Source: Sphaerodactylus townsendi
Lineage: Eukaryota
Assembly (NCBI RefSeq): GCF_021028975.2
Contig: NC_059430.1
Location: 110,546,001 to 110,610,000 of the forward strand
Reading direction: 5' to 3'
DNA: 64,000 bases
The translations under genes and the position numbers were made by a program. The notes under the pieces were generated by a model, which saw nothing but the letters and a program-made list of their open reading frames with translations, ran no database searches and was not told the DNA's origin. Below, one piece after another: positions 1 through 64,000 of the stretch (position 1 is its first letter; the number at the start of each line of letters is the position of its first letter).

Positions 1-1150
1 TCGGGTTGCACGTGGTTAATTAAAATGTTGCGTAAACACGCATCACACTGCTCATGTGGGGGTTGGCCAGTCAAAACCAGCTACGTAGGGGACAGCAAAG
101 GTGCATCCACAGAGTGTGTAACGGATGAGAACAGAACATGTCTTCTTGGTCCCTGATGCCTTTTTTCTCTGCACACTCTCCCAATATGCCCCCAACGTTT
201 TGTAAGCAAGAAACATTACATTGCCTCTTTAAATTTACACCGCGCTCTCTCATGGGGCCCACCACAACTCATACATTTCTCTGTTAACATCCTCCCCCTC
301 TGTTGCATTGGTGGTCTTCCCATCTTCATTGCACTTTCATGCTGCAGTCTCTGAATTTCACCATTACCCGGGTCTACAGTCCGCTTTGCCAGCTTCATTT
401 ACAATCTCTGTGGGCTCCTGGCAATCGTCGCACCTCCCGAGTAGAGGCTGCAGCAAGTTTAAAATTCAAGGCTTCAGTATGCCGTTTGAAAAGTCAAGTC
501 TGTCTTTGCCGGCCAGCAACTTTTGCAATGGTACCTCTGCCAGGCCACAAGACCAGACGATCCCTTAACATTTCAGCTGGAATTGGAGAAATTACATTGT
601 TATTATGGCAACCGCGGTAAGACTTTGCGGCATAATCTGCCTGGCTTTCAGTCCCCTCCACGATCACGTTTATAAAACACTTTCCGTCTAGCTATTATTA
701 TTTCTGACGGTTGGGGATAAAGGAAATGGTTCCTTAATGCAGTCAATTATTTCTACAAAGCGGTGTTGCTGATAAGTCTCTAGGCGCTATCAATTGCTGA
801 GGCGAGGTCAAACTACCCTTCACCACAGAAGGCTCAAAAACACGGCTCTTTTCGCTTTCTGGGTCATGATATGCCATTTGCCAGAAGATAAAATTCGAAT
901 AGGGCGCATAACAACGCGCTTCCAAGGAACCGCCAAATTAAAGCGTTCCAACTGCATGAAAGGCCATAATTTACTCGGTCACTTGCTTCACAAAACTTTG
1001 CTTTGAACTCGTCATGAGTTTATCGCAAGTGCGCCAATTATCGTATCTCCAAAGAGCCAGAAGTCGGGAGGGCAAAGACATAGTACTTTTATTCCTTAAC
1101 TGCTACTCACACATAGCCGTCGCTCTGCAGCTGTGCTCAATATAACACAC
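1..1150 (-). mobile_element. Degenerate Ty3/Gypsy LTR retrotransposon 5' part (LTR end/PBS-like TGGCG + gag)
   Basis: Frameshifted gag motifs on the minus strand: KRAVFLS, EMLRDRLV(C)GL, and zinc knuckle CMSCGGPHERARCKFKEA..C..GHIGRVCR. AATAAA (~1090) followed by TGGCG (~1037) resembles a U5/PBS junction. Confidence 0.8.
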
Positions 1151-1944
1151 TTACTAATTACCAATTACAGTGCAACAGCTGCAGACTCTTAAAACCATAC
1201 AATACATTACACTTATCAAGTTAATTATTATCCTGTGGTACCATTCCATTAGCATTCTATTTTGACACTGCAGCCGAGTTTTCTGACCTTTTCTCTCCCC
1301 CCACAGTGATGGAAGAATTTCCTCTGGTTTGGCAATGGTGGCTGGCGCTTGGTAAGGCTGGTTTTTTTTAATTATTTTAAACAAGGGCGCTCATCCAGGA
1401 CTTAAAGTGGTGGCACAACCACCACATATCAAAAGTCATCTTTATTCATTTGCATGGATAGTCAGGCCCCTCTTTTCACTCCAGGAGGAACCCAAAGCAG
1501 CTTAATATCAAAATTCTACATGACTTCATCCTTGTAACAACAATTGTATGAGGAAGATTACAGAGACTGGCCCAGAGTCATTCATGAAACTCCTATAGTA
1601 GTGCGGATATTCAAGCACAGGTCTGCCAGAGTCTAACCTCACACTCTAACCACAATATAGCATCACTTTTACTGATTTTTAATTATTAAAACATACACTA
1701 CACCTTCCCAGAAACCATACAACGCGATTCTGATAAATATTTGTAATGTACTCAAAATACTTTGTAGCGTTGTATTACTGAAAGCCTATTGTCTACATAA
1801 TTTTACATCACTAAAAATACTACAACCGAAACATCTCCAGTGGCAGGGCAACAAAAGAATTTGAACCAAATTAGAACAAACTGAAGGTTTGAATCTTTAC
1901 TTGGGAGTGCATTGTATGATTTATTGCTGATTGATAATCAGTAA

Positions 1945-2214
1945 GGTTATACCTTTTTAGTAAATAGGCTGTGAATAACGAATAGCTAGAAATATCTTAA
2001 TCCTGCCTTTTAAGTGTAGTTGTACTATATCTGTTCACAATTCCGTGTACAATGGAATGGTCAAATTTTTTAAATCTATATTATATTTTTATAAATGAAG
2101 TGAGATCTTAGAATGTAAAATTACTCATAGACGGCATGTACAACTCTTTTAAATTTAATAACGGTCTATATTCACGCTTGTATACCTTATGCTAATAAAG
2201 GTCTATTGTGATTG
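1945..2214 (+). mobile_element. 5'-truncated LINE 3' end (RTE-X-like) with 13-bp TSD
   Basis: Direct repeat TGATAATCAGTAA at 1932-1944 and 2215-2227; AATAAA followed by an (ATTGTG)n tail. Confidence 0.65.
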
Positions 2215-3253
2215 TGATAATCAGTAATTACCTGGTGTGAGGTTTTAGCGGGTTGAGTGTCAAGATAGTAGTGGGGTACAGATCCAAGATTAGCTCACTG
2301 GCCTTAAAGCAGTTGTTTTAAGTCAGCCTTGCAGGGCGGTTGAGAGGACACCGTGGGTGAGAACGGGTAAGCTATGCAAGCTTTCAAGAAATAAGTTACA
2401 ACAAATAAAACAAACTGAGCTGACACCCTCCCTCCCATAGAAGAGGGACATGTGCGTCTTCAAAAATGCAGACCTTTGAGTCTCTGTGGCATGAAACACA
2501 CTTTGCAGTTTTTTCCCTAAAAGACTGCACCAAATAAGGGTTGGGAAAGGTCACAGCAAAGCAGGGGAAAATACAAAGAATGGACTGGGGGGGGGGTGGG
2601 GGTGGCGGTGACATCGTGCCATTCCAGGGAGGAGGGAGACGCACAATCAGCCCGCTCTGGGGTAGACATGAAACCGCAGCAGAACCTTAGATTGGACATG
2701 GCCAAGTTAGACAACTGGTTTTAAGCACTGGTTTTCCTTTGTCTCCTTCAGCCACTGGCCTCTTCCTCATGATTTGCAATGGAGAGCTCATCACCTATTT
2801 GGCATACTCGGATTACGACAGCCGTGGCAGGGACATTCTTTTTTAAAAGCTCTCGTTCTTTGTCAAGAAAAAGATCAGAGTGCGTCAGACTCCTTTATTT
2901 GAATTGGCAGAAAGGAGCTGCTGCACCTTTGAAAACAGAAAGAACGCTGGTTGAAGAGGGCAGACATGACAGGCCAGGCCAATGGTCAAGTGCAGTCCTG
3001 CATCTTTTCTACAGTGGCTATCATGGGTCTTTGGGGAGCTCAAAAGCAGTGCGTGAAGGACAAAGCCTCTCCCCACTGCTGCCCTTGCACAACTGATACA
3101 CTGCCTCTGAACATGGAGGATCCATTTAGAATTATGATTAACAGCCTTAGATGGTCCAATCCTACCTGATTTTCTCAAAATCTCCTTTCAAAGCTGTCTG
3201 AGCTTTGGGTGTGACTACAAACACACACACACTATTACTTGGATGGCCCAGAC

Positions 3254-3545
3254 CCAGCGTGGTGTAGTGGTTAAGAGCAGTGGACTCTAATCTGGAGAAC
3301 CGTGTTTGATTCCCCCAGTCCTCCATATGAGCGGCAGACTCTTATCTGGTGAACTGGATTTGTTTCCCCACTCCTACATTCCTGCTGGGTGACCCTGGAC
3401 AGTCACAGTTCTCTCAGAACTCTCTCAGCCACACCTGCTTCACAAGGTGTCTGTTGTGGGGAGAGGAAGGGAAAGAAGTTTGTAAGCCCCTTTGACTCTC
3501 CTTACAGGAGTGGAAGGCGGGATATAAATGCAAACGCTACTTCTT
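3254..3545 (+). mobile_element. tRNA-derived CORE-type squamate SINE (Squam3-like)
   Basis: A-box GTGGTGTAGTGGTTAAGAGC head and body shared with more than 10 other copies in the window. Confidence 0.8.
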
Positions 3546-4837
3546 GATCCTGTGAGGTATCAGAAGCTAAGCAGTGTCAGCCCTCAGTGTCAGCCACCAA
3601 AAAGAGCCAGCAGCAGAGGCAGGCAATGGCAAACCACCTCTGAACGTCTGTTGCGTTGACAACCTGAAGTTGGTTGCGACTTGACCAGCACTTTCTACCA
3701 CCAACCCCAACGGAAGGTGAACCCCAGTGAACAAAGTGGGATGGAATTCCGATGGGAATGCATGGACAGAAAACCTTGAAGCAAGGAATTCTATTCGTTG
3801 TTTAAGCTCTCGGGAAGAATCTCCACATTCTCAAAGCCCAGGCAGCACGCATCTTCACCACTGTAGAAGACTGACAAAAAATTCAATGCAAAACACCCCC
3901 CACCACCCCAAGAGGTGAGCTAATATTTATACACAAAAGGCAGAAATTCTTTTCTTTGTGACCAAGCGTGCCAAGATTCTCTGTTGGTGCGAAATCTTGC
4001 CTTTCTCGTTCCAATGGATGCAGGACCGATCACCATAATCAATCTATGCCCCAGCTGAATGGCAGCCTGACAATTTCGCACTTCATTTGGGCACACGCTA
4101 AGAAAGCCTACACTGTGGCCAAGCCTGAGTGCGCCAAATTACTACAAACAATACTCTGTGTGTGTGTGTGGGGGGACCCTAGAGGTGGCTGCCCGGTTGC
4201 CCAATGTGACTGGACCAGTTTAAAAAAGCTGCTGATCTCACTGCAGAGCCTGGAGTAGAAATCCCATCGAGGACGGGTAAAGCTGGAGGCAAAATTAACG
4301 GCGGGGCCAATAACGGACATTTCGTAAGGGATCGCGGAGTTGCTGCATCAAAAGGTTTGCGATCAAATGTAGTTTTACTTGTTTCTCGAGTTACAACTGT
4401 CTCGACAGAAATGGTTCAAAGCTGTCCTTTCCTACGTGCTGCGATACAGCTGTGGAGGAGACCACTGAAAGACTGCTGGCTGCAACCGGCCCGTTGGCTC
4501 ATATGGTCCCAGACGTCAATAAAGTAAAGTTTCCCCTTCAGTCGTGTTCAACCCTGGGGTACCACTGCAAGCAGTGATTTTATAGGCAAGCTGTTTTTGT
4601 GGGGTAGTTTGCCATTGCTTCCCCCGCCCAGACTTCAACAGCGGGGGATAAATTACTGGTAGGTCCAGTGCTTGCTGAGATGGACATGGCCCTCTGGCTT
4701 TGAATGGCCTCTCTCCAACAGGCTATTACAGAGGCGTATCTAGGGGAATGTAGCCCAGTGCAAAATCTGAAACACCCCTCCACCCCAAAAAATGGGCGAA
4801 CTTCTTCTTCGACTGTAGCCAGGAACTTCGTAAATCT

Positions 4838-5152
4838 GGAGTGGCGTTGGAGGTTACGACCGCGATGAAGAACTAAGAGATGGCGGGCGACGCTTTAATC
4901 CCAGCTCTGCCACCGGAACTGTGGAGGCTTTTCGCAGGGGTATGAAGAGGAGCCTGCGATAAAGCAACGGCACACGCGAACCATGCGGAAGCTTGGGCCA
5001 GACACAGCTTCTCGGAGCTCTCTCAGCCCCACCTACCTCACAGGGTGTTTGTTGTGGGAGGCGAAGGACAAGGAGACCGTAAGCACTGCTTTGAAGGCGG
5101 CTTCAGGAGACAAAGCGGAACGCTGGCGCCAAACTCTTCTTCTTCTTCTTCC
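4838..5152 (+). mobile_element. Squam3-like SINE, patchily garbled copy
   Basis: Blocks identical to the reverse complement of the 54113-54412 copy; (CTT)n tail. Confidence 0.75.
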
Positions 5153-5893
5153 TTTGCACCAGGTCATCACAGAGTAACCATCACATTCCTGGAGGAAATG
5201 AGGAGGGGTGTGGAGGGCAATTTTCCGCCCCCCCAAGTGACTAAATGGCCGCAGCCCATGGACATTTAACCCCATATGTCCCCCTGCATGGTACACCCAT
5301 GGGCTAATACTATGCATGTAATAGTGATAGAGAACCTATGACACATGTGACACGCCATGACATTTTGGGTGACATGCCAATGTTTGCCAGCTCTCGACAA
5401 TAACTGCTCTCCCTGTTTGAGCCATTTGTCTAATTATTTGACTTCCTTTATATCATACACAGCATCAAACATGAATGGATTGTATTTTTTAAAAAAATAA
5501 ATGAATATATAATGAACTGTTTCTCTTTTGTTCGGCGCGGCGGCGACGATTGACGGGACAAAGCAATCAACGGGGATTTTCGGAAGGACGGATACCGCCG
5601 AATTACAACAAATCCAAAAGGTTCCCTATCCACTGCATTAGAAGGTAAAGCCAACAAGAGGATCAACCCCCCCCCCCCCCGTTTATATTTGTATAGCGCT
5701 TTTGCAAGCCAATCTTGTGTCTCTCACCTGTCGAATTGTAAGCATGTTGCTATATCGAGGCAAGCTAGAAGTACACTGAAGATGAGGGAAAGGCTCAAAA
5801 GTGAATATCTGTTTTGAGGCAGCAATGTAATTGGAGCGAGCCGACAGAATTTTTCAGACATAGGAATGAGATGTTTTTCATAGTGTGCATCCT

Positions 5894-5899
5894 TTTATT
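5894..5899 (-). terminator. Probable MECR polyadenylation signal (AATAAA), implying a 3'UTR of ~0.68 kb
   Basis: First AATAAA I see on the minus strand downstream of the stop codon. Confidence 0.55.
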
Positions 5900-6555
5900 G
5901 TAGAAAACTGCCCTGAGCTGAACGGGCAAAGAGAAGGAGCTTTTGTAAGCCACCGCTGCTGATTTTATCATCTAGAAATTTAAAAAGCTGTTCGAAGAGG
6001 GAGAATGCTTGCATGCTGCATTTCAGAATACCCAAGCCCCCAAAAGCAGAAACAGGCTCTTGAACTTGGGTCAACTGGGCTATGCTGGACAATAGTTTGC
6101 TGCAAGGGGAAAGAATGTGCTCTGAGTTAGAGAACTGGTGACGTGTGAGAGACACTATACACAGCCCTATAGGACAGGCTCATAAAAATATTTGGAACGT
6201 TGTGCTCTGATTCTGTACACACAGCCATATTTGTGTATGGTTATCCCCATCCAGCTGTCCTGATACCCGGTCCAAAACAGAAGGCAGGTTTTTCAGATTT
6301 CTGTTCTGCCATGAAACCAATGACCGTTCCCTACTTGCGCAAACACAGAGCCTTTGCCTCCAGTACCTTAGCGGTTGTTGCAATCTTGGTTATACATTCG
6401 CAGCCTGCAATTAGGGCCATTTGCTCTTTTAAGCCCTCCAGCTGTGAGACGTAGCAGGAACGGCAGAAATCCAAACCCTTGCGGTCTTCAGAGGCAGTCG
6501 GAGCCAGCTGGGAGAGAACTTCCACCCGAACCTACCACAGACGACTTAGTCAGCT

Positions 6556-6719
6556 TCACAGGAGGAGGATCTGCTTTGCTGATATATACGGTGTCATGGC
6601 TGCCGTCAAAGCTGATTGGTAATCTGCCAGCGGGACCTCTTGGCAGGCTGGAGCAGAGAGCTGGCCCTTCCGGATGAGGGTGCACAAGTCGGCGATCATC
6701 CTGTCCAGCTCCTCCTTGT
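6556..6719 (-). CDS. MECR: MECR exon 10 coding part ([53 protein letters not shown])
   Basis: cttctgacttacag| acceptor; TGA at 6556-6558; matches the MECR C-terminus. Confidence 0.98.
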
Positions 6720-9700
6720 CTGTAAGTCAGAAGCGAAGAATGGCATGACTGAGCCAATCTTAGGCCCCTTCCGCACACGCAAAATAATGCGTTTTCAAAC
6801 CACTTCCACAACTGTTTGCAAGTGGATTTTGCTATTCCGCACAGCTTCAAAGAGCACTGAAAGCAGTTTGAAAGTGCATTATTCTGCATGTGCGGAATGA
6901 GCCTTAGATTTAGGCAGCCTTGATACCGGGAGGGAGTAGAGCATGACAAAATTGGTTTTAGCAGCCTAGGACCGACACGCAAGCAATGCAGACAAGTTCA
7001 GTTACTGGGTGCTGAATCAGAAGGACCAAACTCCAATGCATTTCAACTTGGCTCATTTAAGTGCTATTCAGGGGATGCCGTGAAAAATAAATTGCCGCAG
7101 TGTTAAGAGGGCAGAGCTAGGGGAATGGAACAACCCGCGCGGTATGCACCAGCCGTGACACAACTGGCTCCAAGCTAAACGCAGCCAGAGAAGTGATATG
7201 AAGCTTTTGTTACCAATGCACACCGCTTGGCACTATAGAAAAATCTTCACAGAGAACAGGAAACAAACAGGAGCTGAAGCCAGGCTCCAAACCCCCAGTT
7301 TTGGTAAGGACCGAGAAGGAATACTTTTCTAACTGTGGTGAAATGTATTCCGCTTTCGGCTACACTACATTGTTGGGGACTTACAAAAATCCCTCATATT
7401 GTTGAAGGCTTTCATGGCCAGAATCACTAGGGTATTGTGGGTTTTCCGGGTTGTATGGCCGTGTTCCAGTAGCATTTTCTCCTGACGTTTTGCCTGCATC
7501 TGTGGCTGGCATCTTTAGAGGATCCTCTGAAGATGCCAGCCACAGACACAGGTGAAACGTCAGGAGAAAATGCTACTGTGTTTCCCTGAAAATAAGCCCT
7601 ATCCCGAAAATAAGACCTATCATGATTTTTCAGGATTTTTGGAGGAGGCTTAAAATATAAGCCTTACTCCAAAAATAAGCCCTACCGGTGGTTACAGATC
7701 AGGATGGTGTGATCCAGCAGGGTGCTCCCTGCCAATGAGGATGCAGCTTGCATCACACGTGACAAGGAAGCAACGGGGCTGCTGAGAGCCCGCCTTAATG
7801 AATTGCGAAGGTGCAGTATTTCCTATAAAATAACCCCTACCCTGAAAATAAGCCCTAATGCATCTTTTGGTGCAAAAATTAAGACCCTGTCTTATTTTTG
7901 GGGAAACACCGTACTGGAACATGGCCATACAACCCGGAAAACCCATAACACCCTACTAAACTCCATATTCATCCTAAGTCTCTTTCCTGATACACAACAA
8001 GAAACAGGGGAGTGGTTAACTGCAAGGGGGTGGGCAGACACAGGACTTAAAATCCTCTGGGCATGAGGGGAACAGGGTGAGTTTTGTGTGACTTAATCTG
8101 GGATAACTTGGAGGCAGGAGTTCCCACATCTGGACTACAGGATGATGTCTGCCATTACTACACAGAGTCAAAAAGGGCAGGAAAGACTCAGGGTTATGGG
8201 TGACTGACCGAACAATGTAACACTGAGATGTAGATTTTAAAAAATCAACCTCCTGTTTTTCCAACAAGCCTTCTAGGTGCTCTGGCACCAATAAGATACC
8301 CTCCTGAAGTGCTGGGATCATCAAAAAGCACCCAGTTACTCACATCATTTCAAAGCATTGCTGCGTTGGTCTGCAGCAAAAGAGCAAGATTCAAGACCAG
8401 TAAGACTGTAGAGACTAGCAGGATTTTTAGGATATAAGTGTTCAAAGTGTCCCATCTCAGATATCTTCATCTGACAAAGATAACTTGGACTCTAATAAGC
8501 TTCTATCCTGGAAATCTTGTTGGTCTCTGAGGACATAGCTGCACTCGAATCTAGCTCAACTACTGAATCTGAGCATCAGTAGGAACCTCAGTAGAAGTGA
8601 TGCCTTGAAATCTGACTGTTTTCGTAGACAGTTTTGAAAGCAGCTTTGCACAGCCTCTTTCAAGGTGCCCTTAATGAGCCCAACAACACATACCACCACT
8701 TACTCTGGGCATTGTCTCTTTTCCACTGAGTCATCCAAAACCCACGGAGCTTTACATCCTTAAAAATCAAGGCACTCTGCAGAAGCAAGCAGGAGAAATG
8801 AAGTTTATTGAAGTATTGTAACAGAGTTTTGTATAGTTAGTGCAGGAAGAAATGGTAGCTTGCAATGACTGTGCTGATGGTGAAATGTAATAGGAATGAA
8901 TTTGTGTAAATCAAGAGCCAGTGTTAGATAGCAGTTAATATGTCCAACTAGTAGCAGGGAGACCTGAGTTTATGACATCAAAGATCCCATGAAGCTCCCT
9001 TAGTGACCTGGGGGAAGTCACTATCAGCCTATCCTAGCTTACCTCACAAGGGTCTTATGACAATAAAGTAGGGTAAGACTGAACCGCACCTACTGGCCTT
9101 CTTTCCTTAGAAGAGGAAGAAGACGGAGGGGGAGGAAGACAAAGCCCAAGGAAGATAGGGGAGGAGAACTGGGTTTTATACCCTACTTTTCTCAAAAAAG
9201 GTTTCAATTGCCTTCTCTTCTCTCCCCCAACTCTTCCCCACAACAGGCACCTTGTGAAGTAAATGGGGCTGGGAGAGTTCTGAGAGAACTGTGAATAGTC
9301 CAAGGTCACCCAACAGGGAGCATATGAGGGAATAGGGAAGCAAACCTGGTTCTCCAGATTAGAGTGGCTAGGAAGTGGAAAAATTTTGATTTAATTTAAC
9401 TGACACCCTCCCATGCACACCAACGGGAGTCCCAAAGCAGTTTACAACATCCCTTCATTTTATCCTCACAGTTACTCTGTGAGGTAGGTTAAATTAAGAA
9501 TCTGTGGCTGACTCAAGGTCATCCAGTGGACTTCCATGCAGAAAGGAGATTCAAATCTGAGTCCCTCAGATCCTGTTCTGACACTTTAACCAATAAAGAA
9601 ACCAACCGATGGATCGATGACATGCAAAATAAAATTTAAAATAAAACAATGCAATCAGAAATCTCACACCTACTCACCACGGGGATTGTGACAGGCTGTT

Positions 9701-12700
9701 TTGACATCCCGCCGTAGGTAACCATAGTGCCTTTATGCCTGTTGGTGGAGTCAGCTATGAGATTAGGAAGCAAAAACCAGAAGGAAAGTAGGAACCAGAA
9801 GGACTTAGCTTAGCTCCTGAGGAAAAGATGGGAGCTGGATATTGGTGTGGGGTGCAGCACCATTATAGGCAGCTACATCCGTGCAGGATTTATTTTATTT
9901 TTTAAACATTGTGGTAAGGTCTAAAGTCTTTGGGAGTTTGTACCTTTTCGCTTTATGACGCGGAACGTGCGGGCGCCGGAAAGCTGGCAGGCACTGAGGG
10001 ATAACGCTTCGAACCGGGCGGATCTTACTACGGAAAGACAGCACAGCGAGGGGCGTAGACTGGAATATCCCCGCTCCGTTCGAAAAAGAGGCCTCTAGCA
10101 AGCGAAATACAAGCCGTCCAACTTACTGCAGATGGCGCAGCAGCTCGGTGGCGCTTTTCCCTCCCACTCCATTTAGCGCCAAGAGGGGCTTTGGGATTTT
10201 CTGGAGAAAGAGAAAAAAAAAACGGTGTTTACCGAGAACGGTGTTACTTTTCGCACTCCTGTTCCCAAAGATTCTGATGAAGAGAAAAGAATTAACAATG
10301 TTGTGCTGAAGTGGCTGACTGGGCATATGGGGCAAACAGCGCTTTAAAGTTGCTAAGTAGTGGGCCGGGATTGGGACTGTTCTGGGAAAAGGAGTTTTTA
10401 GCGTAGGAATAATACTTTTTCCTAGACGGGATCGTTTCTGGAGATTTGCAGCAGGAAAAAGAACGCCCTTTTAAGGAATATGAATTACGATATTTCTACC
10501 AGCGCAACAAATGTCAGTAAAGTTCCCAACTTCCGGGGCCAGGATTCCTGCAATCTCTAATGGAGATTCTCACCCTCAATACTGACACATTTTGCTTGGC
10601 ACAGAAGATTAACCAAGGGAGGATTCATGCGCTAACTGATTTCGCGCTGACTACATTACGATAAATAAATAATGCAAAACTCCGCTGCGAGATGAATTGT
10701 TTTCCAGGAGGAGAGATCTACTGCTGATTATTAGGCGGGATGGCTGAATGGCAGGGCGGCTTAGACCTCCCTGCCCTGCCTGTATGCCCGTGAGCACTAC
10801 TGCTGATTATTAGGCGGGATGGCTGAATGGCAGGGCGGCTTAGACCTCCCTGCCCTGCCACCATATGATTTTTTTTTTTTGATTGTTGAAGCGGGATTTT
10901 AACGTTGACGAAGGACGACTTAGATTTTACTGCCCTGCCTGTATGCCCGTGAGCACCAGGTTAAATTTTCATAAGGACGAAGACGCATCTAACGTTTGAT
11001 CCAGCAGAGCTCATCTTATATGGGAACCGTGAGTCAGATTGACAGTATATAAGAAGTTAATCCTTGTTTCCAATGGAACCTAGAAATTACCGAAATACAT
11101 CTGTCTCATCACTGGTTACTCCACAGTGTCTTGCATACACGTTGAAGAATGTACTTTCAATCCACTTTGCAACTGGATTTCACTGTGTGAAATAGGAAAA
11201 TCCATTCGCAAAAAAGTGAACTGAAAGTACATTATTCAGGATGTGTGAAAGCGCCCACAGCCAGTTGCTGAATACTTGATGATCTGATATGTTGAGTCAA
11301 TCTCAAACTTGATTTATGATTCCCAAACGAACTGGATTTAGGATAAATACCTGAAACAAATCTTTTGCTTCTGGCTTCCTTAACGCCTCTTCTGTGATGA
11401 CATGATCAGCTCCAAGGGATTTCAATCTGTCTACAAGCTCCTGGAGGTTGGGTCTGGACAGGAAGGACAAATAAAATGGATCCAGCTGGAGTTAACCTTT
11501 GTTGTTTACCATGCCAAACTGCACAGAAGGAAAGGGGAAGTATTTCATTGGCTGGTGACTGTATTGTTGCCAGAATTCTTGTGTATACGCCAATGAAACT
11601 TCAATGGTGTTTTTCTAAATACCACCACTTTGGTCTTAGTGTGGTTTGTATTAAGGGACTCTTCGTTACTATAATTGTCTAATTTATGCAATAACCTTTT
11701 TAGGCCTGTAAGAAATTAAAACCATGTCACCTGCATATAAGAGGACAGAAATGTTCTGGGATCCTACTGAAGGAGGGAAACTCTGGGCTGGAAAACCTTG
11801 GGACAATGTCATTTAAATACAAGTTAAAAAGCTGGCGGGGGGGGGGGGGGGGGGGACACACAGCTCTGTTTTTCCCCTACCCCTTGCCAAGGATTAGAAC
11901 AGTGGTTCTCAACCTTCCTAATGCTGAGACCCTTTAATACAGTTCCTCATGTTGTGGTGACCCCCAACCCTAACATTTATCCATTTTACAGATGGAGAAC
12001 ACTGATGTAGAGAGTCTTAGGCGACCCCTGTGAAAGGGTCATTGGACCCCCAAAGGGGTCGCGACCCCCAGGTTGAGAACCACTGGATTAGAATATCCTC
12101 AGTTAGGGAATCTGAAGTACCAACCCTACTTTGGCATAAACAGCAATGTGCAGCTCCCATATAAGAAATAACAAATGTTCTAGCTAGCTTCATCCAGAGA
12201 CTGCTTCTATCAATAGAATCAAAAGTTGCTGCCAAATCTACAAAGGCCACATATACAGCTTTTGTAGGCCCTTTGATACTCTGAAAGGCTAGCTCAGTGG
12301 TGGCGAACCTTTGGCACTCCAGATGTTTTTGGACTACAATTCCCATCAGCCCCTGCCAGCATGGCCAATTTAGCCCAATGGCGGCGTGCCCTGGAATTAT
12401 GGAATTACTTCCTAACGATGTAATATTTGGCAGTGGTCAATGGTACTTTGCCCCTTTCTAAAGCCAGTTTGATGTGGATGGATAACATTGTTAGAGACAT
12501 ACCAATCCTCTAACTTAAGTAAAAGGTGTTTGATGTATAATCTAGAACAGGGGTCTGCAACCTGTGGCTCTCCAGATGTTCATGGACTACAATTCCCATC
12601 AGCCCCTGGTTGCAGACCTCTGATCTAGAAGCAATATTCAGTATATAATTCTGAGGATAATTCTGATTTGTTTCCCTTCTTAAAGGCAGGAATCATAATG

Positions 12701-15700
12701 CTTGATTTGCCAGCTGATGGAAGGACACCTTTAGCTAACACTGGGAGCCACAAGTCAGGAAAAGATTTGTAAAGTTTGGGAGGAGTCAAATCCTCACCTG
12801 GGGACCTGCCAAAGGTTAATGATGTAATGAGACCTCTGATTCAGTAACTGGGGATCAGGGTGACAAGGTGGGTAAGTCATAAGAGAGGTTTGGCAATTCA
12901 TTCCGTTTCAAACTCCAATGAGAAAGGAAGATGGTTCATACTGAAATTCAAGTATCAATCCTTCCCCGAGATTTGGGCTTCCATTTGAAGAGGACATCTG
13001 TCAAACCCATACGAAATTACGTCCTCAAATCACACCCCTTTCTTTTTCTACCACCAAACCTTCTTCTACCACCCAAAATTTTTTTTTAAAGCCCTGCACA
13101 AAATGACAAAAATGAACAAGCAAGGGGGAAAGGAATGGGATACCTAGGGGAAAGCCGGGCAACAGCCCAGGGGCATGGAAAAATGTCAGGCTTTTTGGTA
13201 GGAAAGATAAAACATTTTAAGTATGACCGCACCGCAAGGGAAGCTAGCTTGGAAATGTTTCAGTGGAAAACATCATGCTAAAAGTGTAAAAGACGAATGA
13301 AACATTTCCAGCACCAATGGGGAAAACTGAAGTGTCCGAGGAGGAAATGTTTCATTATTGTTCTGGAAATGTTCTAAACAACTTGTGAGGAAAGAGCCAT
13401 TATTTCTAAAGCCTAAATGGAGTCTCAGAGGACAATGATCAGTCTTGGCTCTGTCGCCAACTTCAAAACAGATCACGAGGCACAACAATGGTGGTGAGAT
13501 TGCTATGTAATCAACAGCACTGGAAACTTTAGCAGATAGAAAAGTAAAAGAGCCTCCAGAGAAATCAAATCTAGTGCCATGCAGGATACACAGCTGATAA
13601 GGGGATAGTATTTTTAACGATTTTAGGCCTGATTTATGAATGACCAAAGAACAATGGAAAAAGCAGGCTTGCTCAGCAGCCGTGAAAGGGATCAGAAAAA
13701 CCGGAACCTAGCATTGAAATATTCACAAAGAACTAAACGAGAGTTTGGGAAACTGATGGCTAAGGATTTGAGAGTGGCAGAGTCGATTCCAAAACTTCTC
13801 CTGGTTCTGTGTCTTTAAAAGCTTAGGGGGGGATATCAACATTGACACGTATAAGAGAACCAATTGAGAATTCTTGTTCTCAAGAACAGCCTCCTGTATG
13901 CCCTTTGTGAAGAAGAAAAAGAAGAAGAGTTGGATTAATATCCCCCCTTCTCTCCTGTAAGGAGACTCAAAGGGGCTTACAAACTTCTTTCCCTTCCCCC
14001 CTCACAACAAACATTGTGTGAGGTAGGTGGGGCTGAGAGAGCTCAGAAGAACTGTGACTAGCCCAAGGTCACCCAGCCGGCATGTGTTGGAGTATACATG
14101 CTAATCTGAATTCCCCAGATAAGCCTCCATAGCTCAGGCAGCAGAGCAGGGAATCAAACCCGGTTCCTCCAGATTAGAGTACGCCTGCTCTCATTGTGCA
14201 TGGAGAGAAGAAAGCCTTGCAATCCTAGTCTCAGTTGTTGGGGAAACCACTGGCCAGTTGCTGAATTAGATGTCTGGCACATTCTGCTCCAGAAATGGGT
14301 TAATAACCACTGGACAAGATCTTCCTGTCACTCTGCTCTAACGAACATACCAAGCTGTAACCTTCCGAAATGGGCCAACAGTCCACCTAACTCAATATTA
14401 TCTATTCTGACTGGAAAGGTCTTGGGCACAGGAAAGTCTGTCTCGGTATCTTTTCCTCAAGATCCTTTAATTGGACATGTCAGGGATTGAACCGGAGACC
14501 TTTTGCATGCAAAGCATCCATTTTACCACTGAACTAAAGCTTCTTTCCCCCAGAAATATCCCTTTTAACTGGACATTTCCATATTTATCTCTGGCTGACA
14601 TGGCCCAAGGACTGGAACATAGCTGAAAAATTACCAAAAATTATGCAGCTAGAGGCCACCCCGTCCCGCACAATATTTTGATATAAAAGGGCAAGATCTA
14701 TTTTGCACTACAACTGTTACTATTATTAATAGCAGGTGCAATATTAACAATATTATTATGGTATTGTACATACAGAAAATTACTTGGATGCCCTTCTTGC
14801 AGAATTACATTCTAAAGCAAAGATAAGGCATAAAGCAGGAAATTGAAAATAGGAGATGAACTGGAAAAAAAACAGAGCGGAGAAGTAAAAAAGCCCAGAC
14901 TGTTCTTTAAATAAAGAACCTGACAATTTCCCTGGCTTCCAATTTACCCAAAAGGGAAGGGAAACTTCACATTAAGAGTATTTTTGTCCACAAAGGGGTC
15001 TCCCCACCATCTTTTTGTACCTTGGCAAGTATGGGTGTTCTTCCTAAAGCCCTCCACCCCCCAAAATTATACACCTGTTCCTGTTTGCTGGCCACCCAAC
15101 AAAGAATACAGTTTCCCTTTTCAACATGCCCAGACCCCCTGCTGTCTACCAGATGTAAAATGACTCTTGAACATTTCTAAGAGCCCACTTCTCATGAGCC
15201 CCGAGGCCAGAGAAAACCATTCTTTTTAAAAAGCTGTACCAGTGGAAAGGACTGATCCAGTTTTTATTCTCTTTGTTGTTGTTTTTATTTAATGATATGT
15301 ATTTAGCTGCTCTGACCTGGATGGCTCAGGCTAGCCTGATCTTTTCAGATCTTGGAAGCTAAGCAGGATCGGCCCTGGTAAGTATTTGGATGGGAGACCA
15401 ACAAAAGTCTCAAGCTGGCAAACCACCTGCAAACATCTCTTGCCTTGAAAACCCTACAGGTTGCTGTAAGTTTCTGTGACTTCATGGCACTTTCCATCAC
15501 CATATATTTAACCGTGAGCTGCTTTGTGTTGTTTACAGAACAGCAAAGTGTGACATCAATACCTGTACTAAGTAAAACAATCAAACAAAAAACATCAAAA
15601 CAACTTCAGCGTTTTAGAAATGAGAAGGGCTCATTTGCCACATGAGATGAGTTCTCAAAATGCAAATCCATACAGTGTGGAAAGTGGCATTACAAACACT

Positions 15701-18700
15701 TTCTGTATTCAGCCAGTAACAGTAAGGCTTAAAACAACCAGACTTATTTTTAATCCCATGGATGGGAGCAACGCATGGTATGTCTGAAATACAGGGTGTT
15801 GGAAAGTGTCTTCAAGCTGCAGCTAACTTATGGCAACCCTGTAAGTGTTCAAGGCAAGTGATGAACCAAAAAGGTTTGTTGCTGCCTGCCTCTGTGTAGC
15901 AACTCTGGACTACTTTGGCAATCTCCCATCCAAGTACTAACCAAGGCCTACCCTGTTCCAAAATAGGATGAGATCGAGTCAGCATAAAACGTGTAAATCA
16001 GGGCCTGAAATATGGAACCTGTAAACATGACCTCAGAATTACCCCTCAGCAAATTCTCCTGTCCCTGATAGACTGTCTAGCAGTTATCAAAGTGAGCTGG
16101 ACAGGGTAAAAAACAGAAGGTTGCTCCAAGTTCTCCAAATAGGCAACCTGTCCAGGAAGAGAGCAGTTCTGAAAAGACACTCACCTATCTCTGACCACAT
16201 TTATTGTTTTGATACCCTTGGCTGCAGCAATCTGGATGACAGCCTGTCCCACTCCGCTATTGGCTGCATTTTGGATGACAGAATCTCCTGCAGACAAAAA
16301 GATGCGGCTCTAGCTTTAAACTCGGTTGTTATCTTTCATTCTCAAAACAGCTGTGGAAGATGAGAAAGAAGGGGCAGCCGCATCAGCCCTAACACCAACT
16401 CATCAGTGTCCTTTATTCCTTATTGGAAGGGCCTGCTCTAAAAGTGGGGAAGTAGTTTGGTCGCCCTGTTGCTGCACCAAGGAAAAAGCAACTTAGCACT
16501 TGAGTGTTGTAGGGTTTCCGGGCTGTATGGCCATATTCCAGCAGCAATTTCTCCTGATATTTCACCTGGATCTGTGGCTGGCATCTTCAGAGGATCCAGT
16601 CACATTTTCTGGCTGGATCCAGTGGGGTTTCTGGGCCTCACAACAAAAACCCCATAGATTCCAGCCGTGAAAGGCTTTGACAATGACTTGGCTCTTGTTA
16701 GTGGTGTGGCAGAGCTGACTGTTAGCGTGGATGCTGAGGTTCAAACGATCACTGATCGGTAACAAACGAAAAAGAACCCACTGGTGTATATGAGGGGTTG
16801 AACGGACAAGAAGAAGAGCTGGTTTTTATACTGTTTTTTTCTCAACCTTTTCAAGGGATCTCAAAGAGGCTTACAAACTCCTTCCCTTCCTCTCCCCACA
16901 ACAGACATCTTGTGAGGCAGGTAGGTGGGGCTGAGAGAATTTGGAGAGAACTGTTGCGGGCCCAAGGCCACCCAGCAGGCTTCTTGCGGAGGAGCAGGGA
17001 AAACAAACCTGGTTCACCACATTAGAGTCTGCTGCTCATGCGGCGGAGTAGGGAATCAAACCTTGTTCTCCAGATTAGAGTCTGCTGCTCTTAACCACTA
17101 CACCATGCTGGTCTGCCCTTAATTTAGCAACCCTGGACATCCTTGGTGATCTCTTATCAAAGTACTAACCAAGGCCTACCTCTGCTTAGCTTCCTAGATT
17201 TGATAAGATTGGGCTAAGCTGGGCTATTCAGGCTGCAGGTAAGAATAAAACTGTCGTCAATTCCTCTCCATTCCTGGCTATCAAAAGTCACTTGAGTGGG
17301 GTGCAGGGTGGGGAATCCTGCACCACATGTGGAAGAAGCTAGATTTAGAAAGCCTTTTCCTTGGGATGGGGTGACTGAGTCACAGCCAAGAAGCAGCCAC
17401 CAAGAGTCAACAAGGAGGGAGAACCGATGCTGTCCAAGTCATCTGTACTCCCAATTCTTCCCATCTTCTGTACTGAAAGTCTAGCATTTCCATCCCCGTA
17501 AAACGAGAATGGATGCTGACTTTGTGCAACCCAACAGGTGGAGGTGAAGGAGAGGCAGAAGCCCCATCTGTAATAATAAGCTGAGTGCTCTGTGTCTAAG
17601 GAACCTCACGGAGGGAGGACCGGTCATTCTGGAAGCCAGCACATAATGATCGCCAGTGCTCCTTCTCGGCATCAGCCTGTGCCTCAAGGGTTCCTGTCTA
17701 ATACGGCAGCTCTGCTGAGCCAGAATTATGTTGTTATGAGCAACTCTCCCTTCTCTCTCCCTTAAACTAAAACCATCAGTTCTTTTTGTCACTGAATGCT
17801 TCCGCTGTAGCTACACGGGCACCCAAGTAACAAATCAACCGTTCATTCTCGTCCCCAAGGCTAGAGAAAAATAATACTTGGCCGAGGATGTGCTAAAAAA
17901 ATGAGTCATTGCTTATATGAACACTACAGAGTAAACTGTCAAATACATACCTGGCTTCAAGGTCTCAAAATCAGACAGCATCCGAAAAGCAGTGCAGGGG
18001 TTGACACTCAAGGTGGCTGCGGATACCAGTGGGATATCTGGGGGCATTTTCAAAAGCTTTTCCTCCTTGAACACTGCCTCTGTTTGCCAAGTCCCTGCAG
18101 CACAGGGGAAGCACAAGTCAGATGAAGAAGCTGCTGTTAGCTAACCAGTTTCATATCTACAGTTCAAGGTTTTTTAGAAGTCTTAAAAAAACACGTTAAG
18201 GGCTCCAGAGATTTTTAAAAAATCATACATGGCAACAATAGTAATTTGCTTGATGTTACTTTCACTGTCTTTAGATGGGTTAATAAAGACTTCAGCTTTG
18301 CTTAAGACCTAAATATCTCACTTGGGACCATTCTGTAGGATGCTTTTGACCAGGATCTTGGTCTCCAATCTCTCTTTTACTCTTCTAAGTCTGGCTTGGC
18401 ATGAGATGGCAAATGCAAAGTTTTGTCCAGTAATCTGGAATCACTCCCTTCCTCTAAAACAGAGGTATGCAACCTGCCGCTCTCCAGATGTTCATGGCCA
18501 ATTGGCCATGCTGGCAGGGGCTGATGGGATTTGTAGTCCATGAACATCTGGAGAGCCGCAGGGTGCAGATCCCTGCTCTTAAAGAGTTCAGAGCACACAT
18601 CATCTGATGCTAGAGAGCACAGCATGGGTAGTGGTTAACAACGGCAGATTTTAATCTGGAGATCCCGGTTCGATTCCCCATTCTTCCATGTGAAGCCTGC

Positions 18701-19767
18701 TGGGTGACCTTGGACTAGTCACAGTTCTCTCAGAACAGCCCCACCAACTTCACAAGGTGCCCATTGTGGGGAAAGGAAGGGAATGTGATTGTAAGACACT
18801 TTGAAGTAGAAAAAAGTGGAGGATAAAAACCTACTCTTCTGATCAGAACAGCCCTGTGAGGTAGGTGAAGCTGAGGTAATATTGGTAATATGGAAGAAGC
18901 TAGAATGAGCAAAACACAGCTGCTTTGCCTCTGATAGCAGTAACAATAAATATGCTACCCCAGGTATCTTTCACGCTCTTCACAATTTCACCTCTCCAGA
19001 ATGAAGAATCTGCTCGCGTGAGCTCATTTTGATAGTTCAGGCATTAGTGTGAGAGATAGCAAGCAAAGGTTTGGGGTCTCAGAGATCAAGCCTAGATTCT
19101 CAGATCTGCAGCCTCGTTTCTGAATCTGCTGGAAAAAACGGTTTTCATCAGAGCAAGAAGGGTATGCTGCTATCCACAGCCACTGTTCCTTAGAATAATG
19201 CACATGTTCACATTTGGAAACAGTTGCAAGTCAGACATCACCATAAATGTGGTGATCAACCTGCCTGTTAGTTGCGTTGTCTAAATGCAGATAGCCCAAA
19301 ACTGGGGTTTGCTGGCTGGCAACAAATTTGAGGTTTTGCTGGCTGGCCACACACCCAGGTTGTAAGGAAGCATCCTGAGCTGATTTGTGAACATATTCAC
19401 TGTAGTCTGCTGCAACATCTGCAAGGCCACACCTCCTCCTGCCTATATTTTAGCCATAATCTTACATTGCAGACCCTTAAGAGAGGGAATAATGTTTTAA
19501 TATTTGGTTCCTACAGACTGGCTAGAAGGGACAGGAAGCAACCACCATGCTAAAGGTAAGGGGACCTATGTCTGGATGAAACCACAGAAATCTAGTGTGG
19601 TGCAGTGGTTACAGTGTTAGACTGGGATCTGGGAGAGCCAGGTTCAAATCCCCTCTGTGCCACGGAAGTCTGCTGGCTTCCTCCCATTCTCACCCTGACC
19701 AATTCTTTGGGTACCTGTGCTGATAAAATGGTGGAGAGGAGAATGACACATGCTGATTGGACCACAC

Positions 19768-19804
<37 letters not shown>

Positions 19805-22800
19805 TTTCCTGCTTTTCCCCCAGTTGGGTAAGAATATTGTTCTCCACTCTGTTTCCACACAACAACCACCCTATGAAGAAACCCAGGTTGAGAATACATG
19901 CCAGGCCCACTGGGAGGAAAGGCAGGGCAGAAATGAAGTGAGTTAAATTTTAAAAAATGTGCAAGACTGTGTTGTGTCATATCATGGAAGGGCAGAATAG
20001 TGAACTCCCACATCTTGCAGCACGGCAGAAGCAAAGGTTGGTCAGTTCCATGAGTACTAGGTTCAAGTAATTTGCCTGAAGAATAATAGTTTGGAATTCT
20101 ACACCACCTTTCTCTTCTGTAAGGAGACTCAAGGCAGCTTACAAACGTCTTTTCCTACCTCTCCCCACAACAGACACCTTGTGAGGTAGGTGGGGCTGAG
20201 AGAGTTCTAAGAGAATTATGGCTAGCCATAATTCACCCATAATTCACCCAGCCATAAGTCACCCAGCAGGCTTCCTGTGTAGGGAGTGGAGAAAAAATCT
20301 GGTTCACCAGATAAGAATTCGCTGCTAATGGGGAAGAGTGGAGAATCAAACCTGGTTCTCCAGATTATAGTCCACCTGCTCTTAACCACGACACCATGCT
20401 GACCACTGCAAGGCTGCCCAAGAATTGCAGGTCTCCTATGCAGGTCTCCAAGAGTCAAATCCATCCACCAAAGAACACTGCCTCTCTCTCCCTTATCATT
20501 GTGTTCTCAATTGATGGACAAGATAAAGAGGTTCCTAACGTTCTTTCTGAGAACTTCAAGCTAAAGTTGAAGGTGACCCACTAGCTCTTAGAAACCTTTC
20601 AAGATGGGTTACACTGGGGAAAAGAAGGGACATTCCTAAGTGGGAACAGGTAAAGAACAGGTTATGGCCATTAAAGGGTACATTTCCTTTTCTTTTCAAC
20701 TTACCTGTAGGGAAGACATTCCAATTCATTTTTGATTTTGCTTTAAGTAAGAAGAAGAGTTTGGATTTATACCCCAACTTTTCTCTCCTGTAAGAAGACT
20801 CAAGGTGGCTTACAAGCTCCTTTCCCTTCCTCACCACAACAGACACCTTGTGAGGTAGGTGGGGCTGAGAAAGTCCTAAGAGTACTGTGACTAGCCCAAG
20901 GTCACCGAGCAGGAATGTAAGAGTGCGGAAACACATTTGGTTCACCATAAGCTTCTGCCACTCAGGTGGAAGAGTGGGGAATCAAATCCGGTTCTCCAGA
21001 TTAGAATCTACCTGCTCTTAACTATACTATGCTGGCTCTCCATTTTTAATCTTTTATTTAAAACTTTTTCAAAAAAATTAATTCAACTTACCAAGTCCTG
21101 CATCTGCCGGGATCACCAAGTCACCAGGCTTTAGCGAGGTCACGCCAATGCCAGTTTTCTCCACTCGCCCAACTCCTTCATTCCCCCCAACTGCAGGTAA
21201 GTCTGGGAGAACAGCATACAACCCTGCAACACAATCAGGACTAGATTACTCTTTCCACTTTCACCCTTCTGCCGGGATGGAGTCTGAAATCTCCCTCTCC
21301 GTTTGGGCTTCACTGGCCCAAAGTCACTCTGTTAAACTTCAATGGCTGATTGGGAATATGGAGGTAGGTCTTCATCCTAGAACAGCCACTGCACTCTGAG
21401 ATACATTCATGAGTGGACCTCGTAGATAGGGACTTTGCTGCTTCTGCAAACTGCTGCTCATGCATTCTTCCCTTGACTGCCTTCCCCTCCCCCCCAAAAG
21501 CCCTCTTGTTCTAGGGCCACAAGACAGCATAAAGGCAAAGTGGAGCAGCTGCAGTGGGAGGGGAGAATCCACAGAAACTGCCAGCCCATCTTCCACAATC
21601 TTCAGAACTGGATGGATGGATACATACAGTAATTATTTAAAAATTACACATCTTGGCCAACATCACTTAACAGCTTATGTGGAAGTGAAAAGTGCCATCA
21701 AGTTGCTCTCATAGAATCATGGGCTGTTTCTGCACAGCCAAGGGAGAGAGCCTGCATCGGCATTAATCATGCCGATGCAGGCTCTGGGGCCGTTTGCACA
21801 AACGGCCCCATGGGATGCGCAGCTGTGGGAGCAAGCTCCACACAGCCGCATTTCCCCCTCCCCAGCCCCAAATGCCTCCTTACCTTCTGCTGGCAGCCAT
21901 CGCTCTGTCGTCACTCTGAGGAGGGAAGGGGACACGCCCCCATGGCCAGAGAGACGGCTGAAGCACCGGAGGTCAGGGGGCGTGTCCCCTTCCTTCCTCA
22001 GAATGATGACAGAGCGACGGCTGCCAGCAGAAGGTAAGGAGGCGTTTGGGGCTGGGGAGGGGAGGGGAAAATGCCGGCTTCCACCCGCTGCTGTTCGCAT
22101 GGCAGCGGATGGAAGCCAGTGTTTGCAGGAAAACTCTCTCCCCAAGCGAGTTTCGAAAAACCATTTTGGCAGGCACAGAGCGCTGCTGCATCGATTTGAC
22201 AGCGGCACCTGTGCGAAGGCTCCCCGCCAAAATGGTGTTTTACAGGGGTGAAACCGTTGCGTTCAGCCTGTGCAGAAACCGCCATAGAGTTGGAAGAGAC
22301 CACAAGGGTCATCAAGTCCAACCCCCTGCAATGCAGGAACACAAAATCAAAGCACTCCCGACATATGCTGATCCAGCCTTTGTTTAAAAACTTCCAAAGA
22401 AGGAGACTCCACCACTCTTTGAGGCAGTGAATTCCACTGTCGAACAGTGGAACTCTCAACTTACGGAGACTCTAGGGTTTCCAAGGTAAGAGACATTAGG
22501 AAGTGGTTTGCCATTGCCTGCCTCTATGTAGCAACCTGGTGGTTTCCCATCCAAGTACAAACCAGGACTGGCCCTGCTTAGCTAGCAAGTGCTGATGAGA
22601 TCAGGCTGGGTCATCCAGGTCAGGGCCACTTATACAGATACTCAAACAAACTGCAGATTTATTTGCTGCTGCTCTGTACTTTGCAGTCAAACATCCACTG
22701 CTTTTATATCCTCATCCTGTTTGCATCATTCACACCACTTGAGTAGTATGTTTGTACAATCTGTTGCAAATATTTTTAAAAGCAGCTTCTACAGCAAATC

Positions 22801-25800
22801 TTAGAAAAACTTTGGTTTCCAGAGAAGCAAAGTAGTTTTGCCAGTAAAACAGGGATGGCCAGGAACAAGAGTCACTTCTTACAAATCTGGTTGTGATCTC
22901 AGCTGCAACGGTGTTCAGCTTGGGCAAAGCATTTCTACGACCACATGGAACTGTGCAGTTTCACACAGAAATTTACTAACTTTATTAGCGGTCCACATTT
23001 CTCACGAAAGACTTAAAGACAAAATACTTGGTGGAATTCGTGGCCCTAGGTGGAATCTTTGGCATTCCTCAAAGGAACTTTGGTAGCAGAACTTTGTTGG
23101 GCAAATGGGTCTTTTTGACCAAGACACTGGAAAGCAGCTGCCAGAGTAAGAATATAAGAACATAAGAACAAGCCAGCTGGATCAGACCAGAGTCCATCTA
23201 GTCCAGCACTCTGCTACTCGCAGTGGCCCACCAGGTGCCTTTGGGAGCTCCCATGCAGGATGTGAAAGCAATGGCCTTCTGCTGCTGCTGCTGCTCCTGA
23301 GCACCTGGTCTGCTAAGGCATTTGCAATTTCAGATCAAGGAGGATCAAGATTGGTAGCCATAGATCGACTTCTTTTCCATAAATCTGTCCAAGCCCTTTT
23401 TAAAGCTATCCAGGTTAGTGGCCATCACCACCTCCTGTGGCACATAATCCAAACACCAATCACACACTGTGAAAAAATGTTTCCTTTTATTAGTCCTAAT
23501 TCTTCCCCCAGCATTTTCAAGTTGACAATACTAAGCTAAATGGAGTGATTATCAGACTAACTGAAAGACGATTCATATATAAATTGTTTACCTTGAATCA
23601 TATTGATGTCTGATGGATTGATAGGGGCTGCAAGCATTCTTACGTGGACACCAGAAGCTCCCAGCTCACTCAAACTGATGTCTTTTAACCTGGAAGGAAA
23701 AGCACACCAAAACACCAATATTATTTTGAAGGTTCTTTCTTCTATTCCCCCCCCCCAATACAGTGTTTCTCCAATATTTAATTGTTCAGTTGCTTCTTTG
23801 AGGAGGCACCACATGGAAATGCACGAAGCTGCTTTATAGAGAATCACACCATTGATTAATCCAGTGGTTCTCAACCTTCCTAATGCTGCGACACTTTAAT
23901 ACAGTTCCTCATGTTGTGGTGACCCCCAACCCTAACATTTATCCATTTTACAGATGGAGAACACTGATGCAGAGAGTCTTAGGCGACCCCTGTGTAAGGG
24001 TCATTCGACCCCCAAAGGAGTCCCGACCCCCAGATTGAGAACCACTGCATTAATCAATGGTCTACTCACCTGATCTCTCTAACTGGAAATTCTGATTGGG
24101 CAGGGGCCGTGGCTGAGTGGGAGGGCATCTGCTTGGTCTGCAGAAGATCCCAGGTTCACTACCCAGCCTCTCCACTTAAAAGGTGGGGTGAAAGCCCTTG
24201 AGCTGAGCTCTGGGACAGCCACTGCTATTCTGGGTAGACAACAGGCCACTGGTCTGATTCAGTAGAAGACAGCCTTGTGTATTTTGGGATTTGGATCTGG
24301 GCCCTTTTGCATGCTGAGCAGAGGCTCTATCACAGAGCCTTTAGCTCCTCCCCTTCAGCCAGCATCCTTCTACCTCAACCTGTCATGCAGAAGAAAACAA
24401 ATAGCTTATTTCTCGCATTATAGCTGCTGGCATTGACCTCCCATCTGAGAAATCACTTTCCTATATGACAAAGTGGACCTATAGGATGCCCACAGAGAAA
24501 CCTAAAAAGATGCCATCTGCTGTTCTTTTGATCCCAGTACAGACATTTTGCTGCCCTTCTCCTATTCACAAAGAAGTCTGGATTCCCTGTCTTTGTTTAC
24601 ACCAGGGCCCCTTCCACATGGGCCAATAAACCTGATCTGGGGACGGGGGGAAATCTGGTTGTGGTGGGGAAGGGGGGGGAACTTCACACGGCTCCTGCTC
24701 CTAAAGCGAGGCTGCCCCGTGTTAAGTCCCCTGAAACGGTTTTGTTGAGAATCGTGCTATCTGCAATTCTTTCTGTAAAACCCGGGTTGCAGCCATTCAT
24801 GAGCGAATGGCTGGCCGGGAAGTGCTTTCATTGGCCGCACTTCATATTGTTTTTAAAAGTCCCGCCTAGCAGCCGCGTAGCCACACAGGATCACAGGGAC
24901 GTCTCGTGTCAGCATGGCTGTGGGGATCCATGCCTGCCTGCCCAGTAGCTACGGAGTGGCAGGAGGTAAGTTAAAAAAAAGAGATGTGCCTCAATGCGAA
25001 GGTGCGACAGCTGACTACAACCTGCTCTGCCTGTGCTGTATGGAAGGGGTCCAAGAGTCCTCCCTGGTAGCTGAATGTGTTCAGCCACTGTTGAAACCAC
25101 TGCCTAGCCCCCTCCAAGAAACATTTTTATGAAATGCATCCACACAATGTACTACATCCCAATGAATTAGAACCATGCAATTTATTTTCCTAGTAGTTGT
25201 TTCGCAACCCCACACAATAGAGGAGGTTTCTTTTTCTTTCTTTCAGAGCTAGAGGTAAGACTGACAGGCTGAAACATCCGCAAAAGGACAAAATGGATTC
25301 TCAACACACACACACACACAATTGAAAAAGTTAGCTGGAGCCAATGAGGCATCTTCCAATGGCTTTGGAAAGTAATAATGAAAACGTCATCCCCCCCAAA
25401 GTTTATTTCGATTGTGACCCTGCTTTTCGGCACTCAAAGCAATTGACGGTAAGCCCGTAAAAATACAAATAACCTCGACAATATCATAACACTATAATGT
25501 GCTATAAAAGTGCAATAATATGGACATAAATACAGTGGGAGCGTATTAAAAAATTTAATCAGAATAATACATATTCAAAAGAAACAAACTTATATATTTA
25601 AAAGCAGCAACAGCAGGTTAAGACCACTCTACTCCTCAAGAGACTTGAGGAAAAGCTACCGGTGCTGAAGTTCTGGAAAACTGGGTTCAAATCCACAATT
25701 TGTCATGATGCTCAATGGGCAAACCTGGGTCTCTCTTCCTCCCCCTCTAACTCTACCTCACAGGGCTGTCATGAAGATCAAGAGGGAGATTATACATGCC

Positions 25801-28800
25801 ACCCAGAGTTTCCTAGACTTCCTTGGTGGTCTTCCATCCAAATACTAAGAAGGGCTGACCCTGATTGCGTTTTAGAATGTTCTTAACCTACTTTCATTGA
25901 GACTAAAAGCAGAGGGTTTGCAACAAAACACGGAGAAAGAGAACGATACAAGATCAATTAATAAGAGAAAAGCAGGGTTGTGATTCAGCATGGAACGAAG
26001 AACTGTGTACTGTTATTTTTGTTGCCAATTAGCTCAAAGCCACAACAAAACAATAAAAACAACCAACAGCCAAAACAAGACAATCACAGTATCGAGTACA
26101 CTGATCTGAGTTCCCTGGAGCAAAGAAGGGATAAAAATCTGGTGGAAAGCTGGAAATATTGGGGCCACTGTGGTGTAGTGGTTAAGAGTGGTGGATTCTT
26201 ATCCGGCGAACTGGATGTATTTATTTGCTCCTACACATGAAGCCTGCTGGGTAGTCACAGTTCTCTCAGAACTTTCTCAGCTCCACCTACCTTACAAGGT
26301 GTGTGTTGTGGAGAAAGAAAGGGAAGGAATGTCTAAGCCGCTTTGAGACTCCTTACAGAAGATGAAGGCAGAGTATAAATCCCAACTCTTATCTTGTTCT
26401 TTACCATTCACATATATTCGTTCTCAATACTGGTGTGAATAGTAGTTTTAAGGGGTATAGCTTAAATTTAACAATCATCCCTTAGTGGAAATCACAGTGC
26501 CAAGATTCAGTGATGGATTTTAGTGCTTATATTGTTATTATTGATGTTGTACACCATCCTGAGCTCCTATGGGGAGAGGTGGCATATAAAATGAATAAAA
26601 TAAGTAAAATGTAGGGAAGAGGAGGCGTGGCATTGCAGATGTTGCAGCAAACCACAGTAAACACAAACCGCAGCTCACAAAGCAGCCAATGATCCTTCCT
26701 TCCAATCTGGGTTTGCTGCTAGCCAGCAAATGCTGATTTTGTCGCGCTGTCTGAATGCAGAAATACAGTTTTGGATACTAATGCTTTTACTATTATCAAC
26801 ATGCCGCCCTGAGCCCACAAGGGGAAGCCTTCCCATAAAACAAATAAAATAAATACTTAATAATAAAAAAGGTGCCGAGGTGTCTGGTGTCTCACGTGCC
26901 CTCATCCAAAGGCTCCACGGCGCACCCTTTACTGGACATAAGCCAAGAATGTAGCTGCAAACAGCCGATCTCCCTGGAACCACATATTTTTTAACAGGAA
27001 TGGGGGTATGGGAAGGATTGCGAAGACACGTGCAATGCATTTGGAGTAGGAAGTGAGAAGAGATCCTGGAAAGTACACTCAAGTTGCTCTTGTGGGTTTT
27101 TGGATCGCCTCCTAATCACCTCTTGATCAACGTGAAAACAGAGAGAATGAAACAGCCAAGAAAGGCTCCCAGCAATCCACAAGCTCTCAATTCCACAACA
27201 CTACAGCAGTTTAATTCATTTTTGCCAGGTAAGGCTGGAGGGGATCGGGCTTTGAAGCATGTAATTCCAAGTTGTAAAAGAACCATTAGGAGCCCCCACC
27301 AGGTTCCGGTATGACCCAGACCCACGCCGAAGTTCTTGCACAAGCATTATCTATCACTGAGGAAACGTTAGCATCGCTAGCGTTGTTTAATTTCTTCATA
27401 AAGAGGCAAGCCGCTCGCAGCTGGAGCTGTTCTAATTAAATTGTCCTCGGAAGGAGGGCTGTTTCAGTGCAACGATGCCAGCCTAGGCGTGATTACTCCC
27501 GTATTTAAAATTTTTAGGAACCTGATGGAAACCAACCGATCATAGTCACGACGGCTCCTCTGCATACATAATTTCTGTCTTCTTTTTTTTTTAGGGGAGA
27601 GAGTTTGTTGATAAAAGCGGAGTACATGTATCTACGCCCTCATCCCCAGTCACATCCGGCATCTGTTCAGTGTTTGGAGGGGGTTTATTGCTTAGCTCAG
27701 CTTGAAATAACAGCTCATCTGCTCATGCTTAATTGGAACAGAGTTATGTGTCACCCATGTGGCTCAGGTAGCTACATTCTGTCCCCAGTCTCGTATGAGG
27801 ACATCACAGCACTAAATATTTACCTGCATGCTAATAGACTGGTCTGTGCTGTCCCTCTGCTGGTCCCAAATCAACAAAAACAGATCTACACAACCTCTTT
27901 CTGGGCATTACTAAGGAAGAATCCAGGGCCGCCCTGCTCTATCTAGTACATTCTCCTCCTGCCTTTCTGGTGCAAAGGTCAAGGTGATGCACATGGTTCT
28001 CATGTCAAGGAGCTAAGCTGAGGGGCTCTGTCCGAAGACCAGACCATGAGCTTCATGGCAGAATGGGGATTTGAGCACAGGTCTTGTACACACTAGTCTG
28101 ACTCCCTAGCTACTGCACCACCCTGTAAAGCACAGGAGTCAAATTCGCAGCCCTCCAGATGTTATGAACTACAATTCCCATCATCCCCTGTCAGCATGAT
28201 GCTGGTAGGGGATGATGGGAACTGTAGTCCATAACATCTGGAGGGCCGCGAGTTTGACACCTATGCTGTAAAGCATTACGCTGGTCATCTCTTGACAACT
28301 TCTCCTGTTGTCACACTGCACCGTAAACAGGCATGATGTTTTTTTACAGATGACAAGAAAACAGGACCTGGCTCCAACAACATGACAGCCGAAAACTTGA
28401 CACAAGCAAAACAAAAGGAAATTAAGATAGGGCTCGATGATGGAGGGAAGGCCTCATGGAAAAAGTTGGGCTTTGAGAAAAGGCTTGAAGGAGGTTTTTA
28501 AAAAATGTATTTAGAAAATCTGCATGTTATCTTGTCAGTGTCCTGATCAAAGCGGCTTAGAATAATTGTTATGTTTAGGGGTACAGACCCCATAGGGCAG
28601 GGGTCCCAACCCTTGAGCATGAGGCCACCACAGAAATTTTGACACAGTGTAGTGTGTGCAATGACAAAATGGTGACCACAGGAGGCATGCCAACCTCAGA
28701 ATGTCAGGGGGCGAGGGAACACAACTCCAATAGTAACTCTTCAGCGTTTCAGGCAGAAACTTGATTTAGTAGGATGCCTTTTAAAATGAACATTGTTTTA

Positions 28801-31800
28801 TAGCGCTTTCTTGCATAAACACACCGCTCATCTTCTGTCACTCAGTGAAAATCCTTATGCTGTCGGGAAGCTGCTCCCAAAAGATCATTTAAAAAGCTGT
28901 TCAGCCAATGAGAAACTCTTCTGGACAAAAGCCCCATCTGAAGAGCACTTTGCGGGTGCCAGGAAAACGTGTTGGCGGGAGTCATGGTACCCACAGGCAC
29001 CGTGTTGGGGATGGCTGCCGAAGGGGTTGTTCATTCACTCTAACAATTCTGCAATGCTAGTTTTCAGAATCCCACAAAGATTCACTCTGTGGTACAAGGC
29101 AGTGGCCTGGCAGAGCTGTAAGCATTTTCAAAACCTGCAAAACCCAAATCTGGTCAGTATAAACGTCTTCCCCAATGCGCCAGTAATACGGTACATGCTT
29201 AAAATCAAGGGAAATGCCTCCTATCCATTCTGCAGTACTTTACGGCAGCTGCAAGTAAGAATAAAAGCCAGGCTGCACCACCTGCTCCACTTGCCTAAAC
29301 AGCAGCTGCTGCTAGCCTCATTCTCTGTTTCCACTGCACAATGCTAGCAGCAGCTGCTCTTTCTCCCTCAGAGATACAGGCTCTGTCTGGGAGAGGAAGA
29401 GAACAGTGCACACCACTTTTAAAGCATAAACTGAACTCCAGAACAGAGGCTGTACACAAAAGAAAAACAAGTTCTGTTTCGCTAGATATGAGGAGGATAG
29501 CAACAGGTTCTGTGTTGTCCTAGCGCCGTCTTACGTTGGTGCGACAGCACTATGGTAGCTGCACTCCTGACTCTTCAATCCCCAATTACTGTTTCCTGTC
29601 AAGTCACCAACTTTATTCACTGAAAGGCAAGTGGCTAATTATAAGCCCTTCTGACGAGATACAGGATGAGTCATCCTGGTTGCTAATGGAGCATCCGGCA
29701 ACATTAAAACCCAGAACAGAAGAAAATTCAACCCAAGCTCCTGATCTCAAAACTTCTGCGCAGACCAGATTTTTTTTTAGTTAATTTACAACTCCCTTGA
29801 AAAATTGATGTTTTAATGGAAACACTGACAGACCATTAATTACAGCATTGCTAGCAAAGTACGGCAGGGACCTAATCACCCAAATTTGCTCAAATTTATT
29901 ATGCCATTCGGCTGAATAATGGCCACAAGCTGCAACTGATCAAGTAAATTGCATAAGAAATCCACTGCTTAATCTAGACCATGCGAGGCAGGGAGTTTTA
30001 TGGCCAATGTCATATTAGATTTGGTTGCGGGACAGGAATTAAATATCCCAGTGGCACTTTCCAGAAGTAGCACTGAGGAGGGGCAGGCAGGGGAGAATAT
30101 AGAAAAGACTCATCTCTGCCAAAAGTGCAAGAATACAGTCAACCTACCTGCTTTCCCATCTGTCACCAATCTCCATTGCTTCTTGCCACAACCTCTGCTT
30201 GTCCCCATTTCTCCTTTCCTACTGCCACTAGTTCCACGCTGCTCACTAACCCTGTCTCTAAACTTTCCCAAATAAGATGTGACAAACACTTTGGATATTG
30301 TGCTGTACCACCTGGGCTTCCCCTCAGGGGTGAGATTCAAATAATTTAACAACCGGTTCCAGTGGTGGGATTCAAATCATTTAACAACTGGTTGTTTACA
30401 AGCAACATTTTAACAACCGGCTCTGCCGAAGTGGTGCAAACCTGCTGAATCCCACCTCTGCTTCCCCTGTTGCGCCACATGTCAACACTAAGAATTTGCA
30501 TTAAAATAGGCTCACCTGTAATGCATCTATCACAACATTCAGGTAAAGCGTGTTATGATTATATATTCATAAATATGAAACTCAAACAATACGCACCACT
30601 GTGGTTCCAGTGACAAAACTGATTGGATCCTGGAATGCAATTTCAAATACACGCTCAGTGTTATCCAATAACAAAGAATAGAGTGATAACAAAAAAACCC
30701 ACACAGAGCTAGTTGGTTTTTCAGATAAAATCAGACCTCGAATACAGACTTCAAAGGCTTGTGGTTATGTCAGATGAATATTCTTGTAAAAAGTCCCATA
30801 ACATAATTGTTTCAAGCAAAATTTCAAGCTGGATGGCGAACTGTAAAGCGTTCCTCAAACCAATCGCACAAGTTGTCCCTCATACACATGTCAAAGCAGG
30901 AAGAAATGCGGCAAGGGGCCCAGAGGAAGAATGCACACAGATCAATCAAATCACTCATAAAATCTAGTTCTATTTCAAGTGATAGCTACAACACATCCCT
31001 CCCGCCTTTGCGGAATGGCCTGCCTCAGGAAGCCCAGTTTCCTGACATTCCACCAATTATGTAGAATAGAATTGTTGGGAACACCCACCAACCACAAATC
31101 TGGTGCCTGCTGGGTGTTTCTGAGAAGTGGACAGGGCCAGATAGGGCTTTTGTCCAGCAAGACTTCTGATTGGCTTGTAGATTTTTTTTAAAAAAATGCT
31201 GCTTTGGCAGCAGCTGCCATCACAATGCTCTACACCATTGGTTCTCAACCTTCCTAATGCCGCGACCCTTTAATACAGTTCCTCATGTTGTGGTGACCCC
31301 CAACCCTAACATCTATCCATTTTACAGATGGAGAACACTGATGCAGAGAGTCTTAGGCGACCCCTGTGAAAGGGTTGTTCAACCCCCAAAGGAGTCGTGA
31401 CCCCCAGGTTGAGAACCTCCCCCTGTACGCAGAGCCTAGGGCTAAGTTTCTGAATAGTTTCATATCCCTGTCCCAGGTATATTATGAGTCAGACAAATTA
31501 TACCTTCTCCTTGTGGATTTGGATCCCTATATATCCTATAGGGTTGGCCTATTCGCCTTGGCAGCTACAAAGATTCGCTCCAACAACGTAATAAAGTAAA
31601 TGATCAAACCTAAATTGGTATAAGTTAGGTGGGAATACAATCTAGACATACTGTAGGGGGGAAAGTGAAAGACTTAGTGTTCACATGATGGATTTTTAGT
31701 GAATTTTTTTTTTCTTACCTGTTGGAATAACAAGTTGGCTCAGAAGTTTTAATGTAATAATATTGTAATATTGTAATGGCCTATGGCTTTCAATAAAATT

Positions 31801-34800
31801 GATTGATTGATTGATATAGGTAATATACAATGCTTAAAATATAAAATAAATTTCTCTATATATACAGTCTTGCGGACAGGTTGAGAACCACTGATCTACA
31901 ATCTATTACTGAAGTTAAGCTGTGGAAACTGTTTTATGGCTGGCTCCATCTTCTGAGACAGATATTTTGCTGCTGCATCCATCATGCCTTGTCAGAATTC
32001 CAAATGGGCCCGGGGGCTCAAAAAGTATGAGGTCCCTTGGGCTATAGTATAACAGAATGGTTCAGCAAGATCCTTTTATAAAGGGAACAGGAGTATAGAC
32101 TTTGCCACTATGTGCTATACTACCTATTTACTGTACTATTGTTCTGCTGCTGCATTGTTTTCTCCTTTTGTAATTCTATTCTCTGCAGTGGTTGACAGAT
32201 CACATTTGATCTTTTTTTGAACTGTTTCTCATTTTTGTAATCCCAGTCCTATTACATTCCTTATTAGATCTCTCCTGTTGTTTGACTGCATTGCTTTACA
32301 CTGTGCTATCAGGCTTGTATATTACTAAGATGGACTATGAGTAAATAAATAGAATTCCAATAGCCATCCATAGAGAAAGATACTATGAGTAAATAAATAT
32401 AATTCTAATAGCCATCCACTGGATAGAACAATCTTCATTAGATATATTAACCAACAGTTACAGTGTCAGATGAAGAAAGGGGCAGTGTGGGTTCAAATCC
32501 ACCTTCTGCCACAAAGCTCACTAGGTGAATCTTCTGTCTGCCATATATTTTCAGTGTAATTTCACAGGGTGTTCGTGGGACAAAACCAAGGATGGTATAA
32601 TAATCACCTATGCATATCTAAGCTCTTGGCAAAAATGACTGTTAGGGATGTGAAGACCCAGAAAAAAATCCTGGAAAATTTCACAACAAAACCCCCTAAG
32701 CCATTTTGGAGAACACTGGAAAATCAACTTTAAAATATTTTCTCTTTTGGAATGAAAAGTAGGTCAAGTCAAAGTTCTTCTTCTCAAAATGCTTCTAAGA
32801 AACATGTAGTATGCAGATATTTATGAGAATACAGTGGATACATAACACAAAATTTCAAGTGTAGGGATTGTTTAAATATGATTAATTTTGTGTAATGGCA
32901 TACTGTATGTGATAATATACTGTTGAAATAAGTATTTTTCTGCTACTAATTTTGTACTCCAAACCCGATAGTAGTCCTCAATGATGTGATCACATAGAGA
33001 CCATTAGCTCCGCATAACATACTTTCTTTTGTTTACTGTAAAATGTATGGATTCTTTTGTCAGCTTATATTTTTCCCACTTCACAGATAGCAAAAACTAA
33101 GGTACATACATATCAGTCCTTTTAATCTTGGACTCTAGACCCTTTTGAAAAGGCATTCTAGCAACATTCAAACTCAAACTTAGTAACCAAATTACCAAAG
33201 CAAGATAAAACTCATTCTATAACCCCAAACCTGAAATTTACAAAGCAGGCAGTTAACTAAAGACAAACTAAATTAAAAGCATGAAAACATGAAGCTGCCT
33301 TATCCCAAGTCATATCATGGATTTCCCAACGTCAGTATTGTCTACTCAGGCTGGCAGCTGTTCTCCAGGGTATCAGATCTTTCTCTTCACATGATCCTTT
33401 TTTTTACTGAGGATGTTGGGGATTGAACTCAGGAACCTCGGTATGCAAAGCAGAAACTCTCCCACTGAGCCATGCTGCTTTCTTTTAGCTAGACCTAGAA
33501 GGTCTATCTCAGAAACAACATTAAGGAACAAACAATGAAATGCAACCCTTGATCTGAATTAAGAATGAGAGTCTGCGTTCAGGATTTGAGTTGAATCCGA
33601 GGCTGACATTTAGGATTGCAGATTTATTCAATTAATATTGCCTTCCCAGCACCAGGCCTATTTTGGGCTTTTAAAATCAGGAACATACATTCTAGTCTAA
33701 GGTAACAAAGTAAAAATCCTACCCTATATAATTGGGTAGCATGCAGAGTTGTGAAAAAGGAACCTCAGCCAAAGGATGAGCAGGACTGTCTGTAAACCCA
33801 TTGGTGGAGGGTTCACCAGTCAATCCTGCCTTCCCCCTGAACCAAGAGCAAGCTGGCTGCAGCAACTGTGGGGCAATGGTGACAAGCCGCCCTCTATGCC
33901 AGCCTGGAAAAAGCCCCGCCCTTTTACCACCCTGCCCTCTCCCAGATAACTGCCCTACCGCTTTCCCCCTCTCCCACACCACACGTACAAAAGCCCTACC
34001 ACCTCATCCCCCCGCCTGCTCCCAGCCCCTAGAGAAACCCTGCTCTGGTGGGGCAAATGCAGGAAATAGCCCTCACTGCCAGCTGTGCAATGGCCCTACT
34101 GCTCCCCCATCCCCTCCCAATCCACAGACCAAGCCAGCCCCACCACTCTCCCCTGGTCCTGGCTTCCGCCTCATCATCCTCTCCAACAGCCACACAACAA
34201 TCCTCTCACTTCCCTCTCCTCTCCCAACCCTCATACCAAGTCAGCCCTGGCACCTGTCCCCCCCCCCCATTCCCCTTCCAACCCAAACAAAAAGGGGGAC
34301 CCACTTGAGTGATGGAAAGAGGCGCCCTCTGGTAAGTCTGGCTTGGGCAGATGCTGGTGTGGGGGTGGACTCCTGGGGGAGAGAAGGGAGGGGATGGCAG
34401 ATCCCTGTCTGTCCCTCCGTCCTCTTTCTAGAGCCTATTTGATTTAATATTAAAATGGGCTTTGGTGCTAGTTAATAAATAAATCGTATTTCTTCATCTA
34501 TGCTCAAAGGATTTTCGACACTGGGTTTTTAATCTTGACTAAAAAGTTATGCACGAAGACACTCCTTCAAAGTGAGGGGGAAAAAAACCCCTGTCACCCC
34601 TACTGGATGTTTTCACTGACGAGACCGTCTTAATGTCAGGTCTACTTAATACAGCATTATCTGTCTGAGTCGTTGGAAGATTTCAGTAGTCAGCTAAATC
34701 TTTCTCACAAAGGCAAAAGACAAAATAAAACCTGAACTTACAATAATCACCGAGCGTACGTAGGCTGGAAAGTTTGAGCTTCCTATAGCAAATCAGAAAG

Positions 34801-37800
34801 TGTCAGTTTCTCAGAGGTAAGCAACAGAATATGTCTGTTGCCTGTTTCCAAAAGAACAACACTCTCCAGTCATCATTTCTGCATTCTGACATCTTTTCAA
34901 CAAGAACTTGAGGTAAGAAGAACGCACAAAATTAACTTCTCAGTCGAGCTACAGGAAGCCGTTCCAATTCTTTCACTATGCACCGTGTTCTACTGAGATA
35001 ATCATTAAAGTTGATGGCCGGTAACAGAGAACAATTTCTCCCAGCTGCCTGGGATTTGACATCTTTAGTTTGCTGCTAAGAGAACAGAATGAGAAATGAG
35101 GAAAGCTGCAATGTGGAAGCTGGAAGTTGGAACAATTTCCACACATTCTTCTGCATCATATGGAACAAAGAATCTGAATATATTTTTTTGCTTCCCCAGG
35201 AACACACAGAGAAATCCACCTGAAAAACAAAAGCTACAGGCTACTGCTCCCAGGGGTATTTATACTTGTCAAATTAGGCAGAACTAATGTTTAACTTCTT
35301 TTACATTTCTTACTCTGCAGTTGATAAGGGTTGATACCAGGAAAATGTCTTTCAATCTGTTTTATTTTCTGGCTAAATTCTGCCCACAGATTGTTTTATG
35401 TGTTATGTGTTATGTTACTCTGCTGCTCTGACTTGGGAAGGAGGCAGAGAAGAAATGAGTGCATACATATGTGCTAGTAAATGTAGCAAGATCCCTCCCA
35501 CAGGATCAACATGTTTAATTCAATTAACATAATTCCTGTTTACAATATCCTTATTCTGTTCCAGACTCCACTTCAGAAAGACAAGCTCAAAAATCTTTGT
35601 CAAAGAAGAATTTTGTCACAGAAGAATGCAGGCTGCAGTCCTAAGTACATTAACAAGGGAGTACATCCAACTGAATACAATGGGACTTATTTCTGAGTAT
35701 ACACGCTTGCCCTGACCTGAATGCCCCACTCTCATCAGATCTTGGAAGGTGAGCAGGGTTGACCTTGGTTAGTACTTGGATGGAAGATCACCAAGAAAGT
35801 CCAGGGTTGCTACAGGGAAGCTAATCAGGGGCCCATTATGCATAGAATGCTTACTTTGGGGCTCTTGACTGTGCAGTGGGCTTGCAGTAGGGTCTCCAAG
35901 CAAGGAGGCACTCACTCCTTGCCCCAAAGCTTTTCTGCTGAGAACACTCCTGGGCCTACTTTTCCTTATTCTCTTAACTCTACCTCTCAAGTCATTCTTA
36001 AAGGCACAGATCTCATCACACCCAGTTGTCCCAAGATTGCTGGCTTAATAAAAGCTCGTTAATTACTATTATATCGATATAGGAGCCCTTTCCAAAAATA
36101 ATCCCCCCCTCCTAAATGAAAGAGGCAGGGGAAATTTGCTGGACCAAATGCTGCTGAAGAAGGGGACACAATTCCTGCCACTGCTGCAGGAGAAGAGAGA
36201 GGCTTGTTATTTCCAAGCACTCTGTTGTTATTATATTGAGATAATGATATTTCAATATGGAAATTTAGAGGTTGGTGTGTTTTGGCTAAGACCATGTGGT
36301 TGAGTTTCTTTTCTTTGACTTCCACTTGCTGGTTACTGAAAGATGCCAGCAGGAAAATAGGAAGCAGGAAGGAGCCAACAACATGAAAAGGGGGGTGACA
36401 GGGAGGCATGGACAGCAGTGTGAGGGAGTGGGAAGGGTGAAGCTAGGTAGGCTGGCTGTTGATGGAGGGAAGATGTCCCTGGCAAAGCTGCTATAACTGG
36501 CAAAACTGCCCTGCTCCGGCAACACAGCAAATTAAACTCATGCTCTCACTTGCCATGGAAAGTGAAAGCAGGGCTTGAGGAAATACATCCCCACAAGAAA
36601 TCTTGCTTGACGGACATTTGCCCCCATCAAGCAGCAGGCACCTTGCGCATGATCGGCCAGGGTCAGCTTTGTTTGAGACTTGTTTGGGAGACCACAAGGG
36701 AAGTCTAGAATTGTTATATAAAGGCAGGCAAAGCTAACCACTTCAATACATAATTTGCCTTGAAAAATGTATGGAGTGTGCTGCCAGCAAGGAGTTACCA
36801 TCAGTTGGATGTGACTTGACAACACTTTTCACACGATACATGCACTGTCAAAGCCTCACTTCCAGCATTCTGAATGTTAGCCAAGGCAGTCAAGATTCAC
36901 TGTGTGCATTTTATTCTGTAGCATCAATAGTTATTTAGAATGGTAAATATTTTAATGTGAACATAAAACAAAAGTACAACAGCCCAAAAGTGTTATGGCC
37001 TCTTAGACGTTCCTCAGGATTGTGATAAAGCTCAGTAAGTGCTAGGTGGAGAAAACTGGCACACCAGTGCCAAGATTCAAGATCAAATTGCCAAACTAGA
37101 ACTTTATACTAGGATTTAACATATCACCCTACAGAGCCACTATTTGCAAAAAATGTTAGGTCTCTGAGAACTCTGTAAGGGAAAAATATACAAACATAGT
37201 CCAAGGCACATAAGTCAATTCCAGTTCAGAGTAAAATAAAATGACAGTTCACATTCTCAACTATAGTATATTGATGCTAACTCTCACTAGCAACCATGGG
37301 GGGAAAGACAAGATTTGACTGGCCATACAGTGATTTTTTAAAAAAATGTATAACAATCATGTTGGATAGGTTGCCATTTCCAAAGAAAAATAAAGCCCTT
37401 AACAACTGCACACTAAAGAGAAAAAAACCTATCATCACTGAAGAAATGTTCTGCAATAAAACCACACCTGTATCTCCACCAACTTCCTCTCTCCTTCACC
37501 TGCTTCTTCAGTAGAGTATTTGTGTCCTGAGAAATGGAGAAAGCATCCATCTCCTGCCCCAATTGCCCCCCCCCCGCACTTGCAAAAATTATCTCCCAAC
37601 TTCCACAGCTGGAATCTGTATTTCTTTTAAACTATTTCATTATGATCCTCTGCTTCCACATTATTCTTCCCCTCTTCCTGTGTTACCCTGATGATCATTA
37701 GGAAATAAGCACCTGGCCCATCACTGAACAGAAATATGTCGTTTAATAAGCCTTCGTGGGTCCAAATTAAATGTCTGCAGCAACTTTTCCTTTGGTCTAA

Positions 37801-39008
37801 AAATCTACCATTCATCAGAGGGCTGCTGCCTGCACTATTTGGCCAAAGACAGCTTTCAAAGTTTATGGATGCCACTGGTGGACAACAAACTACAAAAATT
37901 GAGCTTTTCTTTTGAAACCCTCTCTCTGCATGCAACTAAATTAAATCTAGTGTTCTATGGTTCGATAAATGAAGCACATGCTGCAGAGCACAAAAAGTAT
38001 ACTCCCTATATTATTTGGGCCTCCCAATTCTGAAAATTCTACCTGCATATTGTAAGCTCCCAATGGTTCACAAATACAGAATATTATTTCTAAGGCTAAA
38101 CTAAATGCTATGCAACTAGGAGAACTAATAGGTAGACTTCAAGGGATTCTTTCTCTAAGTAATTTTGAGACTGCAAATAAAGTGGGACCTAGATACCACA
38201 TGGCATTTGTTTATTCTGTAAAAAATATGATGCAGTCCTAGAAAAATACATATTAAATACATCCAATGCCTGCATCTCATTCTTCTCAGCTGTAGAGAAC
38301 CTCCCGTACAAGTGCACTCTGTCCCATGGACAGGTGGGTAAAAAGTAACTGAGAACCCAGGACACTTACTGCTGGAAGGCAGACACTCCTAGTTCACTTT
38401 CCTACCCCTCACCATAGGGGGAAGGAGATAAGAAAAAGAATGCATGTGTGGAAACATGTGTCATTTTTTTCCAATCTCCTTTCCAACTAGACTTTCTTCC
38501 AAAAACAGAAGAGCTCAGCTGAATCAAACCATACATCTATTTCGTTCAGCATCCTGTACCTTGCAGTGACCAGACAGATACCGAAGACTGTAGGCAAAAA
38601 ACAAAACTACATCCTACCCACCAACGCTTGCCCCCTCGCCGATATTCAGAGGTATACTGCCTCTACACATGGAAGATCCATCTAGCTTTCATATCTAATA
38701 ATAACTGTTGGTGAACTTTCTCTCCTAATCCATTAATTCGGTCCAAAACCTGTGCCTCCGACCCACCCCCCGACGCTTGCACTCTCCACGTCTGCCAGGC
38801 AGCCATTCAACAGATACAGCCCCACCCCGTGGAAGAGTCACCGGTGACCTTCCGGCCGTTCCAGTCGCCCAAGACAAAGAAAAGTCTTCCCGTTCCCTTA
38901 CTGTAGGACCTGAGCGGGCTCCCCATGTTTCTCGTACACCAGCCCTCGAGGCCGGGCCTGGACAGTCGCCGACATAGCGCGAAAAACAGAGCCCACCGAA
39001 AACCGCAT
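6556..39008 (-). CDS. MECR: Mitochondrial trans-2-enoyl-CoA (enoyl-ACP) reductase, full spliced CDS (10 exons, 1059 nt, 352 aa)
   Basis: Hand-spliced exons give one open frame: [87 protein letters not shown]...[23 protein letters not shown]...[13 protein letters not shown]...KQILLL*. Coding exon sizes are 107/98/132/144/103/103/74/61/73/164, all introns are GT-AG and phases are consistent. Motifs match vertebrate MECR (MDR family, catalytic Tyr retained). Confidence 0.98.
6763..6903. mobile_element. 141-bp PIF/Harbinger-type MITE
   Basis: TIRs GGCCCCTTCCGCACA / TGTGCGGAATGAGCC, 3-bp TSD TTA; near-identical copy at 48557-48697. Confidence 0.85.
7523..7565 (+). ncRNA. Minimal type-I hammerhead ribozyme motif (PLE type), antisense to MECR
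   Basis: TCCT-CTGAAGA-T-GCC..GGT-GAAA-CG-TC|AGGA: stem I TCCT/AGGA, intact core, palindromic ACGT stem III. Confidence 0.75.
7576..7911. mobile_element. Tc1/mariner (Tc2/pogo-type) MITE
   Basis: TIR C(C/T)GTGTTTCCC.GAAAATAAG, TA TSD at 7574-7575 and 7912-7913, subterminal AAAATAAGCCCTA repeats. Confidence 0.85.
8355..8557. mobile_element. Degenerate palindromic PLE element of a second family (decayed hammerhead)
   Basis: Imperfect inverted arms (GAGCAAGATTC...TCAGATA / ATCTGA...GAATCTAGCTC); remnant core CTGACAA at 8471-8477. Confidence 0.6.
8704..8776 (-). CDS. MECR: MECR exon 9 ([24 protein letters not shown])
   Basis: cttctgcag| acceptor, A|GTAAGT donor, 73 nt. Confidence 0.98.
9678..9738 (-). 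CDS. MECR: MECR exon 8 ([20 protein letters not shown])
   Basis: caacag| acceptor, GTG|GTGAGT donor, 61 nt. Confidence 0.98.
10127..10200 (-). CDS. MECR: MECR exon 7 ([25 protein letters not shown])
   Basis: tctctttctccag| acceptor, CA|GTAAGT donor, 74 nt. Confidence 0.98.
10718..10956. repeat. Local exact duplication (63-nt unit x2, 27-nt unit x2)
   Basis: 10718-10780 equals 10797-10859; 10771-10797 equals 10930-10956. Confidence 0.9.
11351..11453 (-). CDS. MECR: MECR exon 6 ([34 protein letters not shown])
   Basis: ccttcctgtccag| acceptor, CAG|GTATTT donor, 103 nt. Confidence 0.98.
11900..12085. mobile_element. SPIN-family (hAT) MITE, 186 bp
   Basis: TIR CAGTGGTTCTCAACC, perfect 8-bp TSD GATTAGAA; SPIN/URR1-type subterminal sequences. 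Confidence 0.9.
12548..12622. mobile_element. Short hAT (Charlie-type) MITE
   Basis: TIR CAGGGGTCTGCAACC, 8-bp TSD ATCTAGAA. Confidence 0.85.
13911..14192 (-). mobile_element. Squam3-like SINE
   Basis: (GAA)n tail first; body matches the other copies. Confidence 0.85.
15312..15500 (+). mobile_element. 5S rRNA-derived SINE (5S-Sauria-like); further copies ~3546-3702(+), 15800-16005(-), 17130-17235(-), 22455-22626(-), 35710-35815(+)
   Basis: 5S-like head GATCTTGGAAGCTAAGCAGG...GTATTTGGATGGGAGACC followed by a Sauria-like GGCAAACCACCT segment. Confidence 0.75.
16185..16287 (-). CDS. MECR: MECR exon 5 ([34 protein letters not shown]; NADPH-binding region)
   Basis: tttttgtctgcag| acceptor, AG|GTGAGT donor, 103 nt. 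Confidence 0.98.
16503..16684. mobile_element. Palindromic PLE element, opposite orientation, one arm internally deleted
   Basis: Same termini as the 7398 and 39358 copies; flanked by a decayed 13-bp TSD (AACTTAGCACTTG / GACTTGGCTCTTG). Confidence 0.8.
16552..16594 (-). ncRNA. Minimal type-I hammerhead ribozyme motif in MECR intron 4, sense to MECR
   Basis: Minus strand reads TCCT-CTGAAGA-T-GCC..GGT-GAAA-TA-TC|AGGA: intact catalytic core, palindromic ATAT stem III. Confidence 0.75.
16808..17110 (-). mobile_element. Squam3-like SINE
   Basis: Family similarity, (GAA)n tail, antisense A-box GCTCTTAACCACTACACC. Confidence 0.8.
17951..18094 (-). CDS. MECR: MECR exon 4 ([48 protein letters not shown])
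   Basis: ctgcag| acceptor, G|GTATGT donor, 144 nt. Confidence 0.98.
18460..18575. mobile_element. Palindromic hAT MITE (same family as 62853-63000)
   Basis: CAG..GT.TGCAACC TIR; TSD-like CTCTAAAA/CTCTTAAA. Confidence 0.75.
19768..19803. repeat. (TGTC)n microsatellite at a SINE tail
   Basis: Read directly. Confidence 0.95.
20749..21036 (-). mobile_element. Squam3-like SINE
   Basis: Family similarity, (GAA)n tail. Confidence 0.85.
21092..21223 (-). CDS. MECR: MECR exon 3 ([45 protein letters not shown])
   Basis: tgttgcag| acceptor, G|GTAAGT donor, 132 nt; contains the catalytic Tyr and the GGNEGV motif. Confidence 0.98.
21722..22283. mobile_element. 562-bp Harbinger-type MITE with a long internal inverted repeat, inserted into a CR1 3' end
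   Basis: TIR GGC(T/G)GTTTCTGCACAG, 3-bp TSD ATG/ATA; splits ATAGAATC|ATAGAGTTGGAAG of a CR1. Confidence 0.8.
22284..22450 (-). mobile_element. CR1 LINE 3' end
   Basis: Antisense CR1 terminus; matches 54951-55290. Confidence 0.85.
23150..23520 (-). mobile_element. CR1/L3-type LINE 3' end
   Basis: (AAGAACAT)n antisense tail followed by GCTGGATCAGACC...CCATCTAGTCCAGC. Confidence 0.8.
23592..23689 (-). CDS. MECR: MECR exon 2 ([33 protein letters not shown])
   Basis: ttttccttccag| acceptor, G|GTAAAC donor, 98 nt. Confidence 0.98.
23862..24047. mobile_element. SPIN-family MITE, 186 bp
   Basis: TIR CAGTGGTTCTCAA, TSD GATTAATC/CATTAATC. Confidence 0.9.
30325..30460. mobile_element. hAT (Tip100-type) MITE; second copy 48747-48882
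   Basis: TIR CAG.GGTG(G/A)GATTC, perfect 8-bp TSD CTTCCCCT. Confidence 0.85.
31236..31893. mobile_element. SPIN MITE whose right TIR is split by a LINE insertion
   Basis: SPIN body 31236-31417, TIR resumes at 31877-31893; TSD CTCTACAC/ATCTACAA. Confidence 0.85.
31418..31876 (+). mobile_element. 5'-truncated RTE-X-like LINE 3' end with 13-bp TSD and extra 3' sequence
   Basis: ORF2 C-terminus [11 protein letters not shown]...[24 protein letters not shown], then AATAAA and (ATTG)4; TSD CAGGTTGAGAACC at 31405-31417 and 31877-31889. Confidence 0.8.
33717..34471 (+). mobile_element. Non-autonomous Helitron
   Basis: A|TC 5' end (TCCTACCCTATATAATT), subterminal hairpin AGCCTATT...AATGGGCT, CTAG|T 3' end, no TSD. 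Confidence 0.8.
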
Positions 39009-39170
39009 GGCCACTATTATTAACCGCGCGCAAAAACAACGTCAGCGCCACTCTCTGTAGGCCACGGCAATGTACGTCATAAAGACGGCTGGCATCAACT
39101 ATACGAGTAGCTCCGCCCCTTTATTGCGAGGTTGGAATGAAAGTGTGGCGCGTGAGCTGTCGAGCTGCAT
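38750..39170 (-). promoter_or_regulatory. MECR CpG-island promoter with GC box (39111-39119) and CRE/ATF-like TGACGT (39074-39079)
   Basis: Locally CpG-dense, non-repeat sequence around exon 1; GGGGCGGAG and ATGACGTA on the minus strand just upstream of the ATG; no TATA box seen. Confidence 0.75.
38902..39008 (-). CDS. MECR: MECR coding exon 1 (short presequence + [15 protein letters not shown])
   Basis: ATG at 39008 with an in-frame TGA upstream; matches the MECR 'LVY..HG.P..V' motif; donor CA|GTAAGG; lies in a CpG island. Confidence 0.93.
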
Positions 39171-39357
39171 GTGGTTGCAGGGAGATTCAGATGGGGACTT
39201 TTAAACAGGAGTCTAGTGCTATGTTTCAAGCTAACGAGGTTTATTCCGGGATAAGCTCAGCCTACTTCAGTTAGGGATTTTAAAAAGCATTATTCCTTAA
39301 GATGCTGTTTTCAAAAATGTATGAGTATTTTATTTAAAAAAACACATTACAGGGGGT

Positions 39358-39569
39358 ATTGTCAAAGGCTTTCACGGCCGGAATCACTGGGATGCTGTGT
39401 GGTTGCCGGGCTGTATGGCCGTGTTCTAGCAGCATTCTTTCCTGACGTTTTGCCTGCATCTGTGGCTGGCATCAGATCCTTTGAAGATGCCAGCCACAGA
39501 TGCAGGCGAAACGTCAGGAGAGAATGCTGCTAGAACACGGCCATACAGCCCGGAAACCACACAGCACCC
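39358..39569. mobile_element. Palindromic PLE element (212 bp) immediately upstream of the MECR promoter
   Basis: ~85-bp inverted arms; 13-bp TSD CATTACAGG(G/T)GGT at 39345-39357 and 39570-39582; hammerhead-like motif at 39477-39519. Confidence 0.88.
39477..39519 (+). ncRNA. Hammerhead ribozyme motif with a C3->U core change
   Basis: TCCT-TTGAAGA-T-GCC..GGC-GAAA-CG-TC|AGGA. Confidence 0.6.
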
Positions 39570-39722
39570 CATTACAGGTGGTCTCTGGCTGAAATATGAA
39601 ATATTGAGAACCGCTTGAATATCCAAGTTGCTTCCACAGTTAAGGCAACATTATGACATCCAGTGACCCTTTCCAATGATAATATACCCCCTGTTGTATA
39701 GCAACAGCGTTGAGGAAATTTA

Positions 39723-39940
39723 CCGTGTTTCCTCAAAAATAAGACAGGGTCTTATATTAATTTTTGCTCCAAAAGATGCATTAGGGCTTATTTTAAGGGG
39801 ATGTCTTCTTTTTGGCACCCCCTACGCGACCACATCAGCTGCGCCTTGGGAATCTGTAACTAGGGCTTATTTTTGGAGTAGGGCTTATATTTCAAGCATC
39901 CTCCAAAAATCATGCTAGGGCTTATTTTCGGGGGGAAATA
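39723..39940. mobile_element. Tc2/pogo-type MITE (same family as 7576-7911)
   Basis: TA|CCGTGTTTCCTCAAAAATAAG TIR; TAGGGCTTATT repeats. Confidence 0.8.
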
Positions 39941-41837
39941 TTTGATTTTGTGCCGTTACAAGACATTTCCTTATACAAAGTAAAGATATTACAGGATCAG
40001 ACATGGGACTTCATATTTTTGTAGAATGTTTTGTAGGATGTTTCCTTGGTCAGCTTCTGTGTGTAAATGGTGATACCTTTTCTCATATTCAGTGCTAATT
40101 CATTGGTGTGAATTTTATTATTTGTAATTATATTGGATGATTTTGTTTTGAACTTGTATGTCATCATGCTATTAATGTTATTGTACAGTTTTTATGAATG
40201 TATGTGTATGAGTGTGCTACTCAGATTGGGGTTCCTTGCCTCTTGTTTTTTTTTTTTCCTATCAAGTCACAGATGGATTATGGTAATTCTACAGGTGGGT
40301 TGCCATTGCCTGCCTCCGTGTCATGATCCTCCCTTCTTCCCTCCTATGTGGGTGACTGGACCCCTCCTGGTCTATATTGCAGTTGCCAGCTTGGTTTCCA
40401 TCCACCTGCTAGCAGTTAGCAAGTGTGTTACCCACTGCCAGGGGTAACTAGAAAGTGATTTCAGAGTGATTTCAGCTTTGTCAGCAATGAGCGATAGTGA
40501 TTTCAGCTTTGGCAGCAGTGAGTGGATGCAGAGGCAGGCTGCCTTCAGAGCAGAGGTTCTTTATTGTGATTTCAAGCTCTTTCCAGGCCAGACTGCCCAG
40601 TACAGAATGAAACACAGCCCTTTTTATACAGTTTTTCACCCAATCAGAGGAGGAAGGGGGCAGTCCCCTGCCACATAATACAGACAATCTAAAACAAAGA
40701 GGAGGAAGACAGTCTTTTGTTTTTGCTGATGGGATTAAGTCCCAGCAGAAAAGGCTGCCAATGAATCTTGAGATCCTAGAAGTGGAAAATTCAATAGTCC
40801 AATGGGTCTTGAGATCCTCTTCAGTGAAAATTCAAATAGTCCAATGGGAAGTAGGATGATGTCCTCCAAACGGCCAAGGCACACCTTGTAAGTCCAAAAG
40901 ATCTTTTGTTGGTGTTGACAAACTTATCAGATTGTAAGGAGGAGTTGTCCTTGCTTGGCATTTTCTGATCTACTTCCTTGTTACCTAGCTAAAATAAAAC
41001 TACTAAAATCCTAAGAGGCTTCTTCTATTAATGCAATAAAGTAAGAAGAATATTTCTAATCCATTTCTCTTCTTGTCTATCACTGAAAGTAGCTCTATAG
41101 AATCCCTTAACCTTATAACAAAGAACCTCCAATACAGTACAAGCCCATATAAACATATAAGCAAGAGTATCCTAAATTAACAGTAACAAAACCTTAAATC
41201 AACTGGAGAACCTAGCTAAAGTATAATCCTAAACATTTGGCAAATAATAAATCCAACACCGAGGGGCTTACATTAAACCTTAAAAGGGACAAAGGCAAGA
41301 AGGAAACCATGTGAAAAATCAGCACATTTGTATATATATATTCTTTCCAGGACTTGTGGAGGCTTTTGGACAACACTGGTCTCTTTGCTCTGATCCTTAG
41401 CCAGTGTAGTTCGGTGGCAGGCTCAGGAAAATATTTTTCCTATTTTCCTGGCGGTAACAAGTGCACCACTGGTTAGGAAGTGTATTTATTTATGTATTTA
41501 TTTTAACAATATCCTGCCCTTTCTCAGCTCAGGGCGGCTGACAGTATTCAAGAAACATCTTATATGTTACATATAGCCAAAAAAAAAATCATCTAAAGCA
41601 ACAAATGAAGACATATACAGCAATAAAAATCAATAATCATTTAAAATTCCTGTAAATTCTGTGGTGCCAATATGTTTCTATTAGAATATTTATGGTTTTA
41701 ATTTCAATTTAGACGTATGCTATTTATCACTGTATATTGTAAGTGATGTAAGCTGCCCAGATCACTGGGGAGGACTGCTTGTAATTTTTTTTTCTTTCTG
41801 CTGTTCTTTGGGAGTCTCAGAGGTCTCCCATCCAAAC

Positions 41838-42138
41838 AGAAGAAGAGGAAGAGAAGGAGAAGTTTGGATTTATACCCCTCTTTCTCACCTGTAAGAAGAC
41901 TTAAAATCTCCTTTCCCTCCCACCCACCCCCCAAACACCCTGGGAGGTGGGTGGGGCTGAGAGAGCTCCGAAGAGCTGTGACTAGCCCGAGATCACCCAG
42001 CTGGCATGGGTTGAAGTGCACAGGCTAATCTAGCTCCCCAGATAAGCCTCCACAACTCAAGCAGCAGAGCAGGAAATCAAACCAGGTTCCCCAGATTAGA
42101 GTGCACCTGCTCTAAACCACTATGCTCCTGCTGCTCTC
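41838..42138 (-). mobile_element. Squam3-like SINE
   Basis: Family similarity, purine (GAA)n tail. Confidence 0.85.
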
Positions 42139-43616
42139 TATACTAGCCAGGAACAGGGCTGAGAGTGTGTGACTGGCCCAAGACCATTCAGCCAGTGTCT
42201 GTGATGGGGGTGGGGATTTGATGCCTTCTGTTTAGAGTCCCCAAAATACAACAAAAACACCATGCATATCTTTTTGGAAACAGGATTCTTATAGCATCAT
42301 TTATGTTCTGTTTTATTTACTTGATTTATAGCCTATCTTTGTCCCAGTGGGAACCCAAAGTATGTTACGTTGTTCTCTCCTTTATTTTACCCTCACAACA
42401 ACCCTGTGAGTTAGGTTCAGTTGAGAGAGCAGCTGGCTCCAGGTCACCCAACAGGCTTCCTTGGCAGATTGAGGGTGTGAAGCTTGGTGTCTCAGATCCT
42501 AGTCTAACACTAATCATTATACAGCACTCGCTGTCATCGGGTTCATGCACATACACATATCAACTTTATTTTTGTTTTATTTCACTTCATTTACACTTTG
42601 ACTTTCTCCCAATAGGGATGCAAAGCTGCTTACGTCATTCTTCTCTAGTTTCTCTTCACAACAACCGTGTGAGGTAAGTTAAGCTCAGAGTGTGACCGTC
42701 CCAAGATCACCCTGAAAACTCCTGTGGCAGAGTGGGGATTCGAACTTGAGTCTTCCAGATCCTAGACACTCTTCACCGTTACACCACTTTGGCTTTAAAA
42801 CACTGAACTTCTTAGTATAGTGCTGAGTTGTTTTTACCCTCTTGAGGGCAGTTTGTCAATTTGTATTAACAGTTGTAATAAGAGTCTACAAATGAGTTTT
42901 GCGGCTTGTGATCTCCCCTAAGTTTTAAAAAAGCAGGCTTGTGGGTATGCCATTTTCTCACTTAGTTTTCCCTCTTTTGTTTCTCTCCCAGAAGGCTAAT
43001 TTTTCACATCAAAAATAGTGATCTATTTCAAGACCCCAATCTTTTGAGCCATGCTGGAGGCTACACGTTCCATTCTGTTGCTGGGAAAAAAGAGCTGTTG
43101 GAGCAGCCCCAGACGATGTAAAGAAAGCTGAGTTATTGCTGTGGTTAAAATCTTTTACTTAGTCATTTCCTGACTTATTTGAAAGAAATGAAACATTAAT
43201 GCCGTCTTTTGCTTTAATGCGAGCCCGTAAACATGTCATTTTCATAATGCTCCTAAATCTGCCCCCGGTAAATGCATTGCTTTCTTTCAGCCAAATGAGT
43301 GCGATTAGCTCACACAGCAGAACACGCACCATGAAGAAAGAAGAGAACAAAAACATTTTCTTGAAATCCAGATTTTTTCCCCCTTTTTCTTACATTTTTA
43401 GCTGATCTTTCCTTCAACAAACTCAGGGTGGCATTCAACTCTTCTACCCCATTTCACCCCTCAGTATAGTGGTTAGGGCATGGGTTGCCAACCTTTTTGA
43501 GTCTTTGGGCACTTTTGAAATGCTGACACAGTGTGGTGGGTGCTGCCACAAAATGGCCACCACAAGAGGCGGGGTGAGCCGCCAAGTGATTGCTGCAGCT
43601 TAACGTCAATCACACA

Positions 43617-44156
43617 GGCCATTTCCGCATGGCAGCGGAAACGGCTGGGTCGGCGCTTCTCGCGCCGAACCGAAGACGCTGGGACCGTCCGCATGGACGG
43701 TCCCAGGAAGAGGCGGGCAGCCGGCCCCGCGGAGTGCCGGGCGTTCTCAAGATGAAATAAGAACTTTGAGCATTCGGCGCTGCTGCCGGTGTTTGGGGAC
43801 ACGCCTTGGCCCTGCCCTGCGCTTCTGCTCGAGCAGGCGCGCAGGGTGGGGGGGCGTGTCCCCAGGCTCTCGGGCGACGCGCCGGAGGCCCAGGGACAAG
43901 TGTGAGTGCCGGGTGGAGTCGAAGTGAAGCATTGCTGCCGCTTCGGGCTTCGCAGCGGCTGATCACTGGCGGCAAGCTTTCAAAAAAGAGCGCTTAGGGA
44001 AGCGCACTGGGGAAAGGGCGGCTCCAGGCTGGGCGCGGGAGCGGCGCTGAAGGCGGCTGGCGGCGCTGCAGCTGCGCGCTTCGTATCGTAATCGGCGGCC
44101 TGGAGACGGTGTTTTTACCGTCTCCAGGCCGTCATTTTCTGCTTCCGGAAACGGCC
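43617..44156. mobile_element. 540-bp CpG-rich Harbinger-type MITE nested in a hAT MITE (~43479-44360)
   Basis: TIR GGCC(A/G)TTTCCG, perfect 3-bp TSD ACA; host hAT sequence resumes on both sides. Confidence 0.8.
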
Positions 44157-46529
44157 ACAGTGAAGACTGTTGTGCTGTGGCGACAGCTGCTGCCAAAGCA
44201 ATGTTTTTTTAAAAAAAATCTGCGCAGCCAATCAAATCTCCCGTGACTGCCCAAAAGCCTTGCTGAGTAAGAACCCCACCTTGTCCTGCCCATTTTCCTA
44301 AAATCCCATGGTTGTGAACAGGTGCCCTTGTACCCAAGGGCACCATGTTGGGGTGCCCAGGGTTAGAGTGTCAGATCTACAGCTTGCAAACTCACTTGGG
44401 AAATTCTTGGTGATTTGGAGTTGTGTCTTAGGAAGGGCAGCATTATGGGCTGGACCTCTGTTTCTGCTAGCCATGGGATCCTAAAGGCCACGTTCATAGT
44501 TGCCAGGGTGCCCACCATCACACTTCCTGGTACTCTACAACTATTTTTGAAAGTGAGAGGGCCATGGGGGGGGGGGACTTTTGCTCAGCAAGGCTTCTGA
44601 TTCATCTTTGAAGATTTGATTGTGCAGATTTTAGAAAATGCTTATTTGAATGCAGTTGCCACCTCAGCACAAGGATTTTCATGGTGTGACTGACTGAAGA
44701 TAATCTGTGGCAGCCATTTTGTGGCTGGCTTTGCCTCCTGTGGCAGCTATCCTGTGGCAGCCATTTTATGGCTGTGCCCACCAAGCTATGTCAGAATTCC
44801 AAAGGTGCCCACAGGCTCAAAAAGGTTGGGGACCCTGTCCTAGACTTCATGCTATTATCATGGGCTGTCCCAAGGATATTTGGCACCCTACTGGCAAGTG
44901 AGTTTGCCACCACAGGAAGCCATATAACACCCCCTCCCCCACCAATGACCATGGTAAGGCAAGAATCCGACAGCCACCAATACTCCCCTGCCTTTCTCTT
45001 CATGCAAGGAAGGAGGGAAAGGGCCCATCTCTGAACCTCCCAATGTAGGGAGATAAAGATCAGGTTCCTTGCAGGCTGTCCACTGTGTCCAGGGCAACTT
45101 GTAGACCCCAATGTGGTAGGTGTGTAGGGTGGCCACTGGGCTGGTGGGCACTCCTCCACCTCTGGCACTCTAGACCTAGGTGTGCCTAACAGACAGTCTG
45201 GTCCTGGCTATACTGTGGAGGCTACCCTCCAGAACTGCCATTTCATCCAGGGAAACTGGACTCTGTGGTCTGGAAGTAATTCTGGCTGGACTGAACTTTC
45301 CTGGCCCAGCTCTTCCACTGGGACTCCTCACTCCCCAAGGGTTGGCCCATGACACATATGAAAGCCCACAAGCAGGGAGAACCAACCGGAATGGCAAAAA
45401 TATTTTTAAAAGCCTTCACCCCCTGACAGAAAACTATAGAGGGAGACAGATGAATCTCCCCAGGGAAACAGTTCCAGCATTTTGGTGTCACAACTAAGGA
45501 GGCCCTTTCTTGGTTGGCCACCACATAATCCAGAATGTAAGCATGCTGCAATTGCTTTTGCTGCACAGACAACCTTGGTCAAGTCCTTGGGTCTTGGCAG
45601 CTTCCTCATGATGTTGCTGACTTCTGGCCCCAGACTTTATCTTGAGTTAGTGTGCACAGCATTACAATCTTGTAATCTTTTGCTATGCAGAGTGAAACCT
45701 ATTGAATCTCATATAAATCATTGGGGGTTATGTTCTAACTCAACATGGAACTAAGTTGTTTGTGCACGTTTTTAAAAAATCCCTTTTTAAAAATTATTTG
45801 TTGCCACAGTCAGCTTCCAATCAGAATGGAAGAAACATGGTAGAGCGTTTTACATCTCCCAGCTGCAGGATCAGAGGAAACAGCCTGTGAAGATTTAAGA
45901 AATTCTTGGCAAGGGTCACTGAAGAATGAAATACCGAATGAGGGAGATTTGGCTGTACTGGCACATAACAATATCAGCCTTTGAAGAGACCGAATCTGCC
46001 TATGGTGAAATGCTGGCTGGTAAAGCAGAGAGTCCAGAAGGCGAAAATTCTCCCCTTGATCAATTTGGCTTTGACATTTTATACATTAGTCACAATCCTG
46101 CGTCCACAAGCAGTACAGTTGCTCACATCCCTTTCAGGCAACTGCACCTACTGGCACACTACAATAGCCTTTCTTCTTGAGCCAACGATTCCCTAAGTCT
46201 TGAAAAGATGCCTCTCGGTCATTTGGTGGAGAACCTGGGGTGGGGTTAGAGTTTTGGAAAAAGCACATCTGTTTTACAATACATTGGTGTGGGGTTCATC
46301 AGTAAAGATGGCGCTTGGGTGGCTGTGCAATCCCCTTGTGCTGTAATTTCAGCTGCAGTTGCTGTCAGGGGAGGTCAGGAAGCAGCCAGGTGAACCTAAA
46401 CCCTGCCTGGTTACAGGTTACCAATATCTGGGTGGGATCCAGACCAGAAAGAGAAGTTTCCAAATGGCACTTTTGGAGGGACAGACTCTATGGCATCAGA
46501 TTCCTGATGATTTGGGGGATGATGCCTGA

Positions 46530-47450
46530 TGTCAGGACCAGGTTTCGTTTCCTGTAACTCCCAGTAAGGTCGAATCCCCACTTGAAATTTGCACGCAGAT
46601 CCAAACCTGTTCGTTGTGAAACCGTGTCCTCTTCATCGGAGTTTCTCCCTCCCCACCGCAGCGAGCACACAGCAGACACACCCGGTTCCAGAACTCTTAG
46701 CAATCCCCACTACCAGGTGAGCTCGCTTCGCCGGTCTCCCCTGATTGGCTGGCATGCCTTGATGGGGCGGGACCTTTTCCCACTGCAGAAACGTACATTG
46801 TAGGGGCGTGATAAAAAAAAAACCAATGTGTAAAAGTTTAATGTTTAACTGTGCAAACAGTTAATTGTTACCTGTGTAAACCATTAGCGATTCAAAGTTA
46901 CATGTTTGACTGTTTAACGTTTGCATTCCCTTCTGCTGGATGATTGCAAAAGCGGAAATGAAACCAAGGAAAGGCTGCGTGTGTATTGCAGCGCTGATTG
47001 ATTGCCCGAATTCCCTGTCACACTCCAGGGCGGGAAACAAGTCAGGGTTTCAACCCTCATCCCTCCCCTCGGATCAGCTCTGAACCGTGTTAATGGGGTC
47101 TATGCCACTTGCAACCAGGTCCTGCCGGAACGCGGATTAACGGGGAGAACGAGCACCAGAAATGGAATCTGCCATGCAAGCGATGGGGAGGTCGTCCCTC
47201 AAACCTGGTTAGTTTGTGTTCTGAAACCTGGCTAAGACGGTAGTGGGGATTTGACCTAAGTTTCAGTTTCGTTTTCCCCAACAACCCTCGTTCCCACTAC
47301 TACCTAGGACTGCCCACTGCACACCCTACATATACTGGAACTGAGGGCAAGAATCCTGAGTTTCAGCACCCTGTAGCTAGGGCGACATACATCAATAAAG
47401 TTATTCCTGTTTCACAGAGCTGACTTCGTTTGAGTGTGTTCAGCTTTACA
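46530..47450 (+). mobile_element. Probable solo LTR
   Basis: TG...CA ends, AATAAA at 47394-47399 about 50 nt before the end; interrupts a recognisable MITE; TSD is imperfect. Confidence 0.6.
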
Positions 47451-47513
47451 CCGTGGGGGGGGGGGACACAGGGTTTGAGGAGGGAGCTCAGTGGGCTATA
47501 ATACCGTATAGTC

Positions 47514-48216
47514 TGTGGCGTTTCCCCTAGTTGCCCCGGCCCCGCAAGTGGCTGTACTGACCCACCTTCCCTGACCTGGGGGTTGGACTCCCCAGACGAT
47601 GTTACCTTAGCTTGGCCCTGAGGGCCAAGGAACAGTCTTGCCCACAGGGCGCCTTGTGTTAGGGCACACCTTGTACCCTCCTCCCGTACCCTGGCCTGGG
47701 GTCCCGGCGCTGTTTGCCAGAGCCACCGGCTTGCCTGACCCCTCTCCCTCTCGCTCTCTCTGTTGCCTCACAGAAGAGAGCCCTCTGATTGCTTCTCCCC
47801 TTCCCCGGCTTCCTTGCCCCACCCTGTTATGCTTCACAGGGGTGGGGTGGGTGAGTAGCCGGTGTGAAGCCCGGGGCTCACCAGCCTGTTTCCCCACAGC
47901 GCTGGGCAGCCACGCCTTCTAAGCTCCTTGTCTCTCTACCACTCCCTTCCCCTGCCAATGCCCTCCCCAGTCCCTGCTGCATCGGCAGCTCCAGAAGCCC
48001 ATTTCCCTTCTCCTTTTATCTACTCCTCCTCTGGGCCCAGCTGCAGCTCATCACTCTCTCTCACAGCCGGTTCAGCTGTGAGAGGCCCCTCCCTGCCAAC
48101 ACTCACTCTGCTGGCTTTTACTCTGTCTGCTGTTATCCTGCTGTCTCTCCTTTTGCCGCCCTTGCCCTGCCTGCTGTGCTGAGTCCGGGCGCTGGGGGCA
48201 GGGCCGCGCCTGGACA
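47514..48216. mobile_element. Second probable solo LTR
   Basis: TG...CA ends; host MITE reads TATAAT..TAGTC | insert | CAGCCCACCCTCCAAAGCAGCC; decayed 5-bp TSD. Confidence 0.55.
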
Positions 48217-48556
48217 CAGCCCACCCTCCAAAGCAGCCGCTTTCTCCAGGGGAACTGATCTTTGTCACCCAGGAGTTCAGTTGTAATTCCAGGAGATCTC
48301 CAGCCACCACATGGAAGTTGGCCACTGCAATAGGCAAGTGGTGGGCAATCATGCTGGCTTGCTATTTAGCTGCTCCCTGCCCTCCATGCAGTGGCTTAGA
48401 GGCCCCATCCCCAAGAGTTGCCTGGGACTCTGCAATAACCAACATGGGCAAGGGTTGCCAACCTCCTGCAATTGCAACCAGTCTCCTGATTACAGCATTC
48501 AGTTCCCCTGGAGAAAATGGTTGCTTTGGAGGTGGACTTAATAGCATTATAACACA

Positions 48557-48697
48557 GGCCTCTTCCGCACACACAGAATAATGCGTTTTCAAACCACTTT
48601 CACAACTGTTTGCAAGTGGATTTTGCTATTCCGCACAGCTTCAAAGAGCACTGAAAGCAGTTTGAAAGTGCATTATTCTTCATGTGCGGAATGAGCC
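48557..48697. mobile_element. 141-bp Harbinger-type MITE
   Basis: Near-identical to 6763-6903; TSD ACA. Confidence 0.85.
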
Positions 48698-49904
48698 ACA
48701 GTGATGTTTCTCCTCTCCCGAAACTCTGCCCTCCCCAGGGTCCAACCAGTGGTGGGATTCAAATAATTTAATAACCAGTTCTGGTGATGGGATTCAAATA
48801 ATTTAACAATTGGTTGTTTACAAGCACCATTTTAACAACTGGTTCTGCCCAAGTGGTGCAATCCTGCTGACTCTCACCACTGGATCCAACCCTCAAATCT
48901 CCAAGAAATTTCCCAGCCTGGAGCTGGCAACCCTATAAAGGCTGCCCCTGAAGGCTGCACAGTGTCTGGTGTGTGCACTATTCTGTAGGCTTATTTGCTG
49001 ACGTCAAATCTTTCCACCCCACCTTTCCCAGCAGTTTGTGACAGCTAACTGCAAAACAGAAACAACAATGCCATGGGTCTAAAAATAAACACATACACAG
49101 CTAATTTTTAAAAAAGCATCCCAATTGTATAACGAGTTCACACCCACGCCATCCCCTGCAGATTTAAAAATCCACTTCAGGAAAAACAAATGTTTATTGT
49201 TTAATTTGATTTGACCATCGGCAATTCTTTACAAGAAAGTCCTCTGAAATAACCAGGTCTTTCATGAACCCTGGAAAACCAACAGAGAGGGGGTTGATGC
49301 ACGCAGCCTCCAGCAATTTGTTCCAAAAGTGCTGGGGCAACAGTTGAGAAAGCCAGAGCCCTTCTTTCCCATCAAACCTCCCAGAAATATGGTAAAATTA
49401 AGAAGGATTGATTGGCAGATCTACAGAGGTGTATGTGAGTATACTAGAAGAGATGGTCCTTTGAATACACAGGCCTGGGCCATTTCAGGTTTGAAGAGGC
49501 CTTTGGCAGAAAGTACTTGGGGGCCATTGCCTGCTGCCACTCCCATCACACCCTTTCCAACCCACCTGCTCACCCCCTTGTGTGGCCTTCCACCAGTGTC
49601 CACCAATGCACCCTTCCCTTGTGAACTGTTCCAGCCACATGCATCATTTGGATGCCCCTTTCCCTGGTGGTGCTGGGCAGTATGGACAGCCAAGGTGGCT
49701 GGTCATCTGCATGGGTGGAGGGGGTACAGTGGCAGCGGGCCCTGCTGTAAGATCTGGGCCTCAGCAGTTGACTCACCTTGAGATATGCTGTTGCTGGCCC
49801 TGAATAGACCCCAGGTCACAGAGAGCTTTCAATATTTAAAGATGTTGTCTCCTGCTCTGGAAGGCAAGAATAGCTCTAGTGGGTTTTAAGTTAAAAGAAG
49901 GTGA

Positions 49905-50053
49905 NNNNNNNNNNNNNNNNNNNNNNNNNNNNNNNNNNNNNNNNNNNNNNNNNNNNNNNNNNNNNNNNNNNNNNNNNNNNNNNNNNNNNNNNNNNNNNNN
50001 NNNNNNNNNNNNNNNNNNNNNNNNNNNNNNNNNNNNNNNNNNNNNNNNNNNNN
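49905..50053. other. Assembly gap (149 N) at the expected (GAA)n tail of an antisense SINE (50054-50303)
   Basis: Read directly. Confidence 0.99.
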
Positions 50054-51546
50054 CCCTTTCTCTCCTGTAAGGAGACTCAGAGGGGCTTACAATCTCCTCC
50101 CCCCCCAACAAACACCCTGTGAGGTGGGTGGGGCTGAGAGAGCTCCAAAGAACTGTGACTAGCCCAAGGTGACCCAGCTGGCATGTGTTGGAGTGCACAA
50201 GCTAATCTGGTTCACCAGATAAGCCTCCACAGCTCAAGTGGCAGAGCAGGGAATCAACCCCGGTTCTCCAGATTATTACTGCTGCTCTTAACCACTACAC
50301 CATACTGACTATCTTAGTGAGTGCTAATGGTGAGTGCAATTTGACACTGGAACCAATATCCTAGAAAGGTATTTAGAGGTCTTCAAGCAGAAGCTGGACA
50401 GTGTATGTGATGTCAGATGCTTCAATGGAGCGAGTGATCTGGGTTTTATCTGTTTACAGGTGTTAACTGTCTTGAAACACATATCAACCCAGAAATGGGT
50501 CAGAAAACAACGTGTTTTGGTAGGGTAAAGGTGTCCAAGTATGTGTTTAGAGAGGTGCATGCTGGCTGTCCAAAGGTTAAATAACAATGTGAAGTGTAAT
50601 TCCGAATCCTGTTGGTCTGTTCAGCTTCCAACAGGAACACAGTTGCGTTCTGTGGCGGAAACTGCCAAAGGCCTGGCCTGTTTGCTGTGATACCGATCAG
50701 CTGCTGCCTTTGCCAAGATCTAATGCACCGGTCTTTCTGCTTGCTAGAGATAAATCCCCTGCTGGTTCTGTGTCTGCACATTTCTCCTGACCCCAGTGTC
50801 TGCACATTTCTCCTGACCACAGTGATCTTGTGCTGCCTGGAAAATCCGCTGAATGTCTTCTTTTTGCTGAATATCTTCTTAAAGTTTAGGAAGTTGCACA
50901 GTATGGGAATGTGAAGAGGGTCAAAGTACTTCATTCAAGACTTCCCAAACTAGATAAGGAGGAACCCAGATCAGGAATCTCACATGTGGTCCCTTTTCCA
51001 AATGAAAAAGATCCACTTGGTCCAGCATTCTTCTCTGGGTTTCATGCCTCTACTTGGCAAGGTGGGGGGTAGAGTTCTCCTGGAATTACACCTGGCCTCC
51101 AGGCTACAAAGATTAGCTCTGGAGGGCAGGTCCTATGGCATCACATCCTTGCTGAGTGCCCTCAGCTAGTCTGCTTTCCAGCCTATGCCTCCCTAGGGAC
51201 CATGGCTCCAGCCAATTCCTAAATAGCTCTAGGTGGGACTGTGGGATTCCAGACTACAGAGTTCAGTTTCTCTGTTCTCACCAGTCTCAATCCCCAGATC
51301 TCTAGGAGTTCCCCAGTCTGGATCTGCCAACCCTATCTGGCAACCCAGTCTGGATCTGGCAACTCCAAATCTCTAGGAGTTCCCCAATCTGGATCTGGCA
51401 ACTGGATCTGGCAACCCCATCCCCTGCCAGTGGCAACAGGGGATCTGGCAAGCCCTATGAACCAGCCAATAAGGTTGCTAGGTACTGCCTGACAACCAGC
51501 AGGAGGGTTGAGGAAGGAAACAGCAGTGTAGAAGAATTTTTTAAAA

Positions 51547-51690
51547 ACCTGCAGCCTTATGTACTTACCAGAAGTTCTTATTGGAAGTGACAAAGAGTAG
51601 CTTTAGGAATCCATAGAGCTTCCAGCAATTCCTAGGGATGCCCTTTGTCACTGCTAGTAAGAACTTCTGGTAAGTACATGAGGCTGCAGA
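51547..51690. repeat. Imperfect ~60-bp-arm hairpin inside a DNA-transposon MITE
   Basis: CTGCAGCCTTATGTACTTACCAGAAGTTCTTA... pairs with ...TAAGAACTTCTGGTAAGTACATGAGGCTGCAG. Confidence 0.8.
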
Positions 51691-52074
51691 TTAATTTTTT
51701 TTCAATGCAGCAGGACCAGGGGGTGGAGAATTGGCAGCCCCAACAGCCCAAGACGGACTCTGAGGAAGATATGCCTCTTCCAGATCCTTAGACAGTCTTG
51801 GGTGTAATGCAGCACGGGAGCATCTGCCTAGCCTTGCCAAGCCCTCAAGTCATGTTCAATGGGGAACATTTGGAGGAGTGAGAGAAAATGAACCTTAGTG
51901 CCAGCAGCCCAGCCCCCTAAGCACTCAACCCAGCCTGACTCTTCAGAGATGCTCTGGACCTGTGCCCCATCCTCACCCAGTGGAATCTTTATTTCACTGC
52001 CCTCTTACCTGCTTTGCACTCATTATAATTTCTCAGTGAAACTGCTTACCTACCCTTTCTTACAAGAAGCAGGC

Positions 52075-52552
52075 GTGCGTCTGGACACACATTAGGGCAT
52101 CCGGCCATGCAAGGGGGCCGTCCGAATACGCACAAGGACCGTCTGGATATGCAGGGGGGCCGTCTGGACACACAGGAGGGCCATCCAGACACGCAGGTGG
52201 GTGTTTGGACACGCAGGGGGCATCCGGACACGCAGGGGGATTGTCCGGACATGCAGGGAGCCGTCTGGAAATGTAGGGGGATGCCCCCATGCATGTCTGG
52301 ACACACAGGGGGGGCGTTCGGACACTCAGGGAAGCGTCCGGACACCCAACGGGGGCATCCAGACACCCAACGGGGGCTGTCCGGACATGCAGGGGGGCAT
52401 CCGTACACGCAGGGGGGGCGTCCGGAAACACAATGGGGGTGTCTGGACACTGAGGTAGGCATCCGGACACCCAGGGGGGCTGTCCGAACACACACAGGGG
52501 CCATCCAAACATGCAGGGGGCCGTCCAGACACGCAGGGGGTTCGTCCAAACG
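52075..52552. repeat. GC-rich minisatellite, roughly 23 units of 20-21 nt (consensus ~GGCCGTCCGGACACGCAGGGG)
   Basis: Repeating GTCCGGACAC core read directly. Confidence 0.9.
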
Positions 52553-54112
52553 CTCTAGTGCCTCATGACACTCTAGTGCCTCATGTCTTCACAACAATCT
52601 TATAAGGTAGGTTAGGCTAAGAAAAAGAAAGAGAGAGATTGACTCAAGGTCCTGCTATGAGTTTCATGACCAAGTGGGGAATTCAACCTGGTTCTTACAG
52701 GCCTTAGGCACTCTAATACATAGGATAGGTTGGGAAATCTGGAGATTTTGGGGGTGGAGCCTGTGGGGGGCAGTGTTTGGGGAGAGGAGGGATCTTAGCA
52801 TGGTAAACTGTCATAGAGTTCACCATCCAAAGCTGCCATTTCCCCACCCCCCTCAGAGAAACTATCTTGATCATCTTGGGCAATTATTGGAATTGATTAT
52901 AGTGTGAGATTGTCAGGTGAGGTTCGCCATGCAATGCTGTTTGGTCAACGGTATCATCATTGGGGTGACCATATTACTCTTGTTGCTTGCTTGACTGGTG
53001 CCCATAAATCTGGGGTTGCCTTAACGCACTTTAAAATCCCAGCTAACTGGAGGATTAGGTGCCTTTATAAATGGATTAGCTGCATTTATGAATACAAATT
53101 GGTGTGAAAATGCAGACAAAAGAATCCCCATTTCTCATTTCTTCTCCTGGCTCTGTGGCTGACTGGTGTCCCACTGCTCATGAAAGGACCAGCGTCTTCC
53201 ATTCCTTTGCATTTGCAACTAATTCCTAAATACTTCTACCTTCATTTTAAACACCTGGAGGGGAGGAACAGACTTTGCAAAGGAAGCTCAGCACCTGGCC
53301 TCTCCCGTTGTGACATTTATGGTCCAATTGCCATGCTGAGCACTTCTGGCCACTACACTTTGCTTCCTAAATTGCAGCAGAGAAAGTTTAAGGGGGAAAA
53401 AAATGTGTTCCACCCCTCTGTGCACAATTCACTTCTTTCAAAGATGTGGATCTTCCTCACCAGCCTCCGAAGGGTGCTGTGCTCCTTAATGACTTGGCAA
53501 AGTCATTCCAGTTTCTCTTGTAATGACTTGAAGATGTATGCAAAGACCTTAGATACAGCTAATACTGAGACTTTCAAGCACATCCTTGCAGGAATCTAGA
53601 CACATGTTGGGAAAAGAGTGGAGGAAAATAAAAAAGGCCTTTAGTTAAAAGGAGGCAGATACCCCAAACACATGTCTATGCATTTATTCCCCCACTCATT
53701 GTGGCTAGACAAAAAGCTGGCTTTCTAGTACATGGCATTTTTTCCTTCACAAAGAGCTTTTCTTTTGATGATGTGCACAGAAGGTGCATTATGAATTGCT
53801 CCGAGATATCCTTTTAGATTTAGAAGGTGCCCAGGAAGCTGGCAAATCCTTTCTTTTAAAGGGGTCTTAGCAGGAAGGTACTTTTCTCAGACTGGGTTGA
53901 AGACAGGGCTGGATCTGGGGTGGGGAGGGCAAGGGGGGGCAAGTCCCCTGGGTGGTGAGCAGGGAGAAGTGGTGACAGGAGGTGGGGGAGCCTCAGTTGC
54001 CTGTAAGAGAAGGTTTATTCTTCACTGTGCATCTATTCCCCCAGTTAGGCTGCTGCTAGGAGATGGGGGATGCTCAATTGCCCAGTAGAGATGGCTTGTT
54101 TTGCAGCATCGT

Positions 54113-54412
54113 AAGAAGAAGAAGAAGAGTTTGGATTTATATCCCCCCTTTCTCTCCTGCAGGAGACTCAAAGGGGCTTACAATCTCCCTGCCCTTCCCC
54201 CCTCACAACAAACACCCTGTGAGGTAGGTGGGGCTGAGAGAGCTCCGAGAAGCTGTGACTAGCCCATGGTCACCCAGCTGGCGTGTGTGGGAGTGTACAG
54301 GCTAATCTGAATTCCCCAGATAAGCCTCCACAGCTCAGGCGGCAGAGCTGGGAATCAAACCTGGTTCCTCCAGATTAGATACACGAGCTCTTAACCTCCT
54401 ACGCCACTGCTG
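54113..54412 (-). mobile_element. Young full-length Squam3-like SINE
   Basis: Intact A-box head, CpGs retained, (GAA)n tail. Confidence 0.9.
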
Positions 54413-54950
54413 CTTATCTGCTGATTAACCTACTGCTAGGAGGTAGGGGATACACCTAGACAACTTTTTTCCAGTAATTTTTGGGTTTGATTTAAAAGAC
54501 GTGAACATTTTGAGGAAAGCAGAGAAAAGCTGATTCGGCTCTTCTGAAATTTTGGGGTTTTTAAAGCCGAAGCTCTAAAAATACAAGCCTGCACAGTTGA
54601 ATGCAGGGATTGGCTGAGCTGACCTCTGCATCTAGCTGTGTAAGGGTCCCTCCCTGCCTGTGAAGTTGGAACTGGTTTTGCAAGTGGCAAGGGAGGGTTG
54701 CCTGAAGAGATCAGGGTTCCTGATATTTGCAGACAGCCCTGCTGTCCCCCTCTCTGCTTGTGAATCTGGAAACAGCTTCGGAGGCAGGGAAGGAGGGATT
54801 CTCCCAATTCCACAGGCAGCCGGGAAAACCAAATTAGCTGAAATATAATTGCCTTTTTTGAAGCCAGGGTATTCAGATGTTTTTGGGGTTTTTTTTGTTA
54901 TTTGGATTTACCAAATAATCAGCCCAAGTGGGGAAGCTCAATTGCATGGG

Positions 54951-55290
54951 AGAATCATAGAATCATAGAGTTGGAAGAGACCCCAGGAGCCATCAAGTCC
55001 AACCCCCTGCCATGCAGGAACACACAATCAAAGCACTCCTGACAGATGGCCATCAAGCCTCTCTTTAAAAACCTCTAAAGAAGGAGACTCCTCCACACTC
55101 CGAGGTGGTGCATTCCACTGCCGAACAGTCCTTATTGTCAGGAAGTTTTTCCTGATGTTTATATGGAATCTCTTTTCCTTCACCTTGACCCCATTACTCC
55201 CGGTCCTAGTCTCTGGAGCCACAGAAAACAAACTTGCTCCCTCACCAACATGACATCCCATCCAATATCTAAACATGGCTCTCATGTCAC
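54951..55290 (-). mobile_element. CR1 LINE 3' end
   Basis: ORF2 C-terminus [47 protein letters not shown] and (ATTCTATG)n tail. Confidence 0.92.
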
Positions 55291-56689
55291 CACCAGCCAC
55301 ATACGCTATGCTATGAAGCCAGTTCCCTTGATTAGGCTGGTGCTAGGAGGTGGGGTGGGGAGAGGGAGACCCTGAACCACAGAGGGGAGTCACAGCCCTT
55401 GGTAAGGCAGAAGCTGTGGTTGTTAGTCGGGCAAGAGGAGGGGGAACTAAAGTTCCTGAGGAGATATTCAATTATGTTGAGTTCTGTGCAGCGGGAGGCA
55501 CAGACCCTTAGGTAGTCTTCCAAGGCCTCATTCATCTCCCTCCTTTTCCTGGCCAAAGCTCTTCTACTTGCAGGACCTTCCAATTCCTTGTCTTCCTGGC
55601 CCCACTTTAAATGATCACATGCTGACAGCGGCCATGGTAGGCTCTGGACACGCAAGACTTCTGGGGAAGGGGCAAAGAGTGCTTTCTAAACACTCGCAAG
55701 GGGAGATGAGTTTTTAGGGGATGGTGACTGTTAAATGTTTAGAATGCCTGATTCACCCTTCTTTCCTGCCCCCCTGCCTTGTGCTCTGCTGAGGTGTGGC
55801 GAGCCTGGAGTTGAATGGGCAAAGGAGAAGAGGATGGACTCTTGTCTCCCACCCTCCGCCGCACACACACACACACACACGTAGTTATGGATGGAGAAAG
55901 GCACATTTGGCTACTTCCTAGAGCACCTCAAATGCATTAGTTGGTGAACCTAAACCTCCTGCCACTCAGGAATCTCTCTTATCAGATTATGGCCTACGCT
56001 TCTGACTGTATGTCCTTGCCTACCATTCCTTAATTAAGTGGAGATAATAATTAAAATATTCTCCAAAGACGACATTGAGTGATGTACTTAATATTCATAC
56101 AATTCTTTGATCTAGACAGCCTTCTTGCTCATTTATCAGTGCGCTCATTGTGCAAGGTGTATGGGGGATAATAATAAATATCGAGTGGATTAAATCTGTA
56201 TTCAGATCATATTACATAAAGTCCTTTACAAGAAAAATCGATAGCTACTTATTGCCTCCTGACAGTTCTGATTAATCTTCCCCCCATGGTGCTGTCCATG
56301 CTACAGAAATACCTGTGGTGGGGACCTCATCTCATGGTGTAGCGTAACCTGCCAAAGAAGGGTCAGCCGTAATACTGGGTATAGTGTTACACACTGCATT
56401 CTTTCAGCATGATCCAAACTTTATTGATTTGCAAATAATTCTCACTTTCAGCAGGATTTACTCAGTGCAAAGCTGATACAAACCACGGAACATGCCTAAT
56501 GGAATATGATATGAATCACGGTACATAATCACAAAATGGGATGGCACTCAGTACTAATTGAACTATACATGGTTTGAACTATTGGAATATTAGTTTAGCA
56601 GAGTGTGTGCTACTAAGTTACATATGGAGCTCTTAATTTTTGCAAAACTGTGAGTCCATCGTAATTCTATTCTAGACAGGATGGAATAG

Positions 56690-56995
56690 AGGTAAAAATG
56701 TAAAGGTTGACTCTGTGTAAACAAGAGGTCATTACTGATCTATGGGGTGACGTTACATCACAACATTTACTAGGCAGACTATGTTTACAGGATGGTTTGC
56801 CATTGCCTTCCCCAGTCATCTACACTTTACCTCCAGCAAGCTGGATACTTGTTTTACTGACTTTGGAAGAAATGAAGGCTGAGTGAACCTTGAGAGAACT
56901 GCCTGAACTGGATTTCCAATGGGATCGAACTCAGATCGTGAGCATAGCTTTGACTATAGTACTGCACCTTGCCATTCTGCCCCATGGGGCTCCTA
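56690..56995 (+). mobile_element. Sauria SINE (Squam1); a second partial copy at ~4520-4660
   Basis: AAAGGT-like start, GGTTTGCCATTGCCTTCCCC, GAAGGCTGAGTGAACCTTGAG. Confidence 0.8.
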
Positions 56996-58394
56996 TAGAC
57001 ACAGGATTCTAATCTAACTAGCTAGGATGGATAGAGATGCATGTTCTGCTCTCATGCATGTTTTACTCTCATGGTGCCAAAGTAGAGAAAGAAAAAAGAA
57101 GAGTGTGTGGAGAGAAGAAAGTGTCAGCCAGAAGAAAGGAAGATTCCCTGAGAGTAGCAATCTGCATATCAAAGGAATAGCATCAAAGCAGTACAAAGGA
57201 AGGATCTTCAGAGTCCTGACCTATCGATGCCTCTCTATAGTTGCTCTCTGAAATCTGAGGCTCAGAGGCAGCGCAAAGTCCTTCACTTCCAACATGAACC
57301 ACAATGCAAACCCAATACAAAACAAGATACACACATGATACAAAAATATGATCCATGATAGGAACTTCAAATTCATTACACGAACAGTGATACACACTTG
57401 GTATGACCACGACACATACTGAAAATACAACATACATGATGGTCTTCTGGTTGCCACCTTCCAAGTGTTCCTAGTTAGGCGAAAACATTAAGCTAGATGA
57501 GACCAATAGTATAGCTTGGTGTGATGCAATATCATATTTTCAGTCTGCTTGATCTTTGAGACCTTGATCAGAAGTATTCAGATTTTTGGAAGACGGTGAT
57601 CTAAGTAGGGCTGGAAAGAAAGGCAGGAGGCAGGCAGAGATAGAGCATGTCCATGTTCTGTACATAACAGATCCCTCAAAAAAAATGTCAGATCTATTGG
57701 GGTTTGTGACCCCAGTAGGGTCTCCATGGCCCAACAAAGGTTGAAGACTACGGGGGGTATTATTGGTCTGATCTAGCCGGTGCCCTTTTATATTCTAGCC
57801 TGTCTCAACATGTGCTTGTATAGAAAAAGTTCATTTCTCAGCCAGCTCCATAAAGCATTGACTAACAGCCCAGAGTTTTTTTTAAAAAAAATGCAATGAA
57901 GTATACTTGGCTTCACTTGAAACCCAGGCTTTTTAACACAATTAAAACACGATTGTTTTATTACTGCAATTCGATTAAAACATGGATTCAAAACTAATAA
58001 TTTAACAGCAAGCTGCTTAAATTGTTAATTCCCCAGCCATGCCAGGTCTCTGGACAAGGATAATTCCTTCTGGTGTCATTACTAAAATATGTTGGGTAAG
58101 CCCTATGTGATAAATTAACGGCCATTATTCAGTTAGTGTTGGGAAGTCCAGACACCTTCCATTAAGGAAGTAGCTACTGTTACAGGGAAATTGTACTTCA
58201 CACACATTATTCCCAGCATTACAAATACAATACTTTGTCATTGAGAAAATAATACAATCCAATCTCCTGTGAGTGTAGCTGTTTCAATAGCTAGTGCATT
58301 TTCAACTGTGGTACCAACATGTCAGAGGGTGGAGCACCTATTATCTAGTGTCTGCTGCATTTCTGCTGGCTTTGGCACTGCTTTTATACCTCCA

Positions 58395-59209
58395 CTAGCA
58401 GTAAAGTCCATGTTATGGTCAAATAAAATGGACTCTAGACATGGGGGGAGGGGTTGCTCCAGCTCCCAACTTGGCCCTGGCCAATCAGGGCCCCTGAATT
58501 GCTTCCTGGCCCTTCCCTCAGGGCCTGGGGTGGTTCTCTGGGCTATTCCTCTGGGCTGTAGCCTGCCTCCCACTCAACCTCCTCTGTGCCTTGCCCCTCG
58601 CTGAGTTCTTCCCCTGCCTCCCTCCTTCCGGCGCTTGCTGGTGATGCTCCCTGTCCTGCCTTAGTGAGTCTCTGCAGGTGGGGCTTCGGGGTGTCTGTGT
58701 TGGTATGTGTGGGGAGGCTTGCGGGGGCTGATAGTCTCAGGCCATCGTAGGTGTGGCACAGTCAGGCAGTGTTCATGATGCGGATATCCAGTGGGAGCAG
58801 CAGTCATTGGGCCAGGTGGCTGTGCAGTGCACAGTTGGGCACAGATGATGGAGATGCACTTGGGGAGGAGGATGGGCAGGTGTCTGGCCTGGCTTTGTAT
58901 TTGGGGCGAAGGCAGACCAGATGGGGGAATGGGGAGGTTGGTGCTGGGGCTCATGGGGCTACAGGTGGCAAGCCACTGCTAACTCACTGGGCCTGGCTTG
59001 ATGTTTGAGGTGGGGAGAGACCAGGCAAGGAAATGAGGAGGCTGGTGCCAGGACTGGCAGGGCTGCCGGCAGCCATTGCCTTGCTTGGCCCAGCTTGGTG
59101 TCTGGGGTTGGGGAAGGGTGGCAGGGGACTGGAACTGAGTCCTGCGTGGCGATTGGCTAGAAGTGTGTCGTCACAATATTCCAAGCCTTAGGCAATTATA
59201 TTGAGTTCA
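58395..59209 (-). mobile_element. Non-autonomous Helitron (older relative of 33717-34471)
   Basis: Minus strand ends CTAGAGTCCAT...ATGGACTTTACTGCTAG|T; 5' end region carries ATATAATTG. Confidence 0.7.
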
Positions 59210-60405
59210 TGCAAACACTAATGTTCCATAAATTCCACTACCATATTACGTAAGATCAATCCCTTTGCAAAAAAAAAAAAAAAAAGGTGGTAGGAAGGAA
59301 TTGTGAGTCCCAGGACTTCTGTTTGATGGGAATTGCTTGTGCTGTCTCTTTATGTGACATTCCTGCATGTATTAAATGTTATCAAGCCACAGTCAACCAC
59401 AGGGTTTTCAAGGCAAGAGATAAGCAGAAGTGGATTGCCATCTGCTGTCTCTGCATAGCAACCCTGGACTTTGGTAGCCATTTATGCATGCATTACTTAC
59501 CTGTGGCTATTTACTTTGCAGTAGTTTTCATGCATGGGGTGAGCAATTGTGAGGTTATAGTACGCAAACGCAAGTCATGTGGTCCTTCACTAGAGAGTTT
59601 GCTGCTGGTGGAAGAGTGGGATCAACTAGTGGGATCTCTGAAGACTTTTCTACAATTGTACCCTGAGTATTAGTCCTCCTTCCACTTCCCCGTCCCTCAT
59701 TCATTAATTTAGCTTGACATCTCAACTTCTGCTGTGGCAGACATCATCAACTGGAGCCATAGTTTCTGAGTTGTTGGGGTTGTTATTGCTGACCTGTAAG
59801 TAGGGGATTCAGGAGAAGGTGTGGGAGCTGTTGCAAATTTCTTAGTGCAGAGATATTTTCCCTGCACTTGCTCCACTCCAGCAAGTATGCTCTGCACAGT
59901 GCTACAACAGAAGTTTGCTGTTTTCCTCTCTTTCTTGCAGTCATGAAACTGTCTTTCCGCCCATTTGTTTGCAGACACAGCAGAATAGCTGAGGAGATTT
60001 TACTGTTTACCATTCTGGCTCTTCCTTTGGTGCAGGCGTACGGTTTGCTGTATGAAGTGGTTTCTTTTCTTAGCTCTGGAGGCTGTTTCCCACCTTTTCC
60101 CCTTTGTTTCCCTTCACCACTGCTTTGCTTTCTCAAGTCGCTGAAAAGTTTCTTTTTGCAGCATTGGAAGCTATTTCCTTGCCTTTTTTCCTGGCTGGCA
60201 CAACACAGTGGCTACTACTCCCCCTGCCTGTTGTGAGACAAAGGAAGGAAGAATTATGTTGTGTTTGACAGGGATATACTTTTTCCCTGCAGTTATTTAT
60301 TTTGCTTGCTTGCTCCTTTTAGCTGGCTCTTTGGAGAGTTAAAAAAAGGGTAGTTTCAGTGAGTCTTATCCCCTCAAGGCGATTGAATCTTAGAGTCTCC
60401 TAGAC

Positions 60406-60821
60406 CAGGGGTAGGGAACCTTTAACACCCAAAGAGCCATTTGGACCCGTTTTCCACGGGAAAAGAAAACACTTGGAGCCACAAATAAATTTTGACATTT
60501 AAAATAAAGATAACACTATATATATAGGGGTTTTTTACCTTTTACTCCACTCATTCTGAGAAGCGCATGAATGCGCAGGACGGGCAATTATTAAGTCGGC
60601 GGCTCAGCCTCGCCGGCCGCCGGGAAAGCGCCCGCCCCGCTCCAACGGGGCAGGCGAGAGGGGAAGCCCGTGGCGTGGCCCAGCCGACCGTGGCAGTTGG
60701 TGCGCCCGCCCTGCTGCCTGCAGGGCAGGCAAGGATGGGGCCGGCGGCTCGGCTCGTGGAGCCACAGTGCAAAGTCAGAAGAGCCGCATGCGGCTCTCGA
60801 GCCGCAGGTTCCCTACCCCTG
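60406..60821. mobile_element. Young 416-bp hAT (Charlie-type) MITE
   Basis: Perfect TIR CAGGGGTAGGGAACCT, perfect 8-bp TSD TCCTAGAC, CpG-rich. Confidence 0.92.
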
Positions 60822-61476
60822 TCCTAGACCATTTCGAGATCCAGCAAAGACTGGAACCATTAATTCAAAGTGGGATGGAATAATTCATAAGGTTTGCCTT
60901 TTTTTGACAGTTTATGATCTCTTATTGTCTACCCAAAGCCATATCATACTGCTGTTATTCAAAGAACAATATCTACAACTTGCTAGCACCTTTTTTCACC
61001 TTCATCATTATTCCAACGGGTTCCGTTTTCTGACATTTGTTTTAACTATCAGGAAATGTCTTGCAAAAAATGATAGTGGCTGATTACCACTGGTTAGCTG
61101 CCGCACGCTGGAAGCTGGAGCACATCAGGGCAATATTTCTTGTCCCAACGTGCTTTCTCTTGCCCCATCTGTGCTTCTCGCTTGCCCTGCTGAAAGCAAG
61201 AACACTTCTCATGCAACTTTTGCACCCAAGCGGGGCAAGGGCAGGGCACAGCCGGCCATGGGTAATTGGCCAGGGCAAGCTTTTGAACTGCTTGATCATC
61301 CATTGAGAGGACCATTCTTCCTACCCTGTTGGGGGTGCCCAATAGGTTTCCTCCCCGCTCCCAGCTGCTGCCTGCTCGTTAGCCCTGCTTGCTGACCTAT
61401 AACCCTAGAAAGCAGAGAGCAGTGGCTGTTTCTTTTAGGACTCTTGCAAGTGCAGGAGGCACACTACATAGAAAAA

Positions 61477-62200
61477 ATGTTGCACTTACCTGTAACTGTT
61501 GCTCCTCAAGTGGTCTTCTGTGCAGGCACACATTGGGACTGTGCTTGTGCAGGACAGCCACTGTCTCAGAATAGCAAGCTTCTGTGAAGATTTCAGTACT
61601 AGAATCTTCCGGAGTGCTTCTCCCCCTCCCAACCAGAAACTCCAGGCAAGTTTTCCTGCCAAAAAGGTCATGTGATTGGGAAGGAGGAGAAACACTCCGC
61701 TCAGCTCTTTTCCCGCCTAAAAGGTCATATGATTGGGAGGGAGTCAGGACATTCCCCTCAGCTCTTTTCCGCCTAAAAGGTCATGTGATTGGGAGGGAAC
61801 AGGAACACTCACCTGAACTCTTCACACCTGCTCTGCTTGTTAGGTTCATTTACCTCAGTTTCTTCAGTCAGCTTTTCTGAGGTAAAATTGCTTCTACTTC
61901 GCTATGTCAACTAAAGGAGTAGCACTTTTAAGAAGTGCTCAATTTGTGGAGCCAAAATGTCAAGAAACAACAACACAAGGACCAGTGTTTGTGCCTGGGT
62001 GAAGGCCATATCCCTTCAACCTGTCGTTTCTGTGCTCTCCTCACACCAAAGGCCTTGGCTGTGAGAGCTTCGTGCTTGAAAGCCTCCCCATGGAAAAAAT
62101 CTCTGGCTGTTCATGGAGAGCCTTTGTCAAAATCCCCCTCTTTTGCTTCTCTCGCATCTCCAACGTCCCAGCCAACTGGATCATCAGCCCCTGCCTGAGC
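61477..62200 (+). mobile_element. DIRS-like (tyrosine-recombinase) retrotransposon 5' fragment
   Basis: GTTGCACTTACCTGTAACTG terminus; frameshifted ORF1 zinc finger FKKCSICGAKM...CLGEGHIPSTCRFCALLTPKA; three ~58-nt tandem units containing AAAAGGTCATGTGATTGGGA. Confidence 0.75.
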
Positions 62201-62433
62201 TTACGACTCCTGTAAGTATAGGAGGCATACTATGTAGAAAACTTTTATAAAACTGTATAATGATATAACCATAGCACATTTACTGTATTTCTTACAGTTA
62301 AAAAATACAATTTTTTATTTGTTTTATTGTTATTTCTTGTAATCTCCCGTTTTCCTTTAGAGGATGATTTAGGATGCAAGATCAAATGAAGTGCCATAGT
62401 GGCATTTGTTGCCCCATATCAGTTGCCCTAGGG

Positions 62434-62572
62434 CAGGGGTGGCCAACCTTTGTCACTCCAGATATTCATGGACTGCAATTCCCATCAGCCCCTGCCAGCA
62501 TGGCCAATTGGCAGGGGCTGATGGGAATTGCAGTCCATGAACATCTAGAGTGCCATGGGTTGGCCACCCCTG
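62434..62572. mobile_element. Palindromic hAT MITE
   Basis: TIR CAGGGGTGGCCAACC, TSD CCCTAGGG/CTCTAGGG. Confidence 0.9.
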
Positions 62573-62852
62573 CTCTAGGGCCACTGATAAGGTTCCAGCC
62601 TGATAACTGCTCAGGTGTGAATAATTAAGCAATTTCCCTGGTGTCGTCTTCTCCTGATTTAGGGGCTGGACCTTGGCACCAGACCACTAATTTTTGCAAG
62701 CCATCCTGACAGTGAGGATGGGTTTATAACAGTAATGTACATTCTGCGTAGTATCTTAATCTGCTCTGGAGGTGTCATGTGATTAATTATTGCATTAGGT
62801 CATTAGACTCCTCACCTATCAGTCCATGAGCACTGACCCACATAGCCTAGAG

Positions 62853-63000
62853 CAGGGGTAGGGAACCTGCGGCTCTCCAGATGTTCAGGAACTACAATTC
62901 CCATCAGCCTCTGTCAGCAAGGCCAATTGGCCATGCTGGTAGGGGCTGATGGGAATTGTAGTTCCTGAACATCTGGAGAGCCTCAGGTTCCCTACCCCTG
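62853..63000. mobile_element. Palindromic hAT MITE
   Basis: TIR CAGGGGTAGGGAACC, perfect TSD GCCTAGAG. Confidence 0.92.
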
Positions 63001-64000
63001 GCCTAGAGGCAATAAAAGGTTGTCCCTTCCCTGGTTTGGTGTGTCCTCTGAGAAGTCTCACAACAGCTTCCAGGTTCACCATTTTTCACCTTTGGATTAG
63101 GGTGCGGCTGGATATCTTAACGGATCACCTGTTGGAAGGAGTGGATTCCTGACTGGTAATATTTCACTATGATTGTGTATTCTATCCTGTCTTCATCAGT
63201 ACCTTTACTATGTTAATTAGTTCCCTGCTGGAAATAGTGTTTTGTTTATTTTGCTGTATCACTGCTTTGCCTTCAGTTACCTGCACAGTTTGTCTTGCAC
63301 TCTTTTAATACATCTTTCTTAATTATCATTGGAAGTGTTGCTTGTTTTCAGTTGGCTTCAATCTACATCTGGGCTGACCCCTTGGCTGCACACTACCAAG
63401 TTAGATAAAACAGTCCTGTGAACCTATCTTACAAGGCTGGTTTTTCCTTTGTAGCCTTGGAATTGGGTTCTTGTCCGTGCAGGGTTTTCTCTAGGTCTAG
63501 AGGAACTCCATGACATATAAACTGTCAGACATTTTTTCAAAAAAACAGTTATGTATAAAACTGTGTCTCTCAGGTCAGTTCTGTGCCCTTGTTCATCTAA
63601 TGATAGCACTGGCCCGGCTCAAAAGCATGAAACTATGTGGATTGTATTTATGTTGTTGGTGAAATTGGCGTTTGCTATTGTGAACTGGCCCCAATTTCTA
63701 TTTCACTCATTAGGCAATATCTCTGATGTTTTCACAGAACAATCCCAATTGGCTCAAACTGAAAAATAAATTCTGCTGATATCAGTAGACATTGGACATT
63801 TGTCGGGGGAAGCGGATTCACAATCATCACAGATCAGAACCCTTTGGATGGGAAAATCCAAGATATTAATGATGTTTAAAGAACAATATCCACTAACACA
63901 TGGATCCTCTATTGCATAGGTGTCAAACTCGTGGCCCTCCAGATGTTATGGACTACAGTTCCCATCATCTCCTACCAGGCAGGGGATGATGGGAACTGTA

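What the first reader, a model, noticed from the sequence alone, without database searches (positions are those of the whole stretch)
39345..39582. A ~210-nt palindromic retroelement built to carry a hammerhead ribozyme on both strands, mobilised as a unit (3 copies)
Seen: three independent loci (7398-7954, 16503-16684 inverted, 39358-39569) share one architecture. Each has two inverted ~85-90-nt arms meeting at (GAG)GATC(CTC), a ~30-nt overhang on one side only (ATTGT..AAGGCTTTCA.GGCC.GAATCAC), the same end points, and no coding capacity. Two copies have 13-bp direct repeats at the flanks (12/13 identical here, 10/13 at 16.5 kb). The arm consensus reads TCCT-CTGAAGA-T-GCC-loop-GGC-GAAA-CG-TC|AGGA, although most arms carry core mutations and one is deleted. 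Established: this is the minimal type-I hammerhead (CUGANGA/GAAA core, palindromic 4-nt stem III that needs dimerisation) found in Penelope-like retroelements, and PLEs can form inverted terminal repeats. Inference: identical junctions plus TSDs argue for a discrete non-autonomous, retrozyme-like family rather than random 5'-inversion events. Its RNA would be a rod-like hairpin with a ribozyme in each polarity, reminiscent of viroid-like RNAs, and borrowing an autonomous PLE RT/GIY-YIG endonuclease.
Basis: partly seen in the sequence, partly recalled or inferred. Interest (0 to 1): 0.8.

Follow-up and report, generated by a model that had tools for sequence, protein, structure and literature searches.

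The report
Dead head-to-head Penelope retrotransposon stubs
The three ~200-base palindromes are real. They are ordinary, decayed stubs left by insertions of a Poseidon/Penelope-like retrotransposon, and their inverted arms, one-sided "tail" and fixed outer ends are already published features of how these elements integrate.

Summary
The window has exactly three copies: 39358-39571, 7398-7954 (with a nested 335-nt foreign element) and 16504-16684. Each has head-to-head arms and a ~30-nt extension on one side only. One TSD is strong (12/13).

Each arm is nt -10 to about +85 or +115 of a Poseidon-type Penelope-like element, that is, the hammerhead plus the first 28-38 ORF codons. The outer ends match the two published reverse-transcription start sites of the Anolis element PAc, and the "overhang" is the published PLE "tail". 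Head-to-head truncated copies inside a single TSD are also a published PLE layout.

No copy has an intact hammerhead on both strands: 0 of 6 arms pass a strict descriptor and 2 of 6 pass a relaxed one. A unit-length RNA would fold into a ~90-bp duplex (-172 to -179 kcal/mol) that buries the ribozyme. The stubs also lack part of the first 172 ORF nt that PAc RNA needs as a template in vitro. Copy C has a second inversion point, and public contigs from four related species show variable junctions and tandem forms.

Verdict: known kind, low interest. One detail is unexplained: the constant -10 inner boundary. Other agents of this scan reached the same verdict on other pieces of this genome.

The parts
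39345..39357 (.). Copy A, left target-site duplication CATTACAGGGGGT (contains ATT)
   Evidence: 12/13 match with 39570-39582, p~0.002 against random flank pairs
39358..39387 (-). Copy A 'tail': sense on the minus strand, about +86..+115 of the Poseidon ORF (GTGATTCCGGCCGTGAAAGCCTTTGACAAT)
   Evidence: corresponds to the published ~34-nt tail, nt ~85-119 of PAc. A genome-wide boundary with AT-rich flanks lies at 39356/7 (table 7)
39388..39476 (-). Copy A tailed arm (sense on the minus strand). Hammerhead dead: CUGAAGA box deleted and G12>A
39477..39571 (+). Copy A tail-less arm, -10..+85; ATG at 39487. Hammerhead has C3>U (UUGAAGA); the rest of the core is intact, including G10.1-C11.1
   Evidence: In one search, table 3, about 96% of family contig depth reads C at 39481, so the T is a private mutation
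39570..39582 (.). Copy A, right target-site duplication CATTACAGGTGGT (its first 2 nt are ambiguous with the arm end)
7398..7429 (-). Copy B tail, about +84..+115
7430..7522 (-). Copy B tailed arm, -10..+83. Hammerhead dead (G5>A, G12>A)
7523..7577 (+). Copy B tail-less arm, 5' part (-10..+45). The hammerhead at 7523-7565 has an intact core but G.U at 10.1-11.1; predicted cut between 7561 and 7562
7578..7912 (.). Nested foreign element with ~23-nt terminal inverted repeats that interrupts copy B's short arm. Not part of the PLE
   Evidence: same family as the element at ~39722-39940
7913..7954 (+). Copy B tail-less arm, 3' part (to about +84)
   Evidence: (I2)
16491..16502 (.). Copy C putative TSD, left copy ACTTAGCACTTG
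   Evidence: 10/12 match with 16686-16697, p~0.03
16504..16597 (-). Copy C tail-less arm, -10..+81. The hammerhead at 16594-16552 has an intact core, G.U at 10.1-11.1, and helix III ACGU>AUAU
16598..16633 (.). Copy C rearranged filler: a ~16-nt antisense fragment (about +48..+33, overlapping the centre) and a ~23-nt inverted copy of the tail region. This creates a second inversion point
   Evidence: (I1, I2, D1)
16634..16684 (+). Copy C partial tailed arm, about +52..+115 with internal gaps. No hammerhead
16686..16697 (.). Copy C putative TSD, right copy ACTTGGCTCTTG

Best explanation
Each locus is a dead-on-arrival, extremely 5'-truncated insertion of a Poseidon-clade Penelope-like retrotransposon. 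It was made in one integration event as two head-to-head cDNA stubs.

Shown:
- Every arm is nt -10 to about +85 (no tail) or about +115 (with tail) of the element's pLTR-ORF junction. That stretch holds the minimal hammerhead and the first 28-38 codons.
- The outer ends fall on the two reverse-transcription start sites mapped for the Anolis element PAc.
- One TSD brackets the whole unit.

Inferred:
- The element's protein cuts both target strands, as PAc does in vitro.
- Reverse transcription starts internally at one or the other start site.
- Either two cDNAs, or one cDNA that snaps back on itself, end at about -10 and are joined head to head.

This gives a palindrome that carries 0, 1 or 2 tails. 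The hammerhead is there only because it sits at the start of the ORF. After insertion the copies decay neutrally, mostly at CpG sites. They are not templates for further copies.
For: (1) Homology. The arms match nt 1-116 of the Poseidon_Ac consensus. The ATG sits at the start of helix II, and the cut site is 26 nt after the ATG, as published for PAc. The arm peptides are [28 protein letters not shown] and ...[10 protein letters not shown]; the PAc peptide is [38 protein letters not shown].

(2) Ends. The short arms end at +81..+85 and the long arms at +115. The published tail spans about nt 85-119, and the RT start sites define its boundaries.

(3) Layout. An inverted 5'-truncated copy, a 30-40-bp tail on one end only, TSDs, and palindromes at the inverted junction are all published for PLEs. 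PAc cleaves and extends both target strands.

(4) Target. Copy A's 13-bp TSD contains ATT, the preferred PAc cut motif.

(5) Arms pair by copy. Identity is 94.1% and 91.8% within copies, against 80-89% between copies. Seven copy-diagnostic sites are shared by both arms. The only arm-specific site shared between copies is a CpG. So both arms of a copy came from one source RNA type, and nothing indicates an inherited left/right asymmetry.

(6) Genome-wide contigs. Between 20,000 and 48,000 contigs per run were laid in four related species. AT-rich, unrelated flanks begin at both outer ends. Non-palindromic copies continue upstream of -8 into pLTR-like sequence. Variable inverted joints and head-to-tail joints also occur. 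CpG positions of the hammerhead are the most variable.

(7) Age. Copy A is present at the same locus in three species' contigs (table 8), so it is old and vertically inherited.
Against: - Five of the six arms start at exactly -10, immediately 5' of hammerhead helix I. Simple random 5' truncation does not predict this. None of the papers I read describes it for this family.
- All three copies have exactly one tail. With roughly equal use of the two start sites, the chance of that is about 0.125, which is not significant.
- Contig data cannot give frequencies of the junction classes.
- The mechanism steps (dual priming or snap-back, then joining) are inferred from in vitro work on a related element that is about 80% identical in this region. 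They were not observed here.
Confidence: 0.8

Rival explanations
1. The ~210-nt palindrome is a discrete non-autonomous element, retrozyme- or viroid-like. It is transcribed as a unit and copied again and again in trans by an autonomous PLE, and its design places a hammerhead on each strand.
For: The -10/-10 centre is constant in copies A and B, and the intact arm of C also starts at -10. Other palindromic copies with the same centre exist in four species (table 8, records crossing 39474-39486). The family is very abundant. A. vaga pLTRs can mobilise unrelated sequence in trans.
Against: - The unit lacks ORF nt ~116-172, although in vitro the minimum PAc template RNA needs the first 172 nt of the ORF.
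- An RT that starts internally would have no defined stop at the unit's far end unless transcription began exactly there.
- The sense hammerhead is always the 3' half and would zip into a -172 to -179 kcal/mol duplex, against -7 to -9 kcal/mol for the ribozyme fold.
- The min-HHR needs a second sense copy to form helix III. A palindrome supplies only an antisense copy.
- Zero of three copies have two intact ribozymes.
- There is no inherited arm asymmetry.
- Copy C and the genome-wide joints show other inversion points.
Confidence: 0.1
2. The stubs are PLE debris by origin, but some now serve the host as intronic long-hairpin sources of small RNAs (endo-siRNA or piRNA) against active Poseidon elements.
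For: The predicted ~90-bp near-perfect hairpins have z about -23, and miRNA-precursor covariance models pick them up below threshold. Small-RNA profiles over inverted PLE structures are reported in A. vaga.
Against: There are no expression data here; no RNA run held the locus. The arms have diverged 6-8% with CpG decay, and one copy is interrupted by another transposon, which looks neutral. Any such activity would be a by-product and not a reason for the architecture.
Confidence: 0.05
3. The palindromes arose after insertion, either by local inverted duplication or by two independent insertions that landed head to head.
For: None specific. Copy B lacks a clear TSD.
Against: One 12/13 TSD brackets the whole of copy A, and a 10/12 TSD brackets copy C. 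The same spacer-less centre recurs at independent loci and in thousands of contigs. Both arms of a copy share subfamily variants.
Confidence: 0.03

Closest known systems
Poseidon_Ac / PAc, the Penelope-like element of Anolis carolinensis (Arkhipova 2006 Repbase entry; PMC11167929)
   Same: - The pLTR-ORF junction has the same organisation: CUGANGA box just before the ATG, ATG at the start of helix II, and the cut site 26 nt after the ATG.
- The N-terminal peptide is homologous (18/28 and 7/10 identities by eye).
- Copy ends lie at the two RT start sites that bound the ~34-nt tail.
- The target is AT-rich and contains ATT.
   Different: About 20% nucleotide divergence in this region, so this is a different Poseidon/Penelope subfamily. 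Helix II carries an A.A mismatch where PAc has U.G. No RT/GIY-YIG ORF is present in these copies or anywhere near them in the window.
Standard PLE insertion layout: inverted 5'-truncated copy plus one-sided 30-40-bp tail (Evgen'ev & Arkhipova 2005, as summarised in PMC8557442; A. vaga Pen2a in PMC3846280; D. virilis Penelope in PMC2377424)
   Same: Head-to-head inverted repeats, a tail on one end only, a single TSD of variable length around the whole structure, and a palindrome at the inverted junction.
   Different: Here nothing lies between the inverted arms: no ORF and no direct pLTR. Each copy is only a pair of ~95-125-nt stubs, and the inner boundary is the same (-10) in five of six arms.
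Minimal type-I hammerhead of metazoan PLEs (Cervera & de la Pena 2014, PMC4209133)
   Same: [quoted passage not shown] Dual motifs on opposite strands 100-700 bp apart were already noted in that paper.
   Different: In this window every arm carries at least one deviation from the canonical core or closing pair. Rfam models do not detect them.
Animal non-LTR retrozymes (PMC7229834; bioRxiv 10.64898/2026.07.22.740005)
   Same: Short non-coding hammerhead-bearing derivatives of PLE pLTRs. Head-to-tail joints of this family's arm do occur elsewhere in the genome (table 5c).
   Different: Retrozymes are head-to-tail tandem repeats, so neighbouring sense ribozymes can dimerise and release circular RNA. 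The copies here are head to head, which gives one sense ribozyme per transcript, paired to its complement.

Membership tests
Truncated Penelope-like element insertion (Poseidon clade) | Sequence homology to a PLE pLTR-ORF junction | tested here: met
   The arms align by eye to nt 1-116 of the Poseidon_Ac consensus. The translated arms match the N-terminus of Poseidon_Ac_1p. No formal alignment was run, because the consensus exists only as paper text and was not typed into tools.
Truncated Penelope-like element insertion (Poseidon clade) | 3' ends at the internal RT-initiation sites; optional 30-40-bp tail on one end | tested here: met
   Ends lie at +81..+85 and +115, and the tails are 30-32 nt. 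Published: tail at about nt 85-119, RT starts at 111-118. Genome-wide boundaries lie at the same places (table 7).
Truncated Penelope-like element insertion (Poseidon clade) | Inverted 5'-truncated copy adjoining, with one TSD around the whole unit | tested here: met
   A 12/13 (p~0.002); C 10/12 (p~0.03); B not significant.
Truncated Penelope-like element insertion (Poseidon clade) | RT + GIY-YIG ORF (autonomous copy) | tested here: not met
   Only the first 28-38 codons are present. This is expected for truncated copies, so it excludes autonomy and not membership.
PLE minimal type-I hammerhead | CUGANGA and GAAA core, an extra nucleotide between 9 and 10.1, palindromic 15.2-16.2, and a helix I of at least 3 bp | tested here: met
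   Met by the family consensus (majority letters, table 3). Met by 2 of 6 arms under a relaxed descriptor, against a chance rate of 0.005 per window.
PLE minimal type-I hammerhead | Conserved G10.1-C11.1 pair together with an intact core in the same arm | tested here: not met
   The strict descriptor gave 0 of 6 arms. The only arm with G-C has C3>U. The two arms with an intact core have G.U.
PLE minimal type-I hammerhead | Match to curated hammerhead covariance models | tested here: not met
   No Rfam hammerhead hit at the gathering score or at E<=10. I think those models fit helix-III-less variants poorly, but that is my own knowledge and was not tested.
PLE minimal type-I hammerhead | Self-cleavage after the GUC (as a dimer or with protein help) | not testable with these tools
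   Published for the related PAc motif as protein-assisted cleavage. Not measured for this subfamily.
Animal non-LTR retrozyme | Head-to-tail tandem monomers, each with a sense hammerhead | tested here: not met
   All three window copies are head to head. Tandem joints were seen only in contigs from elsewhere in the genome.
Animal non-LTR retrozyme | Circular RNA products | not testable with these tools
   No RNA run held the locus, and the one read-laying run went to DNA contigs.
Viroid-like RNA with ribozymes in both polarities | Intact self-cleaving motif in each polarity | tested here: not met
   No copy has two arms that pass even the relaxed descriptor.
MITE / foldback DNA transposon | Terminal inverted repeats with a fixed-length TSD and no retroelement homology | tested here: not met
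   The ends are asymmetric (one-sided tail), the TSD is 11-13 bp or absent, and the arms are PLE ORF sequence.

The most novel reading that the evidence does not exclude
A subset of these head-to-head stubs is not dead on arrival. It is transcribed, for example from host introns, and re-mobilised in trans as a palindromic unit by Poseidon RT/EN. The constant -10 centre would then be a property of a replicating non-autonomous lineage. A milder version is more likely, perhaps 0.3, but less novel. In that version, -10 marks a defined 5' end or strong-stop of the Poseidon template RNA, and the palindromes are the in vivo footprint of the dual-strand priming seen in vitro for PAc.
Probability: 0.07. 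Interest if true: 0.55.

Novelty: already known. Interest (0 to 1): 0.14.

Why it matters
It matters mainly for bookkeeping. This genome holds tens of thousands of contig-level pieces of this family, and the scan has flagged the same palindromes repeatedly. Recognising them as standard Poseidon/Penelope insertion stubs stops them being mistaken for new ribozyme devices, miRNA precursors or viroid-like elements.

One point may be of modest value to PLE specialists. The arms stereotypically start at -10, exactly at the 5' edge of hammerhead helix I. If a census confirms this genome-wide, it could help decide between two models of PLE integration: self-priming (snap-back) and priming from both target strands.

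Tried and rejected
- Rfam at the gathering score on the whole window, and at E<=10 on two copies, gave no hammerhead. It gave only sub-threshold miRNA-hairpin hits (61.7 bits against a gathering score of 100, and similar), which I reject as artefacts of the long stem.
- Two exact-pattern scans of metagenome contigs and one of viral contigs, meant to fetch more copies, found nothing. These collections are not expected to hold vertebrate DNA, so the blanks mean nothing.
- I looked for an empty-site allele in related species. Contigs of three species carry the copy A insertion, so no empty site was seen.
- No RNA run held the locus, so expression, RNA ends and circles could not be examined.
- A transcription start site at -10 could not be supported. 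The D. virilis Penelope TSS lies 46 bp upstream of a 75-bp intron, and, per Cervera & de la Pena, that intron ends at the 5' end of helix I. Nothing comparable is available for the lizard family.
- An nhmmer hit at 59706-59750 (E=0.029) may be an ancient hammerhead remnant or may be chance. I did not pursue it.
- PMC522041 (Pyatkov 2004, Penelope EN/RT) is not held. The Lunse et al. 2017 paper on dimeric PLE hammerheads is not in the library and was not read.
- Repbase and Dfam could not be queried, so I could not check directly whether this exact subfamily consensus is catalogued.
- The N run at 49905-50053 was left untouched.

Full report
**What is there**

blastn with the 212-nt unit and an nhmmer profile of the arms find these three copies and no other convincing fragment in the 64 kb.

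- Copy A (39358-39571) has 86-nt arms that are 95% complementary, with 12 nt of a damaged centre between them. It has a 30-nt extension on the left only. It is flanked by CATTACAGGGGGT / CATTACAGGTGGT, and only 1 of 500 random flank pairs scored as well.
- Copy B (7398-7954) has a spacer-less centre, GAGGA|TCCTC, at 7522|7523 and a 32-nt extension on the left. An unrelated 335-nt element with ~23-nt terminal inverted repeats is nested in its short arm (7578-7912). Its flanks show no significant TSD.
- Copy C (16504-16684, opposite orientation) has an intact tail-less arm and a 10/12 flanking repeat (p~0.03). Its tailed arm is not merely deleted. Only about +52..+115 survives (16634-16684). Before it lie a 16-nt antisense fragment and a 23-nt inverted copy of the tail region. 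So this copy contains a second inversion point.

**What the arms are**

The paper on the Anolis carolinensis element PAc (PMC11167929) supplies the Poseidon_Ac consensus. Read in the hammerhead-sense direction, every arm is the pLTR-ORF junction of such an element:

- 10 nt of upstream sequence (UCCUCUGAAG);
- then the ATG, which opens hammerhead helix II;
- the GUC cut site 26 nt after the ATG, exactly as described for PAc;
- then the first 28 codons (tail-less arm) or 38 codons (tailed arm).

The translations are [28 protein letters not shown] and [38 protein letters not shown]. The PAc peptide is [38 protein letters not shown]. Nucleotide similarity in this region is about 80% by eye, so this is a related Poseidon/Penelope subfamily and not PAc itself. 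Counted from the ATG, the tail-less arms end at +81 to +85 and the tailed arms at +115.

**Why the ends and the overhang are not new**

- The PAc study shows that reverse transcription starts internally at two adjacent places in the RNA.
- It also shows that the optional ~34-nt "tail" of genomic copies (about nt 85-119) is the stretch between those start sites, and that genomic copy ends fall on them.
- Craig et al. [quoted passage not shown]
- Arkhipova et al. 2013 (PMC3846280) describe inverted pLTRs with a one-sided 31-bp tail inside an 8-10-bp TSD. They report palindromes at the inverted junction and interpret these as self-priming.
- The D. virilis literature says the same of the type element.
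- PAc protein cuts and extends both target strands in vitro and prefers ATT in AT-rich DNA. Copy A's TSD contains ATT.

**Genome-wide view**

The only access to other copies was one read-laying run, on contigs of four runs from four related organisms (names coded).

- Between 20,883 and 47,596 contigs per run were laid on the unit at 80% identity or better, while the flanks are single-copy. The family is therefore very abundant in all four.
- Contigs from three organisms bridge the flank-element junctions of copy A itself (table 8). The insertion therefore predates their divergence, and no empty site was seen.
- Hundreds of contigs per run leave the reference exactly at 39356/7 and at 39571 and run into AT-rich, mutually unrelated sequence (agreement 0.36-0.40). 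Both outer ends are therefore true family boundaries.
- About 160-235 contigs per run leave the sense arm just upstream of -8 and continue into a shared, non-palindromic sequence (...CACATCTCACTGTGACATG, agreement ~0.5). This resembles the end of the PAc pLTR. Longer, non-inverted copies therefore exist, and the GGA|TCC centre is a junction and not a parental motif.
- Some joints link tail-region positions 39380-39400 directly to 39475-39482. Back-joints run from +83/+85, or from +62/+65, to the -13..-5 region with 2-10 extra letters, which indicates head-to-tail arrays.
- The inner boundary therefore clusters near -10 to -5, but its partner varies.
- The most variable positions in the sense arm are the CpGs of the hammerhead: 39507, and 39512/39513 (table 3). 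That is the signature of neutral decay. The tool warns that contig depth is not copy number, so I draw no frequencies from it.

**Is it a two-strand ribozyme device?**

- The consensus fits the PLE min-HHR features listed by Cervera & de la Pena (PMC4209133): the CUGANGA/GAAA core, an extra nucleotide between 9 and 10.1 (here U), a long helix II, a palindromic ACGU in place of helix III, and a 4-bp helix I.
- My own descriptor found no arm that satisfies the strict version. Two arms pass when G.U is allowed at 10.1-11.1 (7523-7565 on +, 16594-16552 on -), against 0.005 hits per shuffled window.
- The other arms carry C3>U, G5>A, G12>A or a deleted CUGAAGA box, or are missing. No copy has a plausible ribozyme in both polarities.
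- Rfam finds no hammerhead at all.
- A unit-length transcript of either strand folds into a ~90-bp duplex of -178.9 or -172.3 kcal/mol (z about -23). The isolated hammerhead region folds at -7.4 to -9.2 kcal/mol, no better than shuffles.
- Because the arms are head to head, the sense ribozyme is the 3' half in both polarities. Its perfect complement has already been transcribed when it emerges.
- The min-HHR needs a second sense copy to build helix III. A palindrome provides only an antisense one. The geometry that suits these ribozymes is the head-to-tail tandem of retrozymes, not this one.

**Is it mobilised as a unit?**

- Arms pair by copy: 94.1% identity in A and 91.8% in B, against 80-89% between copies. 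Seven sites have the same state in both arms of a copy but differ between copies.
- The only site where the tailed arms of A and B agree with each other against their tail-less partners is a CpG (CG>CA), so parallel decay is the simplest reading.
- This fits arms that were born identical from one RNA type. It gives no sign of an inherited left/right asymmetry, although three copies are too few to exclude one.
- In vitro, the minimum PAc template RNA requires the first 172 nt of the ORF. The stubs end at +85 or +115, so they lack part of that region.
- An RT that starts internally also gives no reason for a new copy to end precisely at the far boundary of a palindromic template.

**What remains unexplained**

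Five of six arms begin at exactly -10, the first nucleotide of helix I. Earlier notes of this scan report perfect 188-bp palindromes elsewhere in this genome. That length equals two tail-less arms of 94 nt, although I could not inspect those sequences. Random 5' truncation does not predict a fixed start. Three explanations are possible:

- a defined 5' end of the template RNA, giving run-off cDNAs from both target strands;
- a preferred stop or snap-back point at the base of the folded ribozyme;
- microhomology at a short palindrome, since some tandem joints seem to keep a few antisense letters before -10.

I could not decide among them with the tools at hand.

**Verdict**

The hammerhead and PLE assignment is right. 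The claim of a new, purpose-built palindromic retroelement is not supported. These are ordinary, old, decaying head-to-head stubs of a Poseidon-type Penelope-like element, a published layout produced by a published mechanism.

Other follow-up agents of this scan reached the same conclusion on other pieces of the same genome. I treated that as a lead only and rest the verdict on the tests above.

Noticed in passing
window 7578-7912 and about 39722-39940: Two copies of a second, very abundant non-coding family. It has ~23-nt terminal inverted repeats (GTGTTTCCC.GAAAATAAG... / ...CTTATTTT.GGGGAAACAC) and internal 'AAAATAAGCCCTA' sub-repeats, and looks MITE-like. One copy is nested inside copy B of the PLE stub with a possible 5-bp TSD (TACTG). 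The other lies 150 bp downstream of copy A and shows huge contig depth in all four species.
   Followed up: partly
window 59706-59750 (minus strand): A weak nhmmer match (E=0.029) of the arm profile to TTGATGATGTCTGCCACAGCAGAAGTTGAGATGTCAAG. It may be a much older, degraded PLE hammerhead remnant, or it may be chance.
   Followed up: no
window 39474-39482 (inner boundary), seen in contigs of runs X1, X4, X5, X7: Contigs from elsewhere in these genomes join the end of a sense arm (+83/+85, or +62/+65) back to the -13..-5 region with 2-10 extra letters. This means head-to-tail, retrozyme-like arrays of the same ~70-100-nt hammerhead unit exist alongside the palindromes.
   Followed up: partly
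window 39519/39520, seen in contigs: About 300 contigs per run share the hammerhead up to +33 and then switch to a different, well-conserved continuation (..ACAAGATCTACCAGACCACGGCCACACAGC, agreement ~0.7). This looks like a second Poseidon subfamily with the same ribozyme but a different early ORF.
   Followed up: no
window 49905-50053: A run of 149 N (assembly gap or masked stretch).
   Followed up: no
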